Shown here piece after piece: positions 1 through 64,000 of a DNA stretch of 64,000 nucleotides (position 1 is its first letter; each line of letters starts with the position of its first letter). The notes below the pieces were generated by a model. It was not told where the DNA came from. It made no database searches and worked only from the letters and a program-made list of their open reading frames with translations. The DNA lies in the NCBI GenBank assembly GCA_963700285.1, contig CAVOXA010000010.1, positions 192,001 through 256,000 of the forward strand. The letters run 5' to 3'. This DNA is from an uncultured Chloroflexia bacterium (GTDB lineage: Bacteria; Chloroflexota; Anaerolineae; JAAYZQ01). The position numbers were made by a program, and so were the translations under genes.

Positions 1-229
1 GCCATCCCCGGGTGCCATACAAGGCAAAGTCTACGTAATGGAACAGCTGGGGAGAGAGATATTGCTCAACGCCATGGTCGGTGACGAGATGGTCAGGGCT
101 TTTGTACCGGCAGACTCGGAGTTCGAAGCTGAGCAGCAGGTATGGCTTACTTTCCATGACGAGAGCCTCCATATTTTCGACGGCGATTCCGAGGAGACTC
201 TCTATTCCGGCAACCGGGTGCCAGCCTAG
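1..229 (+). CDS. ABC transporter ATP-binding subunit, C-terminal TOBE domain (partial, runs off window)
   Basis: ...VMEQLGREILL...LHIFDGDSEETL resembles the MalK/UgpC-type TOBE tail. Confidence 0.7.
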   Translation, partial: PSPGAIQGKVYVMEQLGREILLNAMVGDEMVRAFVPADSEFEAEQQVWLTFHDESLHIFDGDSEETLYSGNRVPA

Positions 230-412
230 CGCCTTAGGGCGGGAATCGTACACTGGTTGCGGACCAATTCACACAGTGATTTGGCGGTTGGGCAACAAGA
301 ATCCGAAGCGTGGAGGGACTTGGCGCCACCCGCACCAGAAACTCCAGATATAGCGCTAGCGCTCCAGCCATTGTACCCATTCCAGTCTGTTCAGGAAGGA
401 AGGAGTGGACCC

Positions 413-1766
413 ATGAATATTGTCATGATTATCTCGGACACTTTTCGTCGAGACCATTTGGGCTGCTATGGCAATCCCTGGATCCATACGCCGCATCTCG
501 ACCGGCTCGCCGAGCAGTCCATCGTCTTTGACCAAGCCTATGCAGCTTCATTTCCCACCGTACCCCATCGCGCCGACGTGTTGACCGGCAAGTACAACTT
601 TACCTACCTGGGATGGCAACCTCTTCCCCAGAGCGAGATCACCCTGCCCCAAGTACTGAGTGCGGCGGGCTACAGCACCATGGGCATCGTCGATACACCT
701 TTCTACATGAGAAACGGCTACGGCTATGATCGTGGTTTTGCGAGACTTTGACTTTGTTCGAGGACAGAACTACATGTCGCCGACGTGGGAAGACGCGATC
801 CAGGACCGCCGTCATGAAGCGGACTATTTTGCCCCGGCCACGATGGCTCGCGCCGAACAATGGCTGGAAAGGCACTACAAGGAGCGATTCTTCCTGTTGG
901 TGGATGCTTGGGATCCTCACGAGCCTTGGGACCCACCGGACTACTATGCGGCGCTGTACGACGGCTACGATGGCAAGCCCGCCCACTGGCCCTGTTACTG
1001 GGACTGGCAGGAGGCAGGGCTCACCGAACAGGATGTCATGAGAGCACACGCCGCCTATTGTGGCGAAATCACCATGGTCGACCGCTCGGTCGGCCGGCTC
1101 CTGGAACGACTCGAGTCTCTGGGGCTGCTGGAGGACACGGCCATCATCTTTACCTCGGACCATGGGCACTATTTTGGGGAACACGGACTGTTTGGCAAAG
1201 CCATGCAGAGAGACGAACATGGTTTCAACACGGACACCTTTGCCCCAGGGCGGTGGTACCGTTCCCCTCTCTTTGATGAGGTGACACGAGTGCCACTCCT
1301 CATTTCCCTTCCACAGAGAGAACCCGGTCGCCTGGACGCCCTGGTCTCCTCGCCGGACTTGATGCCGACGATCCTGGATCTGGTAGGGATAGAGGTACCC
1401 GAGAGCGTCCAGAGTGCCTCGCTGGTACCGCTGATCCATGGTGACCTGGAAGGTGTCCACGATTTGGTTGTCACTTCCTGGCCCTTGTACATCCCCGGGC
1501 AGACGATTCGGGTCGTGGACGACCTGCAACGAGGAGTCGTGGAACCATTGCCGAGTACCATCACCGATGGTGAGTGGGCCCTGCATTTTGCCGTTGAAGG
1601 TGCTCCAGTGGAACTGTACCATACGGCATCAGATCCCGAACAGCAGGAGAACTGCTATCGTGAAAACGAAACAATCGCCAGGGATCTGCACACGAGATTT
1701 GTCAAGTTCCTGGAGGAGATGGGTACTGAGGAAGGGCGTATCGCCCCTCGTAGACGGCTGGCGTAG
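413..1766 (+). CDS. Sulfatase/alkaline-phosphatase superfamily hydrolase (+1 frameshift near 740)
   Basis: MNIVMIISDTFRRDHLGCYG, TPHLDRLA, DPHEPWDPP and FTSDHGHYFGEHG motifs split over ORFs 257..751 and 726..1766; RBS AGGAG before ATG 413. Confidence 0.85.
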
Positions 1767-1851
1767 TGATGGTTGTCAGTTACGCCAGAGGTTCGCGGGG
1801 AACGCAGATCAAGACCGAGATTGGTCCCGGATCTGACCAGAGGATAGCACT

Positions 1852-3261
1852 ATGAGGAGCCAGCGAACCGCTCCCACTGCGGTCGACCTTCTTGTTCAGC
1901 ATGGTACGGTGGTCACTATGGACCCGGCCAAGACCATTCTGTACGACGGCGCTGTGGCCATCGACAGCGGGCGCATCGTGGCCATTGGACCAGAGGATGA
2001 GATCCTGGGCCGCTATGTTGGCCTGAAGACGATCAACGCTGGTGAGAAAGCGGTACTGCCGGGCCTGATTGATACCCACCATCATTTCCTACAAAATTTC
2101 CTGAAAGGCGCGCGGGACGACCTGCCCTTTGTGGAATGGATCGCTCAGATATCTTCTCCTCTCATCAGCCTCGCCATTCAGGACTATTTGGACGGCAGCT
2201 ATGAACTCCAGCGGCAGGCGACGCGCTTGGGCTGCACGGAAGCACTGCTATCGGGGATTACGACCATTCTCAACATGGAATGGGCCACAGCACCCCAAAT
2301 CGTCGATGTATACGAACAAGCCGGCTTGCGGGTTGTCCACACATTGTACTTGACCGACGTCGACCAGTGGGGCAGTCCGGGGATGCTCTTGCCCATCGAT
2401 GCCACCATGGACCTGGCTGACAGGCTAATCAGACGCTGCAGCGAGTCTGACGGCGGCCGTGTCACATTTCGCTACGGCCCAGCTTGCGAGAACTCGGCCA
2501 GTACTGGTCTCCTCGGCGAGATCCGGTCGCTGGCGGATGAGAACCATGTTGGCATCCACATCCACGTTGCCGAGAGCCAGTTCGGCTGGGACAATATCCA
2601 CCAACTGCATAACAAAACCCCCGTCGAATACTTGCGCGACATCGGGTTCTTGGGCCCCGACGTATTGGGCGCTCACTGCATATGGCTTTCCGACAACGAT
2701 ATCCAGATTCTCAAAGACAGCGGCGCCTCGGTATCTTATAGCCCCGAATGCCACATGAAGCTGGCACTGGGGGTCGCACCGATCGTGAAAATGCTGGAAG
2801 CGGGAGTGCCCGTATCATTGGCCACCGACACCTGTGCGGTCAATGACAACATGGATATCTTTGAGGCGATGCGGGCCGGCGCCTTCCTGCAAAAGATCTC
2901 TACCATGGATCCGTCCGTCCTGCCCGCCTACCAGGCTCTGGAAATGGCTACCATGGGAGGGGCAGTGTCATTGGGTATGGCCGGCGACATTGGTTCCCTA
3001 GAGGTCGGGAAGAAGGCGGATCTCATACTTGTGGACCTAAGCGGCACGCACATGCAGCCCATCAACAATCTCATCAACAACCTGGTCTATTGCGCTAGCG
3101 CCGCCAGCGACGTCAAGACCGTGATTGTGGATGGCCGGATTATCGTCGAAGAGGGAACACTGCTGTCCTGGGGCGAAGGCCAGGTCGTCGCCGAGGCTCT
3201 GGAGTATGCCAACAGCCGGTTTCGAGAAGCGCGCCTGCCCGTATCGGCCTACTATCAGTAG
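1852..3261 (+). CDS. Metal-dependent amidohydrolase (MtaD/AtzA-like deaminase family)
   Basis: PGLIDTHHH, HIHVAES, GAHCIWL, SLATD and GSLEVGKKADL motifs. Confidence 0.9.
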   Translation: MRSQRTAPTAVDLLVQHGTVVTMDPAKTILYDGAVAIDSGRIVAIGPEDEILGRYVGLKTINAGEKAVLPGLIDTHHHFLQNFLKGARDDLPFVEWIAQISSPLISLAIQDYLDGSYELQRQATRLGCTEALLSGITTILNMEWATAPQIVDVYEQAGLRVVHTLYLTDVDQWGSPGMLLPIDATMDLADRLIRRCSESDGGRVTFRYGPACENSASTGLLGEIRSLADENHVGIHIHVAESQFGWDNIHQLHNKTPVEYLRDIGFLGPDVLGAHCIWLSDNDIQILKDSGASVSYSPECHMKLALGVAPIVKMLEAGVPVSLATDTCAVNDNMDIFEAMRAGAFLQKISTMDPSVLPAYQALEMATMGGAVSLGMAGDIGSLEVGKKADLILVDLSGTHMQPINNLINNLVYCASAASDVKTVIVDGRIIVEEGTLLSWGEGQVVAEALEYANSRFREARLPVSAYYQ

Positions 3262-3297
3262 CCTAGCACACTGGATATACGGAGGAGAGAAGCAACA

Positions 3298-4548
3298 ATG
3301 GAGACAACACCCACCGATCTTTACCAAAAAAGAGCGCAGCGAGTGGAAGCGGCGGTTCGCCTGCAGGTTCCGGATCGCGTTCCCTTTTTCCTTTTCTCCG
3401 GCTATCTTCCATGCCGTTATGTTGGCATGCCACTTCAAGAGGCCCACCATGATAGCGACCGCTACTTTTCTGCCTGCAAGCAGCTAACACTCGACCTGGC
3501 ACCCGACATATACTTTAACGCCGGCAGCCCTGTCAAAACCGCGGGCGCTGCCCTTGAGGCCCTTGAGATGAAACAGATCAAGTGGCCCGGGCATGGCATC
3601 CCGCCTGACTCCCCATTTCAATACATCGATGCCGACTGGGTACAGGCCGATGAGGTCGAAACACTGCTGGCGGATCCTTCCGACTATACCATCCGTACTT
3701 ATTTGCCCCGCATCTATGGCGCCCTGCAGGGGTTTGGTAGCCTGCCGCCCTTGAGTTGGATGCTGATGGGCTATGTGACTACCGGACTGGCCTCGGCCGT
3801 GACCATGCCGGCTGTGGCCAGTGCTCTGGAAGCTCTGGCCGTTGCGGGCCGGGCGGCGGCTGACTGGGCCGTGGGCGAAGCCAAACTGGATCAGGAACTC
3901 GCGTCCCTGGGTTTCCCTGTGCTAGCGGGTTCGGGAACCCTTGCTCCTCTCGATTTGGTGGGCATCATCCGCGGCTCGCGGGGGATGATGCTCGATATGT
4001 ATCGCCAGCCCGACAAGCTGCTCGCCCTGAACGAGAAGCTGTTGCCCATCACCATCGATACGGCCCTGGCTCTGGCACAGATGAGCGGTAACCCACGGGT
4101 TTTTATGGCCATCAACCGCGGGGCCGATGGATTAATGAGCCTCGAGCACTTTAAGACCTTCTACTGGCCCGGCTTCAAAGACGTGGTCTTGGCACTGACT
4201 GATGCAGGATTGACGCCCGTTATCCATTTCCAGGGCTGTTTCGACACCCGGATGGAGTATTTCACCGAGTTTCCCAAAGGCAAGGTCATCGGCCTCTTTG
4301 ATCAATCCGACATGTTCCGAGCCAAAGAGATCTTGGGCAAGACGATGTGCATTGCCGGAAACATGCCCATCTCTCTGCTTCACACGGGACCAGTGGACGA
4401 GGTCAAGGCCTATGCCCAAAAGCTCATCGATGTTGTGGGCAAGGACGGCGGCTTTATCATGTCCTCGAATACAGTTCTGGACGATGCGGATCCTTATCTT
4501 GTCAAGGTTTGGTTGGACTTTACGAAAGAGTATGGAGTCTACAGCTGA
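3298..4548 (+). CDS. Uroporphyrinogen decarboxylase (UroD/MtaA-CmuA-like) family protein
   Basis: PDRVP N-terminus, RGSRGMMLDMYRQPDKL, CIAGNMP and GKDGGFIMS. Confidence 0.85.
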   Translation: METTPTDLYQKRAQRVEAAVRLQVPDRVPFFLFSGYLPCRYVGMPLQEAHHDSDRYFSACKQLTLDLAPDIYFNAGSPVKTAGAALEALEMKQIKWPGHGIPPDSPFQYIDADWVQADEVETLLADPSDYTIRTYLPRIYGALQGFGSLPPLSWMLMGYVTTGLASAVTMPAVASALEALAVAGRAAADWAVGEAKLDQELASLGFPVLAGSGTLAPLDLVGIIRGSRGMMLDMYRQPDKLLALNEKLLPITIDTALALAQMSGNPRVFMAINRGADGLMSLEHFKTFYWPGFKDVVLALTDAGLTPVIHFQGCFDTRMEYFTEFPKGKVIGLFDQSDMFRAKEILGKTMCIAGNMPISLLHTGPVDEVKAYAQKLIDVVGKDGGFIMSSNTVLDDADPYLVKVWLDFTKEYGVYS

Positions 4549-4616
4549 ATCAGTGTGAGTAGAGTAGCCATACCACACTGATGCTGTCGATTGTGACTTG
4601 CATCACAAGATAGAGC

Positions 4617-4652
4617 TTGATAGCCGTACGGATCTATGCTATACTGTACGGC
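4617..4652 (+). promoter_or_regulatory. Sigma70 promoter with overlapping operator-like inverted repeat for the TA operon
   Basis: TTGATA (4617)-17 nt-TATACT (4640) with extended TG; GCCGTAC (4623) and GTACGGC (4646) are inverted repeats flanking the -10 box. Confidence 0.6.
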
Positions 4653-4664
4653 AGAAGGGCTCAC

Positions 4665-4904
4665 ATGGAGAAAACCAAGCTAACTGTGCGTGTTCCACGG
4701 GATCTACTCGATGATGCCAAGCGCTACGCCAGGGAGAACAACACGACCCTTACCCGTCTGGTGTCGGAATACCTGCGCAGGTTGGGCACTCGGGATATTC
4801 TCCTGGCCGATGCGCCAATTGTCCGCCGTCTCACGGGCATCTTGCCTCTCGAAGCTTCAGTAGAAGAGTACCACGAGTACTTGGAAGGGAAATATGGCGG
4901 CTGA
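4665..4904 (+). CDS. Ribbon-helix-helix antitoxin (DUF6364-like)
   Basis: MEKTKLTVRVPRDLLDDAKRYA...LTRLVSEYL RHH pattern; overlaps the downstream PIN gene. Confidence 0.8.
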   Translation: MEKTKLTVRVPRDLLDDAKRYARENNTTLTRLVSEYLRRLGTRDILLADAPIVRRLTGILPLEASVEEYHEYLEGKYGG

Positions 4905-5097
4905 CGTCAAGGCACTGATCGACCTCAATGTGATCCTCGACGTGCTGCAGCGGCGAGAGCCGTTCTATGATAGGTCAGTACAGATCCTCGCTCTCGCCGA
5001 GATGGGCCAGATAGAGGGCTGGGTTGCTGCCCACAGCCTTATAACGCTTTTCTACATCATGGCAAAGCATCAAACAACAGAGCAAGCCCGTACCTAA
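4894..5097 (+). pseudogene. Truncated PIN-domain (VapC-like) toxin
   Basis: ALIDLNVILDVLQRREPF is a PIN N-terminus, but the ORF is only 67 aa and ends abruptly at the terminator; the C-terminal half is not found in other frames. Confidence 0.7.
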
Positions 5098-5099
5098 AG

Positions 5100-5127
5100 A
5101 ACAGCCCCTTCCGTTGAAGGGGCTGTT
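5100..5127. terminator. Bidirectional intrinsic terminator
   Basis: AACAGCCCCTTC-cgtt-GAAGGGGCTGTT, a 12-bp stem between convergent genes. Confidence 0.75.
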
Positions 5128-5154
5128 GTGTTTCTGGCCCGAAACAATGTTGGC

Positions 5155-6420
5155 TTATTCCTCAGGCAGCGCATCCAGCAACTCGAGGGCCTTCAAAAGC
5201 TGCGTATCCTCGCCCTCCAGCAACTCCGTCACCGTCAGATCCTCCAGATCCCTGGGATAGAGGAGATCTGCCGTCATGGGCAGGTCAACAGTGATGTCCG
5301 GCTCGATGCCCTGCTTGCGGATCAGGCGACCATCGGCCGTCAGCCACTGGCTGGTACCGAGCATCAGAGCCGATCCATCTTCCAGGACAAAGGGCTCCAG
5401 CACGGTTCCGGTTCCGAATGTGGTCTCGCCTACCACCAAACCCCGCTCATGGTCCTGGATGGCCCCGGCAAAGATCTCTGACGAACTAGCCGAACCCTCG
5501 TTGACCAGGAGAACCATGGGGATGTCCAGCGCCACACCACCCCGCTTGTCAGGATAGGGCGTGCGGTTGCCGTGGGCATCCTCCTGCTGGAGCACATTGC
5601 CGCCCTCCACGAACTCGCTGGTCACCTTGATAACCTGTTCCAGGAGCCCGCCGGGGTTGTTGCGCAGATCTACGACAAGGCTGGTTGCGCCGGTGGCTTC
5701 CGCCTCGCGGATGGCATTGACGATCTGCTTGCTGGCGTTGGCGTTGAACTGGCTCAAGCGTACCATGGCGACCTCTGTACCGGGGATCATGGCCCAGGTA
5801 GCCGCCGGAATGGTGATCTCGCCACGGACGATGGTGATCTCTGGGCTCTCATTTACCTCGGGGCGCAGGACCGTCAGGACCACCTCGGTCCCAGCTTCGC
5901 CGCGGATAACCTCTACGATGTCGTTGATGGTCCAAGTTGTGACGTCCTCACCGTCCACTTCCATGATGATATCGCCGGCCAAAATACCGGCCTCCTCTGC
6001 AGGCGAGCCCTCAAAGGGAGAGACGATGATGGGCAAACCGTTTTCCATGCCTACATAGGCGCCAATCCCCTGAAACTTGCCCGAGATGTCTGTACGCTGC
6101 CGGGTCAATTCCTCCGGCGTCATAAAGGTCGTGTGTCCTTCGTCTCCCAGGGCCTGGAGCATACCCCGGATGGCCCCATATTCAAGGTCCGTCTCTTCCA
6201 GCGCCTCGCGGTCGACGAATTCTTCCTGGACGATCTGCCACGCCTGCCAGAAGGTGTCAAAGTCGACCTCGCCCTCTATCCCAGACGCGGTTGCAGGGGC
6301 TGCGCTTGCCGCTTTGGCGCCCAGCCCTGTCTGTCCCAGGATAATCCCTGCTCCAAAGGCTGTGGTAGTAAGCATCAAGACAACGACAGCAATGATTACA
6401 ATGATGAGCGCTCGTTTCAT
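5155..6420 (-). CDS. S41 family C-terminal processing peptidase (PDZ + S41)
   Basis: N-terminal TM, GIGAY PDZ loop, DLRNNPGG, SASSSEI catalytic Ser; start taken at MKRALII (6420). Confidence 0.92.
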   Translation of the reverse strand: MKRALIIVIIAVVVLMLTTTAFGAGIILGQTGLGAKAASAAPATASGIEGEVDFDTFWQAWQIVQEEFVDREALEETDLEYGAIRGMLQALGDEGHTTFMTPEELTRQRTDISGKFQGIGAYVGMENGLPIIVSPFEGSPAEEAGILAGDIIMEVDGEDVTTWTINDIVEVIRGEAGTEVVLTVLRPEVNESPEITIVRGEITIPAATWAMIPGTEVAMVRLSQFNANASKQIVNAIREAEATGATSLVVDLRNNPGGLLEQVIKVTSEFVEGGNVLQQEDAHGNRTPYPDKRGGVALDIPMVLLVNEGSASSSEIFAGAIQDHERGLVVGETTFGTGTVLEPFVLEDGSALMLGTSQWLTADGRLIRKQGIEPDITVDLPMTADLLYPRDLEDLTVTELLEGEDTQLLKALELLDALPEE

Positions 6421-6705
6421 CGTACCATCCCTTTCCAAACACAATATGCTCGAGAGGACTGGTGGTCCTCCCAGAAAAGCCTTGACGACATTCGCCCCGG
6501 CGATTGGCGGCTGCGACCGCCACCACTGGCGCGAATGAAAGGCAGTGATTTCAATTTCGGTCCAACTCTGCCACCACAGAATAGCACAATGGGGCGGCAA
6601 CCGTCTTTAAGCCACCTTTGTGGCAACCTTATGATGACCTTAAGCCGGGCTTGACAGATCTTACCGCTGCGCGAAGGCCTGCGGGAGGATCTTTTCGTAC
6701 AAAGG

Positions 6706-8169
6706 CTATTCATCAAGACCAAAACGCAAAGCCCTGGCTTCTGACACGCCGGAATGGAGGGAAGAGGACTGGGGAAGCAGGATAACAAAGCGACTGCCCT
6801 CACCGGGCGCGCTCTCCACCGTGAGCGTCCCGCCATGAGCCACGACCAGGTCCCGGGCAATGCTCAGACCCAGGCCCATGCCCTGGGGAAAACGTTTGTC
6901 ACGCTGGCTGCGGTAGAAGGGCTCGAAAATACGCTCCTGCTCAGAGGGTGCAATGCCGATACCGGAATCCACGACGTTGATGGCGACTTTTTCTGGCTTG
7001 GCCTCGGCTTCTATAGAAATGGTTCCTTCAGACGTGTACTTGATGGCGTTGCTCAGCAGGTTGCCCAACGCCTGGGCCAGACGGTCAGGGTCGATCTCGA
7101 CCGGAGGTAGCGAGTCGGGGATGTCTATCTCCCAATACAGGCCTTTGTCGTGGGCGGCCTGCCGCCAGGGGATCACGGCACGTGGCAGCCAGGCGCTGAG
7201 GGACACGGACTCGCGGTTCAACTCCAGGCTTCCCAAAACCTGCCCGTGCAGGTCAGCCAAGCTATCCACCAGGGGGCGCAGCCGTTGTACCTGGTCATCC
7301 ATGCCTTCTAGCAGCTCGCGACGTAGCGCTGGCTCCTCGTCGGCCCCGCCCAACAGGGCGTGGAGCGCTGACTGTACCGCCCCCAGGGGCCGTCCCAGTT
7401 CGTGCACCAGGTTCGCCAGCAGATGGCGCCGGGATTCCTCCAACAGTTTGAGCTGTTCAATCAGGGTGTTAAAAGCCCGCAATAGCATGCGGATCTCTTC
7501 TGGATCCTGCTCTGGAAGCGTCTTCCAGTGGCTCCCACTGGCCACGCCATAGATGCCATCCGTCACCCTCCGCAGCGAGCGCCCCAGGCTCAGGGCAAGG
7601 ACCAGACCAAGGATTACACCCAACACGAGACCTACAAGCAAGGTGCCCAAGATCAGACGGCGCAGACCGGTAAATCGTTCGTGGAGCTGAGACAAGCCCT
7701 GGGTCATATGCACAGCGCCCATGACCTCCTGATTGGGCCCCACCACCGGAACGAGGACTTGCACGATCTCGGCCTGCAGGCTCGTGCTATAGTTGACGTG
7801 TACCTCCCGCTCGCCAGCCAAGGCAGCGTACACATCCGCCAGGTCCGGTGTTTGGCTCAACTGCCCACCGCTGCCAGCTTTGCTGGCCGCCAGCAGGTTC
7901 CCATTCGCGTCATAGAGCATCACCTGGGACTGCGAACGGATGCTGTACAGCGTCACAAAGCGCTGGGCTTCGGCACTGTCCGCCCAGATCACGGGCTGGC
8001 CGCTGGCCATGTTGGCCGTCGTTGCACCCTGCGCCACCATCTCATCGGCCAGGCTGGTCAGTTGGCTCTGTGTCTCCAGGATATAGATCAAGGCCGCAGC
8101 CACCAAAGGAATCACCAACAACAGGGGCAGAATGTGGCTCAGGATGAGGCGGCCACGGAGGGTACGCAT
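6706..8169 (-). CDS. HAMP-domain sensor histidine kinase (BaeS-like)
   Basis: Two TM helices, H-box VHELGRPL, N-box NLLSNAIKY, G-boxes DSGIGI and GMGLGL. Confidence 0.92.
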   Translation of the reverse strand: MRTLRGRLILSHILPLLLVIPLVAAALIYILETQSQLTSLADEMVAQGATTANMASGQPVIWADSAEAQRFVTLYSIRSQSQVMLYDANGNLLAASKAGSGGQLSQTPDLADVYAALAGEREVHVNYSTSLQAEIVQVLVPVVGPNQEVMGAVHMTQGLSQLHERFTGLRRLILGTLLVGLVLGVILGLVLALSLGRSLRRVTDGIYGVASGSHWKTLPEQDPEEIRMLLRAFNTLIEQLKLLEESRRHLLANLVHELGRPLGAVQSALHALLGGADEEPALRRELLEGMDDQVQRLRPLVDSLADLHGQVLGSLELNRESVSLSAWLPRAVIPWRQAAHDKGLYWEIDIPDSLPPVEIDPDRLAQALGNLLSNAIKYTSEGTISIEAEAKPEKVAINVVDSGIGIAPSEQERIFEPFYRSQRDKRFPQGMGLGLSIARDLVVAHGGTLTVESAPGEGSRFVILLPQSSSLHSGVSEARALRFGLDE

Positions 8170-8174
8170 CGTGC

Positions 8175-8885
8175 TCAGACCTCTGCGCTGGCCGGCTGCG
8201 GTACCAGCTTGTAACCCACGCCGCGTACCGTGATGATACGCTGCGGGTATTTGGGCTCGCTCTCGATCTTTTCTCGCAGCCAGCGGATGTGAACATAGAC
8301 GACCTGAGGTTCGCCTACATATTCTGCGCCCCAGACCTGTGCCAGCAGATCATCCACCGATACGACGTCGCCGGCGCTGAGGGCCAGCGCATGGAGCAGC
8401 GAGAACTCGCGTGGAGCCAGCTCCAGCTTCTTGCCGGCCAACGTGACCACATGCGCCGCGGACTCGATGACGAGGTCTCCGACCTCGATCCGGTTGGCGG
8501 CGGGAGCTGACGCTTCTCCGCGCTCGGAGCGCCGCAGGACAGCCTTGATGCGGGCCAACAGCACGTTCACGTCGAAGGGCTTGGTCACATAATCATCCGC
8601 GCCCAGCTCCAGCCCCAATGCCTGGTCCAGCTCGCGCCGCCGGGCGGTCACAAAGATGATGGGCGTATTGGCTTCTTGCCGAAAGTTGCGCAAGGCATCC
8701 AGGCCGTCCATGCCCGGCAGGCCGATATCCAGAAGGATCAGATCAGGCGCGTCGCGGCGGGCCAGCCTCAGGGCATTTTCCGCGTCGGCTGCCGTGCTGG
8801 CCCGATAGCCGGCCTGTTCCAGATTATAGGCCAGACTGCGCCGCATCAGGGCATCGTCATCTACCAGCAGGATGTGTTTGGTCAT
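8175..8885 (-). CDS. OmpR/PhoB-family response regulator
   Basis: LLVDDD, LLDIGLP, GADDYVTKPF and winged-helix tail ITVRGVGYKL. Confidence 0.95.
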   Translation of the reverse strand: MTKHILLVDDDALMRRSLAYNLEQAGYRASTAADAENALRLARRDAPDLILLDIGLPGMDGLDALRNFRQEANTPIIFVTARRRELDQALGLELGADDYVTKPFDVNVLLARIKAVLRRSERGEASAPAANRIEVGDLVIESAAHVVTLAGKKLELAPREFSLLHALALSAGDVVSVDDLLAQVWGAEYVGEPQVVYVHIRWLREKIESEPKYPQRIITVRGVGYKLVPQPASAEV

Positions 8886-9220
8886 AGGTTCCGCCCGCTT
8901 CTCCTTGATACCTCGCTATTGTACTACAGAGCTGCATTTTTTGGAAGTTGATGCCAGACCACCACAGATTGCTCTGTACAAGGGTAATGGTCTACCAGCC
9001 CATGGCACGCAATCTGGAAATTAGCCGTTAGATCAAGGGGATCGGCCCAGGCAGAACATCGTGAGCGTAACCACGATCATCGGTAGGTTTGCGGCACCGG
9101 CAGGGATGGTGCAAAAAGATGGCCGATGAGATTCTGCCGCGTCCCGGCACGACCGCAGAAGGTTTCCGCGTCGCTACACCCAATGACCCGGGCCAAAGCC
9201 GATCAATTGCTCCTGCATAT

Positions 9221-9386
9221 TTGACGAAAACATAGATATGGATTATAATAAATACAAAGATCTAGTGGTTGGCATGCGACCGGGTCGCTCGAAGACTACT
9301 TGATAAGTTGATGCGATCCGGCACGATCGCAACAGTGCTCGGATCCAGTCGTGCTGTTTGACTTAAGAGAAATCTTGGACTATAAT
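9221..9386 (+). promoter_or_regulatory. Two tandem near-consensus sigma70 promoters upstream of yceI
   Basis: TTGACG (9221)-17-TATAAT (9244) and TTGACT (9358)-17-TATAAT (9381). Confidence 0.6.
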
Positions 9387-9410
9387 AGAATGAAAGAAAG
9401 GAACTAACCC

Positions 9411-9932
9411 ATGGCTTGGAAAGTTGATCCTACCACATCAAAAGTCGAGTTCACGATCAAGCACCTCATGATCACCAGACAGAGAGGCCGCTTCGAGTCC
9501 TTTGAGGGAAGCCTCAATATGGACGAGGCGGACCCACAGGCATCCTCGGTCGAGGGGACCATCGATGTCGCCAGCATTCGAACCGGCATTGGGCCGCGCG
9601 ACAGTAACCTGCGTTCGTCGGCCTATTTCGACGCAAAGCGCTTCCCGCAGATGAGCTTCCGCAGCACGCGCGTTGGGCCCTTTGAAGGGGATCGGTTTCA
9701 GGTTTTTGGTGATCTGACCATCAAGGAGACGACCCGTCCCGTAGTATTCGACGTCGTCAACAAGGGAGAGATGCCAGGCACTCAGGATGGGCGACGTTGG
9801 GCCTTTCACGCCAGCATCGTCCTGAACCGTAAGGACTATGGCGTCTACTGGAACGCACTGACAGAATTGGGCGGCCTGCTCCTTGGGGACGATGTACAGG
9901 GCGAACTCGAACTGCAAATGGTGTATGAATAA
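9411..9932 (+). CDS. yceI: YceI family polyisoprenoid-binding protein
   Basis: WKVDPTTSKVEFTIKHL, RDSNLRS, GDLTIKETTRPV and NRKDYGV. Confidence 0.88.
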   Translation: MAWKVDPTTSKVEFTIKHLMITRQRGRFESFEGSLNMDEADPQASSVEGTIDVASIRTGIGPRDSNLRSSAYFDAKRFPQMSFRSTRVGPFEGDRFQVFGDLTIKETTRPVVFDVVNKGEMPGTQDGRRWAFHASIVLNRKDYGVYWNALTELGGLLLGDDVQGELELQMVYE

Positions 9933-10034
9933 CCTTTCCTGATCTGAAAGGATGCGGCGGCCGGCATATTGTGCTGGCAACTCCTTGGCCGACGCTGGTC
10001 ATCGAGATCTCATAGACGGTGAATGGAGCTCCCT

Positions 10035-10595
10035 ATGACAGGTAGAACAAAAGCCCGACGCAAGGGACTGCGCCGGGCACTCCTTATCCTTCTGCCTTTG
10101 GCCCTGGTGGCTGTCGCTGCCATGGTCGTGCAGAGCCAGGCCACGGCTGAAGAGACCCCCGCCGAAGCGATCCAATTTAACCACCAGAAGCATGTCTCTG
10201 CCGGTGCCCAATGCCTCTTCTGCCACCCAGGTGGCTACCTCGGCACGGTGGCTGGCATTCCCTCCGTACGCAAGTGCGTAGGCTGTCACGAAAACATCCA
10301 GGTCACGAGTGAAGCGGGCCAGGTCCAGGTCGACCAATTGATGCAGATCTGGGAATCGCGCGAGCCCCTGATCTGGCGCAAAGTCGTTGACCTGCCTGAT
10401 TTTGTCTACTTTTCCCACATGCCCCACATCTCAGCCGGCAAGAATTGCGAAAGATGCCACGGCGACGTGGGCCAAATGACCGTCACCGTGCAGGCCTTCC
10501 GCATCAACATGGGCTTCTGTCTGAAGCAGTGCCACCGCCACGAGGATCCTGCCCGGCGCGAACGCCTGATGGCCTGTGTCACGTGCCACCAGTAG
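10035..10595 (+). CDS. actA: Membrane-anchored pentaheme cytochrome c (ActA/QrcA-like)
   Basis: N-terminal TM; heme motifs CLFCH, CVGCH, CERCH, CLKQCH (CX3CH) and CVTCH; LPDFVYFSHMPH. Confidence 0.85.
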   Translation: MTGRTKARRKGLRRALLILLPLALVAVAAMVVQSQATAEETPAEAIQFNHQKHVSAGAQCLFCHPGGYLGTVAGIPSVRKCVGCHENIQVTSEAGQVQVDQLMQIWESREPLIWRKVVDLPDFVYFSHMPHISAGKNCERCHGDVGQMTVTVQAFRINMGFCLKQCHRHEDPARRERLMACVTCHQ

Positions 10596-10670
10596 GGGCG
10601 GACAGACCCCGCCAGAGACAAGCACGATTGCGGACCGACGGCGTCCGATGGGGGAGCAAAGAGGCCACCG

Positions 10671-12862
10671 ATGTCAAACCAACTGACCCGACGTAATTTT
10701 CTCAAGGTAAGCGCCATGGCAGCAGCCGCCACCGTCGTAAGCGGCTGCACCCCCACCATGCAGCGCACCGAGTATTTGGAATCGTACGTGATGCCTCCTG
10801 AGGAGGGGCTGCCAGGCGAGAACTTGTGGTACGCCAGTACCTGCCGGCAGTGTTCGGCCGGATGTGGTACCTTGGTGCGGCTGAGCGGCGGGCGTGCGCG
10901 AAAAGTCGAGGGCAACCCCTTGCATCCTCTGAATCAGGGCAAACTGTGCGCCCGGGGGCAGGCCGCGCTTCAGGAGACGTGGGATCCCGACCGTCTGCGA
11001 AACGCTGTGCAACAGCCGCAGCGCGGCTCGAGGCAGTTCGAACCATTGTACTGGCCCGAAGCACTGTCGATGCTTTCCGATCGTCTAGGCAGCGTGGATC
11101 CGGCCTCGGTCGCCTTCCTGGGTGGCAACCTGTCTACCCATCTATGGGTCGTCGTCAGGCGCTTCATGGAGGCCATGGGAGGTCGGTCGCCGGTGGCCTA
11201 TACGCTGGCGGATGATCTGTGGGGCCAGCAAGCCCTGGTCAAGAGCAGCGAGGCGCTGTTTGGGGCGGCTGCCGTCCCCCTGTTCGACGTGGCAAACGCC
11301 AACGCGGTATTTTCCTTCGGGGCCAGCTTCCTCGAAACCTGGCTCTCTCCCGTTCATTACGGCCAGGCCTATGCCCGGATGCGCCGTGGGCTTGTAGGCA
11401 AGCGGGGCTACCTGGTGCAGTTCGAGCCTCGCCTGTCCAGCACAGCCGCCGTCGCCGACGAGTGGATCCCGGTCCGACCGGGCACAGAAGGTTTGGTGGC
11501 CCTGGGGCTGGGCAAAATCCTCGTCGAGGAGGGATTGGCCGGTTCACCGCCAGACCCCCAACTCTACGCTGGAGTGGATGTTGGGGAGGTCGCGGCGGCT
11601 AGCGGCGTACCTGTCGAGACGTTGGAGAGACTGGCCCGGCTGTTTGCTGACGTGGGCAGCGTGGTGGCCATCCCAGGTGGGGCCGTAGCCGGTCATTTGA
11701 ACGGCGGTCCAGCCCTGGCTGCCGTACAAGCCCTGAACCAGCTCACCGGCCAACTGGGGCAGCCCGGCGGCGTCTACCTCCCCCCGCTCCGGCGGGCGAA
11801 GCCTTCACGCCTGCGCCTCTTTCGACCTACGCTGACGTCGGTGCCCTCACCGACGACATGGCCGCCGGTCGCGTGCAGGTGCTGCTGGTCCACGGCACGA
11901 ACCCCATGTTCGCGCTGCCACCTGGGCTGGGTTTCTCCGAGGCCCTGGCAAAGGTCGCCCTTGTCGTCTCCTTCAGTCCAACCGTAGACGAGACGGCCGT
12001 CCAGGCTGACCTGATCCTGCCCGATCACACCAGCTTGGAGGGCTGGGGTTACTATGCGCCGGCAGTTTCGAGCCGGACCATCGTCAGCAGCCAGCAACCG
12101 ATTATGCGCCCTCTGTACAGCACGCAGGCTACGGTCGATGTGTTCCTAGCGCTGGCGAGGGAACTGGGCGGTAGGGTAGCTCAGGCACTGCCCTGGCCCA
12201 ACGAAGTCGACTTTGTACGGGAAACGGTCGAGACGCTGAACGATGGGTCGGTGTCTCCCGACGTCTTCTGGGCCGAATGGCGCCAGCGCGGTGGCTACTG
12301 GTCCGAATCGGAAGAAACGCAGGCGCCAGCAGCCAGCGGTGGATTCTCCGGGCCATCGAGCGTGGCCGCACCAGGCCCCGGAGCAGATGCAGATCAGTAT
12401 CCCTACATGCTCTATCCCTACCCGTCCATCGCCCTGCTGGACGGGCGGGGGGCCAACAAGTCGTGGTTGCAGGAGATGCCGGATCCGATGACGACCGTCG
12501 CCTGGCAAACCTGGATCGAGCTCCATCCCCACACGGCCGAGGCGCTGGGTGTAGAGGCGGATGACATCGTACGGGTCATCTCCCCGGCCGGCGAAGTAGA
12601 AGCCATCGTCTACGTCTACCCCGGCATCGCTGACGAGGAGGTGGTGGCCATGCCCATCGGCCGGGGGCACACGGACTATGGCCGCTTTGCAGCGGGCAAG
12701 GGTACCAATCCGATCCGGCTCCTGAGTCCCGAGGCCGACCCAGCAACTGGAACCCTGGCCTGGGCGGCGACGCGGGTGCGCATTGAGCCCACCGGGGAGC
12801 AGAAAACACTGGCCCGCCTGGAAAGTCCGGCCGGCGTTGACTATATGCTGGAAGAGCACTAG
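10671..12862 (+). CDS. Molybdopterin-oxidoreductase-like subunit (ActB1/QrcB-like), frameshift near 11780-11790
   Basis: Tat signal TRRNFLK, CRQCSAGC...GKLCARGQ, WLQEMPDPMT; split over ORFs 10671..11987 and 11858..12862 at a C run. Confidence 0.85.
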
Positions 12863-12927
12863 GCGCGTTACGTACCAGCAGAACATTGGAGCAAGGTAGA
12901 ATCTGATTTTGGGGGGAGCCGAGTTCT

Positions 12928-13641
12928 ATGACAGACAACTACCATTGGGGTATGGTCATTGACCTGGACCTCTGCACGGCGTGCCAGGCCTGCGTTGTGG
13001 CCTGCCACGCCGAGAACAATGTACCCGCGGTAGGTGAGGAAGAGGTGGTCCGCAGCCGGGGCATGCACTGGATCCGCATTGAACGCCACTGGCACGGGGG
13101 TGAAGAACACCCGCGAGCCGAGTTTATGCCCCTCCTGTGCCAGCAGTGCCAGAAAGCACCCTGCGAGCCAGTCTGCCCCATGTATGCCACCTACCACGAT
13201 ACCAACAACCAGATCAACGTGCAGGTCTACAACCGCTGCGCCGGCATCCGCTATTGCGGCGTCAACTGCCCCTACAAGGTCCGGACCTTTAACTGGTTCG
13301 ATCCCTACTTCCCGGAGCCGTTGAACGAGCAGCTCAATCCTGACGTTACGGTCCGCCGGCGCGGCATCATGGAGAAATGCAGTTTCTGCATCCAGCGCAT
13401 CCGGCGGGCCAGGGAGTGGTACAAGAACCAGGGCCTGCCTCTGGACACGTCCAAGGTCATCCCGGCCTGCGCGCAAACCTGCCCTACCGGCGCACTGGTT
13501 TTCGGGGACCTGGAAGATCCAGAGAGCGAGGTAGCGCAGTTGTACCAAAGCCCCCGGGGCTTTGCCCTGCTCGAGGAACTGGGTACCAAGCCCTCCATCC
13601 GTTACCTGAAACGAGGCGAGTCCTATGTCCCTTACGGATAG
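12928..13641 (+). CDS. 4Fe-4S dicluster subunit (ActB2/QrcC/NrfC-like)
   Basis: CTACQACVVAC, CQQCQKAPCEPVCP, CAGIRYCGVNCP and CSFC...CAQTCP. Confidence 0.92.
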   Translation: MTDNYHWGMVIDLDLCTACQACVVACHAENNVPAVGEEEVVRSRGMHWIRIERHWHGGEEHPRAEFMPLLCQQCQKAPCEPVCPMYATYHDTNNQINVQVYNRCAGIRYCGVNCPYKVRTFNWFDPYFPEPLNEQLNPDVTVRRRGIMEKCSFCIQRIRRAREWYKNQGLPLDTSKVIPACAQTCPTGALVFGDLEDPESEVAQLYQSPRGFALLEELGTKPSIRYLKRGESYVPYG

Positions 13642-15079
13642 TGTCAAGGACTGGGCGGGGAGCAGCGCCCCCTCCGCGCAGACGCACGAGGAAGTCGACT
13701 ACAGCAGCTCGCTGATGTATGACCCCCGGCCGCAAGGGGAAATGAACCGCATCGTCTTGGAGGCGATGCAGCGCACCGGCCGGGAATATTGGATCGTAGT
13801 GGGTATCCTCGCCTTCCTGGCTCTGGGCGGCTTTCTGGGCGCCTGGCTGTACATGATCCTGACCGGGATGGGCGTAACCGGACTGAGCCGCCCAAACTTT
13901 TGGGGTATGTTTATCGCCAGCTTTATCTTTTGGATCGGCATCAGCCACGCCGGCACCTTCATATCGGCCATCCTGCGAGTCTTTAATGCCGAATACCGCC
14001 TGCCGATCACGCGCGCTGCGGAGATGATGACCAGCACCTCCCTCCTCGTGGCCGCGTCGTTTCTGGGCATCCATGTGGGCCGGGTTTGGGTCGCCTATTG
14101 GATCGCGCCCTATCCCAACCAGCGCGGTTTGTGGCCCAACTACCACTCCCCCTTCCTTTGGGACGAGATGGCCATTGCGACCTACCTGGTGGGCAGCACG
14201 CTCTATCTCTTCCTGCCGCTGATCCCAGACCTGGCCATGGCTCGCGACCATTTGAAGGGCTGGCGCTACCGGCTCTACCGGGCGCTGTCCCTGGGCTGGA
14301 CGGGCACCGAGCGCCAGTGGCAGAATCTGCACACCGCCATCAAGATCTTTTCCATCGCCATCATCCCCGTCATGTTCTCGGTGCACACCATCGTCTCCTG
14401 GGACTTGGCCATGACCAAGGCGATTGGCTGGCGCAGCTCGATCTTTGCGCCCTACTTTATCGTCGGCGCCGTGTTCTCGGGGCTGTCGGCAGCCATCACG
14501 GTGCTGATCATCGCCCGTTCCAGCATGAAGCTCCAGTATTTTATCCGCCGCGAGCACCTCGACGGCTTGGCCAGGCTGGTGCTGATCTTTTCCTTCATCT
14601 GGACCTACTTTTTCTTTGCCGACTTTCTCATGGAATGGTACGGCGGCGATGCCGCGGGACACGCGCTCACTGAGCTCCTGACCCAGGGCGCGATGGCTCC
14701 CTTCTGGTACACCATGCTCTTCTTCAACATCGTCGTGCCCTGCCTGACGCTCTGGAACAAAAGGGTGCGCAACTCGCCTATCGCGCTCCTGTTGATCACC
14801 CTCGGCATCAATATCGGCATGTATTTGGAGCGCTACATCATCGTCACCGGCTTCCTACAGCGCAACCACCTCCCCTTCAACTGGGGCGATTACTCGCCAT
14901 CGGTGGTAGAGATCTCGATCGTGACCGGCTCGCTGGCCGCCTTTCTCCTCTTGTACGCGCTACTGTCGCGCCTGATACCCTTGATCCCGATCTGGGAAGT
15001 GCGCGAGGGCCAGATAGCCCACGGCCTGAAGCGCGTGGGCGCGACCACGCTCAAGACGGTTACCGAGCTGGAAGAATAG
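13625..15079 (+). CDS. actC: NrfD/PsrC-family quinol-binding membrane subunit (ActC)
   Basis: FWIGISHAGTFISAIL, TRAAEMMT, SPFLWD, SVHTIVSWD; about 10 TM helices. Confidence 0.9.
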   Translation: MSLTDSVKDWAGSSAPSAQTHEEVDYSSSLMYDPRPQGEMNRIVLEAMQRTGREYWIVVGILAFLALGGFLGAWLYMILTGMGVTGLSRPNFWGMFIASFIFWIGISHAGTFISAILRVFNAEYRLPITRAAEMMTSTSLLVAASFLGIHVGRVWVAYWIAPYPNQRGLWPNYHSPFLWDEMAIATYLVGSTLYLFLPLIPDLAMARDHLKGWRYRLYRALSLGWTGTERQWQNLHTAIKIFSIAIIPVMFSVHTIVSWDLAMTKAIGWRSSIFAPYFIVGAVFSGLSAAITVLIIARSSMKLQYFIRREHLDGLARLVLIFSFIWTYFFFADFLMEWYGGDAAGHALTELLTQGAMAPFWYTMLFFNIVVPCLTLWNKRVRNSPIALLLITLGINIGMYLERYIIVTGFLQRNHLPFNWGDYSPSVVEISIVTGSLAAFLLLYALLSRLIPLIPIWEVREGQIAHGLKRVGATTLKTVTELEE

Positions 15080-15089
15080 GAGTTAAGCC

Positions 15090-15632
15090 ATGGCGGAACA
15101 ACCACAGCCGCTGGAACCAGCCATTGTCATGAGCTCATTCTTGGAGATCGACCCCACGACCGCTGCCCTCCAAGAGCTTCGGTCGTTGGGCATCCCGGAC
15201 GGAGATGTGACCGTGCGTTCCAGCTTACCCTACTCGGCCGAAATCCTGGGGCGACCCCACGCCAAGAGCAAGCTGACCGTCATCAGCCTCGTGGCAGCCC
15301 TGGTGGGTTTGGGGGTGGGCATCTTTTTCACGGTCATCACGCCCTTTCTGTATATCATCCGCGTGGGTGGGCAGCCCATCGTGCCCCTGCCGCCTACGGC
15401 CCTGCTCCTGTACGAGTTCATCATGCTCGCCCTGATCATAGGCACCTTTGGCGGCTTCCTGGCGCTGAACCGCTTCCCAGACAGCAAGCCCCAGCACTAC
15501 GATCCCGATCTGACCAACGGCCGGATCAACCTGCTGGTCCACTCGCCTGCGGACAGAAAGGCCAACGTCGTCGCCATCCTCGAGGCACACGGGGGCGAGG
15601 TCATCCAGGATCCGGAACGGAGGAGTCTATGA
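15090..15632 (+). CDS. actD: ActD (DUF3341) membrane subunit
   Basis: Two TM helices around VGGQP...YEFIML; follows actC. Confidence 0.8.
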   Translation: MAEQPQPLEPAIVMSSFLEIDPTTAALQELRSLGIPDGDVTVRSSLPYSAEILGRPHAKSKLTVISLVAALVGLGVGIFFTVITPFLYIIRVGGQPIVPLPPTALLLYEFIMLALIIGTFGGFLALNRFPDSKPQHYDPDLTNGRINLLVHSPADRKANVVAILEAHGGEVIQDPERRSL

Positions 15633-16165
15633 GCGCACACGCCGAAAAGGAGCGGCCCAGGATCTGGCGTTGGCTCATCCCCCTTCTGATCCTACTGGCA
15701 GTTGGAGCCCTGCTGCTCATGCTGACCTACGAGATCATCTATGTGGATTTCGTCAGCTTTATGGAGGATCAGCCTTCGGTTGGCTACCAGGAGCCGCCGC
15801 GCCGGTACGCGGCAGAGGGAGCGGTGTCCATTGAGCGACCTGCCTACCTCAATGAACCGGCCACCATGGTGAACCCTGTCCCGTCCGACGAGGTATCCCT
15901 GCAGCGTGGGGCGCTCCTCTTTGGCACGCATTGTGCCCTGTGTCACGGGCCCAAGGGCCGGGGTGACGGGCCCATCGTAGACTACTGGAAGCCCGATGCT
16001 CGCCGGCCAGCCGACCTGTCCGCAGAGCGATTCAAGCAGTATCCCGACAGCCTGTTGTACGGGGTCATTACCCAGGGGATTGGCGGTATGCCGCCCCTGC
16101 GCGAAAACATGAACGAGCGTCAATACTGGGATGTGATCAACTTTGTGCGTACGCTCCAACCATGA
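15629..16165 (+). CDS. actE: Monoheme cytochrome c (ActE-like)
   Basis: MEDQPS...NPVP...CALCHG...GMPP...WDVINFVRTLQ. Confidence 0.8.
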   Translation: MSAHAEKERPRIWRWLIPLLILLAVGALLLMLTYEIIYVDFVSFMEDQPSVGYQEPPRRYAAEGAVSIERPAYLNEPATMVNPVPSDEVSLQRGALLFGTHCALCHGPKGRGDGPIVDYWKPDARRPADLSAERFKQYPDSLLYGVITQGIGGMPPLRENMNERQYWDVINFVRTLQP

Positions 16166-16182
16166 CCGGTGGAAAGGAACCG

Positions 16183-16644
16183 ATGGTGAAACGTTTTACC
16201 CTTCTGACCATGGCCCTGATGGTAATCGCCTTGTTCGCTCTTGGCTGTGCCTACCAACCGGATGTGCCGCCAACGCCGATCCCGACCCTGGCTCCCGCTA
16301 CGATGCCGCCTGCACCGCCGACCCAACCTGCCGCCAGCGCGGAGGCGACGGCCGGCCCTGCCCCCGAAGGAGGCACTGCCGGCGCCAACGACCTGGTAAC
16401 AGCGGGCAGCCAAGTATTCGAGCAGACCTGCGCCGTTTGTCACAATCTGAACACAGAGACCAAGGTGGGGCCAGGCCTGGCCGGCCTCTTTGACCGGCAG
16501 CAGCTACCCAACGGCAATCCTGTCAGCGAGGCGAACCTGAAGGAATGGATTGTCACAGGCGGTGGCGCCATGCCGGGACTGCCCCTGACTGACGAGCAGC
16601 TAGCAGGGGTCGTTGCCTTCCTCCAGGACGCGACGCAGCAATAG
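16183..16644 (+). CDS. Lipoprotein monoheme cytochrome c
   Basis: Lipobox ALGC, Pro/Ala-rich linker, CAVCH and distal Met in AMPG. Confidence 0.85.
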   Translation: MVKRFTLLTMALMVIALFALGCAYQPDVPPTPIPTLAPATMPPAPPTQPAASAEATAGPAPEGGTAGANDLVTAGSQVFEQTCAVCHNLNTETKVGPGLAGLFDRQQLPNGNPVSEANLKEWIVTGGGAMPGLPLTDEQLAGVVAFLQDATQQ

Positions 16645-16665
16645 CCCACAGGGAATAATGAGGCC

Positions 16666-17571
16666 GTGACCGCTTCAGCCACATCGGGACGGATGCCAGT
16701 CAAAGACCTCTTGCTCCACCTGAGGTTGCAGTGGCAGATCCTCCTGGCCCCCCTGTTCCTGTGGGGCTTTCTGCTTTCGGCAGGCGCAAGAGCGCCCGGC
16801 CTGATCACGCCCGAGTTCTGGCTCGTCTTTTTCATCTTTCACGTAATGTTCTACGGCGGAGCCACAGCCCTAAACTCCTACTATGACCAGGATGAAGGCC
16901 CTGTCGGCGGGCTGTGGGAGCCGCCTCAGGCTACCCATGACCTCTTGGTCTTTGCTGTGGCGCTACAAGTTCTCGGGCTGGGGCTGCTCTTCTTCATCAG
17001 CCGTCCCCTCTTTGTCCTGGCCCTGATCATGGGGGCCGTAGGCAACGCCTACTCCCATCCAGCCACCCGCCTCAAAGCAAAGCCCTGGACCAGCCTGCTG
17101 GCGGTGAGCGTTTTCCAGGGCATGGGTGGCACGGCTGCGGGTTGGCTCTACGCCCAGGAGAACTGGCAGACCTTGTTCACCGCGGAGGGGATCCTGGCCA
17201 TGCTGGCTGCGGCGCTGATCATCACCGGCTTTTACCCGCTGACGCAGATCTACCAACGGGAACAGGACCGGAAGCAGGGAGTGGTCTCATTTGCCGTCTA
17301 TGCAGGAGAAAGATGCTTCCCCCTGGCCATCACCTGCATGCTGGCGGCGGCTGGTTTGCTGGGCTATCTCGCCTGGCGTACCTTTGGCCCCTTTGAGGCC
17401 CTGCTGGCGTTTGTTGGCCCGGTCGGGCTGGCGGTCTATATCGGTATCTGGTGGCGGCGGTACGACGACAGCCAGGTACGGACCAACTACCTGTGGATGA
17501 TGCGCCTGGGCTATCTGATGACCGGCGGGTTCCTGGTTTTTCTCCTTTACGTATTCTTCCTGGGGCTTTAG
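16666..17571 (+). CDS. UbiA-family prenyltransferase
   Basis: Multi-TM; NSYYDQDEG and TQIYQREQDRKQG acidic motifs; YSHP..RLK. Confidence 0.8.
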   Translation: MTASATSGRMPVKDLLLHLRLQWQILLAPLFLWGFLLSAGARAPGLITPEFWLVFFIFHVMFYGGATALNSYYDQDEGPVGGLWEPPQATHDLLVFAVALQVLGLGLLFFISRPLFVLALIMGAVGNAYSHPATRLKAKPWTSLLAVSVFQGMGGTAAGWLYAQENWQTLFTAEGILAMLAAALIITGFYPLTQIYQREQDRKQGVVSFAVYAGERCFPLAITCMLAAAGLLGYLAWRTFGPFEALLAFVGPVGLAVYIGIWWRRYDDSQVRTNYLWMMRLGYLMTGGFLVFLLYVFFLGL

Positions 17572-17575
17572 AGCT

Positions 17576-18796
17576 ATGCCCCACTGGGATTACGACGTCA
17601 TTGTCGTCGGCGCCGGCGTTGCCGGGGCCTCCAGCGCCATCCTGCTGGGCCGGGAGGGCTATCGCGTTCTGCTGGTGGACCGGGCCGTGTTCCCCCGCCA
17701 CAAAACGTGCGGTGAAGGGATCATGCCCGAGGGGGTGAGGATCCTCGGCGCTCTGGGGGTGCTGCCTGCCGTCCTCGAGCAGGCCGGCCCTCAAGTCCGG
17801 GGCCTCAGGTTCCGCAGCCAGGCCGGTGTGTGGGCTCAGGCCGATTTTCCCCCGGTGTCGGGCGAGCGCGCCTACAGCGTCGTGGTCCGTCGCTACGAAC
17901 TGGATCATCTACTCGTTCAGGCTGCAAAGTCCTTGTCCAACGTCACCGTCCGGGAGGGCTTTGCGATGTTGGAAGCCCTCCACGATGGAGGCTCGATCCA
18001 GGGCATTGTCGGCCATCCGGTGGATCGGATGGGGGGCCGCGAGACACTGCAGGCGCCGCTGACGCTGGCCGCCGACGGTATGCGCTCCCAGTTTCACAAC
18101 CGGTATGGCATCACCAGGGCAGTTCGACGCCGTCAGCGCTGGGGAATATCGGGGCACCTTCATGGAGTCCAGGACCTGCGTCCCTACATCGAGGTCCTGT
18201 ACCAAGGGGAGTACGAGGTTTATCTTGCCCCGCTGGGCGGTGACCTGGCACTAGTGGCGATTCTGCTGGAAAAGAAGGCAATGCGCGCCTTCCGGGGTGA
18301 TCTAGCCAGCGCCTACCACCAGTTCTTGAAGGCGGATTCGGCGCTCGGCCCCAGGATCCGACAGAGCGAGGTCGTACCCCCGGTGGGGGCCCGGGGACCA
18401 CTGGGATTCACAGTCGAGCCGGTCTACCTGCCTGGCCTACTGCTGGTGGGCGACAGCGCCGGGTTCATCGACCCCATCACCGGCGAAGGGATGACCCTGG
18501 CGCTCAAGGGCGTGCAGGCGGCCGTGCCGGTCGTAAAACGGGCCTTTGAAACCGGGGATTTTGGCCATGATGTCCTGGGCCAGTATGCGATGGAGCGGGC
18601 ACGAACCATTGAGGATGTAGCCAAGCTCACCCAGCTCATGTTGGAGGTGTCACGCTCCAGCCTGCTGGCCGATCGGGCGATCCGCCGCCTGAGTAAGGAC
18701 GAAAAGCTGTTTCAGAAGCTCATGGGCATCGTCACCGGCGCCAACCGCTACAACGATTTTACGCTCAGGGATAGGCTGGCCCTGGCCTTGGGGTGA
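17576..18796 (+). CDS. FAD-dependent oxidoreductase (geranylgeranyl reductase/FixC/monooxygenase-like)
   Basis: GAGVAG, FPRHKTCGEG, AADG and LVGDSAGFIDPITGEGM. Confidence 0.88.
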   Translation: MPHWDYDVIVVGAGVAGASSAILLGREGYRVLLVDRAVFPRHKTCGEGIMPEGVRILGALGVLPAVLEQAGPQVRGLRFRSQAGVWAQADFPPVSGERAYSVVVRRYELDHLLVQAAKSLSNVTVREGFAMLEALHDGGSIQGIVGHPVDRMGGRETLQAPLTLAADGMRSQFHNRYGITRAVRRRQRWGISGHLHGVQDLRPYIEVLYQGEYEVYLAPLGGDLALVAILLEKKAMRAFRGDLASAYHQFLKADSALGPRIRQSEVVPPVGARGPLGFTVEPVYLPGLLLVGDSAGFIDPITGEGMTLALKGVQAAVPVVKRAFETGDFGHDVLGQYAMERARTIEDVAKLTQLMLEVSRSSLLADRAIRRLSKDEKLFQKLMGIVTGANRYNDFTLRDRLALALG

Positions 18797-18860
18797 TACG
18801 GTTTTCTCCAATTTTCCGCCGGCCAAAACTTGGCCCAGATGCAGCACTCGGACCAGAACC

Positions 18861-19565
18861 ATGCTAGATCACCGTGTGTCAGGTCCCGAATGGATGGACG
18901 GGCCCGATTTTGGCCGCCAGCAGGTAGCTGATACCTTTCGTTTCTTGGTGCCGGTGAATCGCCTGTTTGGCGGGATCCGCCCAGCACTGTCCTTCTTCCG
19001 ACAGGAGAGCCGAACCTGGGACCGCCAGCAAACCTACCATATCCTCGACGCGGGATGCGGCGTGGGAGATGTGGCCCTGGCCCTCGCCAAGTGGGCCCGT
19101 CGCAGCGGCTTCCAACTCCGGATCGATGCTGTGGACAAGCATCCCGCGGCTGTCGAGCTTGGCCGCCAGAAGTGCCAGGCCTACCCCGAGATCGAGTTCT
19201 TTTGCCGCGATGTCCTGCAGTACAAGGGCGCAGAGTATGACTATGTCCACGCCTCCCAGTTCGTCCACCACTTCCCGGACGAGGAGGTTGGTCCCCTGCT
19301 ATGGCATTTTCTGGCCATGTGCCAACACAAAGTGGTGGTCAACGATCTAGTACGCGCCCCGCTGGCCTATCTGGCCACCTGGCTGTTCACGCTGGTGACA
19401 TCGCCCGTGTTCCGACACGACGCACGGTTATCGGTCAAGCGGGGGTTCCGGCTCGAGGAGCTTCGAAAACTGCTAAAAGAAGGCGGCGTCCATGATTTTC
19501 GCCTTGAGCGTCGCTTTTTCTACCGCTTTCTTCTTGTCGTGAACAAGATGGACATTCCTACCTAA
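18861..19565 (+). CDS. SAM-dependent methyltransferase (type III PKS-associated)
   Basis: ILDAGCGVGD, FVHHF, VNDLVR and HDARLSVKRGF. Confidence 0.85.
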   Translation: MLDHRVSGPEWMDGPDFGRQQVADTFRFLVPVNRLFGGIRPALSFFRQESRTWDRQQTYHILDAGCGVGDVALALAKWARRSGFQLRIDAVDKHPAAVELGRQKCQAYPEIEFFCRDVLQYKGAEYDYVHASQFVHHFPDEEVGPLLWHFLAMCQHKVVVNDLVRAPLAYLATWLFTLVTSPVFRHDARLSVKRGFRLEELRKLLKEGGVHDFRLERRFFYRFLLVVNKMDIPT

Positions 19566-19717
19566 CCGGTTCCGTACCGAAGGCAAGCCTCCCTCGAGCG
19601 ACCCGGCCCTGCATCCCGGGCCGCGCGCGTTTCCCGAGAGCACGGTATTTTGCTTACAGACGGAACCGGCCAACGATGATAGGCTGTACGTCAATCAGCA
19701 ACCAGGAGTACCACAGG

Positions 19718-20776
19718 ATGTTAGACGTACGCATCGTAGCAACGGGCACGGCCAATCCTCCCTTGCGTGCCTCACAACAGGAGAGTTTTGACGTCTATGT
19801 TGAACTTGTCCCTCTCTCCGACGACGCCAGGTCGTTGTTGCGAAGGATCTCGGTGGAAAACGAGTCTATCGGTTTCCGCCACTTTGCCATGGACACACCA
19901 ACAGATGTGCTTCAGGACTCCCAGGACGAGCTGATCGCTCGATACAAAAAGTTCGGCGTACAGGTGGCCGTTGAGGCTGCGAACAAAGCGCTGACCGGGG
20001 CTGGCCTGACGCCTGACGACATCGATATCTTGGTGGTGAACACCTGCACCGGCTACCTATGCCCCGGTCTGACTAGCTACGTGGCCGAGGCATTGCCGCT
20101 CAGAGCGGACGTTCACCCCTTTGACCTGCAGGGCATGGGCTGCGGCGGCGCAGTGCCCAACCTGGAGACGGCCTACAACTTTCTGCAGGTCCACCCCAAC
20201 AGTAATGCCCTGGTCATTGCTGTCGAGATCTGTAGCGCAACCGTCTACTTTGACGAAGCGCCTGACATCCTCGTATCAAACGCGATATTTGGCGACGGAG
20301 CGGGTGCCGCCGTGCTAACCAACCGGCCCGGGAACGGTGGTATGCGCCTCAAGCGCTTCGCCGCTGGCCTGTTCCCCCAGGATCGACAGCACTTGCACTA
20401 TCGAACTGAGAACTCGAAGCTGCGCAACGTGCTCAGCATGAGGGTCCCCGTCCTTGGAGCCCGGCACGGCAAGGAAGTGATCGACCAGCTCTTGTCGCAG
20501 AATGGGACGGGCTACCAAGATATCCGGCACTGGATCGTGCACCCCGGTGGGGAAAAGGTACTCGATGCTTTCGAGCAGGCCCTTGACCTCCCAGCCGACG
20601 AACTGGCGCCCTCTCGTAGTGTATTGTACAACTATGGAAACATGTCCTCCGCAACGGTGATGTTTGTGCTGGAGGAAGTGTTGCGCAGTCGCTCGCCCCA
20701 GCCTGGCGACCTGGCCCTGATGTGCAGCTTTGGCGCGGGTTTTGGCGTGTATGCTGTGCTGCTAGAGTTTCTATAA
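19718..20776 (+). CDS. Type III polyketide synthase
   Basis: Catalytic triad motifs GMGCGG, HPGG and GNMSS; also FGDGA and FGAG. Confidence 0.93.
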   Translation: MLDVRIVATGTANPPLRASQQESFDVYVELVPLSDDARSLLRRISVENESIGFRHFAMDTPTDVLQDSQDELIARYKKFGVQVAVEAANKALTGAGLTPDDIDILVVNTCTGYLCPGLTSYVAEALPLRADVHPFDLQGMGCGGAVPNLETAYNFLQVHPNSNALVIAVEICSATVYFDEAPDILVSNAIFGDGAGAAVLTNRPGNGGMRLKRFAAGLFPQDRQHLHYRTENSKLRNVLSMRVPVLGARHGKEVIDQLLSQNGTGYQDIRHWIVHPGGEKVLDAFEQALDLPADELAPSRSVLYNYGNMSSATVMFVLEEVLRSRSPQPGDLALMCSFGAGFGVYAVLLEFL

Positions 20777-20795
20777 ACAAAAGTACTGTGATAGA

Positions 20796-20825
20796 CAAAG
20801 GCCGGGGGCATGCCCCCGGCCTTTG
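20796..20825. terminator. Bidirectional terminator between PKS and batE
   Basis: Perfect 30-bp palindrome CAAAGGCCGGGGGCATGCCCCCGGCCTTTG between convergent operons. Confidence 0.75.
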
Positions 20826-20860
20826 CGATCTGAGCCGCCGGAGCTTTAAAAAATCCTTTG

Positions 20861-21685
20861 CTAGCCTTCTATGGGCTCTATCGCGGCGGCTGGTACCCAG
20901 CCCTCCAGGTCGCCCCCAGACAGAGCCAAACGTACCCAGCTTCCCTGGGCCTCGACGACTCGCACCTCGGTGCCATCATGGAGCGTGAACTCGGTCACGT
21001 ATTGCGTGCCGGGCCCGCTGACGACATCCACCTCGGTAGCTACGATCACGCCCTCCGCTTGGTTGTTATCCACGTACAGATAGCTCCCCAGCGCCAGAAC
21101 GGCTACTACCAAAGCAAGTACCACGGGAACAAGGCCAACCTGCAGGCTTTTTCGCCAGGCGCTGCCAGCCCTGGCGGTGCTGATCACAATGGCCATCAGT
21201 ACAAAGAGGATCCAGGCACCCAGGGCTGCCATGGCAACTTCATTGAGGCTGAACCAGCTCTTCACCGATTGGCCCACGAAACTCAGAACGCCGCTGTTTT
21301 CGGCGGCTTCGAACTCGTCCACCGCCTGAGCACGAGCCAGCCCCAGGTTCGCCTTGATATCGGCGTCCCTCGGCGCAAGCTGTTGGGCACGCCGGTAGTT
21401 GACAATGGCCCGGCCATAGTCTCCCTGCTTAAAGTAGGCATTGCCCAGATTGTAGAACAGGGCGCTGTCGGCAAAGCCCTGGTCCACCAACTGCTGGTAG
21501 GCCTGTGCTGCCTGGTCATACTGGCCCATGTCGTAAAGCTGGCTCGCCGTGCTCATCGTTTCGGCCGCTGCCTGTGCGGAGCCAATGCTGGCCGGGGACG
21601 ACTTGGCCAACAGCAGCGTTTGGTTCGCGGCAAACAGGCCGATCATGATCAGACTGATCAAAGCAATCAGAACAACTCGTTTCAT
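20861..21685 (-). CDS. batE: BatE-like TPR + SH3b protein
   Basis: FYNLGNAYFK TPR, two TM helices, SGPG...LHDGTEV...GWVP SH3 domain. Confidence 0.82.
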   Translation of the reverse strand: MKRVVLIALISLIMIGLFAANQTLLLAKSSPASIGSAQAAAETMSTASQLYDMGQYDQAAQAYQQLVDQGFADSALFYNLGNAYFKQGDYGRAIVNYRRAQQLAPRDADIKANLGLARAQAVDEFEAAENSGVLSFVGQSVKSWFSLNEVAMAALGAWILFVLMAIVISTARAGSAWRKSLQVGLVPVVLALVVAVLALGSYLYVDNNQAEGVIVATEVDVVSGPGTQYVTEFTLHDGTEVRVVEAQGSWVRLALSGGDLEGWVPAAAIEPIEG

Positions 21686-21753
21686 CTCTCGCCTCCTCAG
21701 CGTACAGCGCGGACCCAAGCGGATTCCACGGAACACGAAACCCGTAGCACGCC

Positions 21754-23559
21754 CTACAGTACCTTCTCCAGGGTATCGATCAACAGGTCGACTTCTTTCA
21801 ACAAGCTGGCTGCATGGTCCGGGCTATCGGCGCCGGGCGCAAATCGACCTAGCTCGCTGCTGACCAGAACAACTTCGACGCGCTCGATCAGCTCGGACGC
21901 GACGCCCTTGGCTGCCAGGGTTTCGGCCAGAGCTTGATGCGTCAGGCCCACCACCGGCCGGTCCAGCTTGTCCGCCAGATAGGTAGTCAAGATCTGGCCC
22001 GCGGCACTATAGGCGTCCCCTTTCTGCTTGCGCGCTAGGGCCAGGGCTTTCTTGGCTTTCCTGCGAGCCTGGGAACTACGGGCCAGGCCCAGATTGTTCT
22101 CCCAATATCGCTGCCTCCTCTGCCAGACCCAGTACCCCAGGACACCAAACACCGGGAAGGCCCACGCTGCCCAATACAGCCCCGACCGGGTCACCGGTTG
22201 TTCTGCTGAAGCGAATCCAGACGGCACCGGTTTCAGGTGCCGGATGTCCGTGGCCGCCTGGGCCACGTCCTCTTTGGCCCCAGTCACCGGCAGCGACGAA
22301 CCCACCGCCGCGTCCGGCTGCGCCTCGCCGGCTGCAATAGAGACAGAAATCGGCTCCGTACTGATCGTCTGGTATGTGCCAGCGGCAGGATCAAAGTAGG
22401 TATAGGCCAACGCGGGGATCGTGGATTCACCCTCGACGCTGGGTACCAGCAACCGCTTGTAGACGCGACTGCCCACAGCCTCGCCGTCGCGCACCTGGGT
22501 GTGGACCGTCGATTCAGACTCAAATTCCCGCCAGCCGGGCATCTCTGGCCAGACAGGATCTGGCATCGCGTTGAGGTTGCCCCGGCCGCTGAGTGTGACC
22601 TGCCAGGTCAAGGGCTCGTTCACCTTGCTCTCTGTAGCATCCACCGTTCCTGTCAAGGTGAACTGCCCCACCGCGCCATTGAAACCCTCTGGGGCTGTAG
22701 GCGGCAAGGGCTGAACGTCCAGCGCAATCGGCTGGGTCTGCAGCGTCGAGCCCCGGCGGAACAGGCTGCCCGGCACCGTGAGACTGGCCGGCTCGACGGT
22801 CACCGGACCGACGACGGACGGAAAGAGAATGGTACGCACCTCTGCCACCTGGTAGACGCGACCTGAAGCCTGGACCCTGTAGTCGGACTGTTCCGTCTCA
22901 TGCTCGCTCCAAAAACCCTGGAACGATGGGGCCTCGTACTGGGGTTGTCCAGCCAGGTTCACTGCCCGGTAGAAACGAAAGGTATAGACCACTTGCTCTC
23001 CGACGTAGGGCCTGGGGTTGTCCACCTCCGCTTCGATGAACAAGTCCTGTCCCCGCAGCTCCGCTGCCGGTGGCGCGGGCTGGACGGGCGGCGGTGACGA
23101 TTGGCTCTGGGGCTGCACGGGTTGGCCAGATGCAGGTGCGCCCGTCCCGGGCGCGCCCGTTCCCTGCACAACGCGCACGACGATCGGCTCCGTGCTAAAG
23201 GTCTGGCCGTTCATCGTCACCTGGATCGGCTCGATGACCAGGTCGCCTGCCTCATAGGGCTGCAGACGATAGAGATGGCTCAAACGGCTGCTGACAGCCC
23301 CATTGATCATGCTTATCTGCGAGGAGGTGCTCGTACCGATTACGTTGAACCCCTGCAGGTTCGGCAGCGACGGGGCCGGCGCGTTCATCGCTGCAGCATT
23401 GACCGTCACCGTTAGCGTCAGCATCTCGTCCGTGGACAATGATGTGCGATCCACCTGGGCGACAATGGTCTCCTGGTCCTGTGCGGCACTGATTCCCACG
23501 AATGACAGAAAGAGAAGGGCCAAGATAACAGGTATTAGGTACTTTGTTCTGGATTTCAT
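21754..23559 (-). CDS. batD: BatD family protein
   Basis: Signal peptide, SSQISMING, YVGEQ, FNGAVGQF, C-terminal TM and RFAP. Confidence 0.88.
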   Translation of the reverse strand: MKSRTKYLIPVILALLFLSFVGISAAQDQETIVAQVDRTSLSTDEMLTLTVTVNAAAMNAPAPSLPNLQGFNVIGTSTSSQISMINGAVSSRLSHLYRLQPYEAGDLVIEPIQVTMNGQTFSTEPIVVRVVQGTGAPGTGAPASGQPVQPQSQSSPPPVQPAPPAAELRGQDLFIEAEVDNPRPYVGEQVVYTFRFYRAVNLAGQPQYEAPSFQGFWSEHETEQSDYRVQASGRVYQVAEVRTILFPSVVGPVTVEPASLTVPGSLFRRGSTLQTQPIALDVQPLPPTAPEGFNGAVGQFTLTGTVDATESKVNEPLTWQVTLSGRGNLNAMPDPVWPEMPGWREFESESTVHTQVRDGEAVGSRVYKRLLVPSVEGESTIPALAYTYFDPAAGTYQTISTEPISVSIAAGEAQPDAAVGSSLPVTGAKEDVAQAATDIRHLKPVPSGFASAEQPVTRSGLYWAAWAFPVFGVLGYWVWQRRQRYWENNLGLARSSQARRKAKKALALARKQKGDAYSAAGQILTTYLADKLDRPVVGLTHQALAETLAAKGVASELIERVEVVLVSSELGRFAPGADSPDHAASLLKEVDLLIDTLEKVL

Positions 23560-23638
23560 GGTCTGCCTTGCTCCTCAATCGTGAATCGTGATGCGTGATT
23601 CCAGTTTTGCGTCTCACACATCACGATTCGCGTCCTCC

Positions 23639-24462
23639 CTACCAATCCTCCAGGGGCGGCGCGCCGGGGAAGACCAGCATCTGCTGCAGGGACTCCTCCA
23701 GACTCTCTGTGCCCTGGGCTGCAGCCTCGAGTAGCTGTCGGGCTTGCTCTTTGCTCAAGCCAGCGACCTGCTGAGGCTGGTTGCCGGCCTGTTCCTTCTG
23801 CTCCTGATCCTGCGGCTGACCATCCTGTTGCTGGTCTGCTGCTGATCCTGGTTCTGCTGGTCCTGCTGATCCTGGTTCTGCTGGTCCTGCTGATCCTGGT
23901 TCTGCTGATCTTGCTGATCCTGGTTCTGCTGGTCCTGCTGATCCTGGTTCTGCTGATCTTGCTGATCCTGGTTCTCTTGATCCTGTTGTTCCTGGTCTTG
24001 CTGATCCTGTTGCTCTTGTTGCTGTTCCTGCAGTTTCCGCAACGCCAGTTCCAGGTTCTGCTTGGCTTCCAGATCGTCAGGCTTCAGACGCAACGCCTCT
24101 TTGTAGACCTCGATGGCCATCTCGTACTGCTCGGTCTGGAAGAAAGTGTTGCCCAGGTTGTACAGGCTGTTTTGGTCCAGATCAGGCTGGCTTTCTTCGC
24201 CCAGTAGGGCCTGTTCGATCTCCTGTTGAGCCTGCTCATAGTCCTCCAGCCGGTAGTGGCTGTTGGCCGCGTTGTAGTGTGGCTCAGCCAGTTCGGGCGA
24301 TTCCCCCGCGGCCTGCTGATAGGCCACCAGAGAACCTGTGTAATCCTGATTCGCAAACGCTTCGTTGCCGTCGTTGTTCAGCCTCTCAGCCGACTGACCG
24401 CAACTGGCCAGGGCCAGCACCAGCAGCAACAGAGTCGGCGCGAGTACAATCAGCTTCTTCAT
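23639..24462 (-). CDS. batC: BatC-like TPR lipoprotein with Q/D/N-rich linker (frameshift near 23835)
   Basis: Lipobox LASC, YNLGN TPR, AKQNLELAL, QDQQNQ repeats; an alternate frame ends ...PLEDW* at 23639. Confidence 0.8.
23841..24030. repeat. Coding tandem 24-bp repeats (QDQQNQDQ-type) in batC
   Basis: Tandem CTGATCCTGGTTCTGCTG(G/A)TC(C/T)TG units. Confidence 0.85.
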
Positions 24463-24464
24463 CT

Positions 24465-25542
24465 TTATCCCTCCCCTTCTATTGACCGCTGGCCGCCGAC
24501 CATCGCTCGTGCATGGCCGCGCGCCTTCTGAGCTACCTTGGCCACGATGCGATCCGGGATCAACTCGATGGCGATCATGAGAGCCAGCGCCGCCAGCAGG
24601 AATGGCTGGAATCGTTCGATCCCCAGGATTTCAAGTTGGCTGGACAGCTCGGCCTTTTGTAGCATGTTCAGTTCTTCAACAAACGCAGCCAGCTCACTGC
24701 CATCCGCGCTGGCCCGAAAGTACCGGCCCCCGCCGACCTCGGCAATCTGCTGCAGTGTGGCCTCGTCGAGCTTGGAGAGAACCACTTCGCCCTGCTGGTC
24801 CTGCTTGTAGCCAATGATCTGACCCCGGGCGTCGTATTCTGGGATCGGCTCGCCCTGCGGCGATCCAAAACCAATGGCGTAGAGCATGATGCCCTGTTCG
24901 GCTGCCGCTTCTGCCATGGCCAGCGCATCGCCGCCGTGATCCTCGCCATCGGTGATCAACACGATCACCTTCTGGCTGGTCCGCGACATGTCAAAGCCGG
25001 CCATGGCCGTGCGGATGGCGTCACCGATGGCGGTACCGGGCCTCGAAATCACCTCCGGCCGGGCGTTGTCCAGGAAGGTCAGGGCCGTGCCATAGTCGGA
25101 GGTCAGCGGGAACTGGACAAAGCTGGCTCCCGAAAAGAGGACCAGGCCGATCTCGTCGCCGCCCAGCCGCGTCATCAGGTCGGCAATCTCCATCTTGGCC
25201 CGGCTCAGGCGGTCGGGCTTGATGTCTTGGGCCAACATGCTCTTGGACACGTCCAGGGCAACCATCACCTCGATGCCCTCCTGCTCGACCTCCTGGATCA
25301 CCGTGCCCCACATGCGGCCGGGCCAGCGAGATGAGCAGCAATGCCAGGACGACGAGCCACAGGCCATCCCGCCAGCGGCGGCCGCGCCAGTTGACCGTGT
25401 TGCTCAGGCGCTGCACCAGCGCCGGATCTCCCAGCCGGCCGAGATCCCTCTTGCGCCGCCGGGCCGCCCACACCAGAAAGAGACCCATCAGCGGCAGTAG
25501 TGTCAACAATCCGTACAAGAAAACCGGTTGTGCGAAAGTCAT
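24465..25542 (-). CDS. batB: BatB vWA domain protein (frameshift near 25315)
   Basis: MTFAQP...LARP then ALDVSKSMLAQD MIDAS motif, PLTSD and ITDGED. Confidence 0.85.
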
Positions 25543-25645
25543 AGTTACCCATCCTTTTCCGTCTTGCTCAGAGCATCGTGTTGCGTGATTCGTGGTCCGT
25601 GACCTGTGGACATGTTGGGCGTCACACGCACCACGTGCCACGTAC

Positions 25646-26655
25646 CTACGGCAGTTTCCTAAACAGCGTTTTCCGCAGGAACGCCTCGCTCACGACGAGC
25701 CCCAGGGCAGGCAAAAGCAGCCAGCCCATCAGTTCCTGGTAGCGGGTAAAACGTTCTACCTCTATCTGAGATTTCTCCAGGCTGTCGATCTCGTCATAGA
25801 TCTGCTTTCAGTCCCGCTGTATCCTCCGCCCGGAAGTAGCGACCGCCGGTGGCAGCGGCAATCTCTTGCAGCGTGGCCTCGTCTAACTGGCTTTCCTGAT
25901 AAGTGATCTGCTGCCGGCCAAAAGCGTCTACTATGGGGACCGGTACCTGTCCAGGCCGTCCCATGCCGATGGTATAGACCTTGATCCCCAACACCTCGGC
26001 CGCTTGCGCCGCCGTCAAGGGATCGATCTCGCCGGCGTTGTTGACGCCATCGGTCAGCAGGATGACGACTTTGCTCTTGGCATCCGAGTCCTTGAGCATG
26101 TTGCCAGCGTTGGCCAGCCCCATGCCGATGGCTGTGCCATCGTCGATGCCCAGGTCGGTGGCCAGCTTGCTGCGATCCAGCAGCCGGATCAGCACGTTGT
26201 GGTCGGTCGTGGGCGGGCTCTGGCTAAAGGCGTCGCTGGCAAAGACCACCAGGCCGATGGCGTCGTAGGGACGTCCCTGCACAAAGTCGGCGATGACATC
26301 CTTGGCCGCCTCCAGCCGGTTCTGCGGCTCAAAGTCGAGCGAGGCCATGCTGCCCGAGATGTCCAGTGCCAGGGCAATGTCTACGCCCTCGCCCTTGATG
26401 ATCTCGCGGGCCTGCCCCGTCTGCGGCCGGGCGACGGCGATGACGATCAAGGCCATGGCCAGGATCCGCAGCGCGGTCAGAGTGGGGCGCAGGGCAATGC
26501 GCCACGAACGAGTAGGCTTGGCCGCCAGCTTGACGTCGGCGTAGCGCAGGCCCGAAGGCCGCGACCACTTTCTGGCCAGCAGAGGCCAGGCTGCCAAGAC
26601 AGGTAGCAAGCAGCAACAGACTGAGAAGCCATGGTGATTCGAAACGAAAGATCAT
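25646..26655 (-). CDS. batA: BatA vWA domain protein (frameshifts near 26606 and 25810)
   Basis: MIFRFESPWLL, ARPQ, DISGSM, GTAIG, LTDGVNN, TGGRYFRA; alternate frame ends FRKLP*. Confidence 0.85.
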
Positions 26656-26659
26656 GAGT

Positions 26660-27696
26660 CTAACTCCTATTCCCAGATTGGTAGCTGAGCCGGCGTGTTG
26701 GCACAGGAGCGGCCGGAGGCTGCTCCTCAGTCGCAGCCTCAAGCTCTGGCCTGGGCCTGGTCAAGTCTACCAGCGAGCGAGCCTCGACCGTCGCCTGGCT
26801 GGCCGTTTCCACGTCCGGAATGAACTTGGCAAACTTGACCAGGTCAGCTGTCCATAAACAGGTCCAGAAAGCGCCGGGTGTGATCCGGGGCAAGGTCCGA
26901 CTGCCGCAGAATGGGCTTCAGCTCGGTCGTGGTCCGATCAAGAACACGCAGATGGAACTGATCCGCCAGATAGGTCCGCAGACAATCGGTTACCAGGGTA
27001 TAGTACTCCTTGGCGCGTCCCTGTTCCAGCAGGCCCAGCCCTTCTATGCGTGCCAACTCGTCGTAGGCCACCTGCCAGGGCGGGCGATTGTCTACGGCAG
27101 GGGCCAGGCCAAAGGGCTTGCCCTGCCAGCGGCGGTAGGCCCACCAGCCCCCCACGGCTGCGGCTGCTGCTACGAGCAGTCCGCCTGCGATCCAGGGCCA
27201 TACCGGCGGTACGGCCAGCCCCGCTTGTGGCTTGATGTCCCTTAGCTCCGTATCATCCTCGGCCAGCGTCGGGTTCACGGTCAGCCGGGCGGACGGGACC
27301 ACCTCTTCGGTCACCTGCCCGGCGCCGTCGCTGATGGTCAGCGGCAGTTCGGGCGTCTGGAAATCGCCCAGGTTGAACAGGGTGACCTCGATGATCTGGC
27401 TGTGTCGTTTCCGTACCATCGTCGTTGGCTACAGTGGCGGCCTGGGATTGGCTCCGTACCTCAAACTCGCCCCACATCTGCTCCAGTTTGGGGATGATGA
27501 CCTGGTAGCCCGCCGGATGCTTCACCTCCAGCGTCAACTGGACGGGGTCGCCCACGGCCAGCTCGCCCCTGTCAGGCGTCAGTGTCGCCTGCACCCCGTC
27601 GTCAGCTTGGGCCTGCGTGACGACCATGAGCGTGAGGGTGAAGAGGAGGAACCAGAAGGCTAGCCGTCTTACGTCTATTCTAACCATTCGAATCAT
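26660..27696 (-). CDS. Bat-operon membrane protein (DUF4381-like; frameshifts near 27400 and 26855)
   Basis: Fragments VGDPVQLTL, LRDIKP, TM, LDRTTTE and ADLVKFAK in successive frames. Confidence 0.72.
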
Positions 27697-27779
27697 TCCT
27701 TTCTACGGTTCACGGATCAGGGACTGGGCAAGTGGGGCCGCGAGCCCTCGGACTGCCAGAGCCCAGGTTCGCGAGTTCC

Positions 27780-28670
27780 CTAATGCCTAATCCGCTTGTT
27801 GCGCTTCTGAAAAAAGATGGTCAGCGCCTTGGCATAGTCCTGGTCGGTCTGGATCTTGACGCGGTCGACGCCCGCGTTTGCCAGGGTCTTTTGCTTGACA
27901 GCCTCGAACTGCCCAGTACGCCGGGCAAAATCGCTGCCGCCAGGCTGGGTCACTCGTGTCCAGCCACACCAGCTCGCCTGATTCGGCATCCTCCAGGGCC
28001 AGCATGACCCACGTCGGCGATCTCGGACTCCATGCGGGTCATGCAGGTCAACGGCGATCAGGTCGTGCCTGCGGTTTGTCATGAAAAGGGGCTTGCTATA
28101 GCGGTCTGGGTCATCCATAAAGTCCGAAACCAGAAAGATGATGCTCCGGCGTTTGAGTATCTGGTTGATGCTGTCCAGCGCCAGCTTGATGTCGGTACCA
28201 TTGCCCTCTGGCTCAAAGGCCAGCAGCTCGCGGATCAGGCGCAGCACGTGGCTGCGCCCCTTGCGCGGCGGGATATACAGTTCCACCCTGTCGGTAAAGA
28301 TCAACAGCCCGACTTTGTCCTTGTTGTTCGTGGCCGAGAAGGACAGCACCGATGCCAGCTCGGCTGCCAACTCTCGCTTGAACACGCCTTGCGAGGCAAA
28401 GTCGCCCGATCCGCTGGCATCAACCACCAACATGACGGTCAGCTCACGTTCCTCGACATACTCTTTGACAAAGGGCTGTCCCATCCGGGCGGTAACGTTC
28501 CAATCGATGGTCCGTACCTCGTCGCCGGGCTGGTAGGGCCGTACTTCGTCAAATTCCATGCCCCTTCCCTTAAAGACAGAGTGATACTCACCGGCGAAAC
28601 TGTCATTGACCAGCCGTCGCGTTCGGATCTCGATGTGACGGATTTTGCTCATCAGTTCGGTTGTTAGCAT
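27780..28670 (-). CDS. DUF58 protein (MoxR-associated)
   Basis: FKGRGMEFDEVRPYQPGDEVRTIDWNVTAR and EEREL; short out-of-frame segment near 28030-27930. Confidence 0.9.
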   Translation of the reverse strand: MLTTELMSKIRHIEIRTRRLVNDSFAGEYHSVFKGRGMEFDEVRPYQPGDEVRTIDWNVTARMGQPFVKEYVEERELTVMLVVDASGSGDFASQGVFKRELAAELASVLSFSATNNKDKVGLLIFTDRVELYIPPRKGRSHVLRLIRELLAFEPEGNGTDIKLALDSINQILKRRSIIFLVSDFMDDPDRYSKPLFMTNRRHDLIAVDLHDPHGVRDRRRGSCWPWRMPNQASWCGWTRVTQPGGSDFARRTGQFEAVKQKTLANAGVDRVKIQTDQDYAKALTIFFQKRNKRIRH

Positions 28671-28805
28671 AGTTCACATACTCCAATTGCCTTGATGCGT
28701 ACGGCGTGTTGCGTGGTACGTACTGCGTGGTACGTGTTGCGTGTTGCGTGCTATGCGCGCGTGCCCTCATCGGCACGGGCCACGTTGCACGCATCACGCA
28801 TCACG

Positions 28806-29799
28806 CTACGGTACTTCGGTATAGTCCAGGATCCGCTGTACAATGTCGGCGCTGGCCACATTCTCTGCCTCGGCCTCGTAGCTGACAATCACACGGTGGC
28901 GCAGCACGTCAGGAGCAACCTCTTTGACGTCATCGGGTGTCACAAAGCCGCGGCCTTTGATGAAGGCCTGTGCCCTGGCTGCGAGGATCAGGTTGATGCC
29001 AGCCCGCGGCGAAGCCCCAAAGGCGATAAAGGGCCGCAGATCCGACAGGCCATTGTTGCCCGGGTTGCGGGTGGTCAGCACCAGGTTGAGGACATAGTTC
29101 TTGATCTTGTCGTCCACATAGACCTGCCGTACCATCTCTCTGGCTCGCAGGATCTGGTCTGGGCTGACAACCGGCCTGACTGGCGGCAGCGGCTCACCCG
29201 TCATGCGGTCAATGATCAGGCGCTCCTCGTTGGGCTTGGGATAGCCAACGATTACCTTGAGCATAAAGCGATCCACCTGTGCTTCCGGCAGGGGATAGGT
29301 GCCTTCCTGCTCGATGGGGTTCTGCGTGGCCAGTACCAGGAACAGGTCGTCCATCTGGTAGGTGGTGTTGCCGATGGTGATCTGCCGCTCCTGCATCGCC
29401 TCCAGCAACGCGCTCTGCACTTTGGCCGGCGCGCGGTTGATCTCGTCGGCCAGGACAAAGTTGGCGAACAGCGGGCCCTGGTGGACGGCGAACTCGCCCG
29501 TCTTCATGTTGTACATCTGGGTCCCCACCAGGTCGGCGGGCAGCAGGTCGGGCGTGAACTGGATGCGGGAAAAATCGGCCTGGATGGCCTGGGCCATGGT
29601 CTTGATCAGACAGCGTCTTGGCCAGGCCAGGCACGCCTTCCAGCAGGATGTGGCCGTCGGCCAGCAGCGCGATCAGTACCCGCTCGACCATCGATTCCTG
29701 GCCCACCATCACAGTGTTGACCTCGGCCAGGAGGTCGTGCAGAAAGAGCGCCTCCCTTTCCACCTGTGCATTGAGTTGCCGAATGTTTGCGATATCCAT
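28806..29799 (-). CDS. moxR: MoxR-family AAA+ ATPase (frameshift near 29610)
   Basis: EGVPGLAKT, RIQFTPDLLPAD, DEINRAPAKVQSALLE and QNPIEQEGTYPLPEAQVDRF. Confidence 0.93.
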
Positions 29800-29920
29800 A
29801 GTAACCTCTCCTCTATGCGATTTCAACCAAGTGGGTTGATGGTACTGGGCACAGCATATCATAGAGGAGGATACTGCGTCTTTAACCCAAGTTCAAGGGT
29901 TGCTTAAGAATGCTTAAGGT

Positions 29921-30123
29921 AACCTCCCGCAGGTTATCCATGGTGTGACTTGCCCTCGTCGTGAAACCTGGATAACCACAGGGCGGGCTCTACAACGACA
30001 AACCTGCGGGAGGTTCGGCCGCACGCTCAACCTCCCGCAGGTTCTCCACCGAGTAGCTTGCCCTGGTCGTGAAACCCTGGTTGCCACAGGGCAAGCTCTG
30101 TCACGACAAACCTGCGGGAGTTT
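29921..30123. repeat. Two tandem 95-bp REPIN-like units
   Basis: Units 29921-30015 and 30029-30123, each AACCTCCCGCAGGTT, a 65-nt related spacer, then AACCTGCGGGAG(G/T)TT. Confidence 0.85.
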
Positions 30124-30134
30124 CGGCGGGAGGG

Positions 30135-30163
30135 TTGACAAAAATGACAACTAGGCTTACAAT
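30135..30163 (+). promoter_or_regulatory. Sigma70 promoter
   Basis: TTGACA-17 nt-TACAAT upstream of the recombinase-like gene. Confidence 0.65.
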
Positions 30164-30202
30164 AACCGCTGCGTGCTATGCGAAGTGAAGGAGGAAAAGC
30201 CC

Positions 30203-31153
30203 ATGTCCATCGAACAACTGCCGCTCTTTCCGGGCAACGAGCCCCAAACGGTAACCCAGCGATCCGATCTGAGCGCCGATTCACCCCTCAGCACGGCCAT
30301 GGAGCGCTTCCGCAACCACATGGTCCAGCAGGACTATGCCGATAACACCATCAAATCTTTCCTGGGCGACCTGCGCATCCTTGGCCGCTATCTGAAACAG
30401 GATCTTGCTGTCGGCCAGATCAGCACCAAAAACCTGCTGGCCTACCTCCACTGGCTACAGCACGAACGGGGCAAGCCCTGCAGTCCCAAATCGTACGCCC
30501 GGCGGCTGACCACGCTCAAGGTGTTCTTTGCCTGGCTGGCTCGCCTGGAGGTCATACCGGCCGATCCTGCCGCTGCCCTGGTTCACAAACCGGTCCAGAC
30601 CCCACTGCCCCGCATCCTCTACGACCAGCAGGTGGAGGAGGTACTGGCCCTCACCCAGAGCATGAGGGCCGGCGACACAACTGCCGAAAAGCCCGATCCC
30701 CGGCCCCACCTGCTGGTCACCCTGCTGCTGCATACCGGCATCAAAAAGCAGGAATGCATGGACATCAAGCTGATCCACATTGACGCAGCCAACGTCGCCG
30801 GGCCAGCGGTCCAAATCCGCTACGAAAAACCGCGCATGCAGTACAAAGAAAGACGCCTGCGCCTACCCTCGGGCTGGCCCAGTACGCTGGCCGAATACCG
30901 CAAGGCCTACGAGCCCCAGGAGTACCTTTTTCCCTGCACAGCCCGGAACCTGGAATATGTGCTGACCGACGTCGGCAAGCAGGCCGGCCTGGGCGGCGGC
31001 CTGTCCTTCGAGATGCTGCGCTGGACCTGCGCCGTCCGCGACTACCAGGCCCGCATGGACCCCGATCGCCTGCGGCGCAAGATGGGGCTGTCGCAAATGA
31101 GCTGGAAAGAAACCGAACCCAAGATCATCCGCCTTGCAGAACCGGCACTGTGA
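30203..31153 (+). CDS. Tyrosine recombinase-fold (XerD-like) protein, catalytic residues degenerate
   Basis: SAM-like N domain (NTIKSFLGDL, SYARRLTTLKVFFAWL), LPRIL, LLHTGIKKQE and FEMLRWTCA. Confidence 0.8.
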   Translation: MSIEQLPLFPGNEPQTVTQRSDLSADSPLSTAMERFRNHMVQQDYADNTIKSFLGDLRILGRYLKQDLAVGQISTKNLLAYLHWLQHERGKPCSPKSYARRLTTLKVFFAWLARLEVIPADPAAALVHKPVQTPLPRILYDQQVEEVLALTQSMRAGDTTAEKPDPRPHLLVTLLLHTGIKKQECMDIKLIHIDAANVAGPAVQIRYEKPRMQYKERRLRLPSGWPSTLAEYRKAYEPQEYLFPCTARNLEYVLTDVGKQAGLGGGLSFEMLRWTCAVRDYQARMDPDRLRRKMGLSQMSWKETEPKIIRLAEPAL

Positions 31154-31157
31154 GCGC

Positions 31158-31191
31158 AACCTCCCGCAGGTTTCCGAACCTGCGGGAGGTT
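31158..31191. repeat. REP-like palindrome
   Basis: AACCTCCCGCAGGTT-TCCG-AACCTGCGGGAGGTT, perfect 15-bp arms. Confidence 0.9.
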
Positions 31192-31213
31192 CATCTGTCC
31201 AAGGAGGCCAACC

Positions 31214-31792
31214 ATGCCCTACCGTGGTGACGTATTCGCCCCAGACCACTACTACCACGTCTACAATCGGGCCGTGGACGGAGCCCTGCTCTTTTTCAAC
31301 CCCGGCAACTATGAGCACTGCTTGCGCCTCGTCAAACGCTACCAGGAAAAGTATGGCGCCGCCGTGATCGCCTATTGCCTCATGCCCAACCACTACCACT
31401 TTCTCCTCCGCCAGGAGACCGATGTCCCGCTCTCCAGGTTCATCAACGTGCTCTTTAATGCCTACGTGCAAGCCGTGAACCGGCAGCAGGGGCGCAAAGG
31501 AACGCTATTCGAGGGACGCTTCAAGCACATCTGGGTCGACCGTGAGGAGTACCTGGTCCACCTCTGTCGCTATATCCACCTCAACCCATTGAAGGCAGGT
31601 CTTGTGCCACGATTGGAGGACTGGGCCTACTCCAACTACCTGGAATGGCTCGGCCAGCGGGCCGGGACGCTAAAGGACGAGGCTTTCATCCACGATCGAT
31701 TCCCGACACCCGGGTCATACCAGCAGTTCGTGGCCGATTATGCCGGAGAGCTACAGGCCCGCGACCTTGTCGAAAAGTATCTCTGGGACTAG
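31214..31792 (+). mobile_element. REP-associated tyrosine transposase (RAYT/TnpA-REP, Y1 HUH family)
   Basis: YYHVYNR, CLMPNHYH (HUH), LFEGRFK, YIHLNP and WAYSNY; flanked on both sides by REP palindromes. Confidence 0.9.
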
Positions 31793-31797
31793 CCCTC

Positions 31798-31832
31798 AAC
31801 CTCCCGCAGGTTTCGGAAACCTGCGGGAGGTT
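31798..31832. repeat. REP-like palindrome
   Basis: AACCTCCCGCAGGTT-TCGGA-AACCTGCGGGAGGTT. Confidence 0.9.
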
Positions 31833-31853
31833 GGGCAGCACGAGGCACAGACT

Positions 31854-34800
31854 ATGAGAAACCAAACCCGATTGCTCCTCCTGGCTCTATTCTTCAGCCT
31901 GCTGGCCGTCCCTGCCCTGGCCCAATCCACAGCGCCGCCAGAGCCAACCCCGCCTCCGGCCATTATGGTCATCCAGCCCACGCCAGTCCCATCGCCCGCA
32001 CCCCAGGGGAACCTGCTCCAGCAGGTATGGGTGAAGAATAGGGCAGAGATCCTCCTGGGCTTTATCGCGGCCGTCGTCGCCGGTATTCTGGTCGGCGTAT
32101 TCTTGCGGCAGATCGCCGAGACGCTGGCCGGCTGGGCCAGCCGCCTTTTTCACTTTCTCTTTGACCGCTTTGCCAGCGCTCCCCTCTTGAGCCTGCGCTA
32201 CGAGAAACGCTACCGGGAGACGCTGTCAGCCGCTCTCCAGACCCTGGCCTCGTCCAACATCGTGGACCGGGACGTACGCTTGGACCAGGTCTACGTGCCG
32301 GTACAGCTCACGGAAGAGACCCAGCCTGGGGGAAGCACGACCTTCGAGGACCGCTTCCAGTGGGACGAGGACCGCCGCCGCCGGCAGCGCCAGCGTGCCG
32401 TCGAGCCCTGGGATGCGGTGCGCCGCTTCCAGCGGCTGGTGGTCCTGGGTGAGCCGGGCGCAGGCAAGACCACTTACCTGCACCACCTGGCCTTCATGTG
32501 CGCCCAGCGGAAGCGGCTGCCTGACTACACGCCCATCTTTGTCGAGCTGCGGAACCTGGTGGGTGCTGAGCGACTGGAGGACGCGCTGCCCGCCGAGTTC
32601 GCCCGGCGCAGTTTCCCCAACGCCAGGCCGTTCATCGAGCGCCGCCTGGCGGATGGGCGCTGCCTGATCCTGCTGGACGGCCTGGACGAAGTGGAGAGTG
32701 AGGCCCACCACCAAGAGGTGGTGTCGCTGGTAAAGGACTTTGCCGACCGGCACGCCCGCGATCCGGAACGCGACAGTGGCCCGCGCAACATCATCGTCGT
32801 CTCCTGCCGCACCTACAGCTACGAGCACGGGCCCCAACTCGCCGGCTTTACCCGGACCATGGTCATGGACTTTGACGACCCGGCCATCGAGCGCTTTGCC
32901 CACAACTGGTTCCGAGATGGGGACCTGCGCCCCCTGGCCGGCGAACTGCTGGCCGTCCTGGACAGCAACCGGCGCTTCAAGGAGCTGGCCCGCAACCCGC
33001 TGCTGTTGTTGCTCATCGTCTACCACTATGAGCGGGAGCGCAACCTGCCCGACCTGCGCGCCGAACTCTACCGCCACTGTATCCGAACCCGCATCACGCG
33101 CTGGAACGTGATGCGCGGCACACACCGCGGCCGTTTCGGCGAGACCGACAAGTGGCGCATGCTGCGTGATCTGGCCCTGGATCTCTACCGCCGGGAGGAG
33201 CAGGGCCTCATCGACCGGGAGACGCTGTTGGCCTGGCTCGACGTCTTTGCCGCTGGCCTCCGCCTGCCCGAGGGCATGAATCCGGCTGACCTGCTGGACG
33301 AGGTGGTCCGCACCAGCGGCCTTGTCCAGGAACGCGCCATCGAGCGCTATGGCTTTTCGCACCTGACCCTCCAGGAGTATTTTGCCGCCGAGGGGGTGGA
33401 CCGGCTGGGGGCGCAGGCGGGGGCCGCGCTCCTGGGCGAGCGCCTGCCCGACCCCCGCTGGCAGGAGGTGATCCTGCTCTACTGCGGCCTGGCCGACGAC
33501 GCCGCACCGCTGCTGCGGCGCGTCTTGCAGCGGACCGGGGACGATGGCCCCGACGCCTGGCTCCAGGCGGCGCGCTGCCTGGCCGAGGGCGCCCGTGTTA
33601 CCGACGACGAGGTCTGCCGCGAGGCGGCCCGCGGCCTGGTGGGCCTCCTGCGCGAGGTTGAGGCTGGCGATCAGGAAGCGCTCACCGCCGAGGAAAGCGG
33701 CGAGGTCGTCGCCTCCCTGCAGTCCTTTGCCGCCGCCGAGCTGCCCGGCCACGTGTCCACCCTGCTGGAGAGCCAGCAGCCCGGCGACGCCCTGCTGGCC
33801 GCCCGCCTGCTGCCGGAGGGGGCGAACGCCGAGCTGCGGGCTGAGGTCAGCCGCCGCATGGCCGCCCTGGCCAGCGGCGGGGAGACGGTCGAGCGGCGCG
33901 TGGCTTCTGCCGCCCTGGGCTGGATTGCCGGGGCAGACGCCAGCACGGTCGCCATCCTGCGGGCGGGTCTGGCCGACCCTGACCCCGCCGCCCGGGCCGA
34001 GGCCGCCCGCGCCCTGGGCCGCCTCGGGGCCAGCGACGAGCAGACCATCGCCGGCCTGCTGCAGATCTATGCCGGCGACCCGCATGACCCAGCCCGCCAC
34101 GCAGCCCTGGAGGCCCTGCTGGTCTTGGGTCGCGCCGCCGACCTGGGCCTGGTCCCGGTTCCCGCCGGCGAATTCCTAATGGGCAGCACGGAGGACGACC
34201 GTCAGGCCGGCGACAACGAGAAACCCCAACACCGCCTCTACCTGCCCGCCTACTATATCGACCGTACCCCTGTGACCAACGCCCAGTACCAGCGTTTCAT
34301 CGAGGCCGGGGGCTATGCCAGCGCCGCCTACTGGGCCGAGGCCATTGAAGCCAGGCACTGGAAGGACGGGGCCTATGTGGAGCATCAGGCATTCGGTGGT
34401 GAGCCCCGCAGGCAGCCAGTATACTGGGAAGAGCCCAAGTGGAATGCCAACGACCAGCCGGTGGTGGGCGTCTCCTGGTACGAGGCCCTGGCCTACGCCC
34501 GCTGGGCCGGCAAGCGCCTGCCCAGCGAGGCCGAGTGGGAAAAGGCCGCCCGCTGGGACCTCGAGGCCGGCCGCAGCCGGGCCTACCCCTGGGGTGATAC
34601 CTGGGATCCAGATCGTTGCAACACCGAGGAAGCGGGGGCGGGCCAGACGACGCCAGTTGGGCAGTTTTCGCCCCGGGGCGATAGCCCCTGCGACGCGGCC
34701 GATATGGCTGGCAACGTCTGGGAGTGGTGCAGCACCCGTTGGGGCCCTGCCTACCCCTACGATCCCGACGACGGACGCGAGGACCTGGCAGGCGGTGATG

Positions 34801-34959
34801 ACATTGGACGCATCGTACGCGGCGGTTCCTGGTATAATGACAAATCTCGGGCGCGTTGCGCCTGCCGCAACGGGGACTACCCGCTCGACTGGGTACAACA
34901 TCAGGGGTTTTCGCTGCTGTTGCGCCACGTCTTCTCCATCCCCCGGTTCTGGATCCTGA
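31854..34959 (+). CDS. DGR target: signal peptide + TM + NACHT NTPase + HEAT repeats + FGE-sulfatase/C-type-lectin domain
   Basis: Walker A GEPGAGKTT, Walker B LILLDGLDE, NPLLL, FSHLTLQEYFAA, HEAT repeats (RAEAARALGRLG), FGE motifs RLPSEAEWEKAAR, DMAGNVWEW and RGGSW; removing one G at 34891-34893 gives ...YNIRGFRCC...GS* at 34959 (as read it ends at 34967). Confidence 0.9.
34849..34929 (+). repeat. DGR variable repeat (VR)
   Basis: Aligns with 36578-36657; 10 substitutions, all opposite TR adenines, plus one extra G. Confidence 0.95.
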
Positions 34960-35004
34960 GGTTCTGACGTGCTGGATTCTGATCGCTGGCCTGCTGCGGG
35001 GGGT

Positions 35005-35024
35005 GTGGGGGGCGTGCCCCCCAC
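35005..35024 (+). other. GC-rich hairpin downstream of VR (candidate DGR target-recognition cruciform)
   Basis: GTGGGGGG-CGTG-CCCCCCAC, 8-bp stem and 4-nt loop, about 75 nt after VR; no identical copy after TR. Confidence 0.55.
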
Positions 35025-35039
35025 CCGATCGCCCAGCCG

Positions 35040-35073
35040 AACCTCCCGCAGGTTTCTGAACCTGCGGGAGGTT
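35040..35073. repeat. REP-like palindrome
   Basis: AACCTCCCGCAGGTT-TCTG-AACCTGCGGGAGGTT immediately before the RT start. Confidence 0.9.
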
Positions 35074-35083
35074 GGAGATGCCC

Positions 35084-36193
35084 ATGAAGACCTACAAGAA
35101 TCTCTACCCGCGCATCTGCGCCTTTGAAAACCTGGAAATCGCCTTCCGCAAAGCGCGTCGCGGCAAGCGCCACAAGCCCAACGTCGCCGCCTTCGAGTGT
35201 AACCTGGACCTGGAGCTCCTCGATCTGCAGGACGACCTCCTCTCTGGAACCTACAGGCCCGGCGGCTACCGCCACTTTACCATCTATGAAGGCAAGCCGC
35301 GCCGCATCAGCGCCGCCCCTTTCCGCGACCGGGTGGTGCACCACGCTCTGTGCAATGTCATCGAGCCGATCTGGGAAGCCAGGTTCGTCCACGACTCGTA
35401 CGCCTGCCGCGCCGGCAAGGGCACCCACGCGGCCCTGGACCGCTGTACCCACTTTGCCCGGCGCTATCCCTACGTCCTGCAATGCGACGTCGTCCAGTTC
35501 TTTCCCTCGGTGGACCACGCCATCCTGCGTGACCTTCTGGCCCGCCACATCGCCTGCCGTTCCACCCTGAAGCTCATCGACCGGATCCTTGCCAGCGGCA
35601 CCGGCATACACAGCAAGAGCTACGAAATGCAGTGGTTCCCCGGCGACGACCTACTGGCTGCGACACGGCCCCGGGGCCTGCCCATCGGCAACCAGACCTC
35701 CCAGTTCTGGGCCAACGTCTACCTCCACGAACTGGACCGCTTTGTCAAGCAGACCCTGCACTGCCAGCGCCAGAGCCCTGCCTACCTGCGCTACTGCGAC
35801 GATTTCCTGCTCTTTGCCGGCGACAAGCCTACGCTGCACCGCTGGCGCCGAGAGATTGAGGGCTTTATGGCCACGCTACGTCTCAAAATCCATCCCCACA
35901 GGACCGTCGTCTACCCGGTCAAGAACGGCATCCCCTTTCTGGGTTTCAAGATCTATCCTGGTCACCGCCGGCTCAGGCGCTGCAACGGCGTACGCTTCCA
36001 GCGCCGCTTCCGAGCTCTGCTAGACTGCTACGCCACAGGCGAGATCGACCGAGAGCAGCTCGATGCCTCCGTCCGCGGCTGGGTGGCCCACACCTCCCAC
36101 GGCGACACCTGGGGATTGCGGCGCAGCCTACTCTCTCGCCACAACCTCCCGCAGGTTCGGAAACCTGCGGGAGGTTTGGATGGGCCACGATGA
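35084..36193 (+). CDS. DGR reverse transcriptase
   Basis: KPRRISAAPFRDRVVHHAL, SYACRAGKGTH, CDVVQFFPSVDH, GLPIGNQTSQFWANVYL, YCDD and FLGF; no maturase or endonuclease tail. Confidence 0.95.
   Translation: MKTYKNLYPRICAFENLEIAFRKARRGKRHKPNVAAFECNLDLELLDLQDDLLSGTYRPGGYRHFTIYEGKPRRISAAPFRDRVVHHALCNVIEPIWEARFVHDSYACRAGKGTHAALDRCTHFARRYPYVLQCDVVQFFPSVDHAILRDLLARHIACRSTLKLIDRILASGTGIHSKSYEMQWFPGDDLLAATRPRGLPIGNQTSQFWANVYLHELDRFVKQTLHCQRQSPAYLRYCDDFLLFAGDKPTLHRWRREIEGFMATLRLKIHPHRTVVYPVKNGIPFLGFKIYPGHRRLRRCNGVRFQRRFRALLDCYATGEIDREQLDASVRGWVAHTSHGDTWGLRRSLLSRHNLPQVRKPAGGLDGPR
36143..36176. repeat. REP-like palindrome inside the RT 3' end
   Basis: AACCTCCCGCAGGTT-CGGA-AACCTGCGGGAGGTT, translated as NLPQVRKPAGG. 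Confidence 0.9.
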
Positions 36194-36522
36194 AACAATC
36201 ACCCATCTTTGTCAAGCACTACGATCTTATGGCCTGGCTCATTCCTCGCACCCTGGCCTTTCCCAAGAGCCAGCGCGGGGTGCTGGCCCGCCAGGTGCAG
36301 AAGGAGCTATTTCACATCTATGAGATGCTGGTTGACGCGGGCATGGCCAATGATCCTTTGCCCCACCTTGCCGAGGTCGACAAGGGCCTCATCCGGCTGC
36401 GAACCTATCTGCGGCTGTGCCGCGACCTCAAGCTGCTGTCCATCGGCCAATACGAGCACGTTTCGCGCCTTGCAGCCGAGGTGGGAAGACTCTTGGGAGG
36501 TTGGATGCGATCCTGTGGATAG
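36190..36522 (+). CDS. avd: DGR accessory variability determinant (Avd, four-helix bundle)
   Basis: SPIFVKHYDLMAWL...FPKSQRGVLA...LRTYLRL...YEH...EVGRLLGGW; 110 aa, ATGA overlap with RT. Confidence 0.92.
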   Translation: MKQSPIFVKHYDLMAWLIPRTLAFPKSQRGVLARQVQKELFHIYEMLVDAGMANDPLPHLAEVDKGLIRLRTYLRLCRDLKLLSIGQYEHVSRLAAEVGRLLGGWMRSCG

Positions 36523-36523
36523 A

Positions 36524-36557
36524 AACCTCCCGCAGGTTTCCGAACCTGCGGGAGGTT
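36524..36557. repeat. REP-like palindrome between avd and TR
   Basis: AACCTCCCGCAGGTT-TCCG-AACCTGCGGGAGGTT. Confidence 0.9.
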
Positions 36558-36577
36558 CACCTTGGGGCCAGGCCGGA

Positions 36578-36657
36578 GGGCGCGTTGCGCCTACCGCAAC
36601 AGGAACAACCCGAACAACAGGAACAACAACAGGGGTTTTCGCTGCTGTTGCGCCACG
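36578..36657 (+). ncRNA. DGR template repeat (TR)
   Basis: GGGCGCGTTGCGCCTACCGCAACAGGAACAACCCGAACAACAGGAACAACAACAGGGGTTTTCGCTGCTGTTGCGCCACG, an AAC-rich copy of VR. Confidence 0.95.
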
Positions 36658-36878
36658 CCTCCACCAGCATGGGTCAGAAACAGCCTCTGGTTCACGGACC
36701 CGGGGCCGGTGCCCGCGGGCTGCAGCTGCTACGCTGCAGTCCGATGGAGAAGACGATGCGGCCTGTCCCTGGCCACCTCCCCACACCCCAGCGGTGTGGG
36801 GGACGGCCGAATAGAGAATAGCCCCGCCTGGCCCAGTAGGCCCGCTCCGACATGCCGGGCGGGGCGCCTCGTCCACCG

Positions 36879-36958
36879 ACCTCCCGCAGGTACGTCCGGC
36901 TGTCCGGAGCCGGACGTACCTACCTGCGGGAGGTTTCCAATTTTGAACCTGCGGGAGG
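36879..36958. repeat. Extended REP-like hairpin plus an extra half-site closing the DGR locus
   Basis: ACCTCCCGCAGGTACGTCCGGCT...AGCCGGACGTACCTACCTGCGGGAGGT followed by AACCTGCGGGAGG. Confidence 0.8.
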
Positions 36959-37003
36959 GTATGGTATACTCAGGCCGCACTGACAAGATGGGAGGGTACA
37001 ACG

Positions 37004-37294
37004 ATGGGCTTGGCTACAATGCGAGACATTTCCCTGCTGTGGCTGATCTTCCTCGGCCTGGTTTCCGTACTACCCTTTGCGGTGCTCTTTTATTTTATGA
37101 TCAGAGGTATGACCCGGCTGCGACAGTTGGCCGTGCAATACCTGCCCATTGCCCAGGAAAAGACCCGGTTCCTCGCCTTCAAGACGGAGGAGATCAGCCA
37201 TAAGGTCGCTGGCCCCATTATCAGCGTAGAGGCCAAAGCTGCGCAGGTGAACGGCATGACGAGAGCAGTCCTTTCTAGGAGGAAGAGTATATGA
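37004..37294 (+). CDS. Small membrane protein, unknown function
   Basis: RBS GGGAGG, N-terminal TM, coupled to the next ORF. Confidence 0.6.
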   Translation: MGLATMRDISLLWLIFLGLVSVLPFAVLFYFMIRGMTRLRQLAVQYLPIAQEKTRFLAFKTEEISHKVAGPIISVEAKAAQVNGMTRAVLSRRKSI

Positions 37295-37509
37295 ATTCCA
37301 AACAGCAAAGTATCCTCGTCGGAGCTATCCTCGGCGCCGCATTGGGCGCACTGGGGGGCTTTCTTTTCGGCCGTGGCCTGGACGAGTCCGGTGAAGAAGA
37401 ATCCCTGGCAGTCGCAGCCAGGTCCGTGCAAGCCAGTGATGCCATCAAGATCATCATCGCCATCATGGGGGTGTTGCGCGGCATTTCTTCCCTGCGCGGA
37501 GCGGGCTAG
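37291..37509 (+). CDS. Small membrane protein, unknown function
   Basis: RBS AGGAGG, Gly-rich TM GAILGAALGALGG. Confidence 0.6.
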   Translation: MNSKQQSILVGAILGAALGALGGFLFGRGLDESGEEESLAVAARSVQASDAIKIIIAIMGVLRGISSLRGAG

Positions 37510-37593
37510 GGCATCCGCCACCAGCGACTTTCCTAACCTGGCACCGACCAGTAGCTAAGAATCTGTAGCGCGAGAATGCAAGGAGGCATCGGC

Positions 37594-38433
37594 GTGTACG
37601 AAATCGTGGCCAAAGAGGATCTGGCTCCTGTCACCAAGCTGTTCGAAGTCCGGGCCCCCATCGTAGCCCACAAGGCCCGGGCTGGCCAGTTTGTCATTGT
37701 ACGTATCGATGAGGAGGGTGAGCGGGTTCCGCTGACGATCGCCGACTATGATCGTGAGCGAGGAACCATCACCCTCGTCGTGCAAGAAGTGGGCAAGACA
37801 ACCATGCAAATGGGCGCCATGCAGACCGGCGATCACTTTGCCAGCTTTACCGGGCCTCTGGGGCTGCCCAGCGAGGTCGAAGACTTGGGCACCGTGCTGT
37901 GCGTCGGCGGTGGCGTCGGGATCGCCCCCATTTACCCCATCGCCCGTGACCTCAAAGAAGCTGGCAACACCGTCTTGTCCATCATTGGCGCCCGCAACAA
38001 GGATCTGCTCTTCTGGGAGGACAAGATGCGCGCCGTCAGCGACGAGTTGATCGTCTGCACGGATGACGGATCCTACGGGCGCAAGTCCCTGGTCACCATT
38101 CCCATGAAAGAGATGCTGGATGCAGGCCGGCCCGTCGAGCACATTTGGGCCATCGGCCCGGCCATCATGATGAAGTTCTGCGCCCTCACCACCCAGCCCT
38201 TTGGCGTGCCCACCACGGTCAGCCTGAATTCGATCATGGTTGATGGTACCGGCATGTGCGGCGCCTGCCGTGTAGAGGTTGGCGGCCAGACCCGCTTTGT
38301 GTGTGTCGACGGCCCCGAGTTCGACGGTCACCAGGTCGACTGGGACCAACTTCTGGCCCGACAGCGCATCTACCTGGACCAGGAGAAGCAGGCTGTGGAA
38401 AAGTGGCAGCACGACTGCCAGTGTGGTGGCTAG
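37594..38433 (+). CDS. nfnA: Electron-bifurcating transhydrogenase subunit NfnA (SudB-like)
   Basis: GERVPLTIAD, GGGVG and MVDGTGMCGACRV...CVDGPEFDGH. Confidence 0.92.
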   Translation: MYEIVAKEDLAPVTKLFEVRAPIVAHKARAGQFVIVRIDEEGERVPLTIADYDRERGTITLVVQEVGKTTMQMGAMQTGDHFASFTGPLGLPSEVEDLGTVLCVGGGVGIAPIYPIARDLKEAGNTVLSIIGARNKDLLFWEDKMRAVSDELIVCTDDGSYGRKSLVTIPMKEMLDAGRPVEHIWAIGPAIMMKFCALTTQPFGVPTTVSLNSIMVDGTGMCGACRVEVGGQTRFVCVDGPEFDGHQVDWDQLLARQRIYLDQEKQAVEKWQHDCQCGG

Positions 38434-38443
38434 CAAGGAGACA

Positions 38444-39913
38444 ATGATGTCAGAGCAGATCAAGGCGATGCCCAAGCACGAGCGGATGAAACTGCCGCGG
38501 CAAGGAATGCCCGTCCAGGAAGCCCAGGTTCGAGCAAAGAACTTTGAGGAGGTGGCCACGGGCTACCCTGAAGAACCAGCCCTGCTGGAAGCGTTTCGCT
38601 GCCTGCAGTGCCAACGACCCAAGTGCGTCCAGGGTTGCCCGGTCGAGGTCGACATCCCAGCTTTTATCGAACGCCTGAAGGAAGGCGACATGCCGGGCGC
38701 GGTGCAGGCCCTCAAGGGCGACAACAACTTGCCGGCCATCTGCGGCCGGGTCTGCCCCCAGGAGACCCAGTGCGAAGCCCTGTGCGTGATGGGCAAAAAA
38801 TACGAACCGGTGGCCATCGGCCGGCTGGAACGGTACGTGGCCGACTGGGACCTGGCCCATCCCGCGCCGCCGCCCCAAGTGCCGCCCCCCAGCGGCAAAA
38901 AGGTGGCCGTCATCGGCTGCGGGCCGGCAGGGTTGACCTGCGCCGGTGATCTGGCACGTTTCGGCCACAAGGTGACCATCTTTGAGTCACTGCATGCTCC
39001 CGGGGGCGTGTTGATCTATGGCATCCCCGAATTCCGCCTGCCCAAACGGGTGGTCCACGCTGAGGTAGATTACGTCCGGAGCCTGGGCGTTGAGGTCCAA
39101 CTGGACACCGTTGTCGGCAAGACCTATACCTTGGATGAACTCCTGGGTGAGCAGGGCTACGACGCGGTCTTTTTGGGCACCGGCGCTGGCTTGCCCATGT
39201 TTATGCACATCCCTGGCGAGAACTATAACGGCGTCTATTCAGCCAACGAGTTCCTGACCCGCGTCAACCTGATGAAAGCCTATCTCTTCCCCGAGTGGGA
39301 CACACCGGCCAAAGTCGGCCGCAAGGTGGCCGTCATCGGGGCCGGCAACGTGGCCATGGACAGCGCGCGCTGCGCCCTACGCCTGGGCGCCGAGGCGGTC
39401 CACATCGTCTACCGGCGCTCGGCCGAAGAGGTTCCCGCCCGTGCCGAAGAGGTTCACCACGCCGAAGAAGAGGGCATCATCTTTGATTTCCTGACCAACC
39501 CGATCGAGATCCATGGCGATGACAAGGGCTGGGTACGCGGCATGCGTTGCATCCGCATGCAACTGGGCGAACCCGACGCCAGCGGACGCCGCCGCCCACT
39601 GCCCATTGAGGGCTCTGAATTCGATATGGACGTGGATATGGTGGTCATGGCCCTCGGCACCCGGCCCAACCCCCTGGTCTTTACCGACGCGGGCGGTCTG
39701 GAGCGTACCCGCTGGGGTACCGTCGTGGCCGACGAGGATTCGGGCAAAACGACCAAGGATCGTGTCTGGGCCGGCGGCGACATTGTCACCGGCGCGGCCA
39801 CGGTCATCTCGGCCATGGGCGCCGGGAAGCGTGCTGCCGCCGACATCGAACGCTTCCTACAGCAGGAAGCCGTACCGGAGGCCGACGCAGAAGCGATGGC
39901 TACCGCAGGCTAG
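38444..39913 (+). CDS. nfnB: Electron-bifurcating transhydrogenase subunit NfnB (SudA/GltD-like)
   Basis: RCLQC...CVQGCPV, CGRVCPQETQCE, GCGPAG, GAGNVAMD and GGDIVTGAATVI. Confidence 0.92.
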   Translation: MMSEQIKAMPKHERMKLPRQGMPVQEAQVRAKNFEEVATGYPEEPALLEAFRCLQCQRPKCVQGCPVEVDIPAFIERLKEGDMPGAVQALKGDNNLPAICGRVCPQETQCEALCVMGKKYEPVAIGRLERYVADWDLAHPAPPPQVPPPSGKKVAVIGCGPAGLTCAGDLARFGHKVTIFESLHAPGGVLIYGIPEFRLPKRVVHAEVDYVRSLGVEVQLDTVVGKTYTLDELLGEQGYDAVFLGTGAGLPMFMHIPGENYNGVYSANEFLTRVNLMKAYLFPEWDTPAKVGRKVAVIGAGNVAMDSARCALRLGAEAVHIVYRRSAEEVPARAEEVHHAEEEGIIFDFLTNPIEIHGDDKGWVRGMRCIRMQLGEPDASGRRRPLPIEGSEFDMDVDMVVMALGTRPNPLVFTDAGGLERTRWGTVVADEDSGKTTKDRVWAGGDIVTGAATVISAMGAGKRAAADIERFLQQEAVPEADAEAMATAG

Positions 39914-39927
39914 CTCCATCCGAACGC

Positions 39928-39962
39928 GCCCCCCTGGTGTCCCGAGCCAGGGGGGCTTTTTG
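39928..39962 (+). terminator. Intrinsic terminator after nfnB
   Basis: GCCCCCCTGG...CCAGGGGGGC stem followed by a T run. Confidence 0.75.
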
Positions 39963-40046
39963 TTGAATCGCTATGGAGCGGCCAAAGTTTGGTAGACAAG
40001 ATCCACCCGCTCGTTCGGCTGAGGGGGCTGTCCCCCCGCCTTTTAC

Positions 40047-40238
40047 TCAACCAAAACGCTTTCTGACCTTCTCCAGTTCTTCTGGCAAGGCTACCCAGGC
40101 TTCGACATAGATGCGCCCGGGCCCAATTTTCTTCTCGCGAATATTCGGGCCGTCATCATAACCGGTTTGCTGGCTTTTGCCCGGAACGTGAAGGATCTCC
40201 TGAGCCTGGCATTTTGGACAAGCTTGCCCGTTTTTCAT
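40047..40238 (-). CDS. Small CPKC-motif hypothetical protein
   Basis: MKNGQACPKCQ..., 63 aa, downstream of the SBP gene on the same strand. Confidence 0.4.
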   Translation of the reverse strand: MKNGQACPKCQAQEILHVPGKSQQTGYDDGPNIREKKIGPGRIYVEAWVALPEELEKVRKRFG

Positions 40239-40267
40239 CGTACGCCCCCATGTTTCGGCTATCGTGG

Positions 40268-41081
40268 TCAAAACCACACCCTCTGAAGTTCCTCCAGTGT
40301 CCCATCCTCGCGCATCTCCAGCAGCACCCGGTTGACCTCCTCGATCAACCGAAAGTCTTCCGGGCGCAGGGGGATGACATAGTCCAGGTCGGCGATGGGC
40401 TCGCCGGCGATGCGCAGGCCCTCGCAGTCACGCAGGTAGGTCAGCGCCGAGATACGGTCCACCACGAGCGGCTTCCACCTCGGCCGACTGCAGCGCGCGG
40501 AGCGCTTCCTCTGCAGTCTCGTAGCGGCGCAGGCCCAGGCCCTGGAGGAACAGTCGCTGGCGGCTGTCACCCTCGGCTACAAAGCCCCATTCGACGCCCA
40601 CTACCCGGCCCGCCAGGTCCTCTACCTCGGTGATATCGAGGGTCTCTTCCGGGAGGACGATGACCATGCCCCCATTAAAGTAGGCCAGGGAATAGGTCAC
40701 ATCCTCGGTCCGCATCGGCTCGTAGGGCAGCGCGGAAAGCACGACGTCGCAGCGCCCGCTCAACAGCGCATCGTACAAACTGTCAAAGCCCACGGTGACA
40801 AGCTTGGCCTGCAAGCCATCCTGCCTATCATCCGTCACCAGCCGGCTGGCCAGGAGCCTGGCCAGATCTATATCAAATCCTTTTAGCCGCCCTGTCTCCA
40901 AGTCGATGGATTCAAAGGGCGGCCAACTGGGATCCGTGCACACGAGCAGCACTCCCGTCTCCTGGATCCGCACCCACACCGGATCGATGGCCTCGGGCAG
41001 CCTCCGCAGCAGAAGCCACGACCCAGCCACGATCAAGACGATAGCAGCCAGCACACCGGCGGCCAGCCAACCCTTCGACAA
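40268..41081 (-). CDS. Amino-acid ABC transporter substrate-binding protein (family 3), frameshift near 40465; start approximate
   Basis: DPSWPPFE, GFDIDLA, FDSLYDALLSGRCD; C-terminus LLEMREDGTLEELQRVWF lies in another frame. Confidence 0.8.
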
Positions 41082-41137
41082 GTTTCCAAGATCTCTGAGA
41101 GACCTGTGGAATCGTGTAAACCACCCGCCTTGCCGCC

Positions 41138-42280
41138 TCACGGTCCCTCTCCTCTGGAATAACGCTGTGCAGCGAAATAGATCGGCTTGGGTGTAAAATC
41201 GGTCGTGACAAAAGTGAAATAGTCCTGGTAGGTATTGGCCGGACGAGGGTAGCGAAAGGCCCACAGCACCACGGCCTCGACCCAAGGCCACTCTTCGGAC
41301 GCCTTCTGGTAAGCGCGCTGCGTGTAGGCTGCCCGCTGCGACGGGCCCACCGCCTTGGTCCAGCGAGGATGATCGTTCCAGCCGCCCTCGGTGATATAGA
41401 CGGGCATCTCGGCGTATCCGGCCTCGACCAAGAGCTGGCGGAGCAGCTCCGTACGATTCCAGTTGATCACGGCCGGATCGGCCGGTGCCTCAGGGGACAG
41501 GCGCCAGCCGTAGGCGTGGACCGCCAGCCCGTCCATCACCTCGCCCGCGCCGGCGTCCAGCATCCGGCGCAGGTATTCCAGATCGTTCATACCCTCCGGA
41601 TCGCCCACTGGCGCCAGGGTAGGAGCCAGCGCGCCGCCCAGGACCACGATGTCTGGATCAGCCGCTTTGGCGCGCGGGTATACGGCGCGCAGCATGGCCG
41701 CATAGCTCTCCGGATCCACCGGGCGGTAGCCCCATTCCAGGCTGATGTTGGGCTCGTTCCAGATGACAATGTGGTCCACGCGCCCCTGAAAGTGCTCGAC
41801 AAAGGCCTGGACATAGTCGCCAAAGGCATCGTATCCTTCTTCATCCAGATAGGTAAAGGTCGTCGCTTTCTCCTCGGGATCTGGACGGGCCCACTCAGGC
41901 ACGAAACCCAGGCGGGCAATCACCGTTAGACCCTGGCGGCGGGCATGATCCACCACCAGGTCAGCGTGGGTCCAGTCGTAGCTGCCCGGCGAGGGCTCAT
42001 AGTAGGCCCAGGGAAAGTACTCGACGGTCCAGGTAGCGCCCATCTCGCGCACCATCTCCAGCGTGCGCTTGATCTTCCACGGCTCAACCTCATCGGTCAG
42101 CCGCGTGTGGATGCCCATCTTGGGATCGACGCTGTGCACCCTTTGCTGCGGCCCCAGGGCGACAAGCGGGTAGATCGGCGCCCCCGCCAGGAGCACCACC
42201 AGCCCCAACAGAAGCATCCGCCCTGCCTGGATCCAGCGTCGTCGATTCAATCGCCATGGTCCCCCGACAACCGTTCTCAT
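41138..42280 (-). CDS. Clan GH-A glycoside hydrolase (GH5/GH39-like); start approximate
   Basis: WNEPN acid/base and ITEGGW nucleophile motifs, AVHAY, N-terminal TM. Confidence 0.82.
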   Translation of the reverse strand: MRTVVGGPWRLNRRRWIQAGRMLLLGLVVLLAGAPIYPLVALGPQQRVHSVDPKMGIHTRLTDEVEPWKIKRTLEMVREMGATWTVEYFPWAYYEPSPGSYDWTHADLVVDHARRQGLTVIARLGFVPEWARPDPEEKATTFTYLDEEGYDAFGDYVQAFVEHFQGRVDHIVIWNEPNISLEWGYRPVDPESYAAMLRAVYPRAKAADPDIVVLGGALAPTLAPVGDPEGMNDLEYLRRMLDAGAGEVMDGLAVHAYGWRLSPEAPADPAVINWNRTELLRQLLVEAGYAEMPVYITEGGWNDHPRWTKAVGPSQRAAYTQRAYQKASEEWPWVEAVVLWAFRYPRPANTYQDYFTFVTTDFTPKPIYFAAQRYSRGEGP

Positions 42281-42361
42281 AACCGCCATTATACCCGCGA
42301 TCGCCCCGGCAGGCAACGACCAGGGCTTCGCCCGCTATGGCTGTTGCAAAGTCGCGCTCGA

Positions 42362-42475
42362 GATCCTCCCGCAGGTCTGGCCATGTTCTGGTACCCAGCC
42401 GCATGGCAGAATCAGCCAGTAACGGGGCAGAAGTCAGGCCGAACCTGCGGGAGGATCGCCCACTGCTCCCGCAGG
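42362..42475. repeat. Dispersed REPIN-like copy
   Basis: GATCCTCCCGCAGG, about 66 nt, AACCTGCGGGAGGATC, plus a third arm CTCCCGCAGG. Confidence 0.7.
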
Positions 42476-42699
42476 CTCCCCGCGCGAGTGCAACGTGTGC
42501 CTCGTGCAGGAGACCAGTTGGAAAGCGACTCTTTGCCAGACAGCAACCTGCTAGAGGGTCAAGCATGCCCGAAGGGACGCTGTGAGTCAGCCTACAGACG
42601 GGCTGGGGCTGGCCGGTTAAGATCAGCCGAGTGCGGGCTGGCGGGGGGGACATGCCTCGCCGTCCCAGAGTTGTTTGCTCAGCCAAGAAGAGAACAAAC

Positions 42700-42759
42700 T
42701 TGACAAGATCGGTCCACTATGGTACACTGCGCCCCACCCCACCCCCTAGGGGGTGGGGT
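42700..42759 (+). promoter_or_regulatory. Sigma70 promoter and CsoR-type operator
   Basis: TTGACA (42700)-17-TACACT (42723); perfect 24-bp palindrome ACCCCACCCCCTAGGGGGTGGGGT at 42736-42759, a C-tract/G-tract form typical of CsoR operators. Confidence 0.75.
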
Positions 42760-42779
42760 ATCTTGAGGGAGTGCGGGAA

Positions 42780-43058
42780 ATGGCCGAGGAGTACAAACAG
42801 GCAATTATCAACCGGTTGAAGAGTATCGAGGGGCATGCGCGCGGTATCCAGCGTATGATAGACGAGGATGCCTATTGCATCGACATCATCAACCAGAACT
42901 TGGCCGTACAGCGGGCACTGGAAAAGGTCAATAGCTTGATCCTAGAGCGCCACCTCCAGACCTGCGTGACCACGGCCCTCCGCAGCGATGACCCGGCGGA
43001 AAGGGAGAGGGTCATCACCGAGATCATGAATGTATTTGAGACGACAGGCAAGTTGTAA
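42780..43058 (+). CDS. csoR: Copper-sensing repressor CsoR
   Basis: RLKSIEGH, YCIDII and HLQTCV (Cys-His-Cys ligand set). Confidence 0.9.
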   Translation: MAEEYKQAIINRLKSIEGHARGIQRMIDEDAYCIDIINQNLAVQRALEKVNSLILERHLQTCVTTALRSDDPAERERVITEIMNVFETTGKL

Positions 43059-43136
43059 AGACATTTTTCCAGTTTCGTGTTGCGTGATTGCCACCTCATG
43101 GTGCACGTAACACGCAACGTGACTGAGGAGGTCCAG

Positions 43137-43340
43137 ATGAAGACGATTACCTTGAGTATTCCCAATATTAGCTGCAACCACTGCGTGATGACGGTTAAGC
43201 GCGAGGCCGGCTTTGTGGATGGCGCCGAGTTCCTGAGCGGTGATGTGGAAGCCAAAACCGCCACGTTCCAGGTCGCGAGCGACGAGGCGCTGACCACCCT
43301 CAAGTCGACGCTGGCCGAGGCCGGATATCCGGCAGACTAG
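43137..43340 (+). CDS. copZ: Copper chaperone (HMA domain)
   Basis: ISCNHC metal motif, ends EAGYP. Confidence 0.88.
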   Translation: MKTITLSIPNISCNHCVMTVKREAGFVDGAEFLSGDVEAKTATFQVASDEALTTLKSTLAEAGYPAD

Positions 43341-43456
43341 CGGACGAACTGGAAAGAGGTAGATCCGGGGGCCGGGAACCACCGCACCAGCACACTTGCC
43401 CGCAACTACCCAACTTATCAGAGTACCAATAACCGATCTATCACCATCCCGAGGCC

Positions 43457-45955
43457 ATGTCGACCAAACAAGTAACCCTGCCCGTCACGGGCATGACCTG
43501 CGCCAACTGCTCGCTGAACGTAGAGCGCAACCTGAAGCGCTTGGACGGCGTTGAAACGGCCACAGTAAACCTGGCCACCGAGAGAGCATCAGTCACCTAT
43601 GATCCCTCGGTCGTCGGTGAGGGCCAATTTCTTGCCCTCATCCGCGACATCGGGTATGATGTGGCGACGGCCAAGGCAGAACTACCCATAACGGGTATGA
43701 CCTGCGCGAATTGCTCCATGACGGTAGAGAGAACACTGAACCGCCTCGATGGGGTCGTGTCGGCCAACGTCAACCTGGCCAGCGAGCGGGCCAGCGTGGA
43801 ATACCTGCCCGGCGCCATCAGTCTGGCGGCCATCCAGCAGGCGATCCGGGACGTGGGTTACGATGTGATCATCACAGGGGAGGGCGAGGCGGCCGAAGAC
43901 GTAGAGCGCGCCGCCCGCGAGGCCGAGATCCGCGACCAGACCCGAAAGTTCTGGGTGGGCGCAGCCTTCACCTTGCCGCTCTTTTTGCTGAGCATGGGGC
44001 GCGATTTTGGCCTCCTGGGCGCGTGGGCCTACGCGCCATGGGTCAACTGGCTCTTCCTGGTCCTGGCCACGCCCGTCCAGTTCTACGTCGGCGGTGACTA
44101 TTACGTAGGCGCCTACAAGAGCTTGCGGTCCGGGTCAGCCAACATGGACGTATTGGTGGCCATGGGCTCATCGGCCGCGTACTTTTACAGTCTGGCCGTG
44201 TTGCTGTTCCCCGGCCTGGGTGGCCACGTCTATTTCGAGACGTCGGCCATGATCATCACCCTCATCAAGCTGGGCAAGGTGCTCGAGGCTCGGGCCAAGG
44301 GCCGCACCTCCGAGGCCATCAAAAAGCTCATGGGGTTGCGCCCCAAGACAGCGCACGTGCTTCGAGACGGCTCTGAAGTAGAAATCCCCATCGAGTCCGT
44401 GGCACTGGCCGATGTGGTGGTGGTACGCCCCGGCGAGCGGCTGCCGGTGGATGGCGTCGTCATCGATGGCCGTTCAGCGGTCGATGAGTCGATGCTCACC
44501 GGCGAGAGCTTGCCTGTGGACAAGGGACCGGGTGATGAGGTCGTGGGCGGGACGATCAACAAGCAGGGATTGCTCAGATTTGAGGCCACCCGCGTGGGCG
44601 CTCAGACAGCATTGGCCCAGATCATCCGCCTTGTCGAAGAGGCCCAGGGGTCCAAAGCACCCATCCAAAGGCTGACCGATCGCGTCTCGGCGGTCTTTGT
44701 ACCAGCAGTCATCCTCATCGCCGCGCTCACTTTCCTGGCCTGGTTCTTTATCGGCGACGTGGGTTTCACCCAGAGCATGATCTTTATGGTTTCTGTGCTG
44801 GTCATTGCCTGCCCCTGCGCCCTGGGTCTGGCCACGCCCACGGCCATCATGGTCGGCACCGGCAAGGGTGCAGAGCACGGCATCTTGTTCAAGAACAGCG
44901 AGGCCCTGGAGCGAGCCCACGAACTCACGACGGTTGTCCTGGACAAGACCGGCACGATCACCAAGGGTGAGCCATCCATGACCGATGTGGTGCCGATAAA
45001 CGGCAAAGATCTGGCCATTGGCTCATTGACCGGTTCCTCCTTGCTCCGCTTGGCAGCGTCTGCGGAGAGGGGTTCCGAGCACCCCCTGGGCCAGGCAATC
45101 GTCCGGGGCGCGGTGGAAGAGGGCCTGGAACTGGCCGAACCAAACGGGTTTGAGGCGGTGGTAGGTCAGGGTATCATAGCGACCGTGGAGGGCCGGCAGG
45201 TGCTGGTGGGCTCGCCGAGGCTGTTGGAAGAACGCCGCGTGGCACTCAACAGGCTAGTGGCACCCTTGGCGCGGTTGGAGGCTGAGGCCAAGACGGCGAT
45301 GCTCGTGGCCGTGGACGGCGATGCGGTGGGCATCATCGCTGTGGCCGATACCATCAAAGAGGGCTCCGCCGAGGCGATCCGGCAGATGCAAGCCCTGGGT
45401 CTAGAAGTGGTCATGATCACCGGCGACAACCAGCGCACAGCCGAGGCCATTGTCCGACAGCTTGTCCCGAGCAACGTCGAAGGGCTTGCCCTTGGCGGAC
45501 GAGAAGGGGCAGGCATCAGCCGTGTGGTCGCCCAGGTGCTGCCCGGTGAGAAGGTGGATCAGGTGAAAGCCCTGCAAGCGGACACGGATGCCACAATCGG
45601 CATGGTCGGCGATGGCATCAACGATGCCCCAGCCCTGGCCCAGGCGGACGTAGGCATTGCCATCGGCACCGGCACGGACGTCGCCATGGCCGCCGCCGAT
45701 GTGACGCTCATGAGCGGCGACCTGCGCGGGGTGCCGCGGGCCATTGCCCTCAGCCGGGCGACCATGCGAACCATCAAGCAGAACCTATTCTGGGCCTTGT
45801 TTTACAACGTGATCCTGATTCCGCTGGCGGCAGGGGTCTTTTATCCATCGCTGGGAATTCACCTGCACCCTGTTCTGGCTGCCGCGGCGATGGCCTTTAG
45901 CAGCATTTTCGTCGTTACCAACTCTCTGCGACTGCGCAGGGTGAAGCTAATTTGA
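43457..45955 (+). CDS. copA: Cu(I)-translocating P1B-1 ATPase
   Basis: Two GMTCANC domains, [26 protein letters not shown] and MAFSS. Confidence 0.96.
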
Positions 45956-46026
45956 GATTCCAGATGTTGGATTGTAGATGAAATAGTATTCTCCAATCGA
46001 GAATCAAAAATCCAGAATCGAAAGGT

Positions 46027-47886
46027 ATGGGTATGAGATTGAAGTATGGCTGGTTGATCGTACTGGTGGTCGTCGCATTGTTGACAGCAGCCTGCGGGCC
46101 GCAGGAAGATGTGCCAACGTTGGGCGAACAGGCCACCGCCGAGCAGTCAGAGGCTGCTGGGGTTGGTGAAACCCCCAAAGCAGCCGCTGCGGAGGATCCG
46201 ACAGCGGAACCCGCCGAAAGCTCGGCATCTGCCGCAGAGCTGCCCGTCGATGAGGGTGACTGGCATGTACTGGGCTCGCCGGACGCGCCCATCACCATTG
46301 TCGAGTACTCGGACTTTCAGTGACCGTTCTGTGCCAGTTACGTCCGTGAGACGTTCCCACAGATACTAGAGTCCTACATCGGCAGCGGTGATGTCCGCTA
46401 CGTATTCCGCAATTTTCCGCTATTCTCCATCCATCCCCAGGCTGCAAAGGCCGCCGAAGCAGCCGAGTGCGCCGGTGAGCAAGGGGCATTCTGGGAGATG
46501 CATGACGTACTCTTTGATGGCCAGGACCAATGGTCCGGCAGTCCAGATGCAGAAGATGTCTTCAAAGGGATGGCGAACGGCCTGGATTTGGACCAGGCCC
46601 AGTTTGATGCCTGTCTGGACGAGGGCAATTATGCCGACAAGGTGATCGCTGACTACCAGGAGGGCGCTGCCCTGGGTATCACCGGCACACCGGCCTTCCG
46701 AGTCAATGGCGCGGCCATGTCGGGAGCCCAGCCCTTCTCCGCATTCCAGCAGCAGATCGACTATTTTCTGGCGGGAGGTGAAGCTCCCAGCCTGGAGGTG
46801 GACTCTGACAGCTATCGCAGCATGGGACGGGCGGACGCGCCGGTGGTAGTCACCGAATTCTCGGACTACCAGTGACCGGCCTGTTCATCGATCGCCCGTG
46901 AGGTGATCCCAGACCTTATCGAACAGTATGTCGATACCGGCAAAGCTCGTTACGTATACCGCGAGTTTCCATTGACTTCCATCCACCCTGTCGCGCAAAA
47001 AGCGTCGGAGGCGGCCATATGCGCCGGCCAGCAGGGAAAGTATTGGGAGATGAACGAGCACCTTTTTGCCACCCAGGCAGAGTGGTCACAGGCAGCCGAT
47101 CCGGCCCAGCAATTCAGCACCTATGCCACAGAATTGGAATTGGATACCGATGCCTTTGACGAGTGCCTGGCTTCCGGCGAGGGAGCAATCGTAGTCCAGG
47201 GGGACCTGCTGACCGGCGAATCGCTGGGTGTGAACGCCACCCCCTACTTTTTTATCAATGACATGCCCATCCGTGGCGGCCTGCCCATTGAGGCGCTAGG
47301 CCGCATCATCGACTATGCGGCCGCAGGCGGTCCCCCACCCGAGATTGTGCCCAGCGGTCCCGACTGGCACATGCGAGGAAACCCGCAAACGGCGGGGGCC
47401 ATCACCGTGGCCTTTGTGGACTATGCCAGCCCCGAGTCGGCAGAACACGCCACAGAGGTATTGCCACAGTTGGTGGAAGAGTACATCGACAGCGGCCAGT
47501 TGGTCTATGTCCTGCATCCCTGGACAGAGGGAGAGGACAGCCCTGGTACCCTGGCAGCCATCGCCGCCGAGTGCGCAGGCCAGCAGGACAAGGGTTGGGA
47601 GATGCATGACAAGATCTTGGCCGATCAGGAGGCATGGACCACAGCCAGCGATCCAGGCTCTCACTTTGCTGACTATGCCAAAGCGCTGGATGTGGACTCG
47701 GCCGGGTTCGAGGCTTGCCTGGAATCAGCAGGGGCCAAGCTGCGGGCGCAGGCCGGAAGCGTGGTCGGTGCGCTCTATGGCGTGCCAGGCGCACCTATCT
47801 TTCTATTCAACAATGGCCAGGGGCAAGAGGGATCACCCAGCTTTGACGAGTTCAAAGCCGTGATCGACTCGATTCTCGGCCCTTAG
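46027..47886 (+). CDS. Triple DsbA/thioredoxin-fold lipoprotein with two in-frame UGA codons (probable selenocysteines)
   Basis: ORFs 46027..46323, 46498..46875 and 46903..47886 share one frame; SDFQ-UGA-PFC (46321) and SDYQ-UGA-PAC (46873) occupy the first Cys of CxxC; third domain reads DYASPES; lipobox LTAAC. Confidence 0.85.
46340..46354 (+). promoter_or_regulatory. Candidate bacterial SECIS hairpin 1
   Basis: ACGTC-CGTGA-GACGT; loop starts 22 nt after UGA 46321-46323. Confidence 0.55.
46890..46908 (+). promoter_or_regulatory. Candidate bacterial SECIS hairpin 2
   Basis: GATCGCC-CGTGA-GGTGATC; same loop, also starting 22 nt after UGA 46873-46875. Confidence 0.6.
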
Positions 47887-47980
47887 CGACAAATATCTCA
47901 GGCCTCCAGAGTTGCAAACACAGGCTGTACCGGTGGTGGTACTGTGGGGGCCTGGGCTGAAACCACAACGGCGCAGGAAC

Positions 47981-48943
47981 ATGAAAAAACTCTTGTTAAC
48001 ATTGGCTTTCTGCCTTACGGTCCTGACCATGCCTGGCCTGGCCCAGGACACACAACCGGCTTCGGGAGATACGCCCACGCTGGCGGACCTCCAGGTTGCC
48101 CTCTGGCCAGAATATGACCGGCCCGAAGTACTTGTGATCTACCGGGGTCTGTTCGCGCCTGATACCGCCTTGCCGGTTCCGGTGGAGATCCGTATTCCAG
48201 CCAGCGTTGGCCAGCCTACGGCTGTCGCCTACGTAGACGAGGCAGGGCAGCGGTTCAACCAGCAGCATACAACCCGCATCGAGGACGATCAACTGGTGGT
48301 GTCTTTTGAATTGCCCACGCTGGGCTTTCAGCTTGAATACTATGATGATCTGCGGATGGACTCGACAGGGGTGCGCGAATACACCTATTCCCATACGGCA
48401 GACTATCCTACCACGGCGCTGAATCTGGAGTTTCAGGTACCCCCTACGGCAGAGGCGTTCACGCTGGATCCTCCTGCTGACTCTGTGGGCCCAGAGGGCG
48501 ACGGCTTGACCTATCACCTGGTCCGCAAAGGTCCAGTGGCAGAGGGCGGCACTGAGGAGTGGACCCTTGTCTATCAGAAGGGTGATGACGAACTGACAGC
48601 CTCGGGCTTTGTCCAGGCTCCAACGCCGGTCGCTGCTGCACCGCCAGCAACAGGAGGCAGCGACAACACGACCGTTCTGATCTTCCTGGTGGCCTTTGTG
48701 GCCCTCGTCGGAGTCGGGGCAGGCGCGTTCTGGCTGGGCCGGCGGACTCTGTCCACCCCAGAGACGGTACCACCACCCGAACGACACAAGAGACGAGGTA
48801 GTGGGCAGGGTTCTCCACCCCCGCCGCAGCGGCTCTCCTTGTCCGCCCTGGAAGAGACGCCATTCTGCTACCAGTGTGGTACACAAGTGCGGCATGATGC
48901 CGAGTTCTGTCACAAGTGCGGCGCTGAGGTACGCAGAGGGTAA
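47981..48943 (+). CDS. Exported membrane-anchored protein with C-terminal zinc ribbon
   Basis: Signal peptide, LWPEYDRP, TM, CYQCG...CHKCG. Confidence 0.75.
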   Translation: MKKLLLTLAFCLTVLTMPGLAQDTQPASGDTPTLADLQVALWPEYDRPEVLVIYRGLFAPDTALPVPVEIRIPASVGQPTAVAYVDEAGQRFNQQHTTRIEDDQLVVSFELPTLGFQLEYYDDLRMDSTGVREYTYSHTADYPTTALNLEFQVPPTAEAFTLDPPADSVGPEGDGLTYHLVRKGPVAEGGTEEWTLVYQKGDDELTASGFVQAPTPVAAAPPATGGSDNTTVLIFLVAFVALVGVGAGAFWLGRRTLSTPETVPPPERHKRRGSGQGSPPPPQRLSLSALEETPFCYQCGTQVRHDAEFCHKCGAEVRRG

Positions 48944-48984
48944 GCTTATTTGTTCATGGGTATCTTTCGAGTGAGGAGGTAACT

Positions 48985-49374
48985 ATGTCTTCGACTATGA
49001 AATTCATCATCGGTGGCGTTGTCGTCGTGGTCGTCATCGGCATCCTGATCGCCACCAGCTTCTCCGGTTCCACCAGCGACTATCTGACCATTGCCGAGGT
49101 CAAAGCCCTGGGCCCGGATCAGGCACGCGATTCGCGCGTGACCGGCGCCATCGTCGCCAATTCGGTCGAGTGGAGCACCCGCGACCTGCACCTGACTTTC
49201 GCCATTGAGGATGAGACAGGCACGCTGCCCGTATCTTACCACGGTCCCCAACCCGACATGCTGGTGGATGCCGTGGAGGCGGTAGCCGTTGGCAAGTATG
49301 ATCCTGCAGCCGGGGCCTTTGAGGCTGAAGAGTTGCTGATGAAATGCCCCTCCAAGTATGAGGAGAAGGAATAG
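48985..49374 (+). CDS. ccmE: Heme chaperone CcmE, CxxxY variant
   Basis: N-terminal TM, YHGPQPD and LLMKCPSKY. Confidence 0.88.
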   Translation: MSSTMKFIIGGVVVVVVIGILIATSFSGSTSDYLTIAEVKALGPDQARDSRVTGAIVANSVEWSTRDLHLTFAIEDETGTLPVSYHGPQPDMLVDAVEAVAVGKYDPAAGAFEAEELLMKCPSKYEEKE

Positions 49375-49410
49375 GCAGCTGGACTAGAAACTCGGAGGGG
49401 GCGAACGCTA

Positions 49411-51369
49411 TTGGTTCTCGCAGATATTGGTTACGGTGTACTATTATTGACCCTTGCCGCGGCCGCGTGGGCGACGGTTGCCGCGGTGCTTGGCGCCTGG
49501 AAACGCCGTCCAGAACTTGTTTCCAGTGCGCGCTATGCGCTGTTGGTCACGGCCGGCCTATCGACGCTGTCCGCAGTCCTTCTGCTCATCCTGCTTTTCA
49601 GCCACGAATTTGAGGTTCGCTACGTCTACGAACACGTGGCCACCTATCTCAAGCCGGCCTACGTGCTGGCAGCATTCTGGGCTGGGCTGGAGGGATCGCA
49701 ACTACTATGGTTGTGGATGCTGGCCATCTTTACCGGCATGGTGGTATGGCGCAAGCCGACGTGGGACCGTGAGTTGCGCCCATGGGCCATGGCCGCACTG
49801 GCCTTCACCCAGGCGTTTTTCGCCTTCTTGCTCATCATGCTCACCAACCCCTACGAGCTCTTGCCCTCAGTGCCGGTCGAGGGCACCAGCCTCAACCCAC
49901 TGCTCCAGAACTTTTGGATGATCATCCATCCCCCCATCATCTTTGCCGCCTATGCCCTGTGGACCATCCCCGCGGCCTATGCCTTTGCGGCCCTGGTCAC
50001 CGGCCGGCTGGATGCTGGTTGGCTGCGGGGCACCAGACGCTGGTCCCTGGCCGCGTGGGCATCCTTGGGCATCGGCATCCTGGTTGGGGCCTGGTGGGCG
50101 TACCTGGAGCTGGGCTGGGGGGGTTACTGGGGCTGGGACCCGGTGGAAAACTCGTCCCTGATCCCCTTTCTCGTAGGGACAGCCTTTGTCCACGCGGCCA
50201 TCATCCAGGATCGTCGCGATATGTTTCGCGCCTGGAATGTCTTTTTGGCGACCCTCACTTTTGTGCTGACCATCTTTGCTACCTTTGTCACCCGCTCGGG
50301 GCTGATTCAATCCGTGCACGCCTTTGCCGAGTCGCCCATCGGCTACTACTATCTAGGCTACATGTTGCTGGTTTTGGCCGCGACCATCGGGCTGATGCTG
50401 GCCCGCAGAAGAGAGCTGGAGGGAGAAGGGCAGTTGGGCGATCTCTTGTCCCGGGAGTTCATTTTCTTGATTACCATCCTACTGCTCCTGGGATCGGCGG
50501 CGGCGGTGTTGCTGGGCACCCTATGGCCCACCTTCACCGAAGCTTTGCGCGGGATGGCCTCCAGCCTGGGGCCCGACAACTATAACCAGTTCATGGGCCC
50601 GCTGGGCCTACTTTTGGTGCTGCTCATTGGCATTTGCCCCCTCATCGACTGGCGCAAGATCAGCGGCCAACAATTGCTCAAGAGCCTATGGGTCCAGGTG
50701 ATCGTAGCTCTTGTTACCGCGGTGTTGTTGATGGTATTCGGCGTGCGCGAGCTGTGGGCCGTGGTATCCTTCGCTGTTACAGCCTTTGTAGCCACAACCA
50801 TCGTGCTCCAGCTAGCCAAAGGCATCGTGGCCCGCATGCGGACCGCGAACGAAAATGTGCTGAAAGCGACGGTGCAAGCGGTCGCCAACAATCGGCGGCG
50901 GTACGGGGGGCAGATCATCCACTTTTCGATTCTGCTCATCGTCATCGGCATCACCGGCTCCCAGGCATATCAGAGCGAGGTACAGGTTGCCCTGGCCACA
51001 GGTGAAGCCGTGGACGTGAGCGGCTACACGCTGACCTACGAAGACTATACCTTCCAGCAGGTCGAAGAGGACGGCAACAAATCTCTCAACGAGGCGGTCC
51101 TTGAGGTCTACCGGGGGGATCGTAAAGTGGCGACGATCAGACCCCAGCGCAACCTGCACAGCAACGTCCAAGGTGCAGTGACCGAAGTCGCGTTGCGCTC
51201 CAATCTGAAAGAAGACCTATACGTCGTCCTGGCCAGTCTGGAAGCTGATGGGCTCGCCGCTTTCCAGGTGCTTATCAACCCCCTGGTAATCTGGTTGTGG
51301 ATCGGGGGCATGGTCTTGATCCTTGGTACTTTGATCGCGGGTTGGCCTCCCCGCAAGCGAGGGAGGTAG
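49411..51369 (+). CDS. ccmF: Heme lyase CcmF
   Basis: LNPLLQ, IHPP, WGGYWGWDPVEN and TRSGLIQSVHAF. Confidence 0.95.
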   Translation: MVLADIGYGVLLLTLAAAAWATVAAVLGAWKRRPELVSSARYALLVTAGLSTLSAVLLLILLFSHEFEVRYVYEHVATYLKPAYVLAAFWAGLEGSQLLWLWMLAIFTGMVVWRKPTWDRELRPWAMAALAFTQAFFAFLLIMLTNPYELLPSVPVEGTSLNPLLQNFWMIIHPPIIFAAYALWTIPAAYAFAALVTGRLDAGWLRGTRRWSLAAWASLGIGILVGAWWAYLELGWGGYWGWDPVENSSLIPFLVGTAFVHAAIIQDRRDMFRAWNVFLATLTFVLTIFATFVTRSGLIQSVHAFAESPIGYYYLGYMLLVLAATIGLMLARRRELEGEGQLGDLLSREFIFLITILLLLGSAAAVLLGTLWPTFTEALRGMASSLGPDNYNQFMGPLGLLLVLLIGICPLIDWRKISGQQLLKSLWVQVIVALVTAVLLMVFGVRELWAVVSFAVTAFVATTIVLQLAKGIVARMRTANENVLKATVQAVANNRRRYGGQIIHFSILLIVIGITGSQAYQSEVQVALATGEAVDVSGYTLTYEDYTFQQVEEDGNKSLNEAVLEVYRGDRKVATIRPQRNLHSNVQGAVTEVALRSNLKEDLYVVLASLEADGLAAFQVLINPLVIWLWIGGMVLILGTLIAGWPPRKRGR

Positions 51370-51371
51370 GA

Positions 51372-51746
51372 ATGGGCATCGTCGTTTTCTTTCTCCTTGC
51401 GCTCGTCGCAGCTGCGATCATTGCTTACCCGCTGCTGGAAAGCCTGACGGGGCGTGGAAAACCGAACCAGTCTCCAGCCGTGACCGATGGGGACATCGAT
51501 CGCGCGGTGGACAAGCTCCGGCGGACACGGTCACAGGGGGACCATTCCTGCCCGGCCTGCGGCCAGGCCTACCAGGCAGGGGACCGTTTCTGCGTGCGCT
51601 GCGGCCATGATTTGGCCGCAGAGAAGGTTGTCCCAGCAGGACCTGCATGCCCCTCATGTGGTGCGAGCATCCACAAAGAGGATCAATTCTGTGCCAAATG
51701 CGGCCACCGCATGGATCTGGGGAGGCTGTCTGATGCTGCATCTTGA
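51372..51746 (+). CDS. Membrane-anchored double zinc-ribbon protein
   Basis: TM followed by CPACG..CVRCG and CPSCG..CAKCG. Confidence 0.75.
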   Translation: MGIVVFFLLALVAAAIIAYPLLESLTGRGKPNQSPAVTDGDIDRAVDKLRRTRSQGDHSCPACGQAYQAGDRFCVRCGHDLAAEKVVPAGPACPSCGASIHKEDQFCAKCGHRMDLGRLSDAAS

Positions 51747-52977
51747 CCGGAGGCTGGCCCCCATTTTTCTGGGGTTGCTGCTCGTCCTCACACTATCAAC
51801 CGCAACCCAGGCCCAGGACGCAGGCGCCCTTGAAGGCCTGGTCGTAAATGGAACGGCAGGCGGCCCGGAAGTAGGCGCAGGGGTCGCCGTCACGCTGCAC
51901 GTGTCTCAGGGTGGAACCGAGGCGCATACCTTTGAAACCATGACCGGCGATGGCGGACGATTCCGGTTCGACGAACTCGATACCAGCGCCGGCCTGGAGT
52001 ACTGGCCAGAGGTCGAGTACCTCGGCGTGCCCTACCGCAGCGCAGAGCCATTCCGCTTTGACGGCGAAGAGACGACGCTGGCGACGACCATCACCGTCTT
52101 TGAAACCACCGACGACGACAGCGCCGTGGACCTGAACTCGGTCCACTTTATCGCCGAGTCCTTTGGCGAAGTGCTGCGCATATCCGAGATCCACCTCTTT
52201 GGCAATTCTGGGGATCGGACCTACGTTGGACAGCCCGGGGAAGGCGGTTCGCGGACCACCGTCAAAGTCCCTCTGCCCGAGAATGCGATGGGAATCGCCT
52301 TTGAACAGGAGGACTCGGCCGAGCGTTTCATCGAGGTCGAGGATGGCATCCTGGATACCCAACCGGTGCTGCCGGGCCAGGAAACATCCATGGTCTTTTT
52401 CTCCTATCACCTCCTGGTAATGGGCGACACGATCCCCCTGGAGCGGACCTTTGCCTACCCATTGGCCCACCTGAACCTGCTTGCCGCCCAACCGGGCTTG
52501 CAACTCAACAGCGAGCAACTGGAGATGCAGGGCCCTCAGTCGTTCCAGGGACGGCCCTACGACCTCTATGCCATCGATGATCTACCCGCCAATGCTCCCC
52601 TGGCCATGGAGTTTGTGCCAGTGGAGGTTCCAGGCGAGTCCCCTGCCGCCGGCCCGGGCGCGGAGGCTGTGCCTCCAACCGGGAGCCAGAGCACGGCGGG
52701 CACATCCACAAGGGGCAACCAAGAACTTTTGCGCTGGCTCGGCTTTGGCCTGGTGGCCCTGGTAGTGGCTGGCGCCATCGTCTATGGCGCGACCAGAAAG
52801 AAGCTACCCGCCACACCCAGGTCCGATGCCAACCTATCCGCGCGTCCAGAGACCCGGCAACTGCTGGTCAAGCTGGCCGATCTCGAGGATGCCTTTGAGG
52901 CAGGACGAGTGGACGAGGCAAGTTATGCGCGCCAGCGGTCTGAACTCTACATGGCCATCAAATCGCTCCAATCATGA
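51733..52977 (+). CDS. Exported membrane-anchored protein in the ccm cluster
   Basis: Signal peptide, VVNGT beta-sandwich-like start, C-terminal TM and LADLEDAFEAGRVDEASY tail. Confidence 0.7.
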   Translation: MLHLDRRLAPIFLGLLLVLTLSTATQAQDAGALEGLVVNGTAGGPEVGAGVAVTLHVSQGGTEAHTFETMTGDGGRFRFDELDTSAGLEYWPEVEYLGVPYRSAEPFRFDGEETTLATTITVFETTDDDSAVDLNSVHFIAESFGEVLRISEIHLFGNSGDRTYVGQPGEGGSRTTVKVPLPENAMGIAFEQEDSAERFIEVEDGILDTQPVLPGQETSMVFFSYHLLVMGDTIPLERTFAYPLAHLNLLAAQPGLQLNSEQLEMQGPQSFQGRPYDLYAIDDLPANAPLAMEFVPVEVPGESPAAGPGAEAVPPTGSQSTAGTSTRGNQELLRWLGFGLVALVVAGAIVYGATRKKLPATPRSDANLSARPETRQLLVKLADLEDAFEAGRVDEASYARQRSELYMAIKSLQS

Positions 52978-53762
52978 CCAAAACATCCGCGCCGGTGATC
53001 GAGGTGAATAAAGTGACCAAGGCCTTTGGCCATCAGGTAGCGCTGCGAGGCGTGGACCTGAGCCTGGCCGAAGGTGAGTTTTTGGCGCTCTTTGGTCCCA
53101 ACGGCGCCGGCAAAACCACGCTGATCCGCATTGTCGCTTCGCTGATGCTGCCCACGGGAGGCGCGGTCCGTGTCCGGGGTGAGGATCTGAACAAGGCAGC
53201 CACATCGTTGCGCCGCCATATCGGCCTGATCTCCCACAATCCGCTGCTCTACGGCGACTTGACGCCGGATGAGAACCTAAACTTTTTTGCCCGCATGTAT
53301 GACCTGCCCCGGGCAGGCAAAGAGTCCGCGGCAGCCAGGATCGATGCCGTACTGGAGCAGGTCGGACTGACCGCCCGGCGGCGTGACCCGGTGCGGACAT
53401 TCTCCCGGGGCATGGTTCAGCGGCTGGCCATCGCTCGGGCCATCCTGCACGACCCGGAGATCATGCTCCTGGACGAGCCTTACACGGGCCTGGACCTACA
53501 GGCCGCCGACATGCTGCGGTCGGTGCTGCAGGAGCTGGCCGCCTCGAACCGAACCGTCATCCTGACCACCCACAATCTGGAACAGGGTCTGGAGATGTGC
53601 AACCGTGCCGCTATCCTCAACCAGGGCAGAGTCGCATGGGAAGGAACGCGGGCCGGTCTCGATCTGGCAGGCATGAAAGAGATCTATCGAGATGTGACCC
53701 GCCAGCCATCAAAAGTGAGACGTGATACGCGACCCACACCAGGCGAGGCGGGGCAAGCATAG
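52974..53762 (+). CDS. ccmA: Heme ABC exporter ATPase CcmA
   Basis: GPNGAGKTT, FSRGMVQR and LLDEPY; ccm context. Confidence 0.9.
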   Translation: MTKTSAPVIEVNKVTKAFGHQVALRGVDLSLAEGEFLALFGPNGAGKTTLIRIVASLMLPTGGAVRVRGEDLNKAATSLRRHIGLISHNPLLYGDLTPDENLNFFARMYDLPRAGKESAAARIDAVLEQVGLTARRRDPVRTFSRGMVQRLAIARAILHDPEIMLLDEPYTGLDLQAADMLRSVLQELAASNRTVILTTHNLEQGLEMCNRAAILNQGRVAWEGTRAGLDLAGMKEIYRDVTRQPSKVRRDTRPTPGEAGQA

Positions 53763-53812
53763 CTTAGGGCTCAATGCCCTTGCCCGGTAATCAGCGGCCT
53801 GAAACTCCAACT

Positions 53813-54490
53813 ATGAGCTACCTACGCAAAGTCACCGCCATCGTCTGGAAAGACATCGTCGCTGAACTCCGCACCAAGGAGATGTTCAGCGCCATGTTTG
53901 TCTTTGCTGTGCTGGTCATCGTCATCTTTAACTTTGCCTTCGAACTGAGGGTGAGCGGCGAAAGAGTGCGGCAGGTGGCGCCCGGGGCATTGTGGGTAGC
54001 CTTTACTTTCTCCGGGGTGCTGGGCCTGAACCGGGCCTTTGTCATGGAAAAGGACCGAGGATGCCTGGAGGGCCTGCTGCTGGCGCCCGTCGATCACTCG
54101 GCCATTTACTTTGGAAAGATGCTCTCCACGATACTGTTCATGCTCGTGGTCGAAGCCTTGATGCTGCCGGTATTCACTGCCTTCTTTGGCGTGAACCTTT
54201 TCGACCTGCGCCTGGTGCTCATCATTGTGCTGGGCACGGTGGGCTTTGCGAGTGTGGGGACCATTCTATCGGCCATGACGGCCCAGACGCGATCTCGGGA
54301 AGTACTGCTGCCCATCCTCTTGTTGCCCGTGGCCACACCGGTGCTCATTGCCGCCGTCAAGGCCACAGCGGGGATCCTGGACGGTCAAACAATGGGTGAC
54401 ATTGCCCGCTGGCTGCAACTCTTGGCAGCCTTTGCTGTCTTGTTTCCGGCGGTAGCGTTTATGACCTTTGACTATGTGGTCAAAGAGTAA
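53813..54490 (+). CDS. ccmB: Heme exporter permease CcmB
   Basis: WKDIVAELRTKE, EKDRGCLEGLLLAP and LLPILLLP. Confidence 0.92.
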   Translation: MSYLRKVTAIVWKDIVAELRTKEMFSAMFVFAVLVIVIFNFAFELRVSGERVRQVAPGALWVAFTFSGVLGLNRAFVMEKDRGCLEGLLLAPVDHSAIYFGKMLSTILFMLVVEALMLPVFTAFFGVNLFDLRLVLIIVLGTVGFASVGTILSAMTAQTRSREVLLPILLLPVATPVLIAAVKATAGILDGQTMGDIARWLQLLAAFAVLFPAVAFMTFDYVVKE

Positions 54491-54558
54491 GGTCCATGGT
54501 AACAAGCCATTGCAACTATCGAGCCAGATCTGCATCTAAGGGAGTGTAGGATGAGGAG

Positions 54559-55255
54559 ATGAGACAGAAAAAAGACACATGGCTCCTGGCTTTGACGGCC
54601 CTTAGCGCCGTACTGGTGATGGTGGCGATCTACCTGGCGCTGGTTCGCGCGCCAGATGCGAACCTGAGCAGTGAGACGGGGCGCTATGCCCAGCGCATCA
54701 TCTATTTCCACATTGCCACGGCCTGGGTTGGCTTTTTGGCCTTTTTCGTGACCTTTGTCGGCGGCATCGGCTACCTGCGCACGCGGGAAACGAAAATGGG
54801 ATATTGTTGCCCTGTCGTCCGCCGAGATTGGCACCGTGTTCATGCTGGGCGTGCTGGTCAGCGGTTCGATCTGGGCCAAGCCCGCCTGGGGCGTGTGGTG
54901 GGTCTGGGACGAGCGACTGACAATCTCCCTCATCCAGTTCCTGGTCTACGTGGGCTATCTGATGCTGCGCAGTGCGGTAGAGGATCCCTCCAGGCGGGCG
55001 CGTTTCGCCGCCGTGTATGGCATCGTAGCCTTTATCTCGGTCCCCATCAATTTCATCGCCATCCGCATGTGGCGCACCCAGCACCCCCTGATGTTCGGCA
55101 GCGAAGACGGCGGGCTGGGTCCCAATATGATGTTTGCTTTCTTTTTCAGTCTGATTACCTTCACGGTCTGGTACGTGACCCTGATGTGGCACCGGATCCG
55201 CCTGGAGCAGTCGCGGGACAACCTGGAACAGTTGAAACAGAGAATCTTGGACTAG
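54559..55255 (+). CDS. ccmC: Heme exporter CcmC (+1 frameshift near 54786)
   Basis: RIIYFHIATAW, then WAKPAWGVWWVWDERLT and RTQHP in the next frame. Confidence 0.9.
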
Positions 55256-55261
55256 GAGGAC

Positions 55262-55417
55262 ATGATGACCTTTCTCGTAGCAGCCTATACGGTTTTGTGG
55301 GCAATCTCCTTTGGCTTGGTTTTTAGCATGGTCTGGCGCCAGCGCAAGATCGACTCAGAGATGCAGAGCCTGCGCGTGCTGGTCGAAGATGAGCCGCAAG
55401 CCGATCAAGAGTGGTAG
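55262..55417 (+). CDS. ccmD: CcmD-like small protein (51 aa, not in ORF track)
   Basis: RBS AGGAGG; MMTFLVAAYTVLWAISFGLVFSMVWRQRKIDSEMQSL..., one TM and a charged tail, directly after ccmC. Confidence 0.75.
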   Translation: MMTFLVAAYTVLWAISFGLVFSMVWRQRKIDSEMQSLRVLVEDEPQADQEW

Positions 55418-55528
55418 CGGTTCGGCTCCACCGGTTTGTTCACTTGGGGGCGGCGTTGAACCCTTTGCACAGGTATCTAGCCAAGGGCGGTGTTCCATAA
55501 CCACGGACCAGAGAAGACTGCAGACAAA

Positions 55529-56551
55529 ATGGACTCGCAAAATCTGACCCTGGGCATCGCCTTCCTGGGCGGGCTGCTTTCTTTTGTATCGCCGTGCGTG
55601 CTGCCGCTGGTACCGGCTTATATCGGATACCTGGGCGGCACAACGGTCATGGCCGGTGAAACTAGGCAGGCACGAGGGGAAACCCTCCGAATCTTTGGCC
55701 ATTCTCTGGTCTTTGTCCTGGGCTTCATGCTGGTCTTTGTGCTGTTGGGCGCTTCGGCCACGTTCTTTGGCCGCCTTTTGCTTGACTTTTCGCTACTGCT
55801 GCAACGGGTGGGCGGCGTTTTGCTGGTCGTTTTCGGCATGAGGCTGATGGGCACGGGCTGGAGCAAGCAGCGGTGGATAGTCTCCGCCCTGGTTGTGGCC
55901 CTGGTCACCTTTGTCTTCGCTTCGGGAATGGTGGCCTCGGGGCGCCCGGACTTGGGCGAGTACACCCTTGTCTGGTTGCAGGAGAGCCTGATGATGGGCC
56001 TCATCGTCCTCGCCGGGGCCGGCTGGAGCATGTCGCGCCAGATCATCCTGGCCGTTGGGGCCGGCATCCTCAACTTTTTGGCCAGTTTTGATACCCTGGT
56101 CCCCAACCTGGTGGCCAGCGTGCTGATCTCCCTGATCGCTATCTTTTTCAACCGCGCTGACCTCTTTTACTCGGAGAAAAAACTCGAGATCAACCAGAGC
56201 GGCCAGACTGGGTATCTTCGCTCACTGCTCTTTGGCGTCGTCTTTGCCGCGGGCTGGACGCCCTGCGTCGGGCCGATACTGGCCGGCATCCTCATCGTGG
56301 CCAGCCAGCTCCAGACGGTCGGGCAGGGCATCCTGCTGCTCGTCGCCTACTCGCTGGGACTGGGCATCCCGTTTCTGATAGTGGGTCTGGCCTTTGGTCC
56401 ACTATCACAGCAACTGCGCAAGATGAACCGCTATCTGGGCGTCGTGTCCATCGTCAGCGGCGTGCTGCTGGTCCTGATGGGGATCCTGATCTTTACCGAC
56501 AGCCTGACCTTCCTGGCCCAGTATGGCAATATTCTTGAATTCGAATTCTAG
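55529..56551 (+). CDS. ccdA: Cytochrome c biogenesis protein CcdA with internal hydrophobic insertion
   Basis: SFVSPCVLPLVPAY and GWTPCVGPIL. Confidence 0.88.
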   Translation: MDSQNLTLGIAFLGGLLSFVSPCVLPLVPAYIGYLGGTTVMAGETRQARGETLRIFGHSLVFVLGFMLVFVLLGASATFFGRLLLDFSLLLQRVGGVLLVVFGMRLMGTGWSKQRWIVSALVVALVTFVFASGMVASGRPDLGEYTLVWLQESLMMGLIVLAGAGWSMSRQIILAVGAGILNFLASFDTLVPNLVASVLISLIAIFFNRADLFYSEKKLEINQSGQTGYLRSLLFGVVFAAGWTPCVGPILAGILIVASQLQTVGQGILLLVAYSLGLGIPFLIVGLAFGPLSQQLRKMNRYLGVVSIVSGVLLVLMGILIFTDSLTFLAQYGNILEFEF

Positions 56552-56561
56552 ATCGTGTCGT

Positions 56562-56609
56562 AGACACGCCATGTCGCAGACACGCCATGTCGCAGACACG
56601 CCATGTCGC
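56562..56609. repeat. Three perfect 16-bp tandem repeats
   Basis: AGACACGCCATGTCGC x3 between ccdA and the TlpA gene. Confidence 0.85.
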
Positions 56610-56628
56610 GAGACACATTGAGGACCAA

Positions 56629-57159
56629 GTGAAACACTGGAAAGCTCTTGTTGGCATATTGATGATCCTGGTGCTGGGCCTAGGCGCCTGTGCTGGTCCT
56701 GGCGCAGGGTCCGGATCGTCCGCGCCCATTGGCATCAACACGGGAAACCAAGCCCGCGACTTTCGGCTCAAATCCCTGGACGGCAGCGAGGTCTCCCTCG
56801 GTGACTTTCAGGGTGACGTCGTATTGGTCAATTTCTGGGCTACCTGGTGCGCACCCTGCCGGGCCGAAATACCGGAATTTGAAGAGGCATACCAGACCCA
56901 CAAGGATGAAGGCTTTGTGATACTGGGGCTGAATGAACAGGAGGCCCCTCGAGCGATTGAGCCCTTTGTTGAGGAAATGGGCATGACCTACCCGGTGTTG
57001 TTGGATGAGCAAGGTCAGGTGATGAGCGAATACCGCGTGTTGGGATTGCCCACATCCCTGCTCATAGACAGGAATGGCGTGATCCAGGTACGGCACACAG
57101 GAATCCTGAGCGCGGCTCAGTTGGAAAAGCACTTGAGCAAGCTGCTGCCCAGTGAATAA
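56629..57159 (+). CDS. TlpA/ResA-family thiol-disulfide reductase lipoprotein
   Basis: Lipobox LGAC, NFWATWCAPC and cis-Pro loop GLPTS. Confidence 0.9.
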   Translation: MKHWKALVGILMILVLGLGACAGPGAGSGSSAPIGINTGNQARDFRLKSLDGSEVSLGDFQGDVVLVNFWATWCAPCRAEIPEFEEAYQTHKDEGFVILGLNEQEAPRAIEPFVEEMGMTYPVLLDEQGQVMSEYRVLGLPTSLLIDRNGVIQVRHTGILSAAQLEKHLSKLLPSE

Positions 57160-57189
57160 ACAGCGGCGGTACCAGAGCAGGAGCATGAT

Positions 57190-57852
57190 TTGACGACAAC
57201 CACAACGCCCGCTCAAGGACGGAACCTGACCTTCTTTGTGGACAATGCGGTATTCAAACTGGCCAAGCACTGGTTGCTTCTGGCCAATCTGTTCTGGGGC
57301 CTCTACGCCGGCCTGCCGCTGCTGGCACCTGTCCTGATGGACGCCGGTTTGACCACTCCGGCCAAAATCATTTACATCGTCTACCGGCCGCTATGCCACC
57401 AGCTCCCAGAGCGCTCCTATTTTCTGGGCGGACCCGAGCACGTCTACTCGGCCGAAGAACTGGCAGATGCCGGGGTGGTGATCAACCCCTTTTCCCGTGA
57501 CATCGGCAACGAGACGGTGGGCTGGAAGACGGCTTTTTGCCAGCGAGACGTGGCCATCTATGGCTCCATCTTCCTGGCCGGACTCGGCTATGGCCTGATC
57601 CGGCGCCGGTGGCGAGGATGGAAAATGCCATTCCGCTACTACCTCCTCTTCCTGGTGCCCATGGGCATCGACGGAGTGCTGCAGCTCGTCGGCTTGCACG
57701 ATAGCGATTGGATCCTGCGCACCGTTACCGGCGCGATCTTTGGCGTGGGCTCGGTCCTCTTTGCCTACCCCTATTTGGATGAAGGGATGCGCGATGTGCG
57801 CCGCAGCATCACCAAGAGGCGCGCAGAGGAGCAATCGCAAGAAGTAGAATAG
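57190..57852 (+). CDS. DUF2085 membrane protein
   Basis: CHQLPERS, CQRD and PMGIDG motifs. Confidence 0.82.
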   Translation: MTTTTTPAQGRNLTFFVDNAVFKLAKHWLLLANLFWGLYAGLPLLAPVLMDAGLTTPAKIIYIVYRPLCHQLPERSYFLGGPEHVYSAEELADAGVVINPFSRDIGNETVGWKTAFCQRDVAIYGSIFLAGLGYGLIRRRWRGWKMPFRYYLLFLVPMGIDGVLQLVGLHDSDWILRTVTGAIFGVGSVLFAYPYLDEGMRDVRRSITKRRAEEQSQEVE

Positions 57853-57911
57853 GTCCTCCGCTCCCCCCCTCGCGTTTCATGTTTTGCTCTGCGCATGGTA
57901 TACTGCCTACC

Positions 57912-59210
57912 ATGTTCAACAAGGCATGGATCTATTTGGCCCTCATCTTAATACCCTTCGCCTTTATCTTTGACGCGCGAGCCCTGCTGGTCATCTCGGC
58001 CCTGTTGCTAACCGTCGTACCCATTGCCTGGTGGTGGAACCGTCACAGTCTGGACGGAGTCGAATACGAACGGATCCTGGACGAGCAGAGAGCCTTTCCC
58101 GGCGAGGTGAGAGAGCTAACCCTGCGGATAGCCAACCAGAAACTGCTGCCCTTGGGCTGGCTTGTCGTCCAGGACCAATGGTCTATGGCCCTGCCGCTGG
58201 AAGAAGGCAGACTCATTCCTTCTCAAACCGGCCAAATGGGCTTTTTTCGCACGGCGCTGGCGATCCGCTGGTTCGAGCGGGTGAACCGCCACTATCAGAT
58301 CCGCTGCACGCGGCGCGGCTTTTACCCCATGGGCCCGGTCCACCTGACGTCGGGCGACATGCTCGGTCTCTTTCGCCAACAGCGGACCCAGGAACACCTC
58401 GACTGGTTGATCGTCTATCCCCAGGTCCTGCCCCTGGACGTCCTCGGCTTCCCGCCCAAAGAGCCTTTTGGCGAGACCAAAGCGAGCTGGCGTATTTTTG
58501 AGGATCCCAGCCGGGCCGTGGGCATCCGTGACTACCAACCCGAAGACGGTTTTCGCCACGTCCACTGGAAGGCCACCGCCCGGCGGCAGGACCTGCAGGT
58601 CAAGGTCTACGAACCAAGTACCAGCCACAACTTGGTGGTCTTTCTCAACGTGGCTACTCTGGCCAAGCACTGGCACGGGGTTCTACCCAAGCTCCTGGAG
58701 CAAGCCATCAGTGTAGCAGCTTCCATTGCCAGCTATGGCGTCGAGCAGCGGTACCTTGTGGGCTTGGTGGCCAACGGCTCCATCCCCCACTCGGACCAGG
58801 CGATCAAGGTACTGCCCAGCCGCCGCCCGGACCAACTGGCCCGGGTGCTGGAGGCGCTGGCGGCAGTGACCAACTTTGCCACCGTGTCCATTGAATCGTT
58901 GCTATTGACCGAGAGCGCTCGCCTGCCGTGGGGCGCCACGCTGGTCGTCGTCACCGGCGTTATCACCGATCATTTGCTGGCGACCCTCCTCCGCCTGCAC
59001 GAGGTCGGCCGCCGGTTGGCACTTGTCTCCCTTGCCGAACAGGCCCCCGATCCCCTCGCTCTACCACCCGGGATCGTGATCCATCACCTGCCCGCCAGCG
59101 AGCTGCCCTTCGACGTCACATTTCTAGACGAAGAAGAGGAGTGGGCTACGGCAGGTTTATCCGAATTCGCACCCCCGATTCGCTTCACAGGAGCTGCCGG
59201 TGAGCAATAG
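57912..59210 (+). CDS. DUF58 protein
   Basis: RRGFY, VYPQ and GIRDYQPEDGFRHVHWKATAR. Confidence 0.88.
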   Translation: MFNKAWIYLALILIPFAFIFDARALLVISALLLTVVPIAWWWNRHSLDGVEYERILDEQRAFPGEVRELTLRIANQKLLPLGWLVVQDQWSMALPLEEGRLIPSQTGQMGFFRTALAIRWFERVNRHYQIRCTRRGFYPMGPVHLTSGDMLGLFRQQRTQEHLDWLIVYPQVLPLDVLGFPPKEPFGETKASWRIFEDPSRAVGIRDYQPEDGFRHVHWKATARRQDLQVKVYEPSTSHNLVVFLNVATLAKHWHGVLPKLLEQAISVAASIASYGVEQRYLVGLVANGSIPHSDQAIKVLPSRRPDQLARVLEALAAVTNFATVSIESLLLTESARLPWGATLVVVTGVITDHLLATLLRLHEVGRRLALVSLAEQAPDPLALPPGIVIHHLPASELPFDVTFLDEEEEWATAGLSEFAPPIRFTGAAGEQ

Positions 59211-60684
59211 GCTGGCCGCGGTCCTCCGCTCGGAATTCACCGCTACCAATAGCCGGCGAGAGGTGATCTATGTCGCCCTGGCCGCCGCAGAAATCTGCTG
59301 GGCGGCGCCGGTGTTCCTCCTTGCGGTCCAGTCCAGGAGCCCCCATCCACCCTACTCTCTATGGCTGGCAATGCTGGCACTGCTGCTGGGCTTCTTTTAC
59401 GTCTACCGCCTGGTGATGAGAGCCGGCCTATCGCTGCGGCGCCTGCAAGGGACGTTCGTCGGAGTCCTGCTGGTGAGCATTGTCCTGATGCTGCGCTTTC
59501 ACGTCTATGCTGATGCAGGGCTGAGCGGTATCGATTGGTTCCTGCAACCAATTCGCAGCTTTACGACTCTGACCTCGGGCGTCCCCCTCGAATTCATTGC
59601 CATGCTCACGCTCACCTACCTGTGGGCCAGGGGCATCCACCTGGCCCGCCGAAGCCTCTCGGCCACGAGCGTGGGCTTTAGTTTTCGCTCCGGGGTGATC
59701 GTCCTGATCGGCGTCACCCTGGCCATCAGCCTGCTCACTCCTGCAGACCTGTTGGGCTTTATCATCCTCTACTTTTTCTTTGCGCTGCTGGCGGTAGCGC
59801 TGGCCCGCGTCGAGGAGGTCAGCCGGGCGCCCAACAGCACCCGCGTGCGTTTCAACGGCTTTTGGATCGGTGCGACCATCGCTTCGGTCGGCATGTTGAT
59901 CGCCGTGGGCATCGGCGTATCCATCCTCTTTTACGGGGGTACCCTGGAGGTGGTACTGCGCTGGTTGCTGCCGCTTCTGGTTGTATTCCAGGTCCTGATC
60001 GTCGGCCTGGGGTACATCTTCTTCAAGGTGGTTGAATTCATCCTCACCCTGATCCCGATAAATTGGGACGCGCTCCAGGCAGCCCTCCAGAATATGGCGG
60101 CAGCCTTTGGCAATCTGTCGCCGCCGATTACCGAGACTGCCGAGGTTGATCCCGAGGCCATGCAGCGCACCATGGGAGCCGTGCAAGCATCGTGCCTCAC
60201 AGCCATCATCATTGTGATCATCCTGGTCGTCGTCGTGCTCACCTGGCGGAAGCTGATCAAGGATCGGGACCAGGCCGCGAATGAATCGAGGGAATCGATC
60301 ATGTCGGCCAGCGTGCTGGCCAACAGCCTGCGGGCCATGTTCCAGGCCGGCCGGGACCGGTTGAGCCAATTGGCTGGACTGGTGGACCAGTTTGGCCTGG
60401 GCCCCCAGCTCTTGTCAGCCATCACCATCCGCCGCATCTATGCCAACCTGGTGCGCCTGGCCAGCAAGGGCGGCTATCCCCGCCTGGGGTCTCAGACCCC
60501 CTACGAATACCGGGAGACGTTGCGGGAGGCATTTCCGGGCCGGGAAACGGACGTCGCCCTGATTACCGATGCCTATGTCAGCGCCCACTATGGGCAGCTA
60601 CCCGATAACCGGGAAGCGCTGCAGCAGATCCGCGAATGCTGGGAACGGATCCGTTCCCAAGGCATCCACGTGCCAGAACGTTAG
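59200..60684 (+). CDS. Multi-TM protein with C-terminal DUF4129
   Basis: Many TM helices; IRRIY...QTPYEY...ITDAYVSAHYG. Confidence 0.8.
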   Translation: MSNRLAAVLRSEFTATNSRREVIYVALAAAEICWAAPVFLLAVQSRSPHPPYSLWLAMLALLLGFFYVYRLVMRAGLSLRRLQGTFVGVLLVSIVLMLRFHVYADAGLSGIDWFLQPIRSFTTLTSGVPLEFIAMLTLTYLWARGIHLARRSLSATSVGFSFRSGVIVLIGVTLAISLLTPADLLGFIILYFFFALLAVALARVEEVSRAPNSTRVRFNGFWIGATIASVGMLIAVGIGVSILFYGGTLEVVLRWLLPLLVVFQVLIVGLGYIFFKVVEFILTLIPINWDALQAALQNMAAAFGNLSPPITETAEVDPEAMQRTMGAVQASCLTAIIIVIILVVVVLTWRKLIKDRDQAANESRESIMSASVLANSLRAMFQAGRDRLSQLAGLVDQFGLGPQLLSAITIRRIYANLVRLASKGGYPRLGSQTPYEYRETLREAFPGRETDVALITDAYVSAHYGQLPDNREALQQIRECWERIRSQGIHVPER

Positions 60685-60717
60685 GATGTATAGAGTGAGA
60701 GAGGGGGAAACCCATTT

Positions 60718-61320
60718 TCACCGAAGCCACTGCGGAGGCCCAGGCTGCCGCGCGATCAGCCGCGAGTTATGGTCGTCCTCGGCCCCATCCTCTGGCGCGC
60801 CGTCCGTGTCGTACACGATCTCCAGCCCGGCGGCGCGGGCCAACCGGCCCAACTCGCCCGGTTGCAGCAAATAGTCCGAGTCAAAGTCTGGCCGCGCGGC
60901 CAGGAATCGCTGGTTGCGATTGGCCTGGAACAAAAGCCCGCCGGGGCGCAATCCGGCGGCCAGGGCGGGCATGAGGGCACGGTTCAGGTAAAAGAACACG
61001 ACGATCAGGTCATAGCGCGCGGGGGGGACCCGCCAGCGGGATAGATCAGCCTGGACAAGGTTGATCGGCAGCCCGCGCCGCACCGCCTCGACCCTGGCCT
61101 TGCCCAGGGCAAAGCCACTTGCATCCACGGCATCAACCCGGTAGCCAAGAGAAGCCAGATAGAGGGCGTTGCCGCCAAAGCCGCAGGCCACGTCCAGAGC
61201 CCGTCCCCCTGCCAGCAGGAGGTGATGCCGGGTTAGAAAGGGCTTGGGCTCGAAATGAGCCGGACCTTCCCCCGCCGCATACTTTCGGTCCCAACGCTCG
61301 CTGTCGGACTCACCCCTCAT
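60718..61320 (-). CDS. Class I SAM methyltransferase (TehB-like)
   Basis: WDRKY, ALDVACGFGGNA and LRPGGLL. Confidence 0.85.
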   Translation of the reverse strand: MRGESDSERWDRKYAAGEGPAHFEPKPFLTRHHLLLAGGRALDVACGFGGNALYLASLGYRVDAVDASGFALGKARVEAVRRGLPINLVQADLSRWRVPPARYDLIVVFFYLNRALMPALAAGLRPGGLLFQANRNQRFLAARPDFDSDYLLQPGELGRLARAAGLEIVYDTDGAPEDGAEDDHNSRLIARQPGPPQWLR

Positions 61321-61460
61321 GTGCTGGATCCAAGGCTCCTGAGAGAATCATGGGTTAACCGCGGAGGCACGGAGAACACAGAGGACATTAAAGGACATCA
61401 AAAGGCAGAACAACTTCCATGAACTCTGGCTCTGCGCCGAGAACCTGTATGGGGCAGCAC

Positions 61461-62369
61461 TCAACAGATCAGGCGCAGGCACTGGGGGAACAACTCGATC
61501 TCGAAGCGGCGGGCTCCGACGCCATAGATTTCGCCATCCGCTTGCGCCGCCCAGGGCGAGTCGCTGACAATCGTCACCTTCCGGCCCTGGGTCATTGTGA
61601 TTGCCGGGTCAGTGACGTGGGTGCCACGCATGAACCGGGGCAGCCAGGACACCATCTTGGCCCGATCCACTTTGCTGGCAATACACAGATCCAGCAGGCC
61701 ATCGTCCATCCGGGCCTCGGGGGTCATGTAGAATCCGCCCCCCATCCTCCGCCCGTTCATCACAGAGACCATCAGGCTGAGCTGGACGAGTTCGTCGTCG
61801 TCAATCTGGATTAGGGTCTCGGGTGCGTAGTAGTAGTAGGCCAGTGTCCTGACGACCGCCACAAGGTACAGGAGGTAACCACGGAGCCGCTTGATCTTGC
61901 GGCTTTCGATGTTGGCTACAGCATCAAAGCCAACACCGGTGCCGTTGCCAAAATAGAGGGGCTCCTCGTCGTCGGCCTTGATGCGGCCCACATCTACCAG
62001 GCGGGTACCGCACCGAGCCACAACCTGGCAGGCCTCCCGCGGGTCCAGGGAAAGGCCGGCGCCAAAAGCAAAATCGTTTCCGGTACCGATGGGGATTATG
62101 CCCAGGGCCGTGCCATCCGGGCCGGCGTTGGCCTGCATCAGGCCGTTGATGGCCTCGTTGGCCGTGCCGTCGCCGCCCACGGCAATGACCACCTCCCGGC
62201 CCCGGGCAGCGGCTTCGCGGGCCAGGGACCTGGCATGGCCGGGAGCGTCCGTAGTAAGCAGTTCAAGATCAAGGCCACTACTTTCCAGCCAGCCGGTGAT
62301 CCGCGTCGCAAGGAGGGCGCCGGACCCTCGGCCGGCAGCCGGATTCAAGATGACAGTCGTTTTCGACAT
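61461..62369 (-). CDS. Diacylglycerol kinase-family lipid kinase (YegS/BmrU)
   Basis: NPAAG, GGDGT, PIGTGNDF and QADGE. Confidence 0.9.
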   Translation of the reverse strand: MSKTTVILNPAAGRGSGALLATRITGWLESSGLDLELLTTDAPGHARSLAREAAARGREVVIAVGGDGTANEAINGLMQANAGPDGTALGIIPIGTGNDFAFGAGLSLDPREACQVVARCGTRLVDVGRIKADDEEPLYFGNGTGVGFDAVANIESRKIKRLRGYLLYLVAVVRTLAYYYYAPETLIQIDDDELVQLSLMVSVMNGRRMGGGFYMTPEARMDDGLLDLCIASKVDRAKMVSWLPRFMRGTHVTDPAITMTQGRKVTIVSDSPWAAQADGEIYGVGARRFEIELFPQCLRLIC

Positions 62370-62464
62370 GGCTGCCTTTCTGGCTACGATCTGGCTACGA
62401 ATTCCACCATATGACAACACCCAGAACGGAAAGAAGTTACTACCGTCCCCTTTGCCAGGACGAT

Positions 62465-62502
62465 CCTCCCGCAGGCTGCGACTTGATGGAGCCTGCGGGA
62501 GG
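62465..62502. repeat. Dispersed REP-like copy
   Basis: CCTCCCGCAGGCT-12 nt-AGCCTGCGGGAGG in an intergenic region. Confidence 0.7.
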
Positions 62503-62660
62503 CTCTCGATAGACCGAAAGGTAGTTACTTGGGGCACAACCTTTGACCATTCACCAGGAAAATGGTATGATAGCAGGCAATTGGCCAACAACACTCAACT
62601 TGTCAGCTTGCGGCTCATGGCAGCATCTGGCTGAATGCTGAAAGCTGACGGCGGTACGAC

Positions 62661-63293
62661 GTGAGACTACAGGGCTCTCGGGTTACCATCCGGCCCATGG
62701 GGCAAAAAGACATAGACGCGATGATCAGATGGCGTCCCTTTGCCGACCCCTTGTACCAACCCTTTGACTTTCCCCGCAACAGCAAGGCCGATCAGGTCCA
62801 GTGGTTCAACTGGCGAAACCAGGATGCCGGCCGGCGCCTCTATGCTGTCGAGGATGAGGCGGGCCGGGTCATTGGCAGCCTGACGCTGCGCGAGATCGAC
62901 GGGCGGCGGTCGTCCCGGCTGGGGATCACCCTGGGCGCCGATTTTGTCAGCCAGGGCTACGGCAGCGAGGCGATGCGTCTTTTCCTGGACTACTACTTTG
63001 AGGAGCTGGGCTTCGCCCGGATGGTCCTGGACGTGGCCGCCACCAACCTGCGGGCGGTTCGTGCCTACCGTGCCCTGGGCTTTCAGCGGATAGGCCACCA
63101 CTACCGGCCCGCCAACCACAAGAGCTACCGCACCGTCCGCAAAGATCCACGCTACCGCCACCTGCGTCACTTTTTCCAGCACCAGGGCACCTCGTACCAG
63201 GTACTGTTCTACGACATGGCCCTGACCCGCGAGGAATGGCTCGCCACACGCGAGGAGCAGGTCGCCACCTCTGAAAACAAGGCAGGTCCATAG
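62661..63293 (+). CDS. GNAT N-acetyltransferase (RimJ/RimL-like)
   Basis: SQGYGSEA and NLRAVRAYRALGF. Confidence 0.85.
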   Translation: MRLQGSRVTIRPMGQKDIDAMIRWRPFADPLYQPFDFPRNSKADQVQWFNWRNQDAGRRLYAVEDEAGRVIGSLTLREIDGRRSSRLGITLGADFVSQGYGSEAMRLFLDYYFEELGFARMVLDVAATNLRAVRAYRALGFQRIGHHYRPANHKSYRTVRKDPRYRHLRHFFQHQGTSYQVLFYDMALTREEWLATREEQVATSENKAGP

Positions 63294-63390
63294 GGATCTG
63301 GCTGCGAATCGCGCCTCCGCTCAAAAGTCCTCAGAGGCTTTCCCCGAACAGGTCCGGGAACCCCATCAAGTGTCGGTAAGTGTCGGTGAT

Positions 63391-64000
63391 TCAATCCCGC
63401 ATGCTCAGCCCGATCCGCCCCCGATCGAGGTCGATACTGACGACGGTCACATCGACGACGTCGCCGACGCTCACCACGTCCAGAGGGTTACGGACATAGT
63501 GGTCGGCCATCTTGGACACGTGGACCAGGCCATCCTGCTTGACACCGATATCCACAAAGGCGCCAAAATCCACCACATTGCGCACCGTACCCCGCAAGCG
63601 CATGCCCTCCCGCAGATCCTCCATCTTGAGCACGTCCTGGCGCAGCAGCGGCGGTGGCAGGTCGTCGCGGGGATCGCGGCCCGGACGGCTCAGCCCATCC
63701 AGGATATCGGCCAGGGTTGGTTGGCCAACGTCCAGCAGATTGGCCAGGCCAGCCAACCCAAACTCGTCACGAACCGCCCGTACCCGAGCTACCATGTCCC
63801 GCGCCTTCAGGCGGGTGCCTGCCAGCTCCAGCAGTTTGTTGACTACCGGGTACGACTCGGGGTGGATGGGCGTATTGTCCAGCGAGTTGGCGGACTCGGG
63901 AACGCGCAGAAAGCCGGCCGCCTGCTGGTAGGCCTTGGGGCCCAAACCCGTGACCTTTTTGATATCGGACCGCTTTTTGAAAGGGCCCTGCTCGTCGCGG
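63391..64000 (-). CDS. tex: Tex family RNA-binding protein, C-terminal part (partial)
   Basis: GPKAYQQAAGFLR, IHPESY, PGRDPR and S1 domain NVVDFGAFVDIGVKQDGLVH. Confidence 0.93.
   Translation of the reverse strand, partial: RDEQGPFKKRSDIKKVTGLGPKAYQQAAGFLRVPESANSLDNTPIHPESYPVVNKLLELAGTRLKARDMVARVRAVRDEFGLAGLANLLDVGQPTLADILDGLSRPGRDPRDDLPPPLLRQDVLKMEDLREGMRLRGTVRNVVDFGAFVDIGVKQDGLVHVSKMADHYVRNPLDVVSVGDVVDVTVVSIDLDRGRIGLSMRD

Follow-up and report, generated by a model that had tools for sequence, protein, structure and literature searches.

The locus lies in a 64,000-nt stretch of contig CAVOXA010000010.1 from an uncultured Chloroflexia bacterium (hereafter the window, whose numbering is used for all positions), and its genes are encoded on the + strand.

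Genes and elements of the DGR locus

A resident tyrosine-recombinase-like gene, identified by Pfam and NCBIfam matches, occupies positions 30203..31153. Its last 36 residues contain no tyrosine, and it is therefore probably not a normal catalyst, judged by the catalytic motif of tyrosine recombinases. A sigma-70-like promoter match (30135..30163, + strand; 11/12 by consensus) could possibly start one + strand transcript. The recombinase gene is followed by that of a 192-aa RAYT (TnpA-Y1; 31214..31792), which matches PF01797 and scores 74 bits against NF047646, under the cut-off of 80. The RAYT carries NHYH (H60, H62) and YIHLNP (Y120) motifs, which overall are invariant or nearly so among nine aligned proteins, with H60, H62 and Y120 invariant. 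A domain search of the RAYT found Y1_Tnp (PF01797) alone, with no helix-turn-helix tail, and its match to PDB 4ER8 was weak.

The adjoining DGR is real, with an RT, an Avd, adenine-specific differences between TR and variable repeat (VR), and a VR that closes a CLec domain. According to a domain search, the target (31854..34967) comprises N-terminal hydrophobic segments, NACHT, HEAT repeats and an FGE-sulfatase (CLec) domain (PF03781, residues 766-1019), at the end of which lies the VR (34849..34931, + strand). The VR differs from the TR (36578-36659) by 10 substitutions, all at TR adenines, and by one C/T difference at the 3' boundary; it also has one extra G, possibly an assembly error, that shifts the last codons. 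Between the window and sister VRs, 17 positions differ, all at TR adenines, and the TR is identical. Among contigs of relatives, one from run X1 has a VR that departs from that of the sister at 10 positions, each a TR adenine. No remote targets of the TR were found, other CLec genes matching it at no more than 73%.

A native G/C hairpin (34998..35026, + strand) stands 65 nt past the 3' VR motif. Downstream are the reverse transcriptase (35084..36193; 369 aa, YCDD motif, PF00078), the accessory protein Avd (36190..36522; PF22296, and NF033474 at 89 bits, over the cut-off of 80) and a predicted DGR RNA (36564..36865, + strand), which consists of a 5' leader that pairs downstream, the TR, a structured 3' part and a terminal hairpin (36821-36865). 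Across eight sequences the predicted RNA has 71 pairs, 24 of them changed on both sides; an Rfam search gave no match at gathering level.

The palindromic repeat and its RAYT

An earlier note on this DNA had proposed that one palindrome recurs at the junctions of the DGR locus and belongs to the neighbouring RAYT, and both proposals were borne out. Arm searches allowing up to two mismatches returned 22 matches in the window, where 0.14 were expected. Each 15-nt arm is a small palindrome in its own right, and two arms make up a compact doublet of 34 nt. Exact compact doublets are found to the left of the RAYT (31158..31191), between RAYT and target (31798..31832), between target and RT (35040..35073), near the RT|avd junction (36143..36176) and between avd and TR (36524..36557), with loops of 4, 5, 4, 4 and 4 nt, respectively. 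The RT|avd copy was correctly noticed but is located within the RT frame (which ends at 36193), where it is translated in frame near the C-terminus as NLPQVRKPAGG. Long forms occur upstream of the recombinase as two tandem doublets with 65-nt spacers (29921..30123, comprising 29921-30015 and 30029-30123) and at the right end of the locus as a doublet with one extra arm (36878..36960). Within 7 kb there are five compact doublets, all perfect, along with two longer sites. Only two diverged copies had been reported elsewhere in the window; both are doublets (42363 and 62463), and there is in addition a single arm at 63045.

The repeat family is nonetheless dispersed. A genome-wide count gave 44 sites, 37 of them outside the locus; 27 of these are doublets, with spacers of 64-68 nt in 23/27 and of 12 nt or less in 3/27. 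Repeat density at the locus is about 190 times that of the rest of the genome. The compact form is nearly restricted to the RAYT-DGR insert in both sister genomes (5/6 in G001).

Sequence comparisons across the RAYT family support the palindrome and the neighbouring HUH-Y1 protein as a cognate pair, because doublets of this kind also occur in relatives and their arms change in step with protein identity. Where both sides of a RAYT leave room (123 loci), 96 loci have a flanking hairpin and 63 show one family on the two sides. The RAYT shares with REPtrons (Bertels and Rainey, 2011, PMC3116915; Ton-Hoang, 2012, PMC3333891) a HUH motif, a catalytic tyrosine, flanking palindromes and dispersed doublets. 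Unlike REPtrons, it has no GTAG foot (the GT[AG]G tetranucleotide canonical for groups 2 and 3 is not conserved in the copies' flanks), the arm is itself palindromic, and 44 sites is a low copy number. The preferred spacing here is 64-68 nt; in P. fluorescens, next-neighbour distances peak at 71 and 110 bp. In a motif comparison, NH[YF]H and Y[IV]HLNP are shared with TnpA-Y1 subclass 2.1 (Table 1 of Quentin, 2018, PMC6006769), which corresponds to RAYT group 1 (Bertels, 2017) and to the TIRYT/TIRtron (Di Nocera, 2013, PMC3733652); this subclass is marked by a C-terminal helix-turn-helix extension, which the 192-aa RAYT does not show, and by a median length of 238 aa. Di Nocera (2013) described double palindromic inverted repeats next to some TIRYT genes, and Quentin (2018) reported no REP-like sequences near subclass 2.1, whereas the RAYT family studied here is usually flanked by doublets.

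Insert borders, sister lineage and other genomes

The RAYT and DGR form a repeat-bounded insert of 5.8 kb (31158-36960), in keeping with the earlier note's view of the locus as bounded by repeats. Relatives show the empty site at gene-level resolution, being too distant for base-exact junctions. The recombinase, which the note had counted as part of the unit, is a resident gene present in 19/23 family genomes; the left end of the insert is the doublet at 31158, and the recombinase is thus ruled out as the unit's integrase. It is directly followed by the next resident gene in 4/17 non-sister relatives; other genes come after it in other relatives, so the site is variable. At the right end, the last arm of the long doublet falls in the -35/-10 spacer of the next resident gene's promoter match.

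Gene order in the sister locus (L008) is unchanged. All seven locus sites are kept there, compared with 12/19 dispersed sites (one-sided P about 0.08), and the arms of the five compact sites are nearly invariant; a compact doublet at a non-DGR site is conserved as well. The first of the two tandem upstream units is absent from this locus and from one contig of run X2. The G/C hairpin past the VR, present in the window and in 8/8 other homologues whose RT is at least 69% identical, has been deleted in the sister locus; the 66-nt deletion terminates at the repeat, placing it 41 nt from the 3' VR motif. This hairpin-less junction also occurs in contigs of runs X1, X2 and X5, and in the contigs of relatives it was not found together with a diversified VR on one contig. 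A second, unlinked DGR in G001 carries the same repeat family at RT|avd, and one switch in gene content between the sister genomes starts exactly at a repeat end.

A conserved coupling of RAYT and DGR was not supported by comparison with other genomes. A RAYT match was found at 2/80 RT loci, one of them the sister locus, and a phylum-wide pattern scan matched 3/401 genomes. Outside this genus, in 25 genomes holding both, 1/38 DGR RTs adjoins such a RAYT. Cognate repeats were found at the core junctions of 0/21 DGRs outside this genus (37 loci fetched, 16 without a usable arm), and among the same 21 we found no sign of cognate RAYTs targeting DGRs in trans. In L221, outside that set, a RAYT with its repeat stands after RT and avd. 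Most genes next to RAYTs have housekeeping or restriction-modification roles, with one Avd among 98 scanned. No RAYT-DGR coupling was found described in the openly readable literature searched.

DGR junctions do not appear to be general palindrome hotspots: inverted repeats occur at 1.28, 0.42 and 1.06 per kb, compared with 1.02 at flanking co-directional junctions, and library matches were found at 6/203 junctions and 6/373 co-directional controls. Among the closest homologues, 8/27 junctions carry some inverted repeat, and single DGR junctions in other lineages carry unrelated repeat families. In L077, a DUF559 repeat independently saturates another DGR. Repeats lie within 15 kb of CLec genes in 7/30 cases in G001 (four of the seven belonging to a single region; P = 1e-4) and 4/37 in this genome (P = 0.06); within 5 kb the counts are 1/30 and 1/37.

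Origin of the repeat-decorated locus

The locus probably arose by local colonisation, in which a cellular DGR of standard type and a short RAYT gene, along with that gene's own palindrome, came to occupy one repeat-bounded insertion site and the RAYT seeded further copies nearby. These copies would likely have been tolerated only at gene boundaries. By analogy with other Y1 HUH enzymes, the RAYT would cut and rejoin single-stranded repeat DNA, apparently with a local bias, and the DGR would be independent of it, RT and Avd driving mutagenic retrohoming alone. We favour this reading because the repeat is cognate to the RAYT, the bias is local, copies also lie upstream of the recombinase, and no general coupling was found. 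The earlier note held that incidental colonisation would be indicated by similar repeat density in ordinary intergenic DNA or by decay with distance from the RAYT, together with homologous DGRs lacking both elements. Density at the locus proved far higher, but such homologous DGRs exist and decay with distance is seen in part, the local excess near RAYTs dropping from 0.065 distal copies per kb in the first 2 kb to 0.03 at 5-7 kb, compared with 0.005 in this genome. Against local colonisation, the five distal sites within 7 kb exceed those at all 47 control RAYT loci (32, 9 and 6 loci with none, one and two sites; by Poisson, P = 5e-4 for a single locus and 0.024 for at least one in 48). The near confinement of the compact form to the insert, the retention of all seven sites in the sister locus, the RT|avd repeat of the second G001 DGR, and the end of the repeat run at the insert's right border also count against it.

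It is possible, though we think it unlikely, that the RAYT and an already decorated DGR instead arrived in a single block of 5.8 kb. The donor would have been rich in compact doublets, and the block would have moved through RAYT cleavage at the outer repeats or through their recombination with each other. Both insert ends coincide with repeat copies, the empty arrangement in 4/17 relatives and the sister gene-content switch at a repeat end fit such an event, and compact doublets, scarce in this genome beyond the insert, make up the dispersed form of G075 (17) and G076 (7). Ton-Hoang (2012) describes in vitro BIME recombination and proposes capture of flanking genes. However, the block was seen at one site in one genus, the repeat at its left end is what normally flanks the RAYT, the site varies between relatives in any case, and viral contigs yielded no exact compact doublet. 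More doubtful is that repeats which arrived by chance have been co-opted, one now serving the DGR as a post-VR target hairpin or a transcript-end stabiliser. The sister deletion that removed the otherwise conserved hairpin up to the repeat, the presence of the same junction in contigs of three runs and the near-invariant compact arms are consistent with this, and Guo (2011, PMC3240598) indicates that stem structure outweighs stem sequence. That study also gives stems of 7-10 bp, distances of 4-34 bp and a GRNA loop whose sequence matters, whereas the stems here are 15 bp with other loops. In addition, the strict G/C motif is found at only 17/67 RT loci, so the hairpin may be dispensable, and the non-DGR doublet is also conserved. 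Nor was the note's proposal that hairpins define the TR RNA supported: homologues without these repeats preserve its 5' helix and 3' hairpin and show compensatory changes in them, and the RNA is predicted to have its own conserved ends, with the avd|TR doublet ending 6 nt ahead of the conserved leader.

The shuffling of modules by RAYT that the note suggested (target, RT, avd, TR), taken here as integron-like exchange at the repeats, is largely refuted and in our view very improbable. Two copies bracket each module, and at target|RT other repeats are found in L010 and L014, whose RTs are close homologues and whose targets have been swapped. Yet homologues without this repeat family, like the sister locus, keep the same gene order, one copy is inside the RT frame, and no credible internal-repeat joint was present among the joints listed. 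Four trees, one each for RT, Avd, CLec and NACHT (a quick version for NACHT), all place the window sequence with the same clade. An integron-like array would have a dedicated recombinase and cassette exchange at repeats; here the recombinase is resident and no swap was seen. A RAYT-DGR hybrid system is thus mostly not supported.

As in cellular DGRs (Dore et al., 2024, PMC10907252), the locus combines RT, Avd, TR and a NACHT + CLec target. That study reports transposases and MITE-like stem-loop repeats at cellular DGR loci of multicellular bacteria, the repeats matching IS terminal repeats and degrading DGR parts; here, in contrast, the DGR is intact, all its boundaries carry one repeat family, and the Y1 enzyme cognate to that family lies next to it. 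Another group 1 RAYT adjoining diversifying genes is the TnpA-REP beside picocyanobacterial lanthipeptide genes, proposed as a diversity driver (Laurenceau, bioRxiv 10.1101/2020.03.09.984088), for which the authors later saw no strong evidence for or against causation. The lanthipeptide association is near-universal within the clade concerned, in contrast to the sporadic one between RAYT and DGR.

The locus bears on how cellular DGRs move between genomes and on what RAYTs do. Under the likeliest reading, incidental colonisation, it holds little information on DGR function. A broader scenario, which we regard as improbable, is that an entire DGR travels as the repeat-bounded cargo of a short HUH transposase, that the transposase's palindrome replaced the native target-site hairpin in the sister lineage, and that small nuclease-plus-palindrome elements (RAYT, DUF559 in L077) repeatedly take over DGR junctions; if true, such elements would give DGRs a route to spread or rebuild. 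With an intact DGR, a short Y1 enzyme, a 34-nt substrate, an empty site and a natural hairpin-less allele, the locus offers a compact test. In either case, the data point to a Chloroflexota family of short subclass-2.1-like Y1 proteins with non-GTAG doublets that vary with the protein, although the subclass was reported without REP-like flanks. As ribosome-binding sites, the repeats are plausible only for the avd of the second G001 DGR; the window genes have their own purine-rich motifs, or the repeat is at least 14 nt away.

The RAYT and its palindrome

The RAYT gene (31214..31792) encodes an HUH-Y1 transposase of 192 aa with the motifs NHYH and YIHLNP, given as signatures of subclass 2.1 in Quentin 2018; no helix-turn-helix tail was found on the protein. 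We examined 136 homologous loci, 123 of which had room on both sides; a flanking hairpin was present at 96 of these 123 and one hairpin family on both sides at 63. Arm type tracks protein identity (87 loci after a stricter filter), with a CCCG(C/G/A)AGG-type arm in nearly all homologues above ~60% identity and mostly other self-complementary arms in more distant ones. The palindrome belongs to the RAYT, and a second RAYT in the same genome (G000) has doublets of its own. In a Pfam scan of 98/215 called neighbours of RAYTs, most were housekeeping or restriction-modification genes and one encoded Avd.

In the window, the 15-nt arm has 22 matches (≤2 mismatches) against 0.14 expected. The arm search located five exact compact doublets (starts 31158, 31798, 35040, 36143 and 36524) and long forms at 29921-30123 and 36878-36960. 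Genome-wide (7.05 Mb, 22 contigs), 115 arm matches form 44 sites, 37 of them beyond the locus, and site density is ~1 per kb at the locus versus 0.005 per kb in the rest of the genome. The dense repetition described in the earlier note is thereby borne out; its placement of a repeat at every gene junction stands for the other compact copies, but the supposed RT|avd copy at 36143 sits within the RT reading frame. Among 27 doublets outside the locus, 23 have a spacer of 64-68 nt and three are compact; spacer sequences of dispersed doublets vary widely despite this kept length, and some fall into families. One region (G000:C10:1.32-1.50 Mb) holds nine sites along with additional Y1 genes that carry palindromes of their own, and several genes for NACHT-CLec or CLec proteins, not all of them intact. 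Gene content of the sister genomes diverges exactly from a doublet's end (L281:1477-1530 vs G000:C10:1421099).

The insert and its DGR

The recombinase-like gene left of the RAYT (30203-31153) is conserved, single-copy, lacks the usual C-terminal tyrosine and is present in 19 of 23 family genomes. Among 17 non-sister relatives, four have it immediately before the homologue of the 37004 gene and one has a single gene in between; none of these relatives has a RAYT match within 1.5 kb. Contigs of sequencing runs X1 and X2 also join the two genes, the short side being just 29 letters. Since relatives have an empty site, the insert runs from 31158 to 36960 with one repeat per end, and the last arm of the right-end repeat falls in the spacer of a promoter match for the next gene. 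The repeats at 29921-30123 lie outside the insert, so the repeat has spread into resident DNA.

The DGR comprises a target with NACHT, HEAT and FGE-sulfatase (CLec) domains (31854-34967), a reverse transcriptase (35084-36193) and the accessory protein Avd (36190-36522). TR and VR show 10 differences at TR adenines. In the sister locus (L008) the TR is identical and the VR differs from that of the window at 17 positions, 17/17 of them TR adenines, which indicates that one or both lineages underwent retrohoming after the split. The window VR has one additional G within a G run, which may be an assembly error because further window genes also look split across frames. Several such genes lie upstream in a minus-strand operon (23755-29862), which from its translations we take to be of MoxR/vWA/TPR type; this pattern suggests assembly indel errors. 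A search found no remote targets of the window's TR. The genome also has a second DGR with CLec targets (G000:C1:1725069-1728326), near which no arm of the repeat occurs (≤2 mismatches), and a fragmentary third (G000:C14:609912-613615).

Repeats lie 6 nt upstream and 12 nt downstream of the predicted DGR RNA. The suggestion that their hairpins define the TR RNA was not upheld: the RNA has its own 5' leader helix and 3' hairpin, conserved with compensatory changes in six homologues beyond the two sisters. Bordetella DGR RNA has similar 5'-3' pairing.

Coupling and rival explanations

A functional RAYT-DGR coupling, as earlier proposed, finds little in its favour. RAYT matches occur at 2 of 80 RT loci: one is the sister locus, and at the other the match is 3.4 kb away on the opposite strand; outside the genus, RT adjoins RAYT at 1 of 38 RT loci in fragmented assemblies. 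None of 21 testable loci has a cognate repeat at a core DGR junction, and the density of inverted repeats at DGR junctions does not exceed that at neighbouring ones. Among 401 genomes the RAYT type is found in 54, the RT in 90 and both in 27, an excess over chance when kinship and genome size are ignored. A RAYT remnant with a different repeat adjoins the DGR of a family relative (L003/L224).

Probably the DGR works conventionally and the adjoining Y1 enzyme would have seeded its own doublet with local bias, surviving copies being those in harmless places. Single-strand cleavage and strand transfer, shown for other RAYT groups (PMC3333891, PMC8266576), would be expected of this RAYT by analogy. 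Transfer of the whole block between the outer repeats is distinctly less likely. Co-option of one repeat as the target hairpin is doubtful. In its favour, and against the simple reading, a G/C hairpin present in the window and in 8/8 other close homologues is deleted in the sister, the deletion ending at the repeat, and the hairpin-less junction recurs in contigs of runs X1, X2 and X5; no contig among those runs links it to a diversified VR. Cassette shuffling, also raised earlier, is very improbable: RT, Avd, CLec and NACHT trees (the last a quick version) all group the window with its sister inside one clade, and subclades recur across trees, an agreement judged without a formal incongruence test.

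Other results count against simple local seeding by the RAYT beside an independent DGR. RAYTs in general show a local excess of distal cognate copies, but the window has five distal sites and none of 47 control loci (≥8 kb flank) more than two (P = 5e-4 for one locus, 0.024 for any of 48); in L108, a control with shorter flanks, four single arms lie at distal positions. Other genomes have compact doublets in dispersed positions, but in G000 these are nearly restricted to the insert, and the sister keeps 7/7 sites at the locus versus 12/19 dispersed ones. In the second DGR of the sister genome (L225:8356-9106, G001:C12), the window's repeat family lies at RT|avd and stops 6 nt short of the avd start; avd|TR carries a GTAG-type palindrome, and the RNA contains a variant doublet. 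In a Chloroflexales cluster comprising an RT and four NACHT-CLec targets (L077:5679-17555), a DUF559 gene has copies of another palindrome on both sides; this palindrome occurs at every cluster junction and is absent from the cluster's flanks; L064:6076-6895 is a smaller version, its DUF559 gene also bracketed by a different palindrome. The DUF559-type repeat has 120 copies in L077's genome and also clusters within an unrelated large gene, so local clustering is not DGR-specific. One 6.9-kb open frame (L330:2877-9800) has eight copies.

Known systems and loop differences

The locus is a real, lineage-specific variant whose component parts are known. Earlier work describes DGRs that have NACHT-CLec targets and MITE-like repeats close by (PMC10907252), REPtrons and REPINs (PMC3116915), and group 1 RAYTs/TIRtrons (10.1101/119735, PMC3733652), and Di Nocera's Figure 9 (PMC3733652) may already show this repeat type. 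The openly available article text that was searched described no RAYT-DGR coupling.

In the RAYT-flanking doublets, the loops at 31173-31176 and 31813-31817 are near reverse complements between window and L008 (TCCG / CGGA types), with the same arms. Template switching can invert hairpin loops; such inversion, or RAYT action, would explain the difference between the sisters.

Follow-up and report, generated by a model that had tools for sequence, protein, structure and literature searches.

The question raised by this locus is what a NACHT protein with a predicted membrane anchor does with a lectin-fold domain that is rewritten by a DGR. The stretch of DNA analysed here (64,000 nucleotides, hereafter the window) comes from an uncultured Chloroflexia bacterium, and it harbors a 5.8 kb cassette from 31158 to approximately 36960, with REP palindromes at both ends and a RAYT gene inside. 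Gene calls and profile matches confirmed the gene order given in a preliminary description of the window, namely target (31854-34967), RT (35084-36193), avd (36190-36522) and TR (36578-36657). The span assigned there, 31854..36657, left out the RAYT gene and the bounding REP palindromes. The gene list and a Pfam profile search detected no effector gene within the cassette. The features are listed below.

30173..31153, plus strand: core XerC/D-like recombinase gene (Pfam/NCBIfam), left flank, not part of the insertion
31158..31191, unstranded: REP-like palindrome, left cassette boundary, 5 nt 3' of the xer stop (repeat analysis)
31214..31792, plus strand: REP-associated tyrosine transposase, RAYT-like (Pfam Y1_Tnp, 9e-10)
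31798..31832, unstranded: REP-like palindrome, RAYT-target junction
31854..34967, plus strand: target gene of the DGR (assembled length 1037 aa; stop of the conserved frame at 34957-34959)
31854..31922, plus strand: predicted Sec signal peptide, aa 1-23, A-L-A|Q (hydropathy 2.14)
31923..32009, plus strand: stalk rich in Pro/Thr, predicted outside, including a short hydrophobic motif that is conserved
32049..32105, plus strand: predicted transmembrane helix, aa 66-84 (mean hydropathy 2.91)
32106..32177, plus strand: conserved amphipathic juxtamembrane segment, aa 85-108 (hydrophobic moment, 97th percentile)
32433..32918, plus strand: NACHT NTPase core, with Walker A at aa 199 and Walker B at aa 271 (PF05729, over cut-off at 42 bits)
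33861..34118, plus strand: HEAT repeats, aa 670-755 (PF13646, 3.5e-10)
34149..34959, plus strand: FGE-sulfatase-like C-type lectin (CLec) fold domain carrying the VR (PF03781, 5.7e-58)
34849..34929, plus strand: variable repeat, VR (TR/VR alignment)
34891..34893, plus strand: GGG run with a frame-shifting extra base, absent in the sister locus L029
35005..35024, unstranded: G/C-rich hairpin 3' of the VR, present in L118 and absent in L029
35040..35073, unstranded: REP-like palindrome 5' of the RT gene
35084..36193, plus strand: DGR reverse transcriptase (RT), 369 aa, IGNQTSQ and YCDD motifs (RVT_1)
36143..36176, unstranded: REP-like palindrome within the 3' end of the RT gene
36190..36522, plus strand: Avd accessory protein (NF033474, 89 bits, over cut-off; bAvd)
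36524..36557, unstranded: REP-like palindrome at the hairpin position 5' of the TR leader
36563..36574, plus strand: leader motif of the TR, with the same sequence in L010
36578..36657, plus strand: template repeat (TR), 80 nt, identical in L029
36658..36835, plus strand: spacer 3' of the TR, which can be aligned with its counterparts in 14 other DGRs
36878..36960, unstranded: REP palindrome and half-site, right cassette boundary
37004..37509, plus strand: two small ORFs, right flank, directly 3' of xer in empty-site relatives

In a DGR, copying of the TR RNA is error-prone at adenines, and the product replaces the VR. Ten substitutions separated the TR and VR of the window, each of them at a TR adenine, and there was one extra base, as had been counted previously; with 21 adenines in the 80 nt, the probability of this distribution by chance was 2e-7. 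The 21st adenine, located in the last codon (ACG), was unchanged in both the window and the sister genome (L029). TR A36577, facing VR C34848, possibly represents an 11th change. In L029, all of the 13 TR/VR changes were also at adenines. The two VRs differed from each other at 17 positions, all among the 21 TR-A positions and none among the other 59, against a background divergence of 8.7%. The family proteins P0007 and P0123 likewise had eight of their nine differences within the last 40 of 1076 aa, and the alignment columns facing AGG codons contained R/W/G (30 of 31 in column 1013). The VR showed dN of 0.81 and dS of 0 over 7 codons; RT, Avd and NACHT are under purifying selection (dN/dS of 0.12, 0.21 and 0.09, respectively, along with 0.20 for the TM region and 0.06 for RAYT).

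The RT possessed both motifs that define DGR RTs, (I/V/L)GxxxSQ and YxDD (PMC3521204), as IGNQTSQ at 202 and YCDD at 237. The Avd protein matched NF033474 over its cut-off, and the VR was located at the C-terminus of a domain assigned to the CLec fold by sequence (PF03781; TvpA match). The exclusive changes at adenines, the independent VR allele in L029 and the DGR-type residue spectra across the family bore out the earlier identification of a DGR. It is a real and complete cellular DGR and has been active, with adenine-specific rewriting in two lineages, and about 12 codons at the C-terminal tip of the lectin domain have been rewritten repeatedly; the between-genome evidence for mutagenic retrohoming is strong. 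Recalculation also gave the previously reported codon count, 8 AAC, 3 AGG and 1 TAC, corresponding to 15^8 x 27 x 4 = 2.8e11 variants. No other sequence in the genome of the window matched all the non-A positions of the TR, the nearest being C10:1333457 and 1337755 with approximately five non-A mismatches, mostly at the 3' end. Among the matches listed in a search of sequencing runs, none covered half of the stretch and no RNA run was listed.

The extra G noted in the preliminary description was indeed present in the run 34891-34893, but the resulting frameshift had been missed. It shifts the frame at codon 1013-1014 and affects the last approximately 24 codons; the assembled protein thus ends out of frame, and the conserved G-F-R-C strand and stop (34957) sit in another frame than the assembled 3' end. 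As the G-F-R frame was kept in the L029 allele and in 31/31 family proteins, the extra G was considered to be either an assembly artefact or a one-off slip of the RT. A consensus artefact is the more probable of the two. The assembly contained many +1 insertions, of which a codon model placed four in housekeeping genes (within 18 kb compared with L029), and +1 frame changes outnumbered -1 changes genome-wide by 3 to 1; these observations, as well as the intact frame of the relatives, argue against a slip. A slip, which would leave the allele of this strain frameshifted, probably inactive and overwritable by later retrohoming, is nevertheless a distinct if lesser possibility: frameshifting TR/VR indels occur in 11 of 372 DGRs, with 74% of indels adjoining AAC (PMC5758913), the reading frame is otherwise kept along the 3-kb target and in the RT, and frame changes were not in excess at GTAC 6-mers. 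A methylation motif as the cause of the extra G was rejected, with no enrichment at GTAC 6-mers and, at low resolution, 4/277 at GGGTAC versus a background of 3.6%.

The 3' ends of the VR and TR diverged after 34929 and 36657, respectively, and hairpins followed the VR at 35005-35024 and 35040-35073. The hairpins of phage DGRs (PMC3240598) lie nearer the VR and have another loop. REP hairpins were found at two positions that make them candidate DGR cis-elements, as the TR leader hairpin and as the only strong post-VR hairpin in L029. When compared to 14 other DGRs, the TR lacked approximately 49 nt at its 5' side. Destruction of the TR 5' end by a REP was rejected because the leader motif survives between REP and TR, indicating that the loss was an internal deletion. 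The best matches of the RT were those of cyanobacteria, Ideonella and a Prosthecochloris plasmid (46-50%), while the eight listed phage RTs showed 36-39%; these identities fit a cellular lineage.

The target protein comprised a predicted signal peptide, one predicted TM, NACHT, HEAT repeats and the C-type lectin fold. Its family is conserved and comprises some 35 proteins, in which the Walker motifs are intact and enzymatic effectors are absent. Motif and TM counts were made on 37 homologs. Walker A and B were both found in 35/37 homologs and the TM in 32/37, the remaining five beginning downstream. The signal-peptide site was conserved (A23 and Q24 each in 26/28 rows), as was G81 in the TM (29/30). 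The juxtamembrane segment contained invariant L102 and A107 (32/32) together with H100 and F103 (31/32), and its mean entropy (1.34) was close to that of the NTPase core (1.32). Assignment to NACHT was based on PF05729 over its cut-off and on invariant columns including the downstream helical/winged-helix motifs; the match to NLRP3 chains was weak (3e-5). For the CLec domain, the family profile matched TvpA (2y3c) at 6.5e-16.

Hydropathy, the family-conserved A-x-A|Q site and positive-inside charge supported, as a prediction, the topology proposed earlier, in which NACHT, HEAT and CLec are in the cytoplasm. The signal peptide is followed by a strong second hydrophobic segment and then by 7 K/R in 40 residues, an arrangement that predicts a stop-transfer. 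The C-terminus of the target was predicted to be inside with or without signal cleavage. A surface adhesin exposing the lectin domain like TvpA or LdtA would agree with the signal peptide and the TvpA-like fold, but is very improbable, as the predicted stop-transfer would place the C-terminus inside and an intact ATPase under purifying selection requires the cytoplasm. An enzyme of the formylglycine-generating family, as suggested by the names in the source databases and the PF03781 match (5.7e-58), is hardly credible: the two cysteines after the RGGS motif, which are catalytic in FGE, were absent from the target in the alignment with 6muj/2q17, the site is hypervariable, and the NCBIfam enzyme models all scored far below their cut-offs.

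No known N-terminal effector domain was detected in Pfam, NCBIfam, PADLOC or the ESM atlas at 0.9; the best atlas score for residues 25-190 was 0.87, a lead only. The N-terminal module matched only 27 clusters among 1.84 billion, and among the nine scanned, five contained NACHT, four had no Pfam family and none had an enzymatic effector. These scans were in line with the earlier statement that no enzymatic effector is present. In a metagenome scan with the query A2, 79 of 80 loci were distant NACHTs and the only family member was L037 (2.6 kb).

We tentatively regard the target as a predicted membrane-anchored, one-gene sensor of invaders with its own TM/helix as the effector, although this reading falls somewhat short of being probable. 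The signal peptide and the single TM would place NACHT, HEAT and CLec in the cytoplasm, where the variable site may bind a foreign ligand, with a phage protein close to the membrane as the likeliest candidate. Binding would trigger nucleotide exchange and oligomerisation, and the oligomer would bring together the TM and the conserved amphipathic helix. These form the sole effector candidate and may then permeabilise the membrane or arrest growth. In favor of this reading, bacterial STANDs tested so far sense phage proteins, according to the available text of PMC13581612 and 10.1101/2022.07.19.500537. Against it stand the lack of a PADLOC system match, the frameshift of the assembled allele and the statement in PMC10907252 that the CLec domains linked to STANDs are without experimental characterisation; a pore former with a cleaved signal peptide and only one TM would also be unusual.

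The TM may instead be a tether only, with the protein surveying the membrane for proteins injected by phages or competitors and signalling to an effector encoded elsewhere. The absence of an effector gene from the cassette, the presence of other NACHT/FGE loci in the genome and the recruitment of effectors by many NACHT-FGS proteins via adaptor domains (PMC8195603, section 7) favor this possibility, which we nevertheless consider unlikely. The N-terminus has no known adaptor domain, and the juxtamembrane helix is conserved like the NTPase core, beyond what a plain tether needs, although a partner-binding site would look alike. Likewise unlikely is a role outside defence, in which a diversified membrane-bound STAND receptor tunes cell-cell, developmental or envelope responses. 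Only 198/589 STAND clades are classed as defensive, signal transduction has been proposed for cyanobacterial DGR targets (cited in PMC10907252), and in PADLOC the target matched no system, with HEAT giving the single, weak match. In contrast, the patchy presence (3/401 genomes of the class), the site shared with a toxin-antitoxin pair and the frequent decay fit conflict genes better, and random rewriting of a predicted cytoplasmic binding site would suit a changing foreign ligand.

The cassette was inserted after a core xer gene, which was present in 19/23 genomes of the family, and the site was empty in four genomes. In a genome of another genus (G012), this site was occupied by a PemK/MazF toxin and RHH antitoxin pair, which lends the plausible sensor role indirect support. 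The cassette has repeats at its two ends and an empty counterpart site in relatives, as a mobile composite element would, and its Y1 HUH transposase is flanked by palindromes that recur in the genome, as in RAYT/REP systems; the RAYT scored 74 bits with NF047646, under the cut-off of 80. Short REP palindromes occurred at every cassette junction (5 of the 7 short copies in the genome), while long forms of 92-96 nt were dispersed. No copy at a second site and no excised form was found, the cassette being present once in this genome and at the same site in L029. Since both sister genomes retained it at approximately 90% identity, the cassette is not very short-lived. Elsewhere in the genome, four loci with NACHT or FGE targets have decayed, which shows fast turnover. 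The interleaving of REP and RAYT suggests a route for the arrival and decay of such DGR loci.

The family member L118 had no such palindrome or RAYT within 5.4 kb. A general RAYT-DGR linkage found no support beyond the genus: none of the contigs carrying the other DGR RTs compared had an NF047646 match, and tblastn detected weak RAYT matches beside only two loci of other genera, L129 and L131. The upstream MoxR-vWA operon was also excluded as a part of the system; it is Bat-type, lies outside the insertion, and was seen at 1.5 kb or less from xer in this genus alone. A prophage origin was rejected with no phage genes in the flanks scanned.

The novelty implied by the preliminary description was not borne out. 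NACHT+CLec DGR targets have already been proposed as adaptive sensors by Doré 2024 (PMC10907252) and Kaur 2021 (PMC8195603), as well as in the available text of Kibby 2022 (10.1101/2022.07.19.500537), and SIG+TM+NACHT+FGS beside RT and Avd is found in the source data of Kaur et al. Clade 5D DGRs, such as DGR 3 and 6 of Thiohalocapsa PB-PSB1 (PMC10907252), share with this locus the NACHT fused to a DGR-diversified C-terminal CLec, an N-terminal extension that has no recognised effector, sister loci that are degenerate, and inverted-repeat elements, and Chloroflexi are named as basal members; the likeness concerns features of target and locus. The present locus differs in having one target instead of two, HEAT repeats, an 80-nt TR and a RAYT inside a REP-bounded cassette, and in lacking a neighbouring peptidase or adaptor gene. 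Among the STAND NTPase-FGS proteins of PMC8195603, SIG+TM+NACHT+FGS is listed for a Chloroflexi bacterium (OGO41187.1), for Thiothrix (OQX03012.1), followed there by RVT and a four-helical protein, and for a Methylococcaceae bacterium; likeness to OGO41187.1 and OQX03012.1 was judged by tabulated domain strings. No HEAT+FGS string was found in the 12 source-data files searched, out of 13, and section 7 of that paper does not discuss the signal+TM form.

The FGS "antigen receptor type" NACHTs of Kibby, as far as described in the available text, are also tripartite, with a single FGS domain for which diversification by a DGR was proposed, but carry listed enzymatic effectors or adaptors where an N-terminal membrane anchor is present here. 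Treponema TvpA and CLec1 FGE-type targets (2y3c; PMC5758913, category b) have the same fold with a C-terminal VR; TvpA is a surface lipoprotein, whereas the CLec here is predicted to be cytoplasmic, behind NACHT. RAYT/REP elements (REPtron, REPIN), according to the available part of PMC5581495, similarly consist of a HUH tyrosine transposase flanked by palindromes, and the difference lies in the short palindromes at DGR cassette junctions and the NF047646 score under the cut-off. What is added here is the post-xer insertion, the PemK/MazF pair at this site in another genus, the bounding and interleaving by REP/RAYT, and the TR loss of approximately 49 nt.

An extended reading, which we regard as improbable, is a self-contained adaptive immune module combining a hypermutated lectin tip, a NACHT oligomer opening the membrane via its own TM/helix, a REP cassette moved by RAYT, and REP hairpins doubling as DGR cis-elements. 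The cassette is a compact case for the proposal of hypermutated NLR-like sensors, with one target in 5.8 kb and no partner gene. Its variable codons number about 12, its machinery is intact, and natural alleles are available from some 35 relatives. VR-specific phage protection, if conferred by the target gene on its own, would represent anticipatory immunity in bacteria together with a single-pass membrane effector.

The locus is a real, complete and historically active DGR acting on a predicted membrane-anchored NACHT-HEAT-CLec protein. The order target-RT-avd-TR given in the preliminary description was borne out by ORF reading, Pfam and NCBIfam matches and the repeat comparison, in a genome assembly (G000) of 7.05 Mb in 22 contigs, where the window is C10:192001-256000.

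31854-34967, + strand: target ORF of 1037 aa (ORF reading)
aa 194-355 of the target: NACHT domain (Pfam)
aa 670-755 of the target: HEAT_2 (Pfam)
aa 766-1019 of the target: FGE-sulfatase domain (Pfam)
35084-36193, + strand: RT (ORF with IGNQTSQ and YCDD motifs)
36190-36522, + strand: avd (NCBIfam match over the cut-off)
36578-36657, + strand: TR (repeat comparison with VR)

RT motifs of this type are DGR-type (PMC3521204), and every sequence test run placed the locus among DGRs and its target in the NACHT family. As described beforehand, the ten substitutions between TR and VR were all located at TR adenines (10/10, along with one extra base; 21 A in 80 bases, chance 2e-7), and the predicted number of protein variants was right when recomputed (2.8e11). 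The adenine bias, on which the preliminary description had staked the DGR call, was seen again in a second allele, that of L029, a sister record carrying the cassette. Its TR was identical across 80 nt, and its VR differed from TR by 13 changes, 13/13 at A. The two VRs differed from each other at 17/21 TR-A positions and at 0/59 others, against a background of 260/2990 differences (8.7%) in the remainder of the target gene. L029 and G001, a genome of the same genus, were counted as a single observation.

The proteins agreed with this pattern. The homologs P0007 and P0123 differed at 9/1076 residues, eight of them inside the final 40, and other pairs compared beside them showed weaker C-terminal enrichment. 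In the family alignment, AAC-facing columns were hypervariable and AGG-facing columns held R/W/G (30/31 at column 1013, 27/31 at column 1007). Between the window and L029, dN/dS was 0.09 for NACHT, 0.12 for RT, 0.21 for Avd, 0.06 for RAYT, 0.20 for the TM region and 0.23 for the CLec core, while VR gave a dN of 0.81 with a dS of 0 (7 codons).

The extra G, part of the run at 34891-34893, causes a frameshift at codon 1013-1014, so that the fold-closing G-F-R-C strand and the stop at 34957 lie in the other frame in the window allele. We consider it somewhat more probably an assembly artefact. L029, collinear with the window at about 90% over 18 kb, lacks the indel, and the G[FLVM]R-frame ending was found in 31/31 other proteins of the alignment, which comprised 31 of the 37 best homologs, six fragments being excluded. 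The assembly shows a tendency to insertions: a codon model of housekeeping-gene indels against L029 assigned four insertions to the window (four to L029, the remainder uncalled), and genome-wide frame changes were +1 at 3.6% of positions versus -1 at 1.2%. A real slip of the RT is the less probable but serious alternative: the remaining target sequence and the RT stay in frame, which counts against an artefact, and frameshifting indels adjoining AAC were reported in 11/372 DGRs (PMC5758913). Three other CLec ends among the nine listed are likewise shifted, in error-rich regions.

The DGR lies within an array of palindromes accompanied by a RAYT-like gene.

31158, 31798, 35040, 36143 and 36524: palindromes of 32-34 nt
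36878-36960: longer palindrome form
31214-31792: RAYT-like gene (Pfam/NCBIfam)

Five of the seven short palindrome copies in the genome are inside the cassette; in both genomes the one at 36143-36176 contributes to the 3' coding end of the RT. Upstream lies xer, a core gene (19/23 family genomes), and of the 18 other genomes G001 carried the cassette at this site. In G005, G015, G018 and G021 the genes starting here at 37004 follow xer directly, within about 135 nt; in G012 a PemK/MazF toxin and RHH antitoxin lie in between (L137:806-1415), and the remaining 12 had different neighbours or a contig end. Contigs of two sequencing runs (X1 and X2) joined 31134 to 37020, a weak match with a 29-letter side at 80% likeness. 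These empty sites and the flanking palindromes show the stretch from 31158 to ~36960 to be a palindrome-bounded insertion. REPIN-like elements of 92-96 nt, with terminal palindrome halves matching those of the cassette and variable interiors, were observed at 29921-30127 and 42364-42455 (about 17 copies genome-wide). A MoxR-DUF58-BatA/BatB-TPR operon (23755-29860, - strand) adjoins xer in this genus only; it contains several frameshifts of the +1 kind and, at 23815-24063, a Gln-rich tandem repeat. At 46492-47640, three repeat copies spaced by 552 nt are likely a tandem domain of one gene.

Three of about six RAYT-like genes in the genome were <1 kb from a NACHT-CLec gene, while 1.6% of the genome lies within 5 kb of such matches. 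The RAYT-DGR link is not general, since no NF047646 match was found on the contigs of other-genus DGR RTs. Among the literature matches listed, no title or abstract opening presented DGR and RAYT as one system.

The TR is also unusual in length. In 14 other DGRs of the class it spans 111-135 nt and begins at an RGGSW-NNN segment, whereas in both genomes the TR of this cassette retains the leader motif and lacks about 49 nt directly beyond it. Because family column 995 held AAC-reachable residues only (31/31) and column 999 W/G/R in 18/31, the first segment probably underwent diversification in an ancestor and is frozen in this genus. A stem of at least 6 bp just before the TR leader was detected in 11/14 other DGRs (L131 scanned in shortened form); the stem before the window TR leader is the REP palindrome. 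The G/C hairpin at 35005-35024 is missing from L029, so that its strong hairpin 3' of VR is the REP. As stem sequence may vary in BPP-1 while loop and position matter (PMC3240598), co-option of REP hairpins by the DGR is possible. A GTAG start, as in GTAG-type REPs, is frequent in the hairpin region before the TR leader in the avd-TR spacers of five loci (L119, L124, L128, L010, L123).

The genome also contains four decayed DGR-like loci.

G000:C1:1725069-1726565 (L001 8900-10600), - strand: decayed DGR (C1 ~1725k), FGE target, then RT joined to the TR 3' end
G000:C14:609900-616600 (L002): decayed DGR (~612k), RT start joined to TR middle, then a second NTPase-FGE gene
G000:C10:1331900-1337900 (L003; ~1332-1337k): two NACHT-CLec targets with VR-like mutual differences
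G000:C10:1495300-1497300 (L006; ~1496k): NACHT-CLec gene and RT truncated at another palindrome, about 28 codons in

At the first, the RT-TR junction is at a shared short motif, avd and the variable TR part are gone, and VR also has +1 base. The large target of L002 combines caspase-like and NACHT-like parts (ORF reading) in a frameshift-rich region. In L003 the targets are separated by a RAYT and a tandem array of palindromes, and neither RT nor TR was found there; in L006 a RAYT follows the cut RT on the opposite strand. A further RT (G000:C10:652823-653683), with the genome's best RVT_1 score and no FGE gene nearby, is probably of group II intron type. G001 has two further DGRs (L119, L120), one with two NACHT-like targets, and at L126:9684-10143 TR directly follows VR, before RT.

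In a search with target residues 1-760, a clear gap in score set off 37 proteins, from Chloroflexi or Anaerolinea where taxa were named. The TM was present in 32/37, the other five beginning downstream of it, and both Walker motifs in 35/37. The N-terminal module comprises a hydrophobic leader with A-x-A followed by Q (A23 and Q24 each 26/28), a Pro/Thr stalk of variable length, the TM (aa 66-84; G81 in 29/30) and an amphipathic segment with L102 and A107 invariant. A short hydrophobic motif at aa 33-44 (~31950-31985), in the predicted external stalk, is kept in most members. The module matched 27 clusters among 1.84 billion; nine module-bearing clusters were scanned, five with NACHT and four without any family. 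The target family is rare (3/401 class genomes), and DGR-type RTs occurred in 13/61 genomes. Target and RT travel together, as indicated by P0132, a deletion product fusing the N-terminal module to the C-terminus of a DGR RT, and by L118, where a family member precedes an RT 79% identical to that of the window but truncated at residue 253.

STAND proteins switch through ligand-induced oligomerisation, and mutagenic retrohoming is the established DGR process. The machinery, adenine-specific rewriting, selection and insertion are observed here; beyond them, the variable sensor end would lie in the cytoplasm, its variable site would meet a foreign ligand, and the TM with the amphipathic helix would be the effector. 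Hydropathy and K/R charge around the TM (seven after, two before) suggest that the C-terminus would be cytoplasmic, leader cleaved or not. The FGE cysteine pair was absent from the target alignment, and adhesin and enzyme readings together are very improbable. The complete chain is proposed tentatively. A tethered sensor signalling to a trans effector is a less probable arrangement, and signalling outside defence is slightly less probable still. Against a defence role, PADLOC gave no system match for the target, and only 198/589 STAND clades were classed as defensive (PMC13581612, which names FGE sensors without a test). The family profile matched TvpA at 6.5e-16 and NLRP3 weakly (3e-5). The target is a candidate member of the anti-phage NLRs and may work like them.

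Clade 5D DGRs, with Chloroflexi as basal members, diversify targets of NACHT-CLec type, in some of which the N-terminus has no known domain, and MITE-like repeats are reported to replace DGR parts (Doré 2024, PMC10907252). Adaptive sensing was proposed there and likewise in Kaur 2021 (PMC8195603), whose table gives SIG+TM+NACHT+FGS three times, one in Chloroflexi, and one such entry is followed by RVT and a four-helical protein. Kibby (10.1101/2022.07.19.500537) defined the FGS antigen-receptor type; related work includes Kaur 2020 (PMC7159879), PMC12875486, PMC5581495 and 10.1101/2020.03.09.984088. The value of the present locus is as a compact test case, and further in its REP/RAYT-bounded insertion and shortened TR.
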